This document shows positions 1 to 64,000 of a stretch of 64,000 nucleotides of DNA, piece after piece. This DNA is from Podarcis cretensis (taxonomy: Eukaryota). The stretch is from the NCBI GenBank assembly GCA_951804945.1, contig OX638150.1:55552001-55616000 (forward strand), in the 5' to 3' direction. The translations under genes were made by a program, and so were the position numbers. A model generated the notes under the pieces. That model searched no databases. It was not told the origin of the DNA and worked only from the letters and a program-made list of their open reading frames with translations. The first letter of the stretch is position 1; each line of letters begins with the position of its first letter.

Positions 1-352
1 GGGGCTTGAAGCAGGAAGAGCAGTAGCACCTTCCATACAAGAGAAATCTTAGGTTGCAGGTGTGCAGCCTGTCAGGGGAGGGTACATAAGTCGGCAGAGG
101 AGCAGGGTTTCCTAGTGTCCTAAAATCTGATAACAGAATTAAAGAAATTCACCCTTGAGGCATTGCAGGAGATTATGGTTGATATAACAGACTGATCATA
201 CTTAGAAGTAGACCAGTAGCATACCTGCTTCATTAGAATTAATTTTTGTACTCCCGTTTTCAGATGGAGGTTAGATGATGTAGACCGTTTAGAGGTTCCA
301 CATACAATCAAGTGGTATGTGAATTTTATAAAATAAACGTGTATGTTGCTCA

Positions 353-626
353 TTTAGGTCGGCAACCTAAGGCCCATGGGGGTCATTTAACCAGCCCATG
401 GACCCCCACCACCTACTCGGTTGGCTCCCATGCACCGTGCTAAACCGGAGCAGAGCAGGGACTGGCTTCCGCGACACTGGCTGGCTTCCCATTAGTTGCA
501 GGAAGCTGCTGCACGCCTCCTCCGCGCCAGAAGGAGCGTTTACGCATGTGTGCATGCACTCTGGCTCACCCTGCCGTCTGCGGGACCATGAACTAGCCCA
601 AGTCACAAAAACTTTGCCGACCCCTG
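353..626. mobile_element. hAT-like non-autonomous element
   Basis: AGGTCGGCAA ... TTGCCGACCCCTG terminal inverted motifs, GC/CpG-rich interior. Confidence 0.55.
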
Positions 627-1871
627 CTTTATGTATTGTGTACCAGCAGTGTACCTGCAGCAATTGCATAAATCATGAAGCTGCTATTAATACGTACTAA
701 ATTACAGCCATAGCTGTCTTCTTTCAGTCAGTAGGAAAGGTACAAATTAGTTTGTCTGCTTGTCATATTCTAAGCATTATATACAATATTTATCATTCTT
801 ATATTTCATTCCATTTTTCTGAAATGTCCCTTCTTGAGTACCTGCATACATACATAATATTATTTGCACGCCACCTTTCCATAATATTATTTGCACGCCA
901 CCATGTTCATGGTGGCTTACAGCAAGAAAAAAATACAACTTTAGCATAACAAAACTCGTCAATAAATAAATAAAACATCAAAGAATACACAACCAAACTG
1001 AACAATTTTCACGTAATCTAAAATAAAATACAAAGTGTGTTTAGAGGGTGCACCCCATTTTACTCAATTTCACTTATGTGTGTTGCGGCCCAGAACATAA
1101 CCTGCCCATAATAGGGGAGTCGTCTGTACTGTAGAAAGAGCCTTTTGTTATTGCAGGGACTCAAGACGCAGAGTGCTTAAGACAGTAATAATTAAAGTTC
1201 ATGGAGCACAACCTGTATGATAGAACCTTTGTGTTCTTTATACCACATTCCTAGATGAGGAAAGCCCCATTAATAGGTCATTTGCCTATGGCAGGGCAGT
1301 AAGAGGTGTTCTTTGAACATTGAGGAAATGCTCAACTATCATTTTACCTAATCTCAAAATATCATAACATTCTTGCAATATCTATAAAAATGAAAGCTAA
1401 AAATAAGGTATTGTAGAAGCAAAATTGCTTTCTCTCTGGCAGTAATAGTAATTATAATCTTGGCTTCAACGTTCTAAAAATTCCCTTGCAGGCTGCTGTG
1501 ATTTTTTTAAACAGTGATTTAAACAATAAAAGTGAGTCTCTTAAGAATTGTTGGGATGTTATTCCTGGAATTTTCATTTTTTTCAGCACAACTCTTTTTG
1601 CTTCGCATGTAATCCGTTAAGAGTTAGAAATGTAGTTGTGCGTTTCAGGGGTGTGGTTTAGAGTGCAATCATTTTTAAAAATGATATTTCTTTGGAATCT
1701 TACAGGATGTTCAAAACTTCAGTTTTCAGACTTTTTATTTTAAGGATGTTTGTTTAGAGTTTTTAAAATCGATAGTAATAGATTGTTGTGATGTAATTTA
1801 ACTTACCATTTTCCCTGCTAATGCCTCAGTCTATGTGAATAATTTTAGTAGCTATATCAGTTGTTTTTCAG

Positions 1872-2280
1872 TACTGTTAGTTGACCAACATATGACTTAG
1901 CGTTCTGCCTGGCATCCAAAAGTTAAATATGCCCATCTCTCTCACCTTGGGAATTGGGAATAATTGTGCTGTATTTGGCAGTGATATATCAAAGGCAGCC
2001 AAACCTACTCTGTGTCAAAAAACACAACTGAAGGAGGGGAAGGTCAGCGAAGAATGAACTAAAACAAAAGCCAACCAAAAAAACACAGCCAAAATCAGGC
2101 CAAAGTGATGTTTTGGTCCACCACCTTGTTTCAAAATGGTGGCTAGCATCCAAACATCAACAAAGATTGCCACTCCCACCTTCAGACTCCTCCTGCCAAG
2201 TTTGGTGATGATATCTCGAGTGGTGTCTGAACGTATAGACGACAGACAGACAAAGCATTTTCTAAAATATGTAGTAGATT
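1872..2280 (+). mobile_element. Possible non-autonomous Helitron/Helentron-like element
   Basis: 3' architecture GCCAAGTTTGGTGATGAT...(ACAG)n...ATATGTAGTAGAT resembles microsatellite-bearing rolling-circle elements; 5' end uncertain. Confidence 0.35.
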
Positions 2281-4179
2281 GTATGGCATAATTATTTTCT
2301 GTTCAGGTTAGGTTTGATTGACATTATCATTTTAAATTGTTCTTTTTTTTTGTTATATTTATTATTATTCATGATATATTGTGAGCCACCCCGGGCATAG
2401 TTTTGTGGAAGACTGGCATACAGATAAACGCATGATGCTAATGACACTTCTCCACTTGGTGTAGGTTTCTTAATAGCTGTGCACTGCATGACCCCATGCA
2501 GCCACTGCCCTTTGATTACTGTTAGAAAGGGCATGCGTCTTTTTCCCATTGGTTGCTATTCATCATTGGTAAAGAAGTATGATCTCCAGCCCCACTCAGT
2601 GGCAGACATATCCAGCAGATTCATGTAGATGTTAGGAGCATTAGGGACAAGACTGGCAGTTTCTTCTTGTAGTTGAAGTGGAACTGCAGTTCAGATTATG
2701 TATAGGCATTGCCATCTCATTTAATGAAACATAAACCAGCAATTAGAGTTCATAATACCAAAATAGGAGCGGTTCTCTTCTTCCTCCACCCCTACTCCCA
2801 CCCTGTAGTGTAGCGTCTCTATCAGCTGTCCCAGAAATAAAACAATTTGAATATTTTCTTCTACAAATGTTTAAATATTCCCCACCAAGCCTTGGAAACT
2901 TGATACAGTCAAACCCTTGAGCTGTGACAGAAAGTTTGTGACACTTAACCTTTAGCTTTCAGACCTTCAACTTATTTTATAAAGAGGCATCCTAAGCTTG
3001 CTTTTATTTTAAAAACTTTCCCAAAACAATGCAAAAATATTTTCTGAAATATGGAATAAAGCATACCTTTACCTTTAAAAGGGGCAGGGTGGTACAGAAA
3101 ACAAGAAAGGCAGAATTTATTACATGGTGGTTAGCACAAAAGTATGGTGAAGCTGAAGGCTTGTTGGTAGACGAGAGAAATTTCTTCTGTTGCAACTTCC
3201 TGAAAACTTTCCAAGCTAATACAGAGTTCTCAGGTTAGCTTGTAACTATGTTCAGTACCACTTGCACACTTTGTTTTAGCCATAATGTTATCTGTTGTTT
3301 CTCATAGACCTTCCTCCCAGTTGTACTGGGTTCTTTCAGTGAATGTTGCTCCATTCATTTTATGCTTGTGAGTTCCACTGAAAAATAGCATTTTTGAATC
3401 CTACCTTTTAGTGTAATATTAGACAATTTATTCCGAACATGTAAGTTTGGACCTTGTGCTTGAGTGAAAGACTTTGGCAAATCATTAATAAACAAAATTA
3501 GGTTGGGTAACATGGTTTGTCAATAGAAATTGTCCTCTGAACTTTCAGAGGACCCTTATCTTTGCCTTCTGGAAGTAAATACACTTATTTTATAATGGGG
3601 TATAAACCTGCTTTTTGAGAATAAAAGGTAAAAACTATTTTAAACACATGCTGTTACTGGCTAATAATCATGGCGTTTAACAACCCAACACACCTGTATT
3701 TTATAACTGCTGCATTTTTTCATCTGCCTAGTTCTGGGTTGTAAATCTGATAAATCCTTTCTCCCACTTCTAGCTTTGTGTTTGCAAAAGTAGTTTTACT
3801 CTTCAACTTGTTAAAATAAAAAATGGACTGTAAGGGAAGTATTAGCAGTGGGCATCACTGCAGTGAAGCATTTTTGTTGTGCTGAATTGTATTTTTAAAG
3901 GTTATGAAGCAAAGCTAAAACTTACTCAGGGATGAGGAACCTTTTCAGACCATGAGTTGTATTCCCTTGTGAATAACATCCTTGGGACACATGCCAGTGA
4001 GGGTTGGGAACAGAGACAAAAGTGGGTGGAGCAATTAATGGAAATATTACCTTTGCACAGTAGCCTAGTTTTTACGCACAAACTAGAGATGCCTGCTGTA
4101 TAGTTTCAGACAACTGGAGGAGGGGTTACTTTGTTCTAGGGGTACATTCTCTGTCATCAGTCGAACAATCAGCTTTGAG

Positions 4180-4900
4180 TGTCTCTAACTGGTGCTGGGT
4201 TCTCATGACGGTGTGCTAAGAGAAGCCCTCATCCTATGTCCCTCCCTTGTGGTCTTGAGTGTTGGCAGGGTGTACCTTGGATCTTGTTTCTCTACAGAAG
4301 TAGAGGGAAATAATATGTGGGTGTGAGAGAAACAACTCCATGGGTATGTACAGATCATTAACTGATCAGATTTGGTCTACTCCCTGGAAGCTGATGGATC
4401 TGGATGGTTTTCTGAAGCCAATTGGAGATTTTCTCACAGGTTTAACTGGCAGTCTTATTGAGGTCTCTGCTTAGAATGAGGATATGACTTAGGTCATCAG
4501 TACAACTACTTCAAAATGTTTTCTGTCTGTCTGTAGATCTGGTGTCAGCTCCTTGGTATTCAGAGGAACCTTGTTAGTTCTCCTGGACCTCAACAGCTTT
4601 CAGTACCGTTGTCCATGGTAACCTTATCTGGATTAGTTTGGAAGGCATGGTTTTAAAGTGATTGTGGTACTTCTGAAGGAGAGGTTCCAGAAGATGGTGC
4701 TGGGGAACTTTTGCTCTACTCTACAGCCAAAGCTGCCTTATGTCCTACGGAAGTATTATATTGTAAATACTAAAGAACAAGGGAGCCATGTAAACCAGTG
4801 GGGGGAAGTCTTCCAGAGATTTGGGTTGCAATGTCATCAGCGTGTAAATGACACTCGGCTTTACCTCTCGTTTCAAGCTTTCTTGAATATAGGCATACTA
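4180..4900 (+). mobile_element. Degenerate L2/CR1-clade LINE reverse-transcriptase remnant
   Basis: Decayed LLDLS-AFDTV-HG motif at ~4580-4630 and GEVFQRFGLQCHQRVNDTRLYLSF (YADD region decayed) at ~4800-4875; frameshifted. Confidence 0.7.
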
Positions 4901-5987
4901 CCATGTGCCCTAGGAAAGTTAATTGAGTAAATTTTTATGTGTTATGGGGGTTAGATTAATTAAGTGAAGGAGGTATCTGGAGTTTGATCCTGAAAGTGCA
5001 CAGAGGCAATACCACCTCTAAACAGAACTAAGACTGTTGGTTTAGCTAAAGTCTAAATATAAATATAAAGGACAACAGCCAGGATAGTGGTGGAGTTCAT
5101 ACTTGGATTGTAGGGGTGTTCTGCTGGTGCTTTGAGCACTCATACCAATTTCTCCAAGGAAGGGGCCAAGTGCCTGAGTGAAAGTTGGTTATCCACATTG
5201 GCCTGGGCCTCAACTTTGTGGCTGGTGGGTGTAGCACATAGTGGCATAGACCTACAGTGGCTTCTGTTTTTGGTTGCAATCCAAACAAGCCCTGCATCAT
5301 CTCTTCATTTGGAGCTTAGGATTCAGTTACCTAAGCAGATCTCATAAGTGTGCACCTTGTTTTGCTCAATTTTGCTGTGTAAGCTCAAATGCTAAGATTC
5401 AGTTGCATCACAGAGTCAAACTTCCTTCAGCAACAAGCTTAGTTCCAGTTGTAACTGGGCCAATCATTATGTAATGTTTCATCCCACAGAAAGTGTTGTG
5501 TGTTTTTTATCCCATTGAAAGTATCATGTGTGCAAAACAAAGCATTAAAAAAATAGTTGATCCTAATGGCCTCAAGATAATACTTTTAAAGAGCATCTAG
5601 GCTGACTTCCAGCTGACATCCAAGCACCATTTATTGAAATAAAAATTGCATACATTAAATACAAGTACATAGCATGCATCCACAATGCATTTCCCTACTT
5701 GTTTTTTCTTCCAGTTATGGAATAAATAGGGTGAAAACATACTTTTAAATATTGTGCCTTTTAAAATCTCAGGCTCTGCCTTCAGTATTACTGTAACAGC
5801 ACTTTCTTTTTATGGTTTCAAAATGTGAAGTACTTTACTGTGAGTATAATGAATTCAGCAAAAACTCAAGATGCTTTTCTTGTGTTTTGGTTAACAGAGC
5901 AGAGTAAGAGTCATTGTTTTTGTAACTTAGTATTTCTATACTTTAATTCCTTTCTTTAGTTTGGTCTGTGTTTTGTTGTTTCCTTAG

Positions 5988-6151
5988 CCCTGGAATGAGA
6001 TCTGATGTAAGCACTTCACCATCTACCTCTTCAACAACTACGGGACCACCTCCCAAGCTCTGCCTTGTTTGCTCAGATGAGGCTTCTGGGTGTCATTATG
6101 GTGTCCTAACTTGTGGCAGCTGCAAAGTGTTCTTCAAAAGAGCTGTGGAAG
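5988..6151 (+). CDS. NR3C1: NR3C1 coding exon (human exon 3 equivalent): first zinc finger / P-box of the DBD
   Basis: ttccttag|CCC acceptor, GAAG|gtagga donor; encodes (S)[54 protein letters not shown](G), the GR-type DBD. Confidence 0.98.
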
Positions 6152-8046
6152 GTAGGATATATCACAATTATTTAAAACGTATAGTCTATATCTCTCCTCA
6201 AATGTTTGTGGGTTTTTATAAAGGTTTGGAGTTCATTTCCATGCTATCTCTTCCTATCTCTTGCAAAATCCTTGGTCTTCAGTAGCCATCTTCAAGTATT
6301 TTTCTGTGTGAGTGTGTGTATGTGCGTGTTAAGTAAGCATGTGAAAGCAGCCGGTGGGAATAAGCATTCTGGCTCTACCTCCTGTTCCCATTCCATTGCT
6401 TTTCTCAAGTTGGAGGGCAGACTTCTAAAGTGGGAGCCTTCTATACTTGTGGAAGCTACCTTCTTCAGATGTTCGCCCTCCAAATCATGGGTGGTGATGT
6501 GGGTGGAGCCAGAACTAGCTTGCTCTCCTAACTCTTCTTCATGTATTTACCTAACATGAAAGAACAAATAGCCAAAGAGGGCTGTTTTGTTTATTTTTAT
6601 TTACAATACAGCCCACTCTTCATTTATGGTATAGCTCACTCGTCATTGAATATTTGCAATCCCAGAGCATGGAGCAAAGTAATAAAAATAAACAGAGGAA
6701 AATAGTATACAATATTGCAAAAAAACATATAAACAGGCCCAAGAAATAGAAACTTAAAAATTATGTCATGAGAAAAGCAAGCAAAACTACATTAATAAAA
6801 TTAAAAATTTCCAATTTAACCAAATACCTAGGTAAAAGCAAACACAAGATGTTCAAACAGTTTAAACAACCAATGGTTTTAGCAAGTTCCCACCCTGTTT
6901 TTCACTAATGGTAGTCTGCTCTTTTCATTGTCTCCCCACACAAAGAGGGCCCCACTCTCTGCCAGACGATTCTCAGTGTAACTGCTTACCCAACCTCCAG
7001 GATACCACACCATAGTGTTGTTTACGATCCTTGCACACTAGGCATTGGAATCCCGCCCTCTCCCAATTAATATTAAGCAGGAACTTTTCCTGTATGGTTT
7101 ACAGCAAACTAAGCCAGACATGTAATGTTAAACATCCATAATACAATAAGATAATAAGTTGTTTTAAAACTTCTGATTTTATTTATATCTTGACAAGTTT
7201 TAGGTCAAGTTGTTTTCAATGTTTGATTTTATTTGTAAATAGATTCTAGTAAATAGACCCTGGTAAATAGATCTACTAAGGTTCACTCTTCTCCCATTGT
7301 TTAACACTGCTATTTAATTCAATATGGAAAGAATCTGCTCTTTAAAAGTTATAGTTGACTTTACTTTGCTTCCAAGGTTTGCTTATACTTGGATCTTTGG
7401 TTCCATAAAAATTCCAAAGGATTTACTTTGCCTGCTTCACAAGCTCCAAAAACCAAATAGTTTCCTCCCTGTTCTTTTAAAGTGGTAAAATCAATATGTC
7501 CTAAAGCAGCATTTCAAAACAAAATTTCCCAAACTGGATTACTGGCTGCTTGCTCTGGTGGTACCAACTTTAACCTAAAAAATGCAGAGAATACGTACTT
7601 CTGTTCCAGGAAAAAAGTATGGATAGACATTTTATAGTGAACTATTCCATAGTGAGTTTTTGAAAAAGCAGTTTACTTTTTTCAAAAGTTCTGTGTTGGA
7701 GAAATTATACAGTACAATAAAATGACTACTTGGATATATACATTGATATAAAAATGTGAGTGGTCACAAAAAGTACTCCAGTTCCACACTGATTTCCTAG
7801 CAACTGACATTCTGCTGCAGATGTTCAGCCTCTTTCTGTCTCATCCATCTCAGATTTTCATGGACATGTACCTATAGAATACTGGAACAATGTAGGCCTT
7901 CCTTATATTCACTCCTTCTCCAATACCTCTCATCTGACTGCAATTTTTTTGTGTAAACCCCCCCCCCTTCAGAGCAAAAAAGGGAAGTGGGAGACTTGCA
8001 GATGATTTAAAAAACCTCTTCCTACTTCCCTTTTAATTCACTGATA

Positions 8047-8408
8047 AGGTAAAGGTAAAGGTACCCCTGCCCGTACGGGCCAGTCTTGACAGACTCTGGG
8101 GTTGTGCACCCATCTCACTTAAGAGGCCAGGGGCCAGCGCTGTCCGGAGACACTTCCGGGTCACGTGGCCAGCGTGACATCGCTGCTCTGGCGAGCCAGA
8201 GCCGCACACGGAAACGCTGTTTACCTTCCCGCTGGTAAGCGGTCCCTATTTATCTACTTGCACCCGGAGGTGCTTTCGAACTGCTAGGGTGGCAGGCGCT
8301 GGGACCGAGCAGCGGGAGCGCACCCCGCCGCAGGGATTCGAACCGCCGACCTTTCGATCGGCAAGTCCTAGGCCCTGAGGCTTTAACCCACAGCGCCACC
8401 TGCGTCCC
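8047..8408 (-). mobile_element. Sauria SINE, young full-length copy
   Basis: tRNA-like head with B box GGTTCGAATCC, (ACCTTT)n tail, 14-bp TSD TTAATTCACTGATA (8033-8046 / 8409-8422). Confidence 0.92.
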
Positions 8409-8622
8409 TTAATTCACTGATATTGGGGTCTTAAAAGGGAAATGGGAGGGTGTTTGCAAAAAACCTTTGCAATTCTCTTCCTTCCCTGCTTAAGATTGGA
8501 TTTCAAGGGATTTTGTAAAGTGGACAGCCTGCTCACCTGTCAGATTTTACCTGTGAGTAAGATCCTGAAAAAGGTCTGGCCCTTGGAGCCAAAAAGGGAG
8601 GGGGAGCTTGAGACCAAAATTT

Positions 8623-8623
<1 letters not shown>

Positions 8624-8663
<40 letters not shown>
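8624..8663. repeat. (AC)20 microsatellite, NR3C1 intron 3
   Basis: Direct reading. Confidence 0.97.
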
Positions 8664-8665
<2 letters not shown>

Positions 8666-8987
8666 TCATGCCCCTTAAGCAAGACACTGCATTTTGGGAA
8701 GGAGGTGTGAGGGCTCTGGCAGGGTCCTAGAGCCCACCCATCTCCTTCTCAAAGCTGGGAAAGAGCTAACTAGGCTTTGGGAAAGGGGGGGGGCTGTAGA
8801 ACCCTGTCGGAGCCCTCATGCATCCTTTCCAAAGCCCAGCACCTTGCTTACCTGGCTTTGGGAAGGCAGTACAAGGGCTGCAGTTAGACCATCCTGATGT
8901 ACATGGATAGGATAGATAAGTCCATTTGTTTCTTCTCTTCCCCAACCCAACAAGTGCATGTTAGAAATTAAATGCTCATAATTATAA

Positions 8988-9161
<174 letters not shown>

Positions 9162-9766
9162 TAGAAAATCCTTCATTTTTGCATATATAAAAGATGGAAA
9201 GCCTCTTTGCACATTACTCATATGAAGATGTCCCAAATATAGAAAAAGACAGTGGGGACATGTTGCATCCAATGCCACACATCTTTTTCCTGGCCTTTCC
9301 TATGATGTGCAGCTGTGATGGCAGCCTGTACCCATAGACTCAGAAATCCATGCCTAATATGTGAACATAAGGGATGGGGGAAGCTGCATGATGTTGAGTG
9401 CAGGACTGGTGGCCTAGTCCCTCTGCTTCATTCTACACATTGATCCCATCACTGGAATAATGCATGAAGTGGGTTAGTGTAAGTTTCAATAGTGGGAGTG
9501 GTCCCTACTCACAATTCAATAGTCAATAATAACAAAAACTAATCCATTCAAAAGTATGTATTATAATAAAGATTACAAACTCAAATAGAGATTATAAACT
9601 CTAATAGAGATTACAAACTCAAAGAGATATGTATAACACAATAATTTGTTTAAAAGATTTTCTCTTTTTGACTCGACAGTAATGTTGATCCTTATAATTT
9701 ATCAGCTTGCAGATGGAGACTCAGTTTCAATCATAGAGCAGAAGTCAGAAGTCAGTTATGGATTGG

Positions 9767-9816
9767 AAACCAGGACAGGGCCCTGTTTCGATGTATTCAC
9801 CTTCATCAGCTAATTT
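9767..9816 (-). ncRNA. Minimal type I hammerhead ribozyme motif (antisense to NR3C1)
   Basis: - strand reads AAAUUAG-CUGAUGA-A-GGUG-AAUA-CAUC-GAA-ACAGGGCCCUGU-C-CUGGUUU: intact core, 4-bp stem II, palindromic stem III, GUC site, 7-bp stem I with two G-U pairs. Confidence 0.8.
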
Positions 9817-9940
9817 TTAAATTTGAAGTTTGTAAGTTTGAAGACTTTCGGATAAATATATCCTGTTATTTTCTATATATCTATATATAACAGGATATAT
9901 TTATCCGAAAATCTTCAGACTTACAAACTTCAAACTTAAA

Positions 9941-9993
9941 AATTAGCTGATGAAGGTGAATACATCGAAACAGGGCCCTGTTCCTGTCCTATT
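9941..9993 (+). ncRNA. Hammerhead ribozyme motif, sense copy in NR3C1 intron 4 (rearranged 3' side)
   Basis: CTGATGA 9947-9953, stem II GGTG/CATC, GAAA 9967-9970, then CAGGGCCCTGTTCCTGTC; stem I is only partial. Confidence 0.65.
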
Positions 9994-10450
9994 GACTATT
10001 GAATTGTGAGTAGGGACCACTCCCACTATTGAAACTTACATTGGCCTGAATTCTTGGTGTGCTTTTTGCTTGGTATATTTAATAACAAAGACTCCAACTT
10101 ATTTAACTTATTTAAGTGGGTTAGTGGCAATATATGCAGTTGTTTAATGTTTTCTGAATGACTATTTATCACTGTATATGTTTAACATATGCACGTCTTT
10201 CTTGGCAGAACTTAGATATTTCTTTCAACATACATTTCCAATCTTTCCCAGACTCTCATAAGAACTGTATTTTGCACTGAAGTAGTATGATTGGTATGCA
10301 TGCTAATCTCTTTTTTCCGTTTCTCTTCTTTTTGTTTTCACTTTCCGATTTCACGTATTTTCAGTAAATACTGTGGTTGGGAAAACCCCACACTTGGAGT
10401 GTACAACAGTTTGAATGCAAATCAGGAAGAAACAAAAATGTTGACTCATC

Positions 10451-10950
10451 GGGTGGTATTCTATACCAGTTCTAATCAGAGTTAGACCCATTGAAGTTAA
10501 TCAACACCACTAACTTCTGTTCACTAATTTCAGTGGGTCTACTCTGAGTAGCAGGGACGCAGGTGGCGCTGTGGGTTAAAGCCTCAGTGCCTAGGACTTG
10601 CCGATCGAAAGGTCGGCGGTTCGAATCCCTGCGGCGGGGTGCGCTCCCGCTGCTCGGTCCCAGCGCCTGCCAACCTAGCAGTTCGAAAGCACCTCCGGGT
10701 GCAAGTAGATAAATAGGGACCGCTTACCAGCGGGAAGGTAAACGGCGTTTCCGTGTGCGGCTCTGGCTCGCCAGAGCAGCGATGTCACGCTGGCCACGTG
10801 ACCCGGAAGTGTCTCCGGACAGCGCTGGCCCCTGGCCTCTTGAGTGAGATGGGCGCACAACCCCAGAGTCTGTCAAGACTGGCCCGTATGGGCAGGGGTA
10901 CCTTTACCTTTACCTTTTACTCTGAGTAGCACCTGGTTGAGTGCAATCCA
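10451..10950. repeat. Older palindromic repeat (CAGAGTTAGACCCATTGAA / TTCAGTGGGTCTACTCTG) interrupted by the 10554 SINE
   Basis: Inverted arms at ~10478-10495 and ~10529-10546; flanks GGGTGGTATTC / GAGTGCAATCC; similar decayed palindromes near 28330-28408 and 56533-56610. Confidence 0.55.
10554..10917 (+). mobile_element. Sauria SINE, young full-length copy
   Basis: About 6 differences from the 8047-8408 copy; 14-bp TSD TACTCTGAGTAGCA (10540-10553 / 10918-10931). Confidence 0.92.
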
Positions 10951-11814
10951 TTGTCAACGAAACTTTTAAAGTATGGATAGGTGATAACATTCAGTAATAC
11001 TGTATGGCAGGGACCAGTATTAACTTTATAATTGCTGTTCATTATCTGGTACTCTATTTTGTCCATTTTTGTAATTCCACTGTAAAATAGATTTTATATA
11101 CAGTATTGCAAAATTTTCAGGATATATGGTTCGTATAAGTAAAAAAAGTATGCAGGCAGCATAGATACTGTGGAAATGTGAATAAAAACAGTATACGGAG
11201 AAGTGTATTTTGAGCAGTTCATCTGGCATATGTATTCCATAGTTTAATTATAATGGCAAGCAGTTGTCAGGAAAAAAAAAATCTTTTTTGGTCCAGCTGT
11301 AGAAGAAACAAATTAAAATCCTGGCTATGGTGATTCATGTCTAGTAATGCATTCTATGTGCATGTAGGCATAATTCCATGGGGTATATATAGTTTTATTC
11401 ATCCATCCGTTATGTTGTCTTGGTTTAAGTGCAATGCAAAGGCCTCATTGAAACCATTCCATTCCAAAGCTGTAAATGGAATAAGTTTTTTAGTAATTTC
11501 CCCCAGGTGCACTACTGCTTTTTCTTCCTTTTCACATTTAAACCAAGGTTTCATTTTCTGTTCATACAAATGAAACCATAAAGGAAGAGCAGGAAATCTC
11601 TGTGGCCCCCCCCAACTCTTCTCTGTTCCAGCAAGCATGCCCAACGTTTGGGGATGATGAGAGTTGTCGTTCCAACAAGATTAGGAGGCCACAGGATTCC
11701 CTGCCATAAGGAGTCTGTTGTATGCCTGCAGCATAGAAGATTGCATTGATTGTGTTAGCAACGCTTTCTGGTTTTATTTTTTAATGTTGACTTTATTTTC
11801 TTAAAAATTTCTAG

Positions 11815-12093
11815 CACGAAAGACGAAGAAAAAGATAAAAGGAATCCAGCAATCTAGTGTGGCTGCAGGAAGAGAGACTGCAGAAAGTCCCACAAATAAG
11901 GCTGTTGTTCCTGCTTCCCTGCCACAGCTAACGCCTACTCTGGTTTCCCTACTGGAAGTCATTGAACCAGAAGTGATGTTTTCAGGCTATGACAGCACAG
12001 TACCGGACACAACTTGGCGTATTATGTCAACTCTCAATATGCTAGGAGGAAGGCAAGTGGTTGCTGCTGTGAAATGGGCAAAGGCAATACCAG
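11815..12093 (+). CDS. NR3C1: NR3C1 exon 5: NLS/hinge and start of the LBD
   Basis: ttctag|CA acceptor, CAG|gtttgt donor; 279 nt; [13 protein letters not shown]...[15 protein letters not shown]...[20 protein letters not shown]. Confidence 0.98.
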
Positions 12094-12178
12094 GTTTGTA
12101 TATGTATTACATGAATATAGACTATACTTCCTTAATGTAAGTGTGTTTTGCAAGGCCATATTCTGCTCCTAACCATGG

Positions 12179-12730
12179 TAGGCCTGGATGATGTATCAAT
12201 ATATTACCCAGGACCGGTATGAGGGCCAATATACCCAGTGGTATATTGTGGGTGAAGCTGCTTCCACTGCCGAGTCCCTCTGCTGTCAGCGCCCAGTGTG
12301 AGAGGGAGGAACAAGCCACAGTGGGTCTCTGCAGCAGCAGTGATTTCACCTGCAACATACTGCCAGGTGAATCAGCAATTGCACTCTGGCCGTAATGCAA
12401 CTTGTTCTTCCCTCAGCTCGCACAAGCTGGAGGCAAGGTTGGGGCTCCGTTACACTTGAGGGAGCCCTGCAAATGGAGGCTCCCTCCATCTTGGGGCAAG
12501 CAGGAGAAAGAAGTCTCTGGCCTGCGTGGGTGGGGGCCCCAGCTGAACAGCACAAACAAACTGAGTTGTCCCTGCCCATGAGGCACTGGGGTGAAAGTGC
12601 CTCTGCTCCCATGGCGAGAGCTGCAGCAGTTTCACCCTATGCCTTGCGGGCTGGGGCCAATGCAGCATAGTTCACAATCGTGGTTTATTGCCAGATTGTG
12701 ATGTTGAAAACCAAACATTGTCCAGCCCTA
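12179..12730. mobile_element. hAT-like non-autonomous element
   Basis: TAGGCCTGGA ... TCCAGCCCTA ends; degenerate 8-bp TSD AACCATGG / AATCATAG; GC-rich interior explains the stacked spurious ORFs. Confidence 0.65.
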
Positions 12731-12800
12731 AATCATAGGCTTCTTATATTACACTATAAAGAAAGGTTTGGTTTCCTGGTTTCCATTTTGTAACAGCATA

Positions 12801-13014
12801 CAGTGGTACCTTGGGTTAAGTACTTAATTTGTTCCGGAGGTCCGTTCTTAACCTGAATCTGTTCTTAACATGAAGCACCACTTTAGTAATGGGGCCTCCT
12901 ACTGCTGCCGTGTGATTTCTGTTCTCATCCTGAAGCAAAGTTCTTAACCCGAGGTACTATTTCTGGGTTAGCGGAGTCTGTAACCTGAAGTATATGTAAC
13001 CCGAGGTACCACTG
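12801..13014. mobile_element. Tc1/mariner-type (Tigger-like) MITE
   Basis: TIRs CAGTGGTACCTTGGGTT / AACCCGAGGTACCACTG with TA on both sides. Confidence 0.88.
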
Positions 13015-13302
13015 TATAAGTTGCAGTTCTACCTCCAAAATAACATAGAGATAAATTATTCCCTTACTGTTAATTGTTGTGGCTTGCCATGAAAGGAAAA
13101 AAATGAAACAAGAACTAATACTAGGATTGGAAAGTCTCACCAACTTCTTCCCTGGCAGGGAAAAGATTAAACACTCTTTTCCTTAATGTTCCTTTTCCAG
13201 TGGAAATTGCCTCTTCCAAAGAGCATTATACAAAGGAGAGAGCTTGGTTACATTTCACTGCAATATATCAACTGTAATTTGCATATTTGTAGATATTAAT
13301 AT

Positions 13303-13582
13303 GGGACGTGGGTGGCACTGTGGGTTAAACCACAGAGCCTAGGACTTGCCAATCAGAAGGTCAGCGGTTCGAATCCCCGCGATGGGGTGAGCTCCCATTG
13401 CTCGGTCCCTGCTCCTGCCAACCTAGCAGTACACTGCTCTGGTTCACCAAAAGTGGCTTAGTCATGCTGGCCACCTGACCCAGAAGCTGTACGCTGGCTC
13501 CCTCGGCCAATAAAGCGAGATGAGCGCCGCAACCCCAGAGTTGGCCACAACTGGACCTAATGGTCAGGGGTCCCTTTACCTT
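13303..13582 (+). mobile_element. Sauria SINE, older subfamily with an internal deletion
   Basis: GGGACGTGGGTGGCACTGTGGGTTAAA head, B box, CCTTTACCTTT tail; TSD TAGATATTAATAT(G) at 13290 and 13583. Confidence 0.88.
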
Positions 13583-13808
13583 TAGATATTAATATGTCTC
13601 TTATTAACATTTTTTGCTATTTAGCATTACTATTTCATAAAACTATTTTGAATCTTATGTCCCTTTACTGAATTGTTGATGCATTTTGACTCTGGACCCT
13701 CTCAAGAAGTCATTCCGAACTTTAAGATTCAAAATAACACTTTGGACAAGCAGTACTTTAATTACAACAGGAAATGTGCTAGATCTTGTACCTTTTATTT
13801 CCAATCAG

Positions 13809-13953
13809 GTTTCAGAAACTTGCATCTGGATGACCAAATGACACTTCTGCAGTATTCGTGGATGTTTCTGATGGCTTTTGCCCTAGGATGGAGATCATAT
13901 AAACAGGCTAATGGAAGTTTATTGTGTTTTGCACCAGATTTGATCATCAATGA
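13809..13953 (+). CDS. NR3C1: NR3C1 exon 6 (LBD)
   Basis: aatcag|GT acceptor, GA|gtaagt donor; 145 nt; [48 protein letters not shown]. Confidence 0.98.
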
Positions 13954-16320
13954 GTAAGTAGTATTCGAGTCCTTCTCTCTGTGTTTCTAAAGCTTGGCTA
14001 CACTTCTAGAAATGTGTTCTTATAACTTAGGTGCACAATTAGTACTATAATTGTGTATAAAGACATAGCTTATAAAAAACAATTCCTTATTCATTTTTGA
14101 ATTTGAATATTTCAGTAACTTGTACTGCTTATAGAACAGTAGAAATGAAGGTATTAAAAAATCTCTTTTGGCTTTTACTTTAATAATGCATAACTACATC
14201 TGTCTGTTGAAAATGATAACACCACAGTGGTGTTCCTCCTGTGCAACACAAGTTGGCAGGATGAGAGCCACTGTGGTGCAATAGTTAGGAAGTGTCATAC
14301 TATGACAAGGGGCACCCAGGTTCAATTCAGCATGAAGCTCATTAGGAGAACCTAATGTGCATATGTTAGTTGGCAACCTAATTTGGCTAAATTTAAATTA
14401 CCAGAAGCAAGCCAAAGGTGAGGTGGGGAATGATGAGTTGGTTAGGTTTGTTTTGCATCGTGATGATGTCCACAGCAGGATAGTAGTAGTCGGGGGGGGG
14501 GGCACAAAATATGTTAGCGATGTCTCCCAGTAAAATAGTTGTTAGAATATATGAACAATCCATCTCCACTTTATGATGCTTTGAATATATTAACAAGGTT
14601 ACTTTTGTGAGTACTAGGGTTAGGTCACAGTTCAATTGATTGGTCAAATATATCTATTAGAGTGCCTGTCTACTATTAATAAATATTCAACTAAGCAAAG
14701 AATATATTTAGATTTGTTTGTTACTGTTTAGGTTTTTCTTTTTGCTCGTTATAGCAGTATGCTATTTGGGTACCTTGCATTTCACTATTAGATGAAATAA
14801 CTGGTTAAAGTAGGGGTGCTATGCACAGTTGTGCTGAGAATCCAAAATGGGGGTGGGTAGGCAGACAGTAGAACGAAGGATAATATAGGCGGGTTGAAAT
14901 GGCATAGCATTTGACCTTTTACTGAAATTATACAAATTGATAAAGGCTGAATGCCACAGAGGATACACTCCTCTGGAGACTAATTTCTCTCTTACCCTTT
15001 GACCTGTGAGATTTTTCCACAGACTCCGCTTTTCACATTCTAAAACTGCCATCTTTCATAGTGCATGTTTGTCTTGTTTAATTCAAATTTTGAAATGCTC
15101 TAGCTTACTGACACCACAATAATAATAGTTCCATTATCATACCTCTATATTTGTCTAACATTATTTGTTGACAACTATGAACTGATATTGCCTGGCTACA
15201 TTGACCTTGTTTTTGCATATGTGAATCCTTTTGTCATAATAAGTTAAGAGCATTAAATGTTCCTTCCACTCAAATAAACCCTTCCCTTCAGATGCCCTTT
15301 GCAGACAGTGTTTCACATAATAAATGGTGACACTTCTAATACATATGATACTGTAGCACAGAATCCTAGTAACGCAGTAATGGTATTTGCATGGCACTGT
15401 AACATTGCACAATTGAAAAAAGCTCTGAAACAATAAGTAACTGCTAAATCTTAACACATCTGTTATTTCTGTATTTTGTGTGAGAACAGTTTGTATATTT
15501 ATTCCTCAAAAGCAAGCCTTTTTACATTTTTGTAACATTTCTGATGGTGGTAGATATTTTCTGCAGCAGGGCCAGAATAGTCAGTTGTGGGATGTTCTCA
15601 CCACTTTCTGTAGACACTTGGTGCAGTTTCATGAAAAAATTACATACTGTAACAACATAGGTAGATTCAGTTTACGGCAAACCTCGATGCCCTACAAGGA
15701 TCTTGATGAACAGAATTTGACCTGGCTGTTAAAAAAAAAGCTTTCTCAAGTGTTGTGTTATTCTAGTCACCCAAATAGAAAACTTGTATCAAATTCTATT
15801 GAGCAACTACAAAAAGGATGGACTATGATCTCATCCTTAATGACTTTGTTCCTCCCTGAAGAAGCCTGTCTTGCATGTTGACCTACAGCACTGTAATCTT
15901 CATTGCTTGCTTTAGTGGACAAATAATTTCTTCTACTGTGAGGCTTCTTCTCTTTTGCTACAGTGCATTTTGACTGTTTTATCCTTCATTAACCCAATCT
16001 TGACCTGAAAGAAACAATGCATCAGATTGTTTGCGTCAAAAATAGAGGCTTAATATAACCACCTGTATACTTTGAAATATGACGGTTTCCCAATGAAACA
16101 CAGTATGTGGAAATTCTATATCATTCCCTGTATTGAATGCAGTGAATTTTTTTTTAAAAAAAAAAAAACCTGAGTGATAAATTTATCATAGTTAAATTTA
16201 TTGGTTTTTATTCTGTTATGTGGATTGAGAAGGAAGCTGAAAAAGTAGCTTACTGAGATATACTGTGCTTTTCCTGATTCTGATTATTGATGCTGAGGTT
16301 TTCTGGTTAACCCACCATAT

Positions 16321-16403
16321 ATGTGAGGGCGATCTGGCTGTGACATCTGTCACCCCATTGATCACCAGGGTTGATTTGGCTGGCTAGGCAGGTGTCCCCT
16401 TCC
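16321..16403 (+). pseudogene. RN7SK: 3'-truncated 7SK snRNA retrocopy (5' hairpin region)
   Basis: ATGTGAGGGCGATCTGGCTGTGACATCTGTCACCCCATTGATCACCAGGGTTGATT-TGGCTGGCTAGGCAGGTGTCCCCTTCC matches the vertebrate 7SK 5' end with CpG decay and a ~9-nt deletion; flanking CCATATAT direct repeat (16315-16322 / 16402-16409). Confidence 0.92.
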
Positions 16404-16970
16404 ATATATAGGAACATAGGAAACTGCCTATACCAATCAAAATGGTTTTATTCATTTCTATTATTATTAAAATTGTATACCACCCTATACCTGCAGGTCT
16501 CAGGGCAGTTCACAGGATAAACTTCATAACTTAGATGGCAAAGCATATAAGTTAATATAAACCCTCCACAGAAGATTGATGCCTGTATGAAATGAGCTCT
16601 TCAGATCATAGTGTAATAGATAATGGATTTTTGTCCTTGCAATCTCGAAGTAGAAGTCTCAGCCACCATAAGAGCTAACACAATCCACTTTTTCTGCCCA
16701 CCCATTAATGCTACAGGGATATAGTTTTAAAGTACATGATCATCTGCAAATACCAAGGATTTCACCAATATAAAATTGATAAGGGTAGCAACTTCAAACA
16801 AAAAGGAATATATTATACTACAAAAACACATAAAAGGTTAAATAACAGGAAGTATCGTAATATGGGAGGGCATTTATTTATCTATAAATGAATGCTTCAA
16901 AAAATACCCACCACCTTTCATTAACATTATTTCCAAGAAAATACTGCTGCAGCCTTTTAGTCAGCATCTA

Positions 16971-17318
16971 TAAAGCCTCAGCGCCTAGGACTTGCCGATC
17001 GAAAGGTCGGCGGTTCGAATCCCTGCGGCAGGGTGCGCTCCCGCTGCTCGGTCCCAGCGCCTGCCAACCTAGCAGTTCGAAAGCACCTCCGGGTGCAAGT
17101 AGATAAATAGGGACCGCTTACTAGCGGGAAGGTAAACGGCGTTTCCGTGTGCGGCTCTGGCTCTGGCTCTGGCCAGAGCAGCGATGTCACGCTGGCCACG
17201 TGACCCGGAAGTGTCTCCGGACAGCGCTGGCCCCTGGCCTCTTAAGTGAGATGGGCGCACAACCCCAGAGTCTGTCAAGACTGGCCCGTACGGGCAGGGG
17301 TACCTTTACCTTTACCTT
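16971..17318 (+). mobile_element. Sauria SINE, young, slightly 5'-truncated
   Basis: Near-identical to the 10554 copy from TAAAGCCTCAG onward; (CTCTGG)3 slippage expansion; ACCTTT tail. Confidence 0.9.
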
Positions 17319-18623
17319 ACATTTACAAGAGACTATGAGGTGCTGCTTACCCAGCTGACAGGAAACTGCATGCAGAGAGACTGTAGTCTTAGCCAGCTCC
17401 ATTGGCCTGTGCTGTTTTGCTGACTCCACATACATAGTCCTTGTTATGCAGCTTGATGGATATCTATGCACTTCTAGTTCTCTGAAGTGAAGGTCTAGGA
17501 ATAAGTGAGAAAAGGAGAGATACATGAATTAAAGGTTCGCCACTTTCAGTCTCATTTAATGAGGTTAAATGAAGCATCTGATAAGTGAAGTTGTGAGAAA
17601 TATAGGTGCTTCTCAGAGTAGTTTGTGTATTACGGGAGGGTATCTGCCTTTTCAGACTTTCACTATAATGGGAATGCAGAACAGATGTATTGGCACTAGT
17701 TCAGGCGTATGGCTGGCACTTCCATTTGAGCTTGGGAGGAGGGACAGACCTCTGTGGAAGAAGTAATCTAGTTTCCCAGTAATTTTTACTCCTTGGAATG
17801 CTGATCATTTCCCTGAATATTTGAGCATTTCAATTTTCTTAATGTCAGTATACCAGTTTAAGGTATAAATTGCACAATGAAAATGTGACTATTTCTGAAC
17901 TCCTAATTCCTGTATCAGTCCATAATGTCTTGCTTTAATCAGTCATGGATGCAATATCAGAGCTTATCTCCCAGCCAAGTGTTGTTTGCTAAAACGCCTT
18001 AACAAAGCGCTCGCTCTCTGCGTGTGTGTCTGTGTATGAGAGAAACAGGAAATACAAGTTGGTAGGCTACTGTATCTTATGAGACTTGCAAGTGGCATGT
18101 AGTACAGCCTGACTTGCATAAATTCTGTATTGCACAATATAAATTTCCATTAGTGATGGTGTAAATCTTTTCCACCTCCCATTTGCTAATTTAATTTCAC
18201 ACCTATGGATAACTGTTGGTTAACCAATAATTTTACTAATGGAAATTACCTATGACCTTTCATCTATTAAGCAAAAAATAATTTCAGGTAATTTATCTAG
18301 CAAAATAAGAATACACAGGGCTTTATATAACCTCTTCTACTGTAGCCCTCATAAACTAAAATTACTCAAGGAGCCTGCATAGTAGCCATCCGTCTCAGTT
18401 CATTAGGTAGGGGAACCTGGAGAATGACATCTGATGAGGCATTGCAGAAGTAGCTTTGCCCCAACTCATTTAGGTTATTAAACGTTAAAACCAGCACTTG
18501 GAACTGGAAACTGACTACAAGGTACTACAGATGATCAAGCACTGGTATGATATAATTATATTTATAGGGTCCCATTCATTCATTCATTCACTCACTCACT
18601 CATTCATTTTTTACTACTACTTC

Positions 18624-18790
18624 ATTTATATGCCGCCCATCTGACTGGGTTGCCCAAACAACTCTGGGCAGCTCCCCATCCATAACTTAGTCAACCTGTT
18701 TTGGACCAACTGAAGCTTCCAGACTGTTTTGGAGGGTAGATCTGTGCAGAATGCATTGCAGTAATCTGAGTGGTAGGTTACCAACCTATG
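18624..18790 (-). mobile_element. L2-type LINE 3' fragment
   Basis: SDYCNAFCTDLPSKTVWKLQLVQN resembles the L2 ORF2 motif LDYCN...KLQLVQN, fused to a GGGCAACCCAGTCAGATGGGCGG tail also seen at ~40075-40150 and ~41900-41990. Confidence 0.7.
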
Positions 18791-21694
18791 GCTATAGCAA
18801 TTTAGCTGAAGCAGATGTAAGGCAATTGTAGAATGAAAAATTGGACCACCAAGATTATATTTATGTTCTGAATAGATAGCTCTGCTTAGGAACCCATAGT
18901 CTAAGCTATTCAAAAATAAATATACATACTCAGAATAGGAGCAAGTGTATTCACATAACATATACCACAGGGAGGAAGTGGGAATTGTAATTGCAGGGTA
19001 GTTATAATGTAATTACACTGCAGATTTGCTGTAGCACCATATCATTACTAATTATTCATTTTCCTAGAAGAGAAGGTTAGCTGTAGGAATGTTACTCACT
19101 GTTCATGCTTATTTTATATAATTATTCTCACTTGTGCACTTTAAGGCCACAGTTACAAGTAGTCCCTATTCCCAGTGCTCCTTAATTGCACAGTGCAGCT
19201 ATTTAGCACAATTTAATGGTCAATATCAACTGGTTAGGAAACATTGGTTGATGAAACTTAACAATAATCAAACACTTATCCAAATTCAAAGTACTCATTA
19301 AAACAAAAGCTACCCATTAAATTTAGCTGCCAGCTTTCCCCAAGCTGATGTCCTCCCCATATTTTGCACTTCAGATCCCATCGTCCATGACTATTGGCCA
19401 TGCTTGCTGAAGCTGATGAAAGTTGGGAGAGCCAAAGATCTGGAGACCATCAGATTTGGAAAGGCTGACTTGAGCTATTCTGATCCCTCTGGAAACTCAT
19501 AAGATGGCCATGAAGGAAATAGGCTTTTCATGTTGGTTGTCCATAGCATCTGATAATTTATTTTATTGGAGATATGCTTGTTCTGCTTTTTGAGAAAATC
19601 CTTCACAAAGCATCTTACATATTTCATAAAAGTTTTTCTTAAAAAAGCAGCTGTTAAGTGTGGTGTAGTGGATAAAGTGCAGGATTAGGACCCGGCATAG
19701 CAGTTTTCAAATCTGTAATCAGCCATGAAGCTTACTGGGTGAACTTGGGTATAACTGACTTCCGGTGTTATGTATGCCACCTGGAGCTTCTTGCAGTCAA
19801 TAATACATAAAATTAGAATAAACAGTAACATTAAAATAACCAGCACAACACAGAAATGATTTGACCCTACCCCAGTTAACTACCATCAATCCATATCCTC
19901 ACCCATCTGGTGGGTGCTGAAGCAGGCCTTCTGAACTAGATTTTAAGATATAGACACTACTACATGGGTGCAGGCGGTTCTTTGAATAATATTGAACTAA
20001 GCTGTTTGGGGCTTTAAACATATTAATGAACACTTTGCATTGAGTTTAGAAACACAGTTCAGCAAAAAGAACACTAGAACAGTGTGACATATGTTGGGCC
20101 AGTAGTTGGAACTTTTGGAAAGGGGTTTTTTTTTGTGTGTGGATTTTATGTTTAGGGCTCAGATGGAACCTTCAGCAAATTACTTATTCCTCTGCTTTTA
20201 GTGTTGAGTTGGCTGGTTGACTGATTTGATTTTAAAAGATTGCCTAAAGGTGGAAAGGCAGGATATCATTCAAGGTGGTTTGCAAACATAATGCCATTTA
20301 CAAGGGACTCTGCAAGGTCCAGCTCCCTGCACCTGATGTTTGTTCAGGTTCTGGCAGCCTTGGGGCAAATAGCAAGTCCTCCTCAAACCAAATCTGAGAG
20401 CAGAGCCAGAAAATGTGCCCAGGATCAGAAGGTCATAGCAGCTCCTGTCACATTCTTCTTCCTACGTTGCCACAGCAAATGTGGGGTCACAGAGTCAAAG
20501 GATTTTGGAGTTGCAAGGGATCTAGTCCAACCCCCTGCAATGCAGGTATATGCAGCTGTACCATACACAGATTGAATAAGCAACATTGCTGTTATCAGCG
20601 CCATGCTCCAAACAGCTGAGCTATGCTGAAATAAGTAACTGCCCAAGATTACTAAATAAGTTCAATGCAAGTTACTTGTCTTCATCTACTCCAGCAGTCT
20701 ATTTCCAATAGTGGCCAGAAAATTGCCTCTGGGCAGCTTACAAGCAAGGCATTATGGCAGTTGATGTCACGGGCACCTGGTGTTCATAGGTGTGCTGTCT
20801 CTGAACAAAGAGGTTCTATTTAGCCATTGTGGCTGATAGGATCTTCAATGGTCTGAGCAGCTTTGGGTGGATTGAACCAAGGAAAGGTATAGTGGGAACA
20901 GTTTAACAGGGATGGATATCACCCCCATGTTTTGAAAGTGCTAGTACCTCTCCCTGTTCATTTGTATTGGGGAGGAGTTATACTAGCTCTCACATAAAGT
21001 GTGTACTGCATGATAATTGTGGCAAGTAATGATACAGGATTCTAAAATTGCAGGCTTTCAAAGCATCTAAAATATGACCTACAGCTTAGCACATCTTGAG
21101 TCTCAAAGCTACGCCCCACATCCTCTTCAAGCAATAACATATCACAGGGTGTGGGCCTTTCTGCTAGCTACACCCTGTTGTCAAAGTGCAAAAGGGATAT
21201 AAATTTGAAAATAGAAAAAAGCAATATTAATTCAACAAACGCAGTTCTAAAATTGAACTGATCTTGCTGTTTTCTTAGCCATTAAAAAATATCAGTATTT
21301 TATCAGTAAATACCAGTATATAAAATATCCCGCCCAAACATTTAATAAGGTGAAATAAAGTCCTAAGAATTGGCTTAAACTCTAAAGACAAAGGGGAGAC
21401 GCTTACATTAGTAATCTACCTTCCTTTGTGGCCAGCCTGGAAATTCAAATATCTTCTCAACAGGCTAGTAGATCAGGGAAAGCGCTAATAAACTGGCTTC
21501 CTTCCTTCAATGCCATCCCCAATCCCATGGATTGTCAAGAGAAGGAGTAGAGGGTTTTGTTCCTCCTCTGCCAACCCACTCTGTCATCAGTATGGAATTC
21601 CTTCCTGGTCATCTATGGCTACAAGTCTAGTTGTAGTTTTATTGTGTTGCCTTGTTAATAACTTATGCCTAGACGATTTGTAAATAATGGAATA

Positions 21695-21772
21695 CAGTCA
21701 TACCTTATGCGCCACTGCAGGTTGTGAACCTGCATCCCGCATGGAACACGTTCGCAACCCGAGCGTCCACTG
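21695..21772. mobile_element. Internally deleted Tc1/mariner-type MITE remnant
   Basis: TA|CAGT...ACTG|TA ends; AACCCGAG subterminal motif as in the 12801 element. Confidence 0.55.
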
Positions 21773-22102
21773 TACAGGAGAATCCATAAGTGCAATAAGT
21801 TTTAAAAGGAAAAGATTGTATACTTATACAGCAGAAAGGTCAGAAGGGAAATTCTGTAAATATCTATTTTACCCTTCATGATAAAATACCATTTTACTAT
21901 TATGAGTAAACCTTTCACAATAATATTAAAACTGCAGTTTATTTAAAGGCGTTGCTTTGCAACTTCATTTGGAAAAAGTATGCGTACCTTACTAGCCTAT
22001 AATTTCTGGAATTCATGTAAATAGAGGCATCTCCTTACTGGTAAACAAGGTACAAATTAATTTTGTACTGATTCAGATGTGTATATTCTATTTACTCCTC
22101 AG

Positions 22103-22233
22103 GCAGAGAATGAATTTACCCTGTATGTATGAACAATGCAAGCGTTTGCTGATGGTTACTAATGAGTTAGCACGTCTTCAAGTTTCATACGAGGAATATC
22201 TCTGCATGAAAACCTTGCTGCTTCTCTCTACAA
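22103..22233 (+). CDS. NR3C1: NR3C1 exon 7 (LBD)
   Basis: cctcag|G acceptor, A|gtacgt donor; 131 nt; [43 protein letters not shown]; missed by the ORF track. Confidence 0.97.
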
Positions 22234-23146
22234 GTACGTGAACATTGGTGATTCCTCTTTTTTTAAAAAAAAAAACACACAACCAAAACCACTTTTTAAA
22301 GAGTTCTCCTTCAACACTGATCTGGGAACTGAATTTAGAACTCTCAGATCCACTTTATTAGAGAGTTCTGTGGCCACCACATTTTGTCAGTCTTGGGTCA
22401 GCATTTGTGTACCTCATAAATGATAGTCCAAAAATATGTTTAAATTATTTTGAAATTAACAATTTGTCACAATATCTATTGGACCAAACCGATTTTGCCA
22501 CCAGAAATAACTAAAATGTTCAATTCTTAAACGGGTTCAAGCTTTGTGGTAGCTGGAGAGCTGATGAAAGTGGCAGTTTGCACATAAATGCTTGGACAAG
22601 GAAGCTCTGTTCAGACTTAAGTAGACTCTGATAATAGGTATGAGTCTCTGGTATGTTCAAAGCCCAGTAGTGTCCTGTGGAGGAGAAATTTGCAGAAGCT
22701 TTTTCAGTAGAAGGGAGTTTTATTTTTCTAGGTACACTAGAAGAATAAACAGAATCAATATCCATTTATTTCTTCCTGGAAATACAACCATTTGGAGACA
22801 CGGTTGATGGATGAATCCAGGAAACAATAATCTCCATGGTGCAAAATCTTACAACCATACTATGTCTATGGACAAGGTCACTTAGAATTTCCTATAATTT
22901 GAGAGGTTTGTGCACAAGTGCTACATACTGTCTTAGACTACAAAACCAAAACGGCCTTTTAATGGTGTTATTCACAATACTTATTTTATGTGGAAACTCT
23001 GAACTCTCTGCAATTGTCTGCATAAATACCCACAATTTAAAACCATGATTCTAACTTCTCTTGTCTTGGTTTACGGTAAATAGAAACATCCTGTTGTAGG
23101 ACGCTTACAAACGCAGGTAATCTAAAAACTAATCTCAATATTTCAG

Positions 23147-23304
23147 TTCCTAAGGAGGGTTTGAGGAGTCAGGCTCTGTTTGATGAAATTCGTATGACCT
23201 ACATCAAAGAACTGGGAAAAGCTATAGTGAAGAGAGAGGGAAACTCGAGCCAGAACTGGCAGCGATTTTATCAACTGACAAAACTTTTGGACTCCATGCA
23301 TGAT
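23147..23304 (+). CDS. NR3C1: NR3C1 exon 8 (LBD)
   Basis: tttcag|TT acceptor, GAT|gtaagt donor; 158 nt; [53 protein letters not shown]. Confidence 0.98.
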
Positions 23305-23780
23305 GTAAGTTTTGCTTCCATACATTGATTCTGTGCAATTTGAGGTTGTACCAATGTGGATGAAACCTGGCCAATGAAAAAGCCATCTAGGCACAGCTTT
23401 CCTGATGGTAAAGCTAAGGTTCTTCAGAAAGGTACCTTTCTGGACTCCCACTGCCCCTTCTAGGCCATTGATTGTACAGTATTCCAGTAAGTAGGGATGC
23501 AGGCAAAGAAGACATTAGTGCATCCCTCACAGGGCCACTCTGCCACCAACTGCCCTGTGGGAAGGATCCTGATGGCATTTTATATGTCAGTATTTCATTG
23601 CGGATTTTTATAACAAGAGTTTTACTCGTAAACAGCTTTGAAATCTGATTTAAGCCAGCATTCTTTTGTCAGTTTTAATTTGTGCTGTGATATATTTAAC
23701 GTCTTGCAGCATTTTATATATGCTACACTGTATTGATAATTCAGGCTCCCTTTAAGAAATTATTCTCTTATCATTTGCAG

Positions 23781-23933
23781 GTGGTTGAGAATCTTCTAAG
23801 CTTTTGCTTCCAAACGTTTTTGGATAAATCCATGAGTATTGAATTTCCAGAAATGTTGGCAGAAATCATCAGCAATCAGTTACCAAAATATTCAAATGGG
23901 AATATCAAGAAACTCCTATTTCATCAGAAGTGA
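23781..23933 (+). CDS. NR3C1: NR3C1 exon 9alpha coding part (AF-2 helix, stop TGA)
   Basis: ttgcag|GTG acceptor; [50 protein letters not shown], the GR-alpha C-terminus. Confidence 0.98.
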
Positions 23934-26900
23934 CTGCCTTAATACAGAAATAATGCCTTAAGGAAAAAAAAGTCAATTATAGCTTCTTTTTTACAAACTA
24001 AAAGACTTGTTAATTTTGTCCTTGCAACTATATTGGGTGTTCTTGTTTTTGTTTTGTAATTATGCACTACATGTGGTTTACAGAGGGCCAAGACCTAGGT
24101 TTCAGAAGCAGATGCCTCAAACTGAATGATTACAGGAAGAAGGAAAAGAAGGAAATATGATTTGGGATTTTCCCTCCAGAAACGCCATCATATTCACAGG
24201 ATAGGATATACCAAAACAGCAGTGTCAAGTTCAGAATCTACATTGTCAACATTCTGCTAGGAATTTCTGCAGTTGGCTGGATAAAATGTTCTAGGTTTTT
24301 GTTTTGGTATAGATTTTTTGTATAGTTAAGGTAGCATTTTGATTTATGCATGTAACATGAAGAAAGTTTACAACTGTATATCGGAAAAGGGAAGTTGTGC
24401 CTTTTATAGCTATTACTGTCTGGTTTTAGCAATTTCCTTTAACTTTATATACAGTGAACTAAGCTTGCTCATTTTTTCTTACATAATTTTTGTAAAACGT
24501 CAAGATGCCTATTGTACAGCTGTTTTTTTAAAGTGGGGCAGCTCATAGCTTAATGACCTCTAGATATTAATCTTTTAAGTATACTCATGTGAATATAGGT
24601 TGACTTTTCTAACCTGATCAAGACTGTCATAGTCACCTTTTAGATGTCACCTTTTAAATTTGGCCTATAAAAATCAGCTTTCTTCAGTGGCGGGGGTGGG
24701 GTGGGAGGGATTGAAATGTAATCCAAATCTAACCTGAACACTGGACATGCATACTTTTGATATTGGTCAAAGATTCTGTGAGCTACTTGCAAACTAGCTC
24801 TGTCTTAAACAGGTTTGTCAACAGAAACTTTTTTTTTAAAACAAAGCATACTAGATATTTACATTTAATGTGATAGCCATAATTGTAAGATTCTTGGGCT
24901 GGATTGACAGTAAAAACATCAGTCTTGACTGCCCATCAGGAAACCTTCAGGAAAATATGCATAATTGTTTAAAAGTTTACTTCTACATGGAAAAATTAAC
25001 TTTTTCCATACTCAGTCTATTGCCATATGAGTGTGTACTTCTGTGTGCATCAGTGTATATTATATATACAGTGGCCACAATCCAGAGCAGCTGTCATAAC
25101 GCAGAACAAAACTGATGTGCACCAAAATTGGCATGTCTGCTGTTCTCCTTGGACATAACTGAGAAGTAGAAAAACCTGTGCTTTTTTAAATTATTTGGAG
25201 GACAATATTGATGATCAGTTCATCTTTTTTTCCCAAAAGTGCAAAGCTGTGCAATTGCCTCCTTAAGTTTCTCAGAATTGTTGGATTACAGCCAGTGTTG
25301 CCATTCCAGAGAATCTGCTCCCTCCAACCTAAGATGTGATTGGCACTGCCACTTCTTATAACCTATGGGGAAGGGGTTGGAGGATGGCAAGGCTGCCTTG
25401 GAGATGATAGTACTGCAGCTCATGCCTCACCAGTGCAGTAGTGCCCCGAGTCCTGAACACACACACCCGAGCCTACCTTTGCATCAGCTTTTTGAACCCC
25501 AGTAAAGCAGAACAATAAGTAGAAAGAAGCCAGTTTCTGCTTGTGGATCACTCCCTGGATTGGGCAAAATCTTGACTCGATTTTAAGTTGATGGTTAATT
25601 TCTGTTGACTTCAATAGTCAGGAACTCTATATGTGTATATACGTACACGTATACATACTTTATATAAATACATATACATAAATATCATTGAATTACAAAA
25701 AAAAATGTAATTATGCCCAGTATATATTATGTTTAGTATTATAATGATTCTTAAAAGATTTTACTTCAAGTAAGATTTTTACCTTTATGCAGAAAATAAA
25801 ATAGACCAAACTACAGAAAGAAACAAAACTTTTCTGGAAAATAAAAACCCTAAACTTGTGTTCTTACACACCCATTTTCACTTCATTCGTCACCCAAACA
25901 ATCCTATCTTGTTTCCTGGAGAACACGAAAATTCCGCTACTGATTTAGTGGTGTAGACTAGAGCTTTGTCTCTGTACGTCTCCCAACCCTTCTGCATCAA
26001 ACTACTAGTGTGCCATAAAAACAACCACCATATAAGTCTTGTGAATTTACAACCATGTAAGTCTTGTGAATTTTTCCTTGTCATCATTGATTTATATTTT
26101 AAAACAATTTGCAAGCTGTAGTAGCCTATCCTCTGAGCACCTTAGGAATTCTCAGAAAATTGTAAATGCTACGCCACTCAAAAGAAAGAAAGAAAAAATA
26201 TTTTTGTTCAAAGTGGCCTGGATATTTCTGTAAAAAGAAATTAATGGGGGTTTAATTACTTAACAGGAGTTAACAATCAAAATGTAATATGATGCTACTA
26301 ATATTTTTTTAGTTATATTTTCAAATAGATATCATTTGGTAGAGTTTGAAAAGGAAGGAAGGGCTACTACAGCTTTAAAAGCAATTTATCAAATTATTGT
26401 AAAATAGCTTGTATAGTGTATCATAAGAATGGTTTTTAGATGACAGATTGCTTTATCATGACATGTGATATATTTTTTCTAGGGGTCACAAATGTGTTAA
26501 ATGGTAACCCATACAAATTGTGGTTTGTCTGGAAGTATTAATCCTGGCAGCATTGTTCTGAAGTATCTAAAGAGGTACTCTAGTTTTACTTGGTGTGTTT
26601 CTATTGTTTGTTTGTTTTTATCCTTTTCCTTTTGCTTTCCTTTTTGTTTTAAAGGCACTTACCCATATTCGGTGGGAGTTCCTCGGGCTGAAACCTAAAT
26701 CCATTCGTCCGCTGTAAGAAAAACACGGGAGCTGGAGGTTGAATTTAATTGCCCAGCCCGTGCGCTTGGTCCCCTCACATTCCAGGACTAAACCTGCAGC
26801 AGATGTGCAGGTTTATTTGACCCTTCCCCCTATCCCACCCCCAAAAAAAATAAAGTAGTGTGTTCGTATGTCCACACTTCTCTATGTATGGGGTTACTTT

Positions 26901-29900
26901 CACATATAGCCTCACAGAGCACCGCAAAACAGTGAGACAAATTTGGCAGTTAAAATGCATACAGGTACCAGCAATATGTAAATAATAGAGCATAGGTTGT
27001 TCACCGTCTACTAAATACATTTCTAATTATTCAACAAAAATGCTCCAGGTAAAATAGGAGTTTTTACCTGAACTATCTGTTTTTAAATCTTTTTTTAAAA
27101 AAACAGCAACACCAACAACAAACGTTAAGCTCATAAATGGAAATCCCCAGCTACTTTCAAGTAAAATACTACCTTTTAATAACAGTAATCATTCTTTTTG
27201 ATCTCTGTGCAGTCCCACAATTGGGTGCTGCACCTATGCATAGCATCTTGAGAACCTTACAGAGCTTTTGTCAAGTAACTCATCCTCTGGTGCTGCGAGC
27301 CTCTTTGCAATTATCTGGGGTGGGGAGGGGAGGGGGCATAGGGCAAGCGCCACCTCCTTGAGAATGTGCTGTCTGCGTTTCTCTCTGTGAACTTTTCCAC
27401 AGGAGCACCAGCTCCCTGGCTAGGGCTCTAGAAGGTTCTAAACATGTTCTGCATAGAATACAGTTGTGTTATGCACAGATGACCACTCAAAGGATACCAG
27501 AAACAGGTAAGAAACCTGTCTCTCTTCTTGAATAAGCTCTTTAAAGTATGTATGTTTTAACAGTTAATCTAAGCTTCAGAGAGTATTTTAACATTAGTTT
27601 GCAAACCATTGGGATGAAAATGTGTATTCTGCCTGATTTTAGTTAATGCTAAGAGACTCAAGTATTTGGTTTCAAAAAGGTTCCTGAAAAGATAAATCAT
27701 GACACCCTGTCTTTATTTCAAAGGAAAAATTGGAAAGTTGAACTTGGGAACTGATGTGTAGTAAACATTTTAGTCCAAGTTTAAGGAAGCTAGCACTGCA
27801 TCCATGGACAACGTATTTGTGGTGGTTTACCTATACAAGTGAGGTATACAGAAATCAATATTATGACTATGTGCAAACAAGTACTTCAGCGGTGGAAAAG
27901 AGGCTCTAATTCTTTTGATTTCATGTATTTTTGCTCAGTTTTTGGACTTTGATTTCACTTTTTAAAAATGCTGATTCTGGAAAAGAACTTTCAATTTAAA
28001 TGTGCTGTTAAGAATATAAGTACAAGCCATTTAAAGTACATAAGCATCAGCAAAAGGTATGTTGTTTCTTGTCTGGCTAGTCTTTTTCATGCTGGGGAAA
28101 ATCAGCACTTCAAATAAAGCAGGGAATATTCTGACTTCTGTCTCTTCAGTGCCTTGCCACAACATGCTAACAGAAATAACATGGGTAGCCCCAGATATGC
28201 ATGCTGTATGTTAGAATTGCACTTGGAAACTAATAGGAATGGCCTTTCATAGGATATGTTAGGGCATGCAAACAGAGAGAGGAAATTTTATCACTTATAC
28301 ACCACTAAAGTAACTGAGAGCCTTAGCCTTAAGCCTGAGCACACTTGCTTTGAAGTAAGTCCTATAAAATCTTTGGGACTGACTTCCAGGCAAATGTGCT
28401 TAGGATTGGTTTGCCAATCTTGCCAGCCGTACCGTATTAAACCAAAAATACAGCATTGAGTTTCCTTGAAAACAGCAGAGGCTGAGAAAGTGCGCACAAC
28501 TGGGGGAACAAGTGCCAGCCTACCTTTAGAAACACAGCCACTTAACTTGACAAAATAACAGCGTCTTAGGAACAGAGGTGGGAAGAAAGCAGACGGTGGA
28601 GAACAGAGAACCGAGGCTAGTCCCATTTACCATATTCATATGCGCACATCATGTGGAGCGATTACAAATATGCAGGCTCACAAGATAGGATAGCACATCT
28701 TCATTTTGTTCAGCATGCAGAAACTCAGTGGGGCCTTAATTCTTCAACCTAGTGTGTATTCCGATGCTGATTATGCAAAGAACTTAACCCTTCTACACTT
28801 GCAAAGAATGAGTTAAATCAAATGCTGTCAGGCAGAACCTGTTTTAGGTTTTTTTTAAAAAAAAATTAAGTACTATTTACAAAACCATATTAAGTGTATA
28901 GGTGGGTGGTAGCTGGTGGGGTGGGGAGGTCTGTAATTTCTACAGCTTTTAACATCTCCTTTGAGAGATGCATCCCCCCCCCCCCCCGCTCCAACAGAAA
29001 AGCTGGGTCCGGAGCTACAGGTGTGTCTGCAGACAGTGTCTTCTGTTGACAAATAGTGTTATATACTTTAGTGCCAAAGTAAAGTGAAAATAAATCCAAA
29101 GACGTTCTTCCGCTTCATCAAGCAGAAGCCCAAGAACTTTTATAGAACCTACCTGGCATACTGTTACACAAATGCTTTCCCTGGTGCTGTGTAAGCTTTT
29201 GGACATAAGAGTTAAAATTTTAAAATTAACTTGGGTAGTTAATGCCTCCTTAGCTTTACTGTTGCATCAGCACTAAGTTGCTGTTGTGGTGTTTACACAA
29301 AGCTTTTATCATGATGGGGCTGTTTATGCCCTGCATGACATGTCAGCGAATCCTTTTGGAGCGCCCATAGAAACATGGGGTGGTATTTGGACATCACAGA
29401 ACAACAGGCTCCCACTATTTTCAGCAAATGCATGGCAAATGAAATCGATGTCAGGGGAGGGGAAACCTTTTGCATGTTTTGACTAGCCCATGGGGCCAGT
29501 TCTGGCCCCTCAAGTGTAGGAGGGTTGAGACATCCGAGGAATGGGTGGCAAGGCCCTGGCGTTTTGAACCCACTGCAAGATAAAGTATGTGCTTAAGTAC
29601 TTTGTGGAAAGGGACCAGAGTCTCCAGCCTCTTTCAGAATTGAGCCTCATCCACCACTGCCTGGTCAATATTAAAACCAATTGGGCACAATTGCCCTGAA
29701 TGTACACACATTTTTATGCTACTGCTGTCAATGTAGGAACCGTACTTTCAAGCAAGAAATAGAGCTGGTAAAAAGGCTGCGTGTGTGAAAATAGCCTCCT
29801 TTCTTCCCAACCCACCAAAACCATACAAGCCCAGGCTTAATAGCACGGATTCAATAGTGTGTCAACATTCTATTTTGTATATTATACAAAAGATATATAA

Positions 29901-30271
29901 TGGGGACAAATCCTATATTATGCTGGTGTATGGCATTATTAAAAAGCTTTTTTTGTTATTTTTATCACAGTAATTTTAAACAGTGTAAAAAAAAAATTAA
30001 AACAAGTGACTCCTGTTTAAAAATAAAAAGTTGTAGTTTTTTATTCATGCCGAATAACTCTGTAGTAACCATGTCTTTTCACCTACACAGTGAAATGTTG
30101 GATTGTAAAATCTTGTGTGGAACTGTTGAGCATTTATTTTTCATTTTAAATTTTGCTGTTCTATTAAATTCAAAGCCACACGTCTGTACAGAAGTTGCAG
30201 TAAATGTAAGCCATTTACAGCAATGCTGAATAATGGACAAAATGACATAATAAAAACCTGCTTTTTCATTA
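23934..30271 (+). other. NR3C1: NR3C1 long 3'UTR (~6.3 kb)
   Basis: Blocks resembling the mammalian GR 3'UTR as recalled (GCACTACATGTGGTTTA ~24064; GGGAAGTTGTGCCTTTTATAGCTATTACTGTCTGG ~24389; AAAATAGCTTGTATAGTGTA ~26401; terminal block ~29860-30271). Confidence 0.8.
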
Positions 30272-30320
30272 CATGTTCAAGTACCCTTTGAAGTAGGGTT
30301 TTTTGTTTTGTTTTGTTTCT
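30249..30320 (+). terminator. NR3C1 distal polyadenylation signal AATAAA (30249-30254) with a downstream U/GU-rich element
   Basis: AATAAA at the end of the conserved UTR block, followed ~45 nt later by GGGTTTTTTGTTTTGTTTTGTTTC; a second AATAAA lies at 30022-30027. Confidence 0.8.
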
Positions 30321-31917
30321 TGTACAGTGCGTTACAGATGGAGTTCAGCCTTCTATTAACCTACAAAAATTAAGGCTGCAATCCTATAAACATTCACCTG
30401 GGAGTCTGTGTGTGGTTGCATTAGAGTACTGTCAGTGAAAATAATACAAGCAGAAGCATGCCAAAAACTTACTGAAAATTTATTTTTATCTTGCACACGA
30501 AACCCCTCCACCATCTTCTCCCCACCTCCCTGCTCCGAATTATCAGGGTGGTGACAGATTCTTGGAATTTCCAAGAGGGTTGAGGGAACAAGCACGAACA
30601 GAACAGTTTTATACCTCCTGAGAGCAGTTAATACCTTTTAAATATGACGGCAGTGACCTGACCCACCCTTCCTTATCCCAGTGGGGGCAGATGAAGAATC
30701 CAGGAATTAAAGACGAGCAACCATTCTGCTTATTCCCCAAACTGAACACAAATAGAGCGCTTTCTGCTCCTGAAATAGCCTCCTGAGAATACAGTAATTC
30801 ACTAAATGAGGAAGGCATGCAACAGGATTTTAAAAGAAATGTGTGTGTGAATGACAGAACCTGAGCTCCGTTGCCAGCTAAGTGAAACAAAACCTCCGGT
30901 CAGGGTTAAAGCAGCAGGGTTCACTGCAGAATGAGACAAAGGACTTTCTTGGATAAAATAAAAGCATTAAGTCACAAATGAGAATCTCACTGAAGCCACA
31001 GTTTTAAATTAATGGATTGGAACCAAGGCAACCAAAGCTGCTGAAAGACCGTGCTAATGACCTAAGTGAGTTGGCAAAACAACTTAATTTGTTTTAGAAA
31101 GAAACAAGTGGACAAATGCAGTTGCGCTTCTAATGAAATAGTTGGGTGAAATCTATAAAACAGTTGCCTTCAACTTTGCTAATGCCGCATTTAAATTGGA
31201 GCAGCACCTGCACTGAAATACATAAAAAGAATGACAAAACTATTAACTTGGGAGATTTGGGGGCTGCAGCCTAAGTCTCGCTTTAGCCTCCACAGAGAGC
31301 TCTGCAGTGGCTTTCATTTACCTGGGAGTCAGACCCAATGACCTGTAAAGGACAGACATGTGCAGCAGATTCAGACAGATCCCCCCCAAAAGTGGGGGCA
31401 CCTTGGACAAATTTCAGGCTTGTCTGAGGTGAAGGGGGATCTCTCCAAAGCACCGGAACTGAAGTTGGGGACCTCTAAAGTGATTGAGGCCAATTCAGAT
31501 GTTTCAAAATCTACACAAAAGGTGTGCTGGTAAAAATCGCCCTATTAGGCAAACAACATGGTGGTGTGAAGAGGTGACCATCTAGCTCTTTATTAGAATG
31601 ATTCTACCAGGTCTCTGCAATCCCCATGCTTCGTGGAAATGTTCTTGAAGTGACATATCTTGTTCTTGTCTATTCTGTGTTCTTTGCAAGTACTGCTTGT
31701 CTTTAAAATGCTGGACATTCAAGTCCTTTTGCCCTTGTGCCACATTTGTTCCTCTCAAATCAGCATTATGAGTCGCTTGTGTGACCTTTAGTCCCATTCA
31801 CCATTACTTCCTAACCACTACATCCAGCCTCCTGAAATCTTGCTGCTTTCTTTCCTAGAGGCACCTCCATAATTTTTGCTATTTCCATAAATTCAAAACA
31901 TTCTGGTTAACCTAGGC

Positions 31918-32053
31918 CAGGCATAGGCAAACTCTGCCCTCCAGATGTTTTGGGACTACAACTCCCATCATCTCTAGCTAACGGGACCAGTGGTCAGGGA
32001 TGATGGGAGTTGTAGTCCCAAAACATCTGGAGGGCAGAGTTTGCCTATGCCTA
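31918..32053. mobile_element. Palindromic hAT-type MITE
   Basis: Near-perfect arms CAGGCATAGGCAAACTCTGCCCTCCAGATGTTTTGGGACTACAACTCCCATCATC and its reverse complement; decayed relatives near 11620, 19340, 38800, 45130 and 52640. Confidence 0.85.
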
Positions 32054-35017
32054 GCCTTGGGGTTTGATGGCTGAAAGACCCTGGTCACCCTGAAATGATG
32101 AGTTATGATAGTAGGCGATTGCTATTATGAGTTTAACTCTTTTTAGAAGTTTCAATTATATTGTTTTAGTATCGATATGTTGGCCACCATTGTCTGCTTT
32201 GCAGGAAGGGTGGGATATAAACACATTTAACGAATAAAAATACCTTGCAAATCTTTAGTGGAAGAGGATATAAGCGGAGGGGCTATTTTTATTAGAATAT
32301 TTCCTTTTGAATTCTAAATTTCCTTTTAGAATATTTTGGAGTCCCTCCCATAATAATCTATCAGGTCAGCTAAAGCACAGTTAGTGATCATTGAAATATT
32401 TGTAAAGCATGCTACAAATTCAAACATTATGCTGCAATAAGAGGAGTGGTTTCTCAAGACTTAACTAGGCTTTGAGAGGAGGGTGTGTGGAGATGCAAAC
32501 TGAAGAGCTGACTCATTCCAGGAAAAGACTTCTTGTTGATTCTTTATCTAAAACCAGATGGAATGGTTTGAGAGAAGCCTGCTGAGAGAGCATTTAAGCC
32601 AAACACTAATAGTACAGGGCTAATGTAACAACATGTGAGCTGTTCCTTCTGCCTAGCATGGTATGTCTAAAGAGCCAAAGACTTGCACCCTGGTAGATGA
32701 ACCAGACATAATAACTGAACTGCATTCCTGTTCTAAAAACAAGTACAAAATACAAAAAGCTGCCTTCAACCTTCCCCTTTTAAAACAAATTCCATGTACT
32801 TGGCCCTCTTATCTGCATTTTGGCACTTTGTCAGGGCTAGTTTTGAAAAACAACAGGTTTTCTGGAATATGGGTCATGAGCATTGTCCGATCTTTAGAAT
32901 ATTTTGACTGGAGCTGCAGTCATTAAACAAACAAACAAAACATATTTTTGAAATAAGAATTATCCATACATTTTAATAATATGCTCATTAGGTAATGGCA
33001 GAGGAAAGCTAGTCAAGCCGTTAATCCATCTATCTCAGTTTTGTCTGCACTGACTAGAAGCAGCTCTCAACGCTCTCTTGAGTCCTACCTGGAGATGCCA
33101 GGAACTGAACCGAGGACCTTCAGAATACCCTGCAGATGCCCTATCACTAAGCTGCAGCCCTAAATTGAAGCCTCTGTTTGAGGCAAGACAGAATCTTCAT
33201 CCAATCCATGTGTCAATGATCCTAAAAGGCCACACCCTCAGCAACAACAAGCCAGAGTCCAGCAAGCTACTCCAGGCCAGCATGACCTGTGTATTCCTTT
33301 CCTCTCCCCCTTCCTACACTTCATTTCCTTGCACAGCTGGGGCTGCTACTGAACTTTGACTTTTATTTAAGTTCAAATCCTCTTACCCAAAAAAAAAAAA
33401 AATGGTAAAAGGAAAAAAAAGACTTCTTAGCTGTAAACTAAGGACAACAAATAAGCTCATCAGTACTTCTTCGGTTACATTTTCCACCAGGCTCAGCTTG
33501 TTTAGAGATGGAAGGGAGGCTGCCTGCTGGAAGAAAGGGCATCCCAAGCCCTGCTCTTTCATCCCACTCTTTGGAGGAGTTGGGTCCTGAATTTTGCAGT
33601 TCCCATGGAAAGCAACTTGAAGGCCGCTTAAATTATGAGGCAATCTGTCAGCTCCATTTTGAGTACAGCAACTAATGCACCTTTGCCATGCTAAATAAAT
33701 ATTCAATAATTAGCCCTTGATAAGGCAGTGGGCTCCATGGTTCTTTTATGATTTGGGGAAAGAAGTCGTTTTTGCCAATGTGTTCACTGTGCCCTAAAAC
33801 TCAACATCTTCCCTGATTATTGGCCATGATGGCTTGGGTAAGATGAGAGAGCTGCAGGTTCACCATTACTGCTTTAAAAGCCTCCACCCAGCCATTCCTA
33901 TTAGCACATTTAATAACCAGCAGCCATTGGGAGCCAGATTATATTGCTTCATCTCTTCCCAAAGGTCTCCCCACTCTGCTAATCTTTCTGTGCAGTGTGG
34001 GGAGGGAGTGGAACAACTTGCCTCATGAATTCTCACATTGCATGAAGTCTTATTGCACCACCACCACCATCCCCTAGAAACCTCTGGAAGTGAGGAACAA
34101 ACTCCATGTGAAGCAGATATATCTATTCTAAGCCATGCTATAGTACACCAGCAGTATGCAGATGTTGCTACACAGAATCTATTTCAGTTGTGGCTGGGCT
34201 ACACTTTATGTCAGTCCAACAGACACACACAACTAAATACTAATTAAAAGGTTATCACAATTCTTGGAAAGCACATGTTTATATATTAAAACCAGTCATG
34301 TTCATTGAATTCATGGAAGAACCTATGATAAGACCAGTGAACAGAGAGGTTCATTAAGCAGTAAATTCCTAGCCTTCTTGTATGAAATAAAACCAGCCAT
34401 TATGAGAACAAGATCTGACGCCAGGAGTGAGCTGTGCTTTGATAGGCAACAGAATGCAATTTCAGCAAAATTCAGGGTGACTAACCTATGAGCTGCCATG
34501 TTATTGAACTCCAGCTCATTGATCATTGATCAAGGATGTTGTGGGCTGTAGTCCAATAATACCTGGTGGGTAAGGAGTCACCCTGGGGTTGATAGAACTT
34601 CTACTGGATCTGACGAGATAAAAATTATGGACACTTCAAAATTTGAGAAAGATAATTATCAAGCAGTAGATAGGATTGGAGTGGTGTTATTTTATAAGAC
34701 TAGCCACCAGCCAGAATCTCTATTGCCAATATGTGGGTGATTTGCATGGTATATTAGCAAAGCAAAAGCCACAACACAGATGATCATTATTCACTGACTG
34801 CATGTGTGAAGGACCTACCACAAATTGATATTTCAATATAGGAATTCTGTATCATCATCTGAGAAAGATCTCACATTTAGCTGAGCATTGGCTGACCAAC
34901 TGATGTACAGGTGCCTTGTTGTGTACATAAACTTTCTTTACATATAATGTATATATAATGACCAACCCTTTTTCTTTCGTCTGCTGTACCAGATTTGAAC
35001 ACTAGCAAACCTGAATA

Positions 35018-35620
35018 CCATATTTTTCGCTCCATAAGGCGCACCTGACCATAAGGCGCACCTACTTTTTTGGGGGGGGGGGATTCAAGGGAAAAAAATT
35101 ATTTAAAGGGAGCGCTGAGCAGAGCCTGTATGCATCTCAGGCTCTGCTCAGTGCTTCCTTTCATGAGCCGCGTGGAGTGTGTGTGCGGTGCTTGCAGGCT
35201 TTTCCCCGAGGAGGGAGAAGGGCAGCCCGTCACTGATGGGCTGCCCTTCTCCCTCCTCAGGGAAAGGCCCCCAAGAGCCACACACACACTCCGCGCAGCT
35301 CTTTAAAGGGAACATGGGGCTTTTGCAGGAGGTGGGGGGGAAGTGAGAGACCTTCGCTCTGTCCCTTCCCCCACCTCCGGCAAAAGCCAGGGATAGCCGC
35401 ACGAAGCCTCCCCAGGGAAGCGGGATGAAGGCTCCCTGCCCTCCTGCGGAGGCTTTGCGGGCTATCCCAGAACTGCTCAGGAGCTTGTTGGGGCTGGCGG
35501 GGGAAGCCCGGGTCCCCCCCCCCAGCCCCAGGGACCACACATTTGCTCCATAAGATGCACAAACATTTCCCCTTAGATTTTAAGAGGGAAAAAGTGTGTC
35601 TTATGGAGAGAAAAATACGG
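35018..35620. mobile_element. Tc1/mariner (Tc2/Tigger-like) non-autonomous DNA transposon
   Basis: TA|CCATATTTTTCGCTCCATAAG ... CTTATGGAGAGAAAAATACGG|TA; repeated subterminal CCATAAG(G/A)CGCAC motifs; GC-rich interior with a hairpin at ~35208-35258. Confidence 0.85.
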
Positions 35621-36129
35621 TAATTTCAAAGCTAGTGAGCTGGACTCCATGCCCAGGGCCCCTTACTAGTCAATTTACATTGCCTCTATAATAATCAGGG
35701 AAAAGTCAGGTATAGCAGTGCCACTGCAGTGCCAGCCACAAAGCTCTCTTTGCATGTACTTGGGCCTTAGGCATAATGTCTCATCACACCTAGGAACAAT
35801 TTACTATGAAATATAACTTAAGTAACAATAGATTTGCATGGATACTTTAAGATAAATATCTTTTCCAGTATAAACCTAGTCTTCAGGACTATGCCTTGTA
35901 ACAGGCTAGACACCACAAGTAACATGGGTGGGGTGAAAAGTAACTGGTTTTTCTTTTCTTTTTCTTTTTCTTTTTGTAAAAAGTTTGTCCTCCCCTCCCC
36001 TTCTTTCACGGTTCTCAGAAAAAGTGCTTCATGAAACCTGAGCAGTTAGGAGTTGTGGTCTCATTATTTATTTTATTCCATTTGTGAACCACTTCCTATG
36101 GAACATCTAAAAGTGATTAGCAACAATAT

Positions 36130-36720
36130 TGTTATGAGTTGCAGGTGCCAGGGTTTGTGGTGCCAGATTCCCCTACATTACTGGGTCTGATAGATAATGT
36201 AATTACGTTTGGGGTGTTAACATTGCCTGCCAGACACTGGATCTAGCAAAGTGTTAAAATACAGGCCAAATCAGTTTCCGATGTTCACGAGATCGCCTGA
36301 GAGACAGGCTATCAACAGACAACAAATACAGGGAAGGTGGGCCATCAGCAAAGTCTTTTTGCCAGCCAGCAAATGGATGGAGCCCCTCTCTGAACAATGA
36401 GAGACAAAGCAGAGTGGAGAGTTTTAGGATTACAGTTCGGAATGATGTGGGCTGGAGGAAAAAAGTAGCAATCTTTAAAACACAGCAAGCTTGAAAAGAG
36501 ATTCAGAAAGCAATGGCTGATTTCTGTTTGGATCCAAGAAGAAGCAAGAACCTCTTGGGAGTGTTAATGCTGTGAACCCCACCATCGTAGGCTCAGGTTG
36601 TATATGTGTGTAAAAAAACCATGTATCAGAAAGACTCCACTGTGGCTTATTTTCCAAAAGGAAACAGACCCTGGGTAAAGCACTCCTGGAACCCCCTGGA
36701 GATTGAGGGTGGCATGTTAT
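36130..36720 (+). mobile_element. Possible solo LTR
   Basis: Begins TGTTA, abrupt compositional change, degenerate polyA-like TGTAAAAAAACC then U5-like segment; 3' CA end and TSD not resolved. Confidence 0.35.
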
Positions 36721-38051
36721 CCAGCATGCCACAGCTCAGGCCTAAAATTGTAGTTGCTCCAAAACGAAATATAGGGACCCTTGTGAATAGCACCAAGCAG
36801 GTAGTGGTGCAGCTTGGACAGGCAGACCAGATTGTGGGCCTGAGTCTGTGCCAACAAACTGTCTAGTTGTGGGCTGTGGTGGCACGCTAGCTGCGCAATT
36901 TGTTGAGCATATGGCGCAGGATGCTCTCTGCCAGGTCATGGATAAATCGCTACGCACAGCTCACCTTAGCCAGGCTTGCTTTCACCACCTCCTGCTTCCA
37001 TGGCTGGGAACTCAGGAAAAATGAGGGGCCGCCCCAGTGAATTGCACTCAACGACAAGGGAGTCTAGGGGTGCTACAGTGGTGCAGAATGATCCCAAGAT
37101 GGTGCCACTCATGTTTCTTCCCAGTAATCCTATGCGTGGGGAACTTGGCAACAAAAACAGACTGCTGAATGAGCACACGGGTTCTGCGCCCATTTTTTTT
37201 ATGGTACATTAACAGCAAACATAATAAGCTGTAAATGGGCATATTTAAAACATTTGCAATATTTAACAAATAATCAAATGAAGAAGTGAGTAAGCACATT
37301 ATTCTTCCATTTCTATATGCAGTTTAATATATCTACAGGGTTTTGCAGAAGACTGGATGACCTAGCACTACAAAAATGCTCAAAAGAGATGTACTCACTA
37401 GTTCATAGAATGTGTTCTTTCTTGGAATTACTTTAGATAACCAATATTGACAATTCTAGAAGAGAGGGTCATGGTGCCTCAGACCCAGAGGCTTAGGGGA
37501 AAGGGAGGGAGAAAGAGATTTAAAAGAATCCTATCTCTTTAGAAACCAGCCTTGAAGCTTGAGCATTTCTGGCATGTTTTTGCATTCGGGAAAGCACATT
37601 ACGTATTTTTTTCAGAATTCACAACTTGGAGATATAAATGTGTGTTCTTATACATCACTGGATCACATCCGAAATATAAATTTTAAGTATGCACACGGAC
37701 ACACATAGCACACATTTGGGTGTGATTTTTTAAAACCAGTATTTCTGAATTATTATTAGCAGCTGGTTAGTGAATAACATTGTTATTCTGGACTTCAATA
37801 TAAACATAAAGCCAGGTTCTGTGTAATGTAGCCTGTTGCTATTTAGATGCATTTTATTCACAGCAGATTAAATTTGTATTTTAGAAGATTTCTGGCTCTC
37901 TGCCTATCCTCTTCTTTGCAAAGAAACAGTGGACATGTACACTGTAGTTGAATTAAGTACTTAGTACCAAAATGAAAGCCTTACCGTGGTTAAGAACTGT
38001 TGTCACAATTTTTGTGTGGGTTCCTGCCAGAAACTGTGCATTACACAGAAG

Positions 38052-38528
38052 CAGGGCCAGCTCAAGACATTTGGGCACCTGCGGCCAACCACAAAATGGC
38101 GTCCCCCATCCGCCAGGGAAGAAGGGGCAAGTGAAAATCAGGGACAAGCAAGAATAAAGACCTACATTTGGAACAAGGGGGTGGGAATCAAATCAACCTT
38201 ACCCAATGGTTGAAGTGGGAATCAAAGGCTGTTGTGGGATGGGTGCAGACCCCAGGAGACCTCTTTCTATTTCCTCCCTGGGGGTAAAAGGAGACTAGCA
38301 GCACTTCCCATTCGCCAAGAGGCCACTGTAGGAAGTGACATGCTGGGGGGGAGGGGCAGCTTCCAAGGATGTGGCAGATCCAGCCTCCAAGGTGTGCACC
38401 ACAGCTGTTGCTGCCACTGTGGCAGCAGCAGTGGGCAATGCATTCCTTGGAGGCTGATCTGCTGTCCTTGTGGATCCTGCTTGTCAGAGGCAGTTGCCTC
38501 ACCATGCCTCACGGGTGGGCCAGCCCTG
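38052..38528. mobile_element. PIF/Harbinger-like or hAT-like non-autonomous element
   Basis: CAGGGCCAGC ... GCCAGCCCTG terminal inverted repeats around a GC-rich interior. Confidence 0.55.
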
Positions 38529-41500
38529 CACAGCAGTAATCCCTACTGAATTCCATGGGGACTGCTTCCTGTTATGGACAGGACTGAAGCATGAATCAGT
38601 TACATCTTAAAGGTGCTGCACAGAGCTGTTAACAAGGACCCTATAAATTTCTAGAACTATGGAAAAATATTATTTCTCATTTGTACCATTCTCTGCACTC
38701 TCCTACTTTTTTACAATAGCATTTTAAGTTTACCAAACTGTTTTAGTAGTTTTGGCCTCACAACAACCCATGATGCCTGCTACTAACTACTAGATTCTGG
38801 GCAACCTCAGCCCGCAAGGCCAATGGTCAGATGATGGGAGTTTGGGTTCAAAAACATCTGTAGAACACCACTTTGGCCACTTCTATACTAGAGGGTGCTG
38901 ATGAATGAATCATAAATTATTTCTTTGACTCTAATTATCATCTTCCTATTTGGTATAGAATGTGTTGTTACAATAAAGTCATGATCCGGGTCAAAACTAC
39001 ATTCTAAATATCGAGTAGTTCTTTCCTACAGCATATTTTTACTCAGTTTCAAAGTTTGCTATCTAAAAATTCAGAGTGAATAAAAACAGCTGCACATCCA
39101 CATTTATATGTTCATGATTTATATATTAGATGCGTATGTGTGTGCATTTTAACGATACAGATATGGGTTAAGTCATAATGGAATCACTAGCAACATTGTT
39201 CAGCGGCACAATTTTTTCCTTATCCAGCTTTTGGCATTTGATGTGTTGCCAATTCGTATAGAAAGCCAGTGGAATTTAATCATGCAAGGGGAAAAACCTC
39301 TCCAAGGTTGAAGAATGAAGCACAGCAACGGGGGAAAGATAGCCAGTATGTTTAAAGGCCAATTGCAAGCAACAGATTGGAAATAAATGGAGATTCCTAA
39401 CTTTTACATAATAACATTCTCATTTCCTTTAGGTGCTGAACTGCATAATGTTCACACCAAGGTTTTTTTTACTTGACCTCATAATTTCTTATTAATGCTG
39501 TACAATGCACAGTGGGCACTAACTACCATGCTACAAGTTGTCCACTGGGATCATTTGATCGTATTTTAACCTATTTTTAAAACAATATTATTGGTTCACG
39601 AGAGCCAGGCAAGGCCTTCCCTTCTCCACTGGCCTGATACTTACAGCGGCAAAAGAATGTTACCAGGCCTTGTTGAGCCTTATGGCAGCACTAGCGGAAG
39701 AGTTAACTGCCCCTTCTTCCCAAGCCCAGATCACCTTCTGTTAAGTGGCCCCAGGAATTCTCCCTCATAATTCAAAAGCTGATTTTGATTATTTCCTGCA
39801 TCTGACAACTCCTTCGATTGCTTCTCTGATTACTGTAGTTTTTTTCAGTTTAGAAGTTTGGGAGATTATTGAATTCACATCACAAAATTAATATGAACAG
39901 GTAAGCATTTGGGCTGGGGGTTCATCTGGATGAAGGCAATGTCTAATGAGAAATTTCTGATTAAAATTGCCCAGTACATACTGCAATGCTATTTAACCTA
40001 TAAGGAATTCAATTGCATTTCTTAGATTCCTCAGAAAGGGCTGGTATTTGCAGCTTAAATCAGAAAATAATTTATTTGTACCCCACCATATGACTGGGTT
40101 GCCCCAGCCACTCTGGACGGCTTCCAACATACATAAAAACATAATAAAACATTATAAATGCCTTGCATGGTGGTTATTTTGGGGTTGTTTTTAGGATATC
40201 CTGATGCTCTGAAGGAAAAGGCAGAGAGGGGAGTAGAATCCCATAAAGCATTGAGAGACCACACTTTATCAGGCTGTCCTGAGAAACCATAGCATTTAGA
40301 AACTAGTTTGTTAATCTCTACTGAACACATGGAAACTGGATACTTGGTCTGCAAAAACACAGAAGCCCCAAACACTTTGATGGTATTTATATCAAATGAA
40401 AATAGAATAGCTGCTTGAAACTTGCTTCCGCCAAACAAATTTGAGGGAAGTGTTTCATTTAAGCAAAGACAAAACAGACACAAAAAGACAACCAGCCCCT
40501 ATCCCGGCAAAAAGTCAAAAATCCCAAACCACTCTGATTTGATAGTTCTGAATTTAGATCTCAGTATTTTGGCTTTTATGAGCAGTCTCCTTGTAAAGAG
40601 AGAGGTTTCTATCAGGTATGACAGTCCTAGAAAAGCTATTTTATCAGAACACCTGGGAAGGATTTAAAGAAATGTCATTCCCCTTGCCTTTTTCCACAGG
40701 AAGAGAAATAGCCTGCCTAGCAGTAGACACCCTCCCCTCCCACGACAGTTTATACTTCCTTAGTGCATCAGTGAGTTTTAGAGCATAGTTGCCGTTTCCA
40801 TGCCATTTTTATGTGAGGTTTATAAGCTAGTAAAAACTTCATTAGCTGAAGGGAGGATTTGCAACAGGCAATTGCTGGGTCCTGCCTTGCGAGTCTCCAA
40901 ACGGCTTGTGTTAAATTACAAGCTCCTTTGTCAGACTTTGCTTCAGTATCCAGGGAGTAGAATGAAAAGCACAGGTTTAAAACAGAGAAAGGATTTGCCT
41001 GCTAGTTGTTGAAATTAATTTCTAATTAGCACAAGCCTATTAAGCTATAATTGCCCAAAGCGTTCTTATTTCACTCATTAGAGTAATTAACGCACAATGC
41101 ACTTTCTAATCATAACACTGGGTTAGGATTTTGGGGGAAGCTATGTAAATTTGCCACCATTTGAAGCTGCTGGTTAAAAAAAATAAATAAATCAGTGTTA
41201 CACTGCCCATGTTGGGATTTTTTGAAATGAACACTTTTTGTAGGCTAAGTCTGAGTTTCTTCCCCACCCTCCAGAGAATAGCTGTGGATGAAAACATGCA
41301 AGAGCACATTCTCAAAACCCATCTCGAGTGAAGTGAGGTTGCATTAAGAGGCCCAGAAGCACCTCCTGTTAGCTAGAAAATCATTCAACATCTGATCCTC
41401 TGTGCTTCTGGCTAGTGGTGGCAAGGGCAGCCTTGGGCTTCTGCTCAGTCAGACCTTATGCAGAAAGAATCCCCCCTGCCCCATCCCTCGTTTAGGATCA

Positions 41501-44447
41501 ATAAGAGCCACAAGCAGCCTCCCACAACCTGGCGCTCTCCAGGTGTCCAACTGAAAAACCCCTCAGCCCCATCTGGCATGGCGGCTGGTCACAGATGGGG
41601 GAATATGTAGGTCATCAGGTGGGGGAAGTCTGGCCCAAAGTGCTGGGGTGGGGACTCATATACGTCTGAGAATGGTTGAGAATAATGGGTGCTGGTTGCT
41701 CCTGGTTCCTGGCATGGGGCCACAAAGTGCTCATTTGAGTGGCTGGGGCAGCAGCAGACTTGGAAGCTTGGGGGGGTATTGTTTAGTTGTTCTGTTTTGT
41801 TTACTTGTGTTTTTATCTTGTATTATATTCTGCGAACTAATATCTTATGATGAAGGGCGGTATATGATTGTTGTTGTTAAGGGAGGTTTTTAATGTTTGA
41901 TGTTTTATTGTGCTTTAAATTCTGTTGGGAGCTGCCCTGAGTGCCTGGGGAAACCCAGCCAGATGGGCGGGGTATAAATAAATTATTGTTATTATTGTTC
42001 TCATCATCATCATCATTTACCCACTTGCCTCACACAGAATGCTCGAGACCAAAGGCAGGCCCTGGCTGAAGTATTTCCCCAAGTTAGCAATCACCAGTTT
42101 GAAACGAGGACACATCTCCTAAGAGAAAGTATCAGGAAGCAAAACACCTTGTTGCAAAACACTGAGTCCCTTCGGAATTAGCGGTTTCAAAGTCCACACA
42201 ATACCTGCAGTGGTCAGCATTTAGGGTTATATGCTTCTCACACAAAACGCACACGCCGTTGGAGCAGCCAGGCAGAACACAAGTTGCCATTTACACAAAC
42301 AAGCAGAAGTGAAGCAAATGGATCACCCAAATTTGCCCACCTGTTAAGGTACACCAAAGCAAACCCTTATGTCGCCTGGGTTGCGTCAGCTTATTTCATT
42401 TCTCTTTTATCAGCAGTTATCACAACCCAAACAACGATTTATAGGGAGAGGCTGGCTAGACAGCTGGACTTTGACATGGTTAATTTTAGTTACGGTATTA
42501 TCACTGGGAGATCGACAAGCAGCCACTCTCTCTCTGGATGGCTAATTCCCTCTCAGCTGCTCCCCTCTGAAAGAATCCAAGTGCTTCCTCAGCCTGGATA
42601 CATCATCTCTAAACTATTCCCATGCACTGTATATTTCTTGGCAAGGTTGCATTCTGTGCTGAGAAACCTTCTCTAAACGGGGAGGGAGGAAAAGGGGGTG
42701 GTGGGGAATACCACTGTCTAGCGCAATACTGCAGCGGACCCATTTGCCAGAATGTAAAATGGATGCACTGCTGAGCAAACCAAGAGGTATTGTTCTTGCA
42801 CAAACAACCAGGCCTTCTCACAGGTCCAGGCCATTTCCAGGTTTTAAGTCCCTTAGGCATAACCAAAAATAATTTATTTATTTTTTTAAAAAAATGACAG
42901 CACAGGAAAACAAGACAAAAAAGAAAAGCACACAATTCTATTTTATTTTTAATTATTGACTGAATGCTTTTCTATCCCTCTCTGGTGCAAATACACTAAT
43001 TACTGAAGCAAAAGCATGTATTTTATGAAGTCATATCTTATTTGCTTCAAGTTGTGGCTCTGAGCTGAAAGATTGTGCCGCATTTTTGTCTTATGTGCAC
43101 AAAAACAAGTTGCAAAACTTATCAAATCCTCCCCCCCCCCCGGGTCCAAATTGAGGCCTTGGCAAAATGGCCGCTCTGCCCCCCACCCCCCACCTACAAA
43201 CAGCAAGCCACAGACCCAGTCCTGCTGCAAGGATACAGTCCATGCCTCTCCTGCCACTGCAACATAACAGAAAAAGCCTCAAATGGCAGGGAAGTTAGCC
43301 GCACCACACTCTCAAATTCTCACAGCAATAATAATGGATTATGCAGATCAGCATAATCTGAGCCTCCAGTGCTCTTGTCTGGGAAACAGCAGATGGCCAA
43401 GGACCTTGCTGCCCTCATCATTTAGCACAGTTCCCCTTAAGGTCCTGATCAATGTGGCATTAGAGAGAGGGAGAGGGAGAGGGAGAGAGGCTGTGGGCTT
43501 GGAAAGGTCACTGGCTCCGCTGTTTGCTTTATGCTCTGCACTTTCTGCTTTGTGCGCTGTCGCCTCTTTCCTTTTTTGATAAGCAATTAATAACGCAGAT
43601 CAAACCAGAACGTGGTGTTGGCGTAAGTTCAATGAAGATTCACATACGGCTGGTTTAAAGAGCCCCTCACAAGAATACCTAAAGTGCTCTTTAGCAGAGG
43701 TACATAAAATACATCTAAGAACAGAAGCAAGAGTAACAACTCAAGAGGCGGCTGCTGACACACAGCTTGGATGGCTCAGGTTATCCACCTGCACATCACT
43801 TAGCTATCACCCCAAAGGAAAATGGGTGATTTTCAGATTCCACGTTTTTAGTCGATGCAGTAGCGAGGACTCAAATGTTGTTTCTCTGCATGAACATGCA
43901 GAAAAAGAGGGGGTGGGGAAAAGGAAAGTAAAGAGGTCGGGATGACTCCAAATATTTGTTTACACCTACTGCCCACATAGCTAAGCTCTCTCCAGATGTA
44001 TTTCTGGAGGAAGAAAATGTCATTACAGTTTGTTTTAAATATTTCCATAGCTGGGTAAACAGACTATGTCACAGACAGATAGCTGCCAGACGTCACTTGC
44101 GAGGAATGACCTGACCAAAAGTGGAGCAATGAAGTCATTCATCACAGGGGAGACACACTTCTCTCCCAAGTCCTTAACAGACAGCACTATGTGAATGACA
44201 TTCATTCCACACAGATTCACCACACGATTCTCATGATGAGCAAATGAAAAGGTAGCAGTAGAACACAGGTTAGCATTTACGCTTGGTCTGCCTAGAGGGC
44301 TCCTGCCAACTTTATTTTCAGTTTCACAAAGGCTGGCTGTGGGGCCAACACAGATAATTTTACAATCCCAACTTTCATTTGTAAAAGGACTGTTACAACC
44401 CGGAAAGCTCTACAGCCCTACTGAGGGCAAATAGCAGCATTGCTAGC

Positions 44448-44627
44448 ATAGGAGCCAACTCCTAGGGGCCGAGGGGGCTCTGCCCGCCCCAATATAATAT
44501 TTGAGGGTGCCAGGCAGCAGAAAGTTAATGGATACTGCCATTCAAATGATGTGTGTGCACTGTGTCATGGGAAGGGCTTACCTGCCCCCACTCCACCCCC
44601 ATTATTTTATTCAAGTTGGCACCCCTG
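44448..44627. repeat. Short DNA-transposon-like repeat, copy 1
   Basis: ATAGGAGCCAACTCCTAGGGGCC ... TTTTATTCAAGTTGGCACCCCTG; related copy at ~45972-46159. Confidence 0.7.
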
Positions 44628-45283
44628 ACTGCTAGTGAAAATCTCCCTTGAGGATATTTCTCCTGATTCTTCAAACTCTGTTGTCACTTCACCCACTCCT
44701 TCCCCAAACAGGATTGTCTCACACCTGCAGGAGACGCTGCAATTATATTCAGGATATTCCAGGTTTATGGGAAGTGCCACAAGGCCTTCTGCTCTTTGGA
44801 AAAATAAATCTCTTATGTGGAAATTGATTGATTGCCCAACTTTCTTTTGTTGTATTTCCACAGCCAACATTATGCAAAGGCAACACAAGGAATCTCCATC
44901 TTGTTTTAAGCTTTTGGCAGTCACACTACATAGAAGCACATTATAGGGTACTTCCAGATGCGGGTTTGTTGTGAAATCTGTGCTGTTCGTGCACACAAGA
45001 TTTTGCAGCTTCCACATGCCATCATCAAAATACCAACCTGTTTAATTTTCAATTTTAATGTGGATTTCTCCATAACAATCTGCAGTCACTGCTGGTGTGA
45101 AATCTGCTTAGTGCTGCCTCTGCTAACCAGGTGCTTTCTAGCTGTTTAGACTACAATTCCCATCATCCCTGACCATCGGCTATACTGGCTGGGGCTGATG
45201 GGAGTTGTAGTCTAACAACATTTGGCAGCCAACAGGTTGGGAAAGGTTGCATTAGTGCATTTATTTGGTGCATGACTTGTTAT

Positions 45284-45433
45284 ATAGAATCAGAATTGTA
45301 GAGCTGGAAGGGACCACAAGAGTCTTCTAGTCCAACTCCCTGCAACACAGGAATCTTTTCCCCAACATGGGTCTCGAACCCAGTGACCCAGAGATTAAGA
45401 GTTTCATGTTCTGCTGACTGAGTTTCCAGAGGC
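45284..45433 (-). mobile_element. tRNA-Lys-derived SINE with CR1-like 3' tail
   Basis: - strand CTCAGTCAGCAGAACATGAAACTCTTAATCTCTGGGTCACTGGGTTCGAGACCCATGTTGGG resembles tRNA-Lys(CTT), followed by GGACTAGAAG...CCCTTCCAGCTCTACAATTCTGATTCTAT; decayed copies at ~20485-20622 and ~57424-57567. Confidence 0.75.
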
Positions 45434-45971
45434 TGGCCTCTAATGCCACCCTCTCCTACTTCTGTTTGCTCCTCACTTAAAAAACCACCATTATTTTTTG
45501 AGGTCCATATAATACAAGCATGTCTGTTTCCATGAACTGTTGCAGCATGTCTGAACCTCATCAACAGGAGCTGTTCTCAAAATCTTCATACAGTGCACAT
45601 GGGGATTACCTCATAAACAGCGATCGCAGTACATAATCTAACCTTAATTAACAACAACAATAATTCTGCAATGGTTTTGTGCTACACTTCTGTATCATCA
45701 TTATTATTCATTACGATCCAAATGGAAACAGATATTCCTCCCTATCCCAAAAACACAAGTCTCCATTTTGTCCATTGTAAAATATGATAAATAAGGTTGG
45801 CAATATTTGTTCTTGGGCCCTTCAAATGTATGTGGGTTTATTAAAAAAATAAGGTGCTGCTGCACAGGTACAAACATATCTATGCACATACCCAGAACAG
45901 AACAAGGCAGCAGAAAGTGGAAGAACAGTGACTGAGGGCAAAGAAGCGGGGAACACACACCTCCATCCACT

Positions 45972-46159
45972 ATAGGAGCCAACTCCTAGGGGCCATGAGG
46001 GCTTTGGCCCCCGCAATAAAATAATTGAAGTGGCTGGGCTCCCACAAAGTTTATGGGCATTCCCATTCAAATGAGGTGTGCGCGATTGGGTCATGCGATT
46101 GATTATGTGGGGTGGTGCTTACCTGGGCCCCCACAATTTTATTCAAGTTGGCATCCCTG
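45972..46159. repeat. Short DNA-transposon-like repeat, copy 2
   Basis: Same termini and internal CATTCAAATGA motif as 44448-44627. Confidence 0.7.
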
Positions 46160-49100
46160 CCACCCACTGATGTGCAACAGTAATGAATATGTGGAAGCAC
46201 AACTAGACTACTGAGTTCCAGGCCCAAGCATTTTTGTAGGCCTGGTACATAGGCGTACCTTCCTTGTAGACATACACAGTACCATCCCAAATACTCTCTC
46301 TCATGAGTCATTAAAGAAAAGCAGGCTACACAAGGATACAGAATCCCAAGGACATACATGAATAGACTAACCTACCAGGTCCTCCTTTTACACCAGGGCA
46401 CCAGGCAAACAACAATTTATCCTTTGCACAAGGGTACCAGGCCCTTACAGAATCCTTCATTTGCACAAGGATAGAATAGACCAATGTACCAAGCAATCAA
46501 CAATACCTCATTTCGGCTGCGGGGAGTCCCAGGGATGTAGCAGCAGGGTAGATCTCAGTCTGGCCAAGCTATACTGCACCTACAGCATTTTAAGCCTTCA
46601 TCAAAGTCCACCTCCCCCTCTACTCCAGCTCAAGCCCTGTGTTTTTTAAACTACCTTCACCTGTCTTGATTATTACTACCTTCACCTGGCTTGGGGGTTT
46701 CTAGGCCAACAGGCAAGCAAAGTAATTAACCTACACCTGGGCTCTCTCTACACAAGAAGTGCTCCTGCAAGCAACCAAGTCGGCATTAGAATCACTGCTG
46801 TTGAGTTTATGGTGACGGGAAGGGTTAATTGTGCAAGGCCAGCTACAGCTCCTTGATAACAATTCATTTTCCACATTGCTATAAGAACACACTCCAATCT
46901 CATGGATCAGGGAAAGCCTGAGCAAGTAAGTGTATGTAAGTCTTTACAAGCCACGTGAAGTGTAGGTTGTGTAACCTGAAGAGATTTTGTTGCCACCCAT
47001 TCCCATTTCTCACATTTTCAATTTAATTTACATTCCCTTCAACAGTAAAGAGGTGGTTGTGAACAGAAATTCTTACATTCTCGATGAAACAGTATATTGT
47101 GTATTGTCGTGGCCTACAGTGAGTGCTGAAAACTCTCAAGGCAAAGAGCTCCTTTGGGTGTTTATCTGAAATTAAGATTTTACAATTTGCCTAGCACTAA
47201 CCATTTGTGCTTCTTGGGCCTCTAGCATTCTTCCACACCTGTTTTGTAAGCATATCAGCTTGGCATTGACAGATAATTTCTTATACAGAAAATATTTCAT
47301 GGGGAGAGTTACTCTTGTTTCGAATTGGAAGTCCACATTAGCTCTGGTGTACTTGTTTTCTGTAACTCATATTTAGTCAACAACCCTAAACACACTTACT
47401 TATAAGTAAATTCCTCTGAAATCAATGGAACTTCCTTCAAAGATCATGGTTAGCCTGACAGTTGTATCTACATTCAGGCAGGACATGTTATTTGCATCAC
47501 CAGGCAGTGCTACTTGAGCTCTCTGTGTTGATGACAGGTACCTCCCATGTGATGATTCACATTCACGTTACCATGATGCTGGCATGGTAACACATTCCAA
47601 TTCACTGCTCTAGGAAAGATGGCAAGTTTGTTGATGCTGTATCTTGGGATCATTTAAGCAACTGGGACCATATTCTTGTCCTCATCTCCTGCAAGGATGG
47701 GTACAGCTGAACCTCAGCTTGTTGTGCAGGTTTGTGAGGATTCGAGATCATGAATAAATTAGGCTAATCTTTGAAGAAAACCTCTGGAGAACCACTTTTA
47801 TTGACCAGGGATTATGATTCATTATAACAATTTGCAGCAGGGTAGTCGAGACCACTACTGCACCATCCCAACAAAGTGTCTTTGTGGCGCCTTAAAAACT
47901 AACTCATTCATTAGGGGAAAGTTCATAGTTTAGTGGTGCATTTTCTCCTTTTATGCAGATGTTCCCAGGTCAATCCCTGGAATCGACAGGTAGAGTTGGG
48001 AGAGATTCCTGCCTGAAGTCTTGGGGAATGAGTCAAAAATGCATGATGCTACTTCTAAATGGCAAGTTGGGCTCTCTTTACATGCATGGCGTATGCCCTT
48101 CCCTAATCCATATAACTCTGGCTGAGACTTTCCTTCCTGACAGCATAGTGAAAGAGAAAGAGAAGGAAGAGGGAGGCGGCTGGGCTCCCCCCCCCCCCCT
48201 TTTCAGTCCACTGATGCCATGCTACTTTGCTTCACAAAGACTTGTGTATCAGCCAGACAAAAGTAAAATAAAAAACGGCTGGGACCACTCATATTTATGA
48301 TCAGCTCATAGCTATGGTTTGAGAAAGTCAGACTGCAAAAAACAAATGCTGCTTAACAGCAATAACTTTACAAGCATGGTAATGTATTGGACGTACTAAA
48401 GAAAATGAAATCTGAACTTTCACACACTGGTACTTCCTTGCAAATGTGTCCAAAATGAGCATTTCTGTGTTAGAATATGCATGTATTAATCTGAGCATGT
48501 TATGGCATTTTAATGAGAACTGAAAACAGATTTCTCAGACTTGTATCTATTAGAAGTTCTTAGGAATTATGGAACATGCACCTTAAGTTATTAAATGTAA
48601 TTTTATACTGTAATTATGTGATATAAAAATTAATGGTTTTAAATTACCAATTTGTTATTTAGCCAGTAGGATTTTCTCTGGATACCTTCCTCGTCTAAAA
48701 CTGCAAGATAATGAAGGCAAAGTTATGATTAGTCATAGTGTTACACATAAATATTTGCATTTTGGGGAAACTGCTGTGAAGAACCACAAAATATCTACTC
48801 AACTTACAAAAATAAATCCTCAGTAACTTACTTACCAAACAGCCGATTGTGTTGATTTTGGCACGGTGTTAGCATTAATCCGCAAAAATATGTCCACATG
48901 AAAAGGTGAAACAGCCAAGGCTGCCATAAAATTTTTACCTGGAAAAATATTTGCTCAGACAGTAATGCTTCCAGTCATAACTCATGTTGCTGGTTCAAAT
49001 TCTATCAGGACACAAATGGCTGAAAACATTTACCACCTTAGCTGTGTGTGTTGCCCTTCCTTAGTAGGATCCAGGTGCAGAACTATTTAAAAATCTGAGG

Positions 49101-49290
49101 GAGAAATAGTACATTCCTTACCATGAATTTCCTGTTCTCTGTGGCTACAGGAGACTATGTCCCCTCAGAACAGGAGACAAGGCCAAACTCTTGCATTTCA
49201 GCCAAACTTTTGCATTTGTCCTCCAAAGGATTTTTGCTACCAGCACAGACCAGGCTGAAAAGAGCTGAAGAAACCCCTCAGCCAGCTACC

Positions 49291-49317
49291 TGTGTGTGTG
49301 TGTGTGTGTGTGTGTGT
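49291..49317. repeat. (TG)n microsatellite
   Basis: Direct reading. Confidence 0.95.
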
Positions 49318-52025
49318 TTGTGTGTACATATGTATGTACATGTGTATGTATGTATCAGTAGAGGCCGCTCAGCAAAAAGAAAAGAAGAGGGCAGGAGGGA
49401 AGGGAAAGGAGCCTCCTGAGTCTCCCTCCCTCTTTACATGTATAACGAGGCAGAAGTTTGAAGAGGTGTTGGCCCAACATCAAAATCAGTGCTGAGGAGA
49501 ACCCTCAGGGATTCAGAGAGGATAGCAATTAATAGCAATACATTACTTTTTCCTCACTAGGCAGCATTCTAAATTCTTGGCGATCTCCAAGCAGCCATAA
49601 GTGGGGCAGGCACAGTTGTAGACGGACGCAAGGAAAGATGTCTCAGGCACTTCAAATGAAAGTAAGAAAGCCGTATCTTGATTTAACTCCTGATAATATA
49701 ATGTGTTGCTCTTTCGCTGCTCAGCATACAATGAGGCAGAGGGAGAGAGGGAAGCATTTAATACAAAAACACCTCACTAAGAGGAGCTACCTTTCAGCCA
49801 GGACTAATTTCCCCCCAATTTCTATCACATTAGACAAATAAAATGCCTGCCTTGGGTGTCGAAACCGAAACACTGGAATGTCAACTATGTTCAGCTTTGT
49901 TTTCAAAGTGCTTTGTCCCAAATGTTATATTTCAGTAAACATGTGACATACAGTATCTTGGGGTGGAGGGAGAGAAGAAATGCCAAAACTACCATAATAG
50001 TGTAGCAGTCAGAGCTTAATTTCCAGGGTTTTTGTGTGTGTGTATGTCTGGCTGCCAAAAACCTAAGCTACCTTCCCCAAATATAAGAATGAAGCTTAAA
50101 GTGCTGCCATTCTGAATTAATTTTCCTAAGGGCTCTTATGATCTATAGACTTGAGGGGGAAGAGACACATTTGAGTTTTTGCTAGCATCCTATTTGCTAG
50201 CTAATACATCCTATTTATATTTCTCTGTCCCGTGCCATTTAATTTGAGGGCCATATTTACCTCAAGTCCCTGACTGTGAAATCTGGGATCTGATGAATAG
50301 ATGGTTTGCAAGGCCATTCCATTGTTATTATTTCTTTAAGAGCCCATGGGGTTTTCATTCTTCACTTGGTTTCAATGTGCATTGTGTATCAACCCCCAAG
50401 GGCTTCATAGTTTTGGTTTTCAGGCTGGATCGATGACAGGGAATTCAGCTGGAATATTTCGTAGGTTTCTTGGACATCTTCTACACATGAAGAATGAGGC
50501 ATTGCAGTTCTGAGGTGTTAGAATGGATGACACCTCTTTAGGCTACAGGTAGAGGGTGCCACACCTTTGAATGCTCATCTGCATGAAGAACCCCCACCAT
50601 CCCCACCTTATCTTTCAGGGGTTTAAAAGGAGGACTACATTCTCTCTCCTGGATATGCTAATTCTCTACTAGCGGACTTGTTGTTGTTTACCTTGGAAGC
50701 CTAAAGCGGTACTATCCATTCTACCATGTCGGGATTCTACTACCTCCTTTTCCTTTAACCACTGACCACACATGAGTTCCTCTTTTGAAAACCCTCTGCA
50801 CCAGACCTGCCAAGCTTCTCTGCATTTTCAAGCAAGGACTCTTGATTTACTATGCGCCAAGAACATAGTAAAAAGAAAAGTTCAAAATGCTGTTGCTTGA
50901 AGACATTAGGTATGCTAGTAACTTGTAAGAGAGAAGAAATTTCTTACCTATTAAAAAAATGCAGGAACCAATACGTTTCCATGTAAAAAATAAAATAAAA
51001 AATTCTCTCCTCTGGGATGGCAGTCTGAGGTAGAACAGTATGTTATATGTTGTTCTAAGGTTTTTGTTTTTGTTTTAAAAAACTTAACATACACACAAAC
51101 CAGCTTCTGAGGCTGCACTGAAGAAGCCTGAGTCCTTAAATCATCCCTGCTTGTGCTATTTTGCTATTGAGAGTACCTGATCCCATCAAGCTGCTTTTAC
51201 CCCCAATGCATAGTGTTTGAAGTGTGAGGGGGGAAAAGGAATCAGAATCATAGGGATTGTAAGGGTAGCCTCTCAATTATGTCCACCTGGAAATAAGTGG
51301 GCTGATGTATTGGGACCGGGGAATACAAGTACCTGCACTTATCTCCCAGCAGCAATAAAAGCAGCTTGGTAGAGAATTTCAAAAAATAAAAAAAATAAAT
51401 ACACTAGTTATAGCATCAGAGATTGCAGGGCTGTGTGCTTGCTTATTAAAAGAGCACAAGAGAGAGTGTTAGCTAGCTCAGACGTCACAATAAACCATGG
51501 ATAGGAGGAGCAGGGGTATGGAGGCCTCAGGCACTTGTGCTGCCCCCTCCTCCTGCAGTACAGAAACAAGAAGTTCAAAAATTCTCTCTTCTGCTTTTGA
51601 TTAACTACATCTTGTCATGTTGTCAAATCAAGCAAACTGTGATTAATCATAATTATGGTTTGGTAGAAATAAGCCAGTGTCAAGCAATGGAGCTGGCTTG
51701 TTTCAATAATGTTAAGATTAACCACAGTTTAATGTTCAGATGAACTCTTAAGGAAAACCCCAGAGATGAAATATTGCATTCAATACGTATATTATTTGTT
51801 CAATAAACACTAGAGCTTCGAAATGAACAAAACACAATAGAAAAATACACTTACTACGCTCCTTCAAAGATGCCTAAAAATATGAACAAAAATGGAAGAT
51901 GTGCAAAAGCTGCTGCCAAAATGAAGGAGACCAGGAAAAGTCATTTTCTCTAACGTTGGTGTGTAGATTTGTGCTTGCCTCTGCACCTCTTGTTAAATAT
52001 GTTTAAATGCTGACTGAATACCTAG

Positions 52026-52031
52026 TTTATT
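52026..52031 (-). terminator. Candidate ARHGAP26 polyadenylation signal (AATAAA on - strand; UTR ~1.9 kb, may extend further)
   Basis: TTTATT on + strand next to AU-rich UTR-like sequence; not unique (e.g. ATTAAA near 49757). Confidence 0.4.
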
Positions 52032-52734
52032 ACACTTCTGTTAAAAATCAGAATATATAAAAACTTTACTTCACAATATTTCAAATCATCATATTTACAT
52101 CTCAAATTCAAAACAGTCAGTGAAACATACAGCAATGTGAACACTCAAGAATTTAAGATTAAATTAAAAAAAGCACACAAACATTTTAAAGCAGAAGAAG
52201 TCTATGGCCACTGAAATATGATAGTACAGCAGCTGGGGTGTGGGGCAGGGGAATTTACCAGGAAGTGCCAGTTTTTCTACTTCTGCAAGTGGGCCAACTT
52301 TTCAATTTCATCTGAACACAGTCAAAACTTTCTATTTCTTTTTAAAGCAAAGAAGAAGAAGGAGCATGGTATCTGAAAAGTTTGGCTTTCAAATCATGTC
52401 ATTAAGTGTAAATTCTACAGCTATGCAGACAATATGCAAAGCAACTTGAGAGCAATTTAGGAAAAGGGTGCATCTTTCCCAAAACAGGTATTTCAGTGAG
52501 AAAGGCATTACTGAAAGGCATCAATGAATAGGTGAAAACATCAATCCTAATACTTCATATATGTGTGTTTTCCAGATTATTCACTCAACTGCACAATAAA
52601 TACAAAATTCTAAGGTAGGTGACTGTGTAGAGGAGGGGAAGGGAACCTGTGGCTCTTAAGATGTTGCCAACGGGCAGGGATGATAGTTGTAATTCAGTGG
52701 CATCCTTAATGCTAAAGGTTCCCCGCCCCGTGTA

Positions 52735-52735
<1 letters not shown>

Positions 52736-52772
<37 letters not shown>
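52736..52772. repeat. (CA)n microsatellite, (UG)n in the probable ARHGAP26 3'UTR
   Basis: Direct reading. Confidence 0.95.
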
Positions 52773-52773
<1 letters not shown>

Positions 52774-53895
52774 AGGCTACAAAGCAAGCAAGGGACATAA
52801 TGACAGAAAGTATTGCTGTGAGTGACAGAAGCTGCCCACATCAAAGAAATAAGAAAGGCCCAAGTGCACAATAGGCTTTGGATGCTTGTTTCTACAAATT
52901 TGTGCTAGTAAGTGACAAGAGAAGGACAGCAAGTCAGTCTATGTGCTATTCCACAAAAGCAACTCCTTGACCTCTAAGAAGGAAATTCCTGTTTGAAGAG
53001 ATTGCAGATATTTTAGTCTTAGCCATTCTGTTGTTGTTGTTTTTTTTAAAAAGCCTTTATGAACTTTGGTCCAAAACATTATATTCTTCATATTGCTGAT
53101 GGATATTTTTTGGGATCACAGTTGCTACACACACTCTGGAAAAACATTCAGATTCTGTTGTGTGTCTTGCTTGGACATTAAAAAGTTAAAAGCATTACTG
53201 TAATGGAACTGCTGTATTGTTTTTGGTCTATGTAGTGAAGCAGTTCTCATTATTGGAATTATTTATGTGTTGATTGCTGTCCAGGATGGCTAATCTCTGC
53301 AGAGGAAAGCCATTAGTGTTGATGTACATAAACATTATTTTCACCTTCTGAAGATAAAAGGAACAGACATGGTTTCCTCCAAACCAATTGGAGGTTTATT
53401 TTGGCCAGCTAGAGGAAAGTGCAGGGGGTCTAATTTTTGTTCATCTAGCATTCCCTGGGTGTTACCCGAGAGGGCACCTGCAATGACTTTTTGTGATTTT
53501 GTGCAAGTAATTCCAGTTAAATGGGGCTTGGTATCAAGCAATCATTTTAAGCCACATTTACACACACACCTTGCTAATATCGTGCCCTCTAAAACAAAAC
53601 ACAATTTAGAAAGTGGGTGCACACCTTTTGTAGAAGAGCGGAACCATTTATGCTGAAGTTCCTCCCCTTCCCCCTTTCACATCCACCATTTCCTGCAGTG
53701 TCTTTGTACAAACAATGCATTACATAACAAGGAGCAACATACATTATTTACATAAACATTCATCTGAACAGGCACCAGAGTCCTTCACCTTTCTTTTCAC
53801 AGTGGCAAACAGCAAATGATCTACAATACTCTAATCGGCAGTTGTCATGGATACCATGTAAAGCTCAGCAATGTTGTGTGTGAATGGGTCCATAG

Positions 53896-53984
53896 TTATA
53901 GAAACTCCACATAGTTCTCAGGGATCAATCCTGTTTTTCCATTCAAGGTTCCTTCCAACCAGCCAGGCTCTTGAGATGGATGAA
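53896..53984 (-). CDS. ARHGAP26: ARHGAP26 last coding exon, C-half of SH3, stop TAA
   Basis: - strand ctcttctcag|TT acceptor; (V)[28 protein letters not shown]; phase matches the upstream exon; synteny with NR3C1. Confidence 0.96.
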
Positions 53985-56168
53985 CTGAGAAGAGAGTTGA
54001 AGGTTATTAAGTCTATAAATCCGAAACTTTAAAATAGAACTAGAATGTTGACTAACTTTTATATTTCCTGTTCTTCCTGGCCGTAGGAGTGGGATGGATC
54101 CTCATCCTGGCCACAGAAAGAAAGGGTTACCCTCCAATTAAGTCTTCCTCTCAGAGGAGGGGCTCCACATAACATGCCTGAGCAGTGTACTTTCCAACCG
54201 CAAACAGCAACTTAGCAAACCTATTACCTGTATGTCTAAATAATAAAAGGTTAAGAAAGAGTGAGGAAGATAGTTGAGAGACATCCCTGGATGTCTCTGC
54301 CTAACCCTATCCATAAATCAGCAAACAGAGAGAAGAGGGCACTACTGAAGAATGAACCAGACTACCCTGAATCTACCAGGAAGAACAGAACATTTATTGG
54401 TCAGACAACATTCCATTTTCCACCCCTAGTGTCCAGCAATTTCATCCTCAAGGGGATATAGCCACCCCTGGCCAAAAAATCCCTCTCTCCCAGAATACTA
54501 CGAAGTGCCACATCCTGTGTTAACAGAGAGACTTCTATAGTGTTTACAATCACTGTTGGGATTGCGGATTACACAGGAGGAGGAAAAGAAAAGTAGTAGT
54601 GAGGGTGACAATGGATATGATCAAACATACATATGCATTTACGCTCTGCTTCAGTAGGAGGCAAGGACTAAGGGGTTAAAGTCTCTGGCTTCATCTCTCT
54701 CCCATCTCTTGCCGAAGAGTCTAAATGTTTATGGTTCCCCTTGCTCATTTCCCTTTTCTGTAGTGCTGAGGTTTCAAATTCCATCTTTCTTCCCTTGTGG
54801 CCTATTCCTCAGCCTAAAATTTCCTTCCATATTATCTTGCCTAGAATTCATTCCCACAGTCTCCTTGTCCCCACCCTCCCCACCCTTTTCTTTTTTTAAG
54901 CTCTCTATGTTTATGTAGTTAACAGACATTAGGAAACTATATTCCTGTTTGTGAAAGCCATCGTGATGACAACAGGGTTACATAAGCCTGGTCATACATT
55001 CTAGCTCACAGGAGGAGGAAGGAAGAAGGAAGGAAGTATTATCAAGAGGCCATTGCTGTTTCTGTGCAGATAATGCAAAAGCCACTCTTGGGACTGAACA
55101 GGGCTTTATGGGGAGAAAAAATCTGGAAAGATAACCTTCAATACTTAAGAAAATTAATGCACTTATTCTCTTTCTGGCTTGCTCATTAATGGGATTTCCT
55201 ATGCTCGACTCTGGCAAAGCGTTTCCTTTACTGATTTAAACTCTAAGCTGGCAATAGACATGAGGACAGCCCCGAGATAACTCCTCCCCCCTGCAAAAAG
55301 ATGTTTAGGGTAGTGTGGGTTCCAGGCCAAACTTCCACAAAAGAATGCTACCAATATATATACTTTGGAGCAAGTAAAAAGTTAACAGCAAAAGTGTGGC
55401 ACTTGAACTTGAGTTGCTCACCCGCGTGCAATCGTGTGCAATTTAAACACCCCCATTCCGCTCCTCGCCCCACTCCCATTCTGCCCTTTTAGTGACATTT
55501 TTTATGACGTTTCTGGGTCAATTCCGGGTTTGGCGCTGTGTATGTTTGCACAATTGTACACATATTGGTCATGCCTAAAACAGGGGTTGGCTTTATTTGG
55601 TTCCATACCTAAATCTGAGGTTGGGGATTACGTTAATCTATCAAATGAAACACAAAACTGCCTGAGTAGATTTGAACATGATTTTATGCCAAGAGATGAG
55701 AGGCCAGCAAAGTAATAGTAATAGCCCTCTTCCTCCTCCTTACTTTTTATTCTGCCCTTCCTTGAAGGAACTGAAGGCAGAAACCATGGTAGGAATCCCA
55801 CCATATTATTTCCTCCTCACCCGATTGCATAGGTTTTCAACATGTTATCAAAATTTAACACAAATAACAGCCTTACAATGACAATGGATTTATTATAACT
55901 AGAATGGTTAGTATCAAGGTTGCTTTTACTTATTCATACTCTATATCCCTCTCTCATTTTGTTCTAGCCCACTAATGTGTATGAGGACAAGGAAAATGCT
56001 TGCATATGGATTGGGTTGGGGAGCAGGAAGAGGAATTTGCGTAAGTATACCTTTCTGTAAAAAATTCAAGACATTTTATTTCAAAACTGAACATCAAAGT
56101 CCCTCTAATGGTTAAACAAGCAAAACAATGAGGCACTTGGGAACAATAGACCTCTAGTTGGTTTGGAA

Positions 56169-56305
56169 CAGGCTTCCTCAAACTTGGCCCTCCAGTTGTT
56201 TTTGGCCTACATTTCGCATGATCCCTAGTTAACAGGACCAGCGGTCAGGGATGATGGGAACTGTAGTCTCAAAACATCTGGAGGGCCCGAGTTTGAGGAA
56301 GCCTG
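56169..56305. mobile_element. Palindromic hAT-type MITE (same family as 31918)
   Basis: CAGGCTTCCTCAAACT ... AGTTTGAGGAAGCCTG; 6/8 TSD GTTTGGAA / GTCTGTAA. Confidence 0.85.
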
Positions 56306-57423
56306 GTCTGTAATTTCTTTCTTAGACTTGGAATACAAATTTACTTTTTAAGAGGAAACAGTATGCGTATCGTAGGGAAAGTTTTTAAAATATTAGCATT
56401 AAGGAAGTTACATGACACCTCAAAAGACATCAGTAAATGATATGGGCTCATTTGTGCTGGTTCTGTCTTATACACATGGCTAAATTTCTAGGGGTGTCAA
56501 CAGGAAAACTGTATGTACTGGTATTAGCTACACAATCCTATGCATGTCTACACATAAGTAAATCCCAATCCAGGTCAATGGGATTTTTCCTGGATAAACT
56601 GCATCCTAAATCAATCAATCTGAATCTATTTCAGGCCTGGAGTTAACTTTCAAGCCCTGGGCACTAATACATGTGAATGTCACCCTAGGGAAAAAAGGCA
56701 TCTTTCATTGCATTGCCATAACTGCTAAAATTTTCTCCTCCCATGTGATATCTGCATAGTCCTTATTGAACTGCCCTGTCCCTCTTCTTTTTATTTTGTT
56801 AAAGACAATTCTTGAGCAGCTACTTGACTCTCCATCTTTTGTTACATTTCTCATTTCATTTATACCCCGTGGAATGTAAGTGATTTACCTCATTTTTGTG
56901 TATATTTTATATTTGTAGGCTAATTCTGCATTCTACAGCTTTTCTCTCCAGACAGTCTCTTCTTACATCCTTAGTCAAATTTACATGTTTGTATTAAAAT
57001 GATTAATGCAATTGGTTTTTTATTATCCTTTCAATTGATTTCCACATCGTTCCATTATTATATTTAGATCAGAACAGGATACTGTATAGGAGAAGGTCAT
57101 CTGTATAATCCTTGTTAGTATTCTCAACATGTAAGGATTTTTTTTTTTGTTTTCTTAAACAGTATTTAGCTTTAATGTCCCCCATCACAGGCAGAAAACT
57201 TCAGCTTCTAAGGAAGATGGTAAGAGGGGCGGATGAAATTTTGCAGTTAAACCAAGGAAGGCAGAGAAACATTTAGAGAGATCGTGTAAATGATTTAAAG
57301 AGAAGGAGGAACTTGTTGCCAATGCTTTATACTGTTCTGGCCGAATCCTCCAAAAGAGGCAGTATTTCAGGGATACAAGAATTAATGCTCATTCAGGAGC
57401 TTATAGCAATGAAAAACTGGTGC

Positions 57424-57567
57424 ATCATAGAATAATCGTCGTAGAGTTGGAAGGGAGCATGAGGGTAATCTCATCAACCCCCCTGCAATGCAGAATTCTT
57501 TTGCACAATGTAGGGCTGAAACCCATGACCCTGAGATGTAGAGTTTCATGCTTTGTTGATTGAGCTA
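57424..57567 (-). mobile_element. tRNA-Lys/CR1-tail SINE, decayed copy
   Basis: Aligns by eye with 45284-45433. Confidence 0.65.
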
Positions 57568-57800
57568 TACTTGGTCTATGGTATCGAAACAAGTGGCTGT
57601 GAAATTATATTGTGTGATATCCTGTTGTAACCATCTGCTAGTGCAGTGAAGTCCTGCTTCCTTTCTACAGTAATGGTTGCTTGTGCCTGAATTGAGAAAA
57701 GTTCTGTAGCTATAGTAGTCACATCACCTACTTACCCTCATTTTCCTCCAGTCAGTAAATGTTGGAGTTATGAGTATGCATATGGGGACCTACCTTTCAT

Positions 57801-58113
57801 GATCGAAAGGTCGGCGGTTCGAATCCCTGCGGCGGGGTGCGCTCCCGCTGCTCGGTCCCAGCGCCTGCCAACCTAGCAGTTCGAAAGCACCTCCAGGTGC
57901 AAGTAGATAAATAGGGACCGCTTACCAGCGGGAAGGTAAACGGCGTTTCCGTGTGCGGCTCTGGCTCGCCAGAGCAGCGATGTCACGCTGGCCACGTGAC
58001 CCGGAAGTGTCTCCGGACAGCGCTGGCCCCTGGCCTCTTAAGTGAGATGGGCGCACAACCCCAGAGTCTGTCAAGACTGGCCCGTACGGGCAGGGGTACC
58101 TTTACCTTTACCT
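57801..58113 (+). mobile_element. Sauria SINE, young, 5'-truncated, in the last ARHGAP26 intron
   Basis: Near-identical to the other young copies from GATCGAAAGG onward; ACCTTT tail. Confidence 0.9.
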
Positions 58114-58848
58114 ATTCTGGGATTCTACTCTTGTTGGAGTAGAGAAGATTAGAAGAACTACGTGTTTGCCTGAGCTATGGCAAACCTTACAATTATGATG
58201 ATTTTTTCCCCTGCAGCTAATGGTTGCTGCCATGGACAGTACCATCATCTCTATCTGCCATATCTTTCCCCTGAAATCAGCTCGCAAACTGGAAGTTCGC
58301 ATTCGTTGGAGGGATGTGGCATGATCCCGATGTCTCTCAAACTACCTCCAACCCGTCCTACTCAGAAACTGGGATGCCACACAAATGGAAAAAAACCAAC
58401 AACATTTGTTTGGTACATTATACTAGCTGAAAAATGACCTTTTTGTTTGTCAGCATGCCAAAAATGGGGGTGGGGGTAGGGGGCGATGATGGACCCATCA
58501 TCTATAAATGGCAAGTGCGGAAAGGCCCTCATTGCTTACATTTATAAGCCGCCATACAGTATAAAGTATACAACCCCCTACTGAGTTATTTAAATGTAGG
58601 AAGCAACACTGAATAGTTTGCCCATCTTTGCTGTGATCATATGGCAGGCTTAAATAAATAAATAAATAAATAAAACTGAACTGAAAGAATGGAAGGAAAT
58701 TCTGTCGCACCTTTCACTGCATTAAAAACATAAGGAGGTTTACAAATACTTCATTGGTGTGATAGGGTTAAAAACTTTTACAGAAATTAGAGATCTAAGT
58801 TAATCAACTCTGTAGTTGGCAAATTGTCATTCTACATGCCAATGTAGC

Positions 58849-58886
<38 letters not shown>
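58849..58886. repeat. (ATT)n microsatellite
   Basis: Direct reading; produces the poly-Ile spurious ORF. Confidence 0.95.
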
Positions 58887-58887
<1 letters not shown>

Positions 58888-60457
58888 ACCTAGGGAGGGA
58901 AAGGTACTCCTATGCATGGTGATTTGAGCAAATGAAACAAAGAGCATGAAATAACGAACCACTGTTCCCACTGTGAAATGTGAAAAATTGGCTGCTTTTC
59001 TCCTGGCCAGAGATGGGATTCTCTTAGAGCTTATGCTGTGTCTTGTCAAAGATAGCAGAGGTTCAGGGTATGCAGAAGAGGTGGGGCTCTCTCTTTTGCT
59101 ACATACGCTCAGTTTGACTAATGAGAAGCAGACTAACATAGCTTGACTTGCTAACTCTCACACAAGATTATAGCTCCAAGTAGAAAAAGTATGGCAAATA
59201 AAAAAATGTGCTTCATTTGACATGATATTTGTCTTGTTAAAAACTATTTTAAAAGTGTTTTCTCTTAATGCAGCAATTATAAAATGCATTTTGCCACATT
59301 CAGTAGGTCGACTGCAACATAGTCCTAAGTGAGGTAACTAGGCATGGAATGAGATCCACTTGCACAACAAGACTCGCTTCTCCTCTCGTCCCCCAACCTG
59401 TTCTGGGTCCTCCCCCCAACTTTTCACAGCATATTTAGGAGGCGTGGGGGCAGAAAAGGGGGGAAGTCCCACTGCGCTGAGTGGACCTCATTCCGTGCAC
59501 ACAACAACTTATTTGAATCTAGTGAATATTATGCAAGTTGTCTCTCAGTGTGGCCCAGCTGATTTTTATCTAGCAACCACTGTTTGTTCAATATAAACAG
59601 CCTTTCTCTATTTGTTCTGCTTTTCTGTATGCCTAAGAGCCAGGGGAGAGCAGGCTACTAATCAGCAGAGAGTTCCAAGAATTCTATCTGAAGCTTGCAG
59701 TCTTATAAATAGATTCATTCTCTTCTTCAGTACCTTTTGTTTTTGCAAAAATGGTAAATTATGGCCACTTCTTCTCTCCCAGCTCCTAAACTTGGCACTC
59801 TTCCTCACTTAAACCTGTTAAGAGTCTCTGTCCTCAAACCCACAACTACACCTGGTTTGTCCACCAGCCATTTGGTAATTTTCAGTAAGTCTTTTACTCC
59901 TGACCAACTGACCCATTAGCAGGTATGGAAAAAGATGACACTGCTAACCTACCCATGTTGAATGAACTGGGCTGGTATCTCTGGTATATTATTATCAATC
60001 CAACTGAAATCTCTTCAGTATTAACTGAACTGACAACCTGCAGTTAGAAATACAGCCAAATATTTATGTGGTTGACTAGAGCTTTACAAATTTCAACATC
60101 CACAAAATTAGCCATGTTTTCCCCTGCTCATTATTCCCCATTTTCCCACCATAATTGCCCTATGCCAGCAGCTCTCTCTCCTCCTTGGGTTCAATTGAGT
60201 ATTTACCCTTGCAACCCCAAAGATGCACAAACTGGTGTGCAACATACAGTTTTTAGCCCATATGTTCCCAATCAGATGGGCAGAAAGATGTAGTCTGTAT
60301 CACCATTTGTAACAGGATGAAGTCTTAATATTACTCAGTGGGAAACACAAGCCTTCCCTCTTAGATTTCTCAATGGGAAACACAAGCCTTCTCTCTTGAG
60401 AAATCACCATTCACTCTTCTTTGTGTTATGTAGGACTGGCCACACATGGATACTCAC

Positions 60458-60549
60458 CATTATCAAATATGGTGCCTGCAGTGAAGGAGAGTTCTGAGTC
60501 GTGCTCTGCTTTGCAAGCATAGAGTGCTCTGGCTCTGCGGAATGGAGAA
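60458..60549 (-). CDS. ARHGAP26: ARHGAP26 (GRAF1) penultimate coding exon, N-half of SH3
   Basis: - strand ttgcag|T acceptor, G|gtgagt donor; 92 nt; SPFRRARALYACKAEHDSELSFTAGTIFDN(V). Confidence 0.95.
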
Positions 60550-61750
60550 CTGCAAAAATAATAACAAAAGAATCAGCACGCAGGAAGGTTTGCACATGTT
60601 TTCTTTTCGTGTGTGTATGCAGACTTGAGTATTTCTAAAGTATTTTCTTCTGAAAAATTCTTGAAACGTGGATCAAAACTGCCAGATGGCAAAATGTGAA
60701 GGAAAAGATGAAACACAGGTCAAGGGAAAGATAAAAGGAATAATATTCAAGATAACACCAAGCATATTTAGAGGATGAGAGAGAGAGAGTGGGGTAACAT
60801 TTCTTCTCCAAAACCAAGTTTTGTTATTTTGGATTTTCAACATTAACTGCTGCATTTGTGACCAAGGGAAGCCCATGGTTGCCCAATGGAATGAGCAATA
60901 CTATGTCAGGGAGTGATGGGCAATTAAAAAAGAAAAGAAAAGAATTAGAGGCAGAGAAAAGGAATCAACTCTAAAGAGTCAGCTGGAAAAACTTTGTGAG
61001 GGAGAGAGTTTCTGATAAGAAACATAATCCAGAGGCCTGGCTCCTGGTTGAGGCTGACGTAACCAAACTCTGCTAGCAATCTTTCCCTGGCATTGTAAAT
61101 CATTTGAACTGAGGATTTGTTGGTAATTTTTCTCTCTAGCTCAGTTCCAAGACTCCATCTGCTTGAACAGTACAATGCAAATTTCCAACCCCGAGGAAGC
61201 CTTTCCTATAGTGATTTACCTGCAGTGGAACCTCCATGCCACAAAGCACAGTCCTGCCTACTCACATGTTACAGAGGCTTGAGAAATAAAGCATCATCAA
61301 TCTGGAGTGGCAGCTGCTAGTTTAAGCCCTGGACATGCTGCCCCATGAGTGATCTCTTTCCCTCAGGGGAAGAGTGGGAGAATGAGACACATTTTCCCCA
61401 ACAAAGCTCCTGGTCCTGCAGGAGTCAACTGTTGCTGCTGTGACAGTTCTTGGATTTCACCCAGTCAAAAAAGCTTGAGTGAAAGTGATGGCGCCTAGAT
61501 GAGGCACTCTGGTTGGTAGAGCTATGGCAGCTTCCTAACTGTAACTGGGAGCTAGCAGAAAGTGACACCTTTCAAGAAGAGGCTTCTAAGCCCTGTTTTC
61601 TCAGTCATTTTAGAGAGACCTTAAAACCCAAAGCATTAAATGCCCTTTTGCTTAGAGGGCATTCACCAGTATGATTAATCTGCATTTTAAAGGACAATTG
61701 GACTGCTAAACAGCAAGTAATGTAACCCACCAGAGAGCTCAGAGGCATTA

Positions 61751-61779
61751 TTATGATTATGATTATGATTATGATTATG
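61751..61779. repeat. (TTATGA)n hexanucleotide repeat
   Basis: Direct reading. Confidence 0.9.
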
Positions 61780-64000
61780 GATTGATTTTATTAGTTTTTC
61801 TTGGATTGAGAAATGTCCCATACTTTACTCTCTCCCCCCCCCCATTTTCCACTGAAAAACCTTTTGTTCTGGAATTTGGATACACACAATTCCTTCCATT
61901 GGTTTCTGATATTTATTTTTTTCCTCCTTGCAGATTAGCCATATGCCTGACTGAATGCGTTAACACAGCATTTTCCCCCCATTAGCAAAAAGCACAGTTG
62001 TTAAATCTGAGCGCCTTTACGGTCTTTGAACATCCTTTGCTGACAAATGCATAAAGGGGAAAAACAGATCACCTGGCCAGCAGCATAATTAATGTTAGAA
62101 AATGGTAGAGAAGTTTCATTCCAATCCAGATCAGGAGATCTTCAACGGAAGTTTGTTAAAGCAGCCAACAATTATTGCATATTAACTCTAGTTAAGCAGA
62201 ACCTCCATCTAATAATCTATCAAGTGTTTCAACTAGAAGGAAGGCCAATGGGGGATCTCCTCCTAATGCAAATAATATATTTCAGGCGAGATTGTCATCT
62301 GAGAATATGGTTAAATTCTCCCTCTTTCCCTGCTGTGATCACAATAATTATCACCACTAGTGGATGCTTAAAAAAAGAAGTGTATGTTAACAACACATCC
62401 TGTTTGGTTCTTGTCTAAATTGAGATTAAACTATGAAAAAACCCTAGTCCTTTTCTGGCACTAATTAGTGATACTTTATCTTTGTAAACATTATCAAGAT
62501 GGTTAAGAGCCTTAAATTCAACTGCTGCAGCTTCCCATTGATTAGATATAAAAACTGATGTTTTAATGCACACAATCACTCAAGCACATGGCATAACAGC
62601 AGAGTAAAAATATATTAGTGTGAATGAATGTTAGGAACAGAAAGCTACATACTGAACATGTCCAGCAATTATTACAAAGTCTGTAAATCCAAACCTAATG
62701 AATGGAAGACTAACCCACCCAGCACTACTTAATGACTAGAACCAAATCATTCAGTGCCTCAAAACTGGGTATAAAATTCACAAGGAGGCAATTTCAAAAG
62801 GAGGCACTTTACTAAAAACATTTCCAAGAAAAACATCTAGTTACGTAAAGAGATTGTGACAATTGCAGGCTTCCCCCTTGTTTCCTGTTCAAAGCTCTGA
62901 GACCAGGAACAAGACACACTTATTTATAATTTTTTCCTCATCCCACAAATTCTCTAATGGAATCTTACCCACCACACCTCGGCAACAACAAAAGTCTTAC
63001 ACAGAACATTCAGTTTAGGATTCCTGTTTGAAGACCACATTAACAGGAATATGATAATCAAAAGCAATATTTAGCATTCAGATAGATTCAACGAATAATG
63101 GGAAAACATAACACCTGAAAACATTTCCATTGCAATATGTTTGTGTGTGGAAATTAATTAATACGAACCTTGCATTCAAGAGTCTTCCATGAAGGGTCCC
63201 TCCCCAAAAATGTTCAGAATACAACATTTTACTTGAGTCACTATGACCAATTATGGCTTATGTGCTCCATGAAACCAACATGTTGGGTCAAGCGGTTTGT
63301 CTGGATTTGTAGAACACCCGCAGGAATGAAAACAAATGAGAAGGGGAACTCCACAGAGACATTAAACACAGTTTAGGGAGATGGGAAGCAAAGCCGGCAG
63401 GGCGGGGGTGCACAGGGGAAGACAGTGCATTAATTGGTAATTAATACAAGTTACAAGAACAGCTTTGAACAATAAATTGCCACTGCCTGGTCCATTTCTT
63501 TTCCTGGTTTCTTTTCTTTGCTGTTATCTTAGTGTATGGTGCTGCAATGCCCTCCCTTTCGTGCTGCAGTGCCCTTCATAGCCCAGCCTGCATTACCAAG
63601 GGCATTAATGAGCCCTAGATCTTTCTGATCAGGCTTCTTCTTCTTTTTTTTTAATTTCTGCCTCTGAGCATGGCACATGGCCAGAAAAGCACTCAGTCGA
63701 GTTTTGCCCATGTGACCTTGTACAGTTTATGGGAAGAGTGAGAGATTCCCTTGTGTGCGCACACACCCCAGACTCATAATGACAGCAATTCTGATTATGT
63801 TACACTAGATGCAGCCTTGTATCAAAACTAAAATGTGACATAGCCACCTTGTAGGGGTATTTACATTTGCAGATATAAGGCTTGTGAGTGGCTTCCAGTT
63901 AAAATTACCATACCCTGGCCAGAATGCATGTGTCTTTTCTGTGCCCTGTTAATAAACTATAATGTCTACCATGCATCCCTGTAAAAAGCAAGCAAGTGAG

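Follow-up and report, generated by a model that had tools for sequence, protein, structure and literature searches.

We found that the pair of inverted hammerhead motifs in the window, the 64,000-nucleotide stretch of Podarcis cretensis DNA analysed here, very probably belongs to an inert fossil, left in the glucocorticoid receptor (GR) gene when a Penelope-type retroelement, non-coding and high in copy number, inserted as a fold-back into the intron behind the second zinc-finger exon. The insertion consists of two head-to-head copies of one non-coding repeat, one of which carries an internal deletion and a one-sided tail. The motif pair is owed to the way in which this repeat inserts and not to the host gene, and the element is an ordinary further case of a known kind of Penelope insertion. 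Architecture and motif type, and these two alone, point to Penelope, no autonomous element with this hammerhead having been recovered. The copy itself is a non-autonomous or severely 5'-truncated insertion of the Penelope type, not an autonomous element.

Results

The insertion lies in an intron of the glucocorticoid receptor gene

Two exons on the plus strand of the window encode a steroid-receptor DNA-binding domain. Searched as separate queries, both matched the GR best, the first zinc-finger exon with 83.7 bits against 68.9 bits for the mineralocorticoid receptor and the second with 81.6 bits against 75.1 bits. A GT donor stands directly after the second zinc-finger exon, at 9133. Because this exon ends at 9132, the element lies in the next intron, which we take to be intron 4 by human exon numbering, and the plus strand is the sense strand of the gene. 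The exon matches thus bear out an initial annotation of the locus, which had placed the motifs in a GR intron with the plus copy in the sense orientation. Downstream of the second zinc-finger exon, the insertion starts at a distance of 348 nt and the palindrome with 95-nt arms that holds both hammerhead cores lies at 856 nt. The coordinates of all features are collected in Table 1.

Table 1. Features of the GR locus and of the insertion (window coordinates; a point marks features without strand)
Feature	Position	Strand	Remarks
First zinc-finger exon	about 6037-6153	+	GR is the best match
Second zinc-finger exon, glucocorticoid receptor	9016-9132 (start approximate)	+	translation; best PDB matches are GR, 81.6 bits
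Left 13-bp target-site duplication AAGTGGGTTAGTG	9467-9479	.	identical to 10114-10126; repeat depth climbs here
Minus-arm 3'-terminal segment	9480-9528	-	half of the outer inverted repeat; depth 12,000-45,000 vs 163 in the flank
Repeat body between hammerhead and terminal segment	9529-9766	-	absent from the plus arm
Complete minimal type I hammerhead motif	9767-9816	-	helix I 7 bp, helix II 4 bp, helix III palindromic, GUC
Palindrome left arm	9775-9869	.	inverted-repeat pair
TA-rich 17-nt spacer, head-to-head junction	9870-9886	.	the two arms share one element position as their start
Palindrome right arm	9887-9981	.	inverted-repeat pair
Sense-of-GR hammerhead motif	9941-9993	+	core and helix II intact; native helix I 3' strand gone
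Deletion junction, plus arm only	9982-9989	+	extra T and CCTGTCC replacing ~230 nt of the family body
Plus-arm terminal segment	9990-10040	+	other half of the outer inverted repeat
73-nt tail, one end only	10041-10113	+	most abundant family part; no left-end counterpart
Right 13-bp target-site duplication AAGTGGGTTAGTG	10114-10126	.	single-copy depth resumes at 10124

The surroundings hold further structured repeats. A 364-nt inverted pair, 8046-8409 and 10553-10916, is 98% complementary and brackets the second zinc-finger exon together with the insertion. This pair could loop out the exon in the pre-mRNA, with exon skipping, back-splicing or circular RNA as possible consequences. Two hairpin-like stretches, at 8702-8822 (GC 0.58) and 10471-10552, gave weak, sub-threshold Rfam matches to microRNA precursors and are probably other repeat-derived palindromes. 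ARAGORN reported no tRNA-like gene in 7800-11200.

Two hammerhead motifs on opposite strands

The 64-kb window holds exactly two copies of the 34-mer CTGATGAAGGTGAATACATCGAAACAGGGCCCTG, inverted relative to each other and located at 9776-9809 on the minus strand and at 9947-9980 on the plus strand. The 34-mer runs from CTGATGA to CAGGGCCCTG, and its expectation in shuffled sequence is 0, which confirms the inverted, hammerhead-like pair described by the initial annotation. The conserved core is present in both copies, with C3-U4-G5-A6-N7-G8-A9, G12-A13-A14, the A15.1-U16.1 pair and H17.

In the minus copy, helix I joins AAAUUAG (9816-9810) to CUGGUUU (9773-9767) through 7 bp, two of them G-U pairs. 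The core is formed by CUGAUGA (9809-9803), which is followed by an extra A at 9802, and by GAAA (9789-9786), and helix II is the short stem-loop GGUG/AAUA/CAUC (9801-9790). The helix III strand is the palindromic, self-complementary CAGGGCCCUG (9785-9776), which can fold into a 4-bp hairpin or, as a dimer, into a 12-bp duplex. U16.1 corresponds to 9775 and C17 to 9774, and the predicted cut falls between 9774 and 9773.

The plus copy is rearranged, and its repeated CCTGT, 5-bp helix III, GUC site and weak helix I are all found as first described. Its alternative register pairs 9970-9974 with 9983-9987 as helix III and places the end of the GUC at 9988; helix I then has three contiguous pairs only (G9946-C9989, A9945-U9990 and U9944-A9991) before a U-U mismatch. 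In the native register the site is GUU and helix I is absent. All three helices are thus found in the minus copy, and weakly at best in the plus copy, whose helix I is 3 bp long.

An RNAmotif-style descriptor run over both strands of the whole window had the minus copy as its sole match. Relaxing helix I to 3 bp brought in the plus copy as well, by way of the alternative helix III and the GUC at 9988. The strict descriptor matched none of 150 dinucleotide-matched simulated windows and the relaxed one matched 2%. Because the descriptor match is unique in the window and the simulations had no strict match, the motif pair is confirmed as more than a chance occurrence, and the claim that the minus copy is a complete minimal type I hammerhead with a palindromic stem III and a GUC site is upheld. 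The initial annotation had also pointed to hammerhead model searches on both strands, and here the outcome was divided: the descriptor recovered the minus copy, and the Rfam hammerhead models gave no match at E<=10 on either strand of 8000-12000 or of 9740-10010. The Rfam miss weakens the assignment to the hammerhead class without excluding it; minimal Penelope motifs were themselves first found by descriptors.

To define minimal Penelope hammerheads, Cervera and de la Pena (2014, PMC4209133) added four traits to the core. Taking the class criteria from that source, we found the extra A (9802 in the minus copy and 9954 in the plus copy), the G10.1-C11.1 pair and the palindromic helix III. These three marks support the earlier assignment of the motifs to the hammerheads of Penelope elements.

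Architecture of the insertion

AAGTGGGTTAGTG is found in the window only at the two places listed in Table 1, and the insertion between these duplications spans 634 bp (9480-10113). Within it, the 95-nt arms of the inverted repeat are 97% complementary and flank a 17-nt spacer, with the cores in the outer parts of the arms; if one indel is allowed, the palindrome reaches 9771-9986. The arms mismatch at three positions, all of them transitions. Because these mismatches are confined to the inner part, the two hammerhead segments are identical. A further, outer inverted repeat pairs 9478-9528 with 9990-10040 over 51 nt at 100% complementarity.

Read from the centre outward, the minus arm comprises the inner segment, the hammerhead, about 240 nt of body, the 51-nt terminal segment and the target duplication. 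The plus arm read in the same direction comprises the inner segment, the hammerhead, eight odd bases (9982-9989), the terminal segment, the 73-base tail and the duplication. The two copies are about 400 nt and, including the tail, about 235 nt long. The duplicated CCTGT of the plus arm has the appearance of a scar, left by an internal deletion of roughly 230 nt that would have cost helix I its native 3' strand. We assign this deletion to the plus arm because the minus arm and other family copies retain the segment.

No ORF was found in any frame of either arm, nor was a reverse transcriptase or GIY-YIG endonuclease, and the frame opened by the AUG within CUGAUGA reaches a stop after 16 codons. 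Searched by BLAST, the remainder of the 64-kb window returned no further copy of the element. Pattern scans of metagenome and viral contigs, collections in which lizard DNA is probably absent, yielded no family copies either and have no bearing on the family. The repeat body also contains a tandem array of 19-nt units resembling AGATTACAAACTCAAATAG, three to four in number, at 9555-9630, where depth is about 30,000-38,000 in organism A (see below).

A dispersed family with an old copy at this locus

Logan contigs of three related organisms (A, B and E) were aligned to 9200-10500, and word depth was taken as a proxy for abundance, not as a copy count. Depth in the unique flanks was 163-192 in A, 27-28 in B and 53-60 in E. 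Within 9464-10123 it peaked at the tail, at 116,351, 20,835 and 67,079, respectively, and in the hammerhead bin (9772-9815) it stood at 33,877, 3,035 and 8,953. In all three organisms the element exceeds its flanks 40- to 700-fold, with a step at both duplication boundaries. The element is thus one of a dispersed, multi-copy family with a bias towards the 3' end and hundreds of copies per genome, and a depth peak at one end is what 5'-truncating retroposition is expected to give. With hundreds of copies per genome, the location of one of them in the GR gene needs no functional explanation. Depth over the inner part of the palindrome (9812-9944) is 10-50x the single-copy level, far below that of the hammerhead and the 3' parts.

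The left junction is crossed by single-copy contigs of all three organisms, with 0, 1 and 3 differences over 306-310 flank-side bases. At the right junction, contigs of single-copy depth lead from the tail into the unique flank in A, B and E, with 1, 6 and 9 differences. Since both junctions are present in all three organisms, the insertion is old and predates their divergence. Downstream of the insertion, after 10357, the contigs of A, B and E carry 14 extra bases (TTTGTGCACTCCTT) that are missing from the window; either a small deletion in the individual or lineage of the window or an assembly slip would account for this gap.

The loose ends of other family copies, including those before 9989, join the ~240-nt body straight to the terminal segment, and therefore the order of the minus arm is canonical and the plus arm is the deleted one. 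Most family copies read ..GATACTTCC just upstream of AGCTGATGA, compared with ..AAAAATT here, which places the copy at this locus in a minor subfamily. Both the majority 5' strand (..CCAG, 4 bp) and the local version are able to pair with CUGG, which is the one hint of compensatory change in the helices of the family. Among family contigs of at least 90% likeness, no variant in 9766-9821 rises above 10%, and five positions just beyond this interval differ from the family majority. Most family copies part from the local sequence 2 nt upstream of CUGAUGA; the family therefore has subfamilies with unrelated sequence 5' of the core, both of which can form helix I.

Folding of the transcripts

In a plus transcript of 251 nt, the predicted hairpin has a free energy of -160.7 kcal/mol (z-score -25). 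Forcing the sense hammerhead into this transcript gave -87.3 kcal/mol, a penalty of about 73 kcal/mol. These predicted energies agree with the proposal, made in the initial annotation, that the upstream arm sequesters the sense copy. For the isolated minus motif, the hammerhead fold (-5.5 kcal/mol) compares with a minimum of -12.1 kcal/mol (z against shuffles -0.26), and in the minimum-energy fold both the cleavage site and the GAAA box are base-paired. The isolated plus motif gave -5.6 kcal/mol for the hammerhead fold against a minimum of -8.3 kcal/mol. The self-duplex of helix III, made up of the 10-nt palindrome and a closing A-U pair, has 12 bp and -24.3 kcal/mol. This duplex agrees with the dimer mode described for the class (PMC6765202). 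Two sense copies would have to meet for such a dimer, and either transcript strand of the window carries a single one.

RNA run X23 contributed 19 reads, a number too thin to exclude rare cleavage. All were 90-99% alike (none at 99% or above), 18 of the 19 were partial fits, and no pile-up of ends was seen among them. We take these reads to come from other family copies; zero reads fell on the unique flanks, that is, the locus itself has no coverage in this run.

Alternative explanations

An intronic hairpin of this size might act on its host as double-stranded RNA, through A-to-I editing, small-RNA processing or an influence on splicing, with the hammerhead cores uninvolved. The duplex is near-perfect (95-nt arms at 97%, with the folding energy and z-score given above), it belongs to an insertion that starts 348 nt downstream of an exon and is nested in the 364-nt inverted pair that brackets this exon, and the insertion has been kept in three related organisms. 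Such retention is equally expected of neutral intronic DNA, however, and no sign of editing or processing appears in run X23, which has no reads from the locus. The Rfam microRNA matches, for their part, lie far below the gathering scores and are of the generic long-hairpin type. We consider a role of this kind unlikely. MicroRNA genes were rejected as candidates in their own right, the precursor and other Rfam matches in 8000-12000 and 9740-10010 being sub-threshold and reflecting a generic long hairpin.

The perfect 51-nt inverted repeat, 9478-9528 with 9990-10040, and the inner palindrome that adjoins it could also suggest the relic of a DNA transposon, a miniature inverted-repeat element with 51-nt terminal repeats and a nested palindromic insert, in which the hammerhead strings would be incidental. 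The right repeat, however, stops 73 nt inside the insertion and is not terminal, and a target duplication of 13 bp would be unusual for a cut-and-paste transposon. The depth of the family is highest at one end, as it is for 5'-truncated retrocopies. The full hammerhead descriptor is matched here and by no simulated window, and the motif bears marks specific to Penelope. A DNA transposon origin is accordingly very improbable.

We give almost no credence to the sense motif as an active, regulated ribozyme, in which helicases or editing would open the hairpin and GR pre-mRNA would be cut after 9988: its catalytic core is intact and the sense strand does offer a GUC site and, as an alternative helix III, a stem of 5 bp, but helix I has 3 bp, loop-loop contacts are impossible, the hammerhead fold lies above the minimum (-5.6 against -8.3 kcal/mol) even in the isolated RNA, forming it against the hairpin costs 73 kcal/mol, a second sense copy for a dimer is missing, minimal Penelope hammerheads are poor or inactive alone (PMC4209133; PMC11167929), run X23, which does not cover the locus, holds no RNA ends, and the rearrangement resembles a deletion scar. 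The monomer competence first attributed to the sense copy thus finds no support, given a helix I of three A/U-rich pairs and a fold short of the minimum; neither does the suggested RNA-level switch on GR pre-mRNA, given a hairpin that is about 73 kcal/mol better than any fold containing a hammerhead. Scarcely any weight falls, likewise, on a scenario in which the deletion gave a dimer-dependent transposon hammerhead a stable helix III of its own, and opening or editing of the hairpin led to cleavage of a fraction of the GR pre-mRNA after 9988, lowering receptor output in the lizard lineage. The inert, tolerated insertion, which the initial annotation had held as its own fallback, is a better reading than the switch.

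Comparison with known hammerhead-bearing elements

The closest parallels to the motifs are the minimal hammerheads of Penelope elements. These sit in the pseudo-LTR, near the 3' end. Reptiles are among their reported hosts, and frequent pairs of motifs on the two opposite strands, separated by 100-700 bp, have also been described (PMC4209133). Alone they cleave poorly or not at all (PMC4209133; PMC11167929), and activity as dimers is credited to Lunse et al. 2017 in the summary given by PMC6765202. The motifs at the GR locus share with them the type I topology, the CUGAUGA...GAAA...UH core, the unpaired nucleotide between A9 and G10.1, the G10.1-C11.1 pair, the palindromic helix III, a short helix I without loop contacts and a high copy number, as well as the opposite-strand pairing at 100-700 bp and the reptile host. 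They differ in their long palindrome, which gives a 12-bp intermolecular duplex, and in a helix II of 4 bp rather than 6-8 bp.

The insertion as a whole resembles the complex Penelope insertions described by Craig et al. 2021 (PMC8557442). Penelope insertions are strongly 5'-truncated, often adjoin an inverted 5'-truncated copy and carry a tail at one end only (PMC8557442). Applying the criteria of that paper, we found that the GR locus has a duplicated target, a 5'-truncated copy standing inverted beside the main one, and a tail on one side, together with flanking inverted repeats like those of the complex insertions. In contrast to the latter, both copies here are extremely short and one is internally deleted.

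A lizard element of the same type, Poseidon PAc of Anolis carolinensis, was studied by Frangieh et al. 2024 (PMC11167929). In that work, the purified protein cleaved both strands of DNA and extended each of them, and internal initiation of reverse transcription accounted for the tail; the PAc hammerhead did not cut unless the protein was present, and no ends at its cut site were seen in public RNA-seq data (PMC11167929). Compared by description, PAc and the present insertion have in common the Penelope-type element of a lizard, the tail at one end and a hammerhead a few hundred nucleotides upstream of the 3' end of the insertion, and extension of both DNA strands by the PAc enzyme would yield inverted copies. 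The PAc ORF begins at helix II, whereas no ORF follows the motif here, and the tail measures 73 nt against the usual 30-40 nt in Penelope and PAc insertions.

Two other groups of hammerheads are more distant. Non-LTR retrozymes (PMC7229834; bioRxiv 10.64898/2026.07.22.740005) are likewise non-coding repeats with a type I hammerhead and are kin of the Penelope pseudo-LTRs, but they form direct tandem repeats that give circular RNAs, unlike the single inverted pair seen here. We rejected a retrozyme, as the two copies in 64 kb are on opposite strands and no transcript holds two sense ribozymes. The amniote intronic hammerheads HH9 and HH10 of Rfam resemble the present pair in that one copy is intronic and in the sense orientation; they are single-copy, deeply conserved monomers with tertiary contacts and curated models, in contrast to a dispersed repeat that has no Rfam match.

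Discussion

The observed architecture suggests that the two copies, each a 5'-truncated version of the 3' region of the element, were placed head to head in a single integration event. As a likely route, the Penelope enzyme would have cut both DNA strands and primed reverse transcription from each. Each copy brings along the minimal hammerhead of the family, and the locus therefore has one motif per strand. In transcripts of the family, any activity of the motifs would depend on dimers joined by the palindromic helix III or on help from the element protein. Later, a loss of ~230 nt would have taken the 3' strand of helix I from the plus arm.

In the GR pre-mRNA, the left arm would be transcribed first, and the bases of the right arm would meet their partners one by one as they emerge. 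The arms may thus zip into a hairpin of roughly 100 bp before the sense motif is completed, and this hairpin would be removed along with the intron. We infer that the motifs at this locus do nothing for the host. Were the switch true after all, the locus would present a rare transposon ribozyme domesticated to control the transcript of a hormone receptor.

Read instead as an inert fold-back insertion, the locus is a worked example of how integration of the Penelope type leaves a fold-back with one hammerhead motif on each strand, and its value is mainly one of annotation: when a hammerhead pair turns up close to an exon of a lizard genome, it should first be taken for copies of a repeat.
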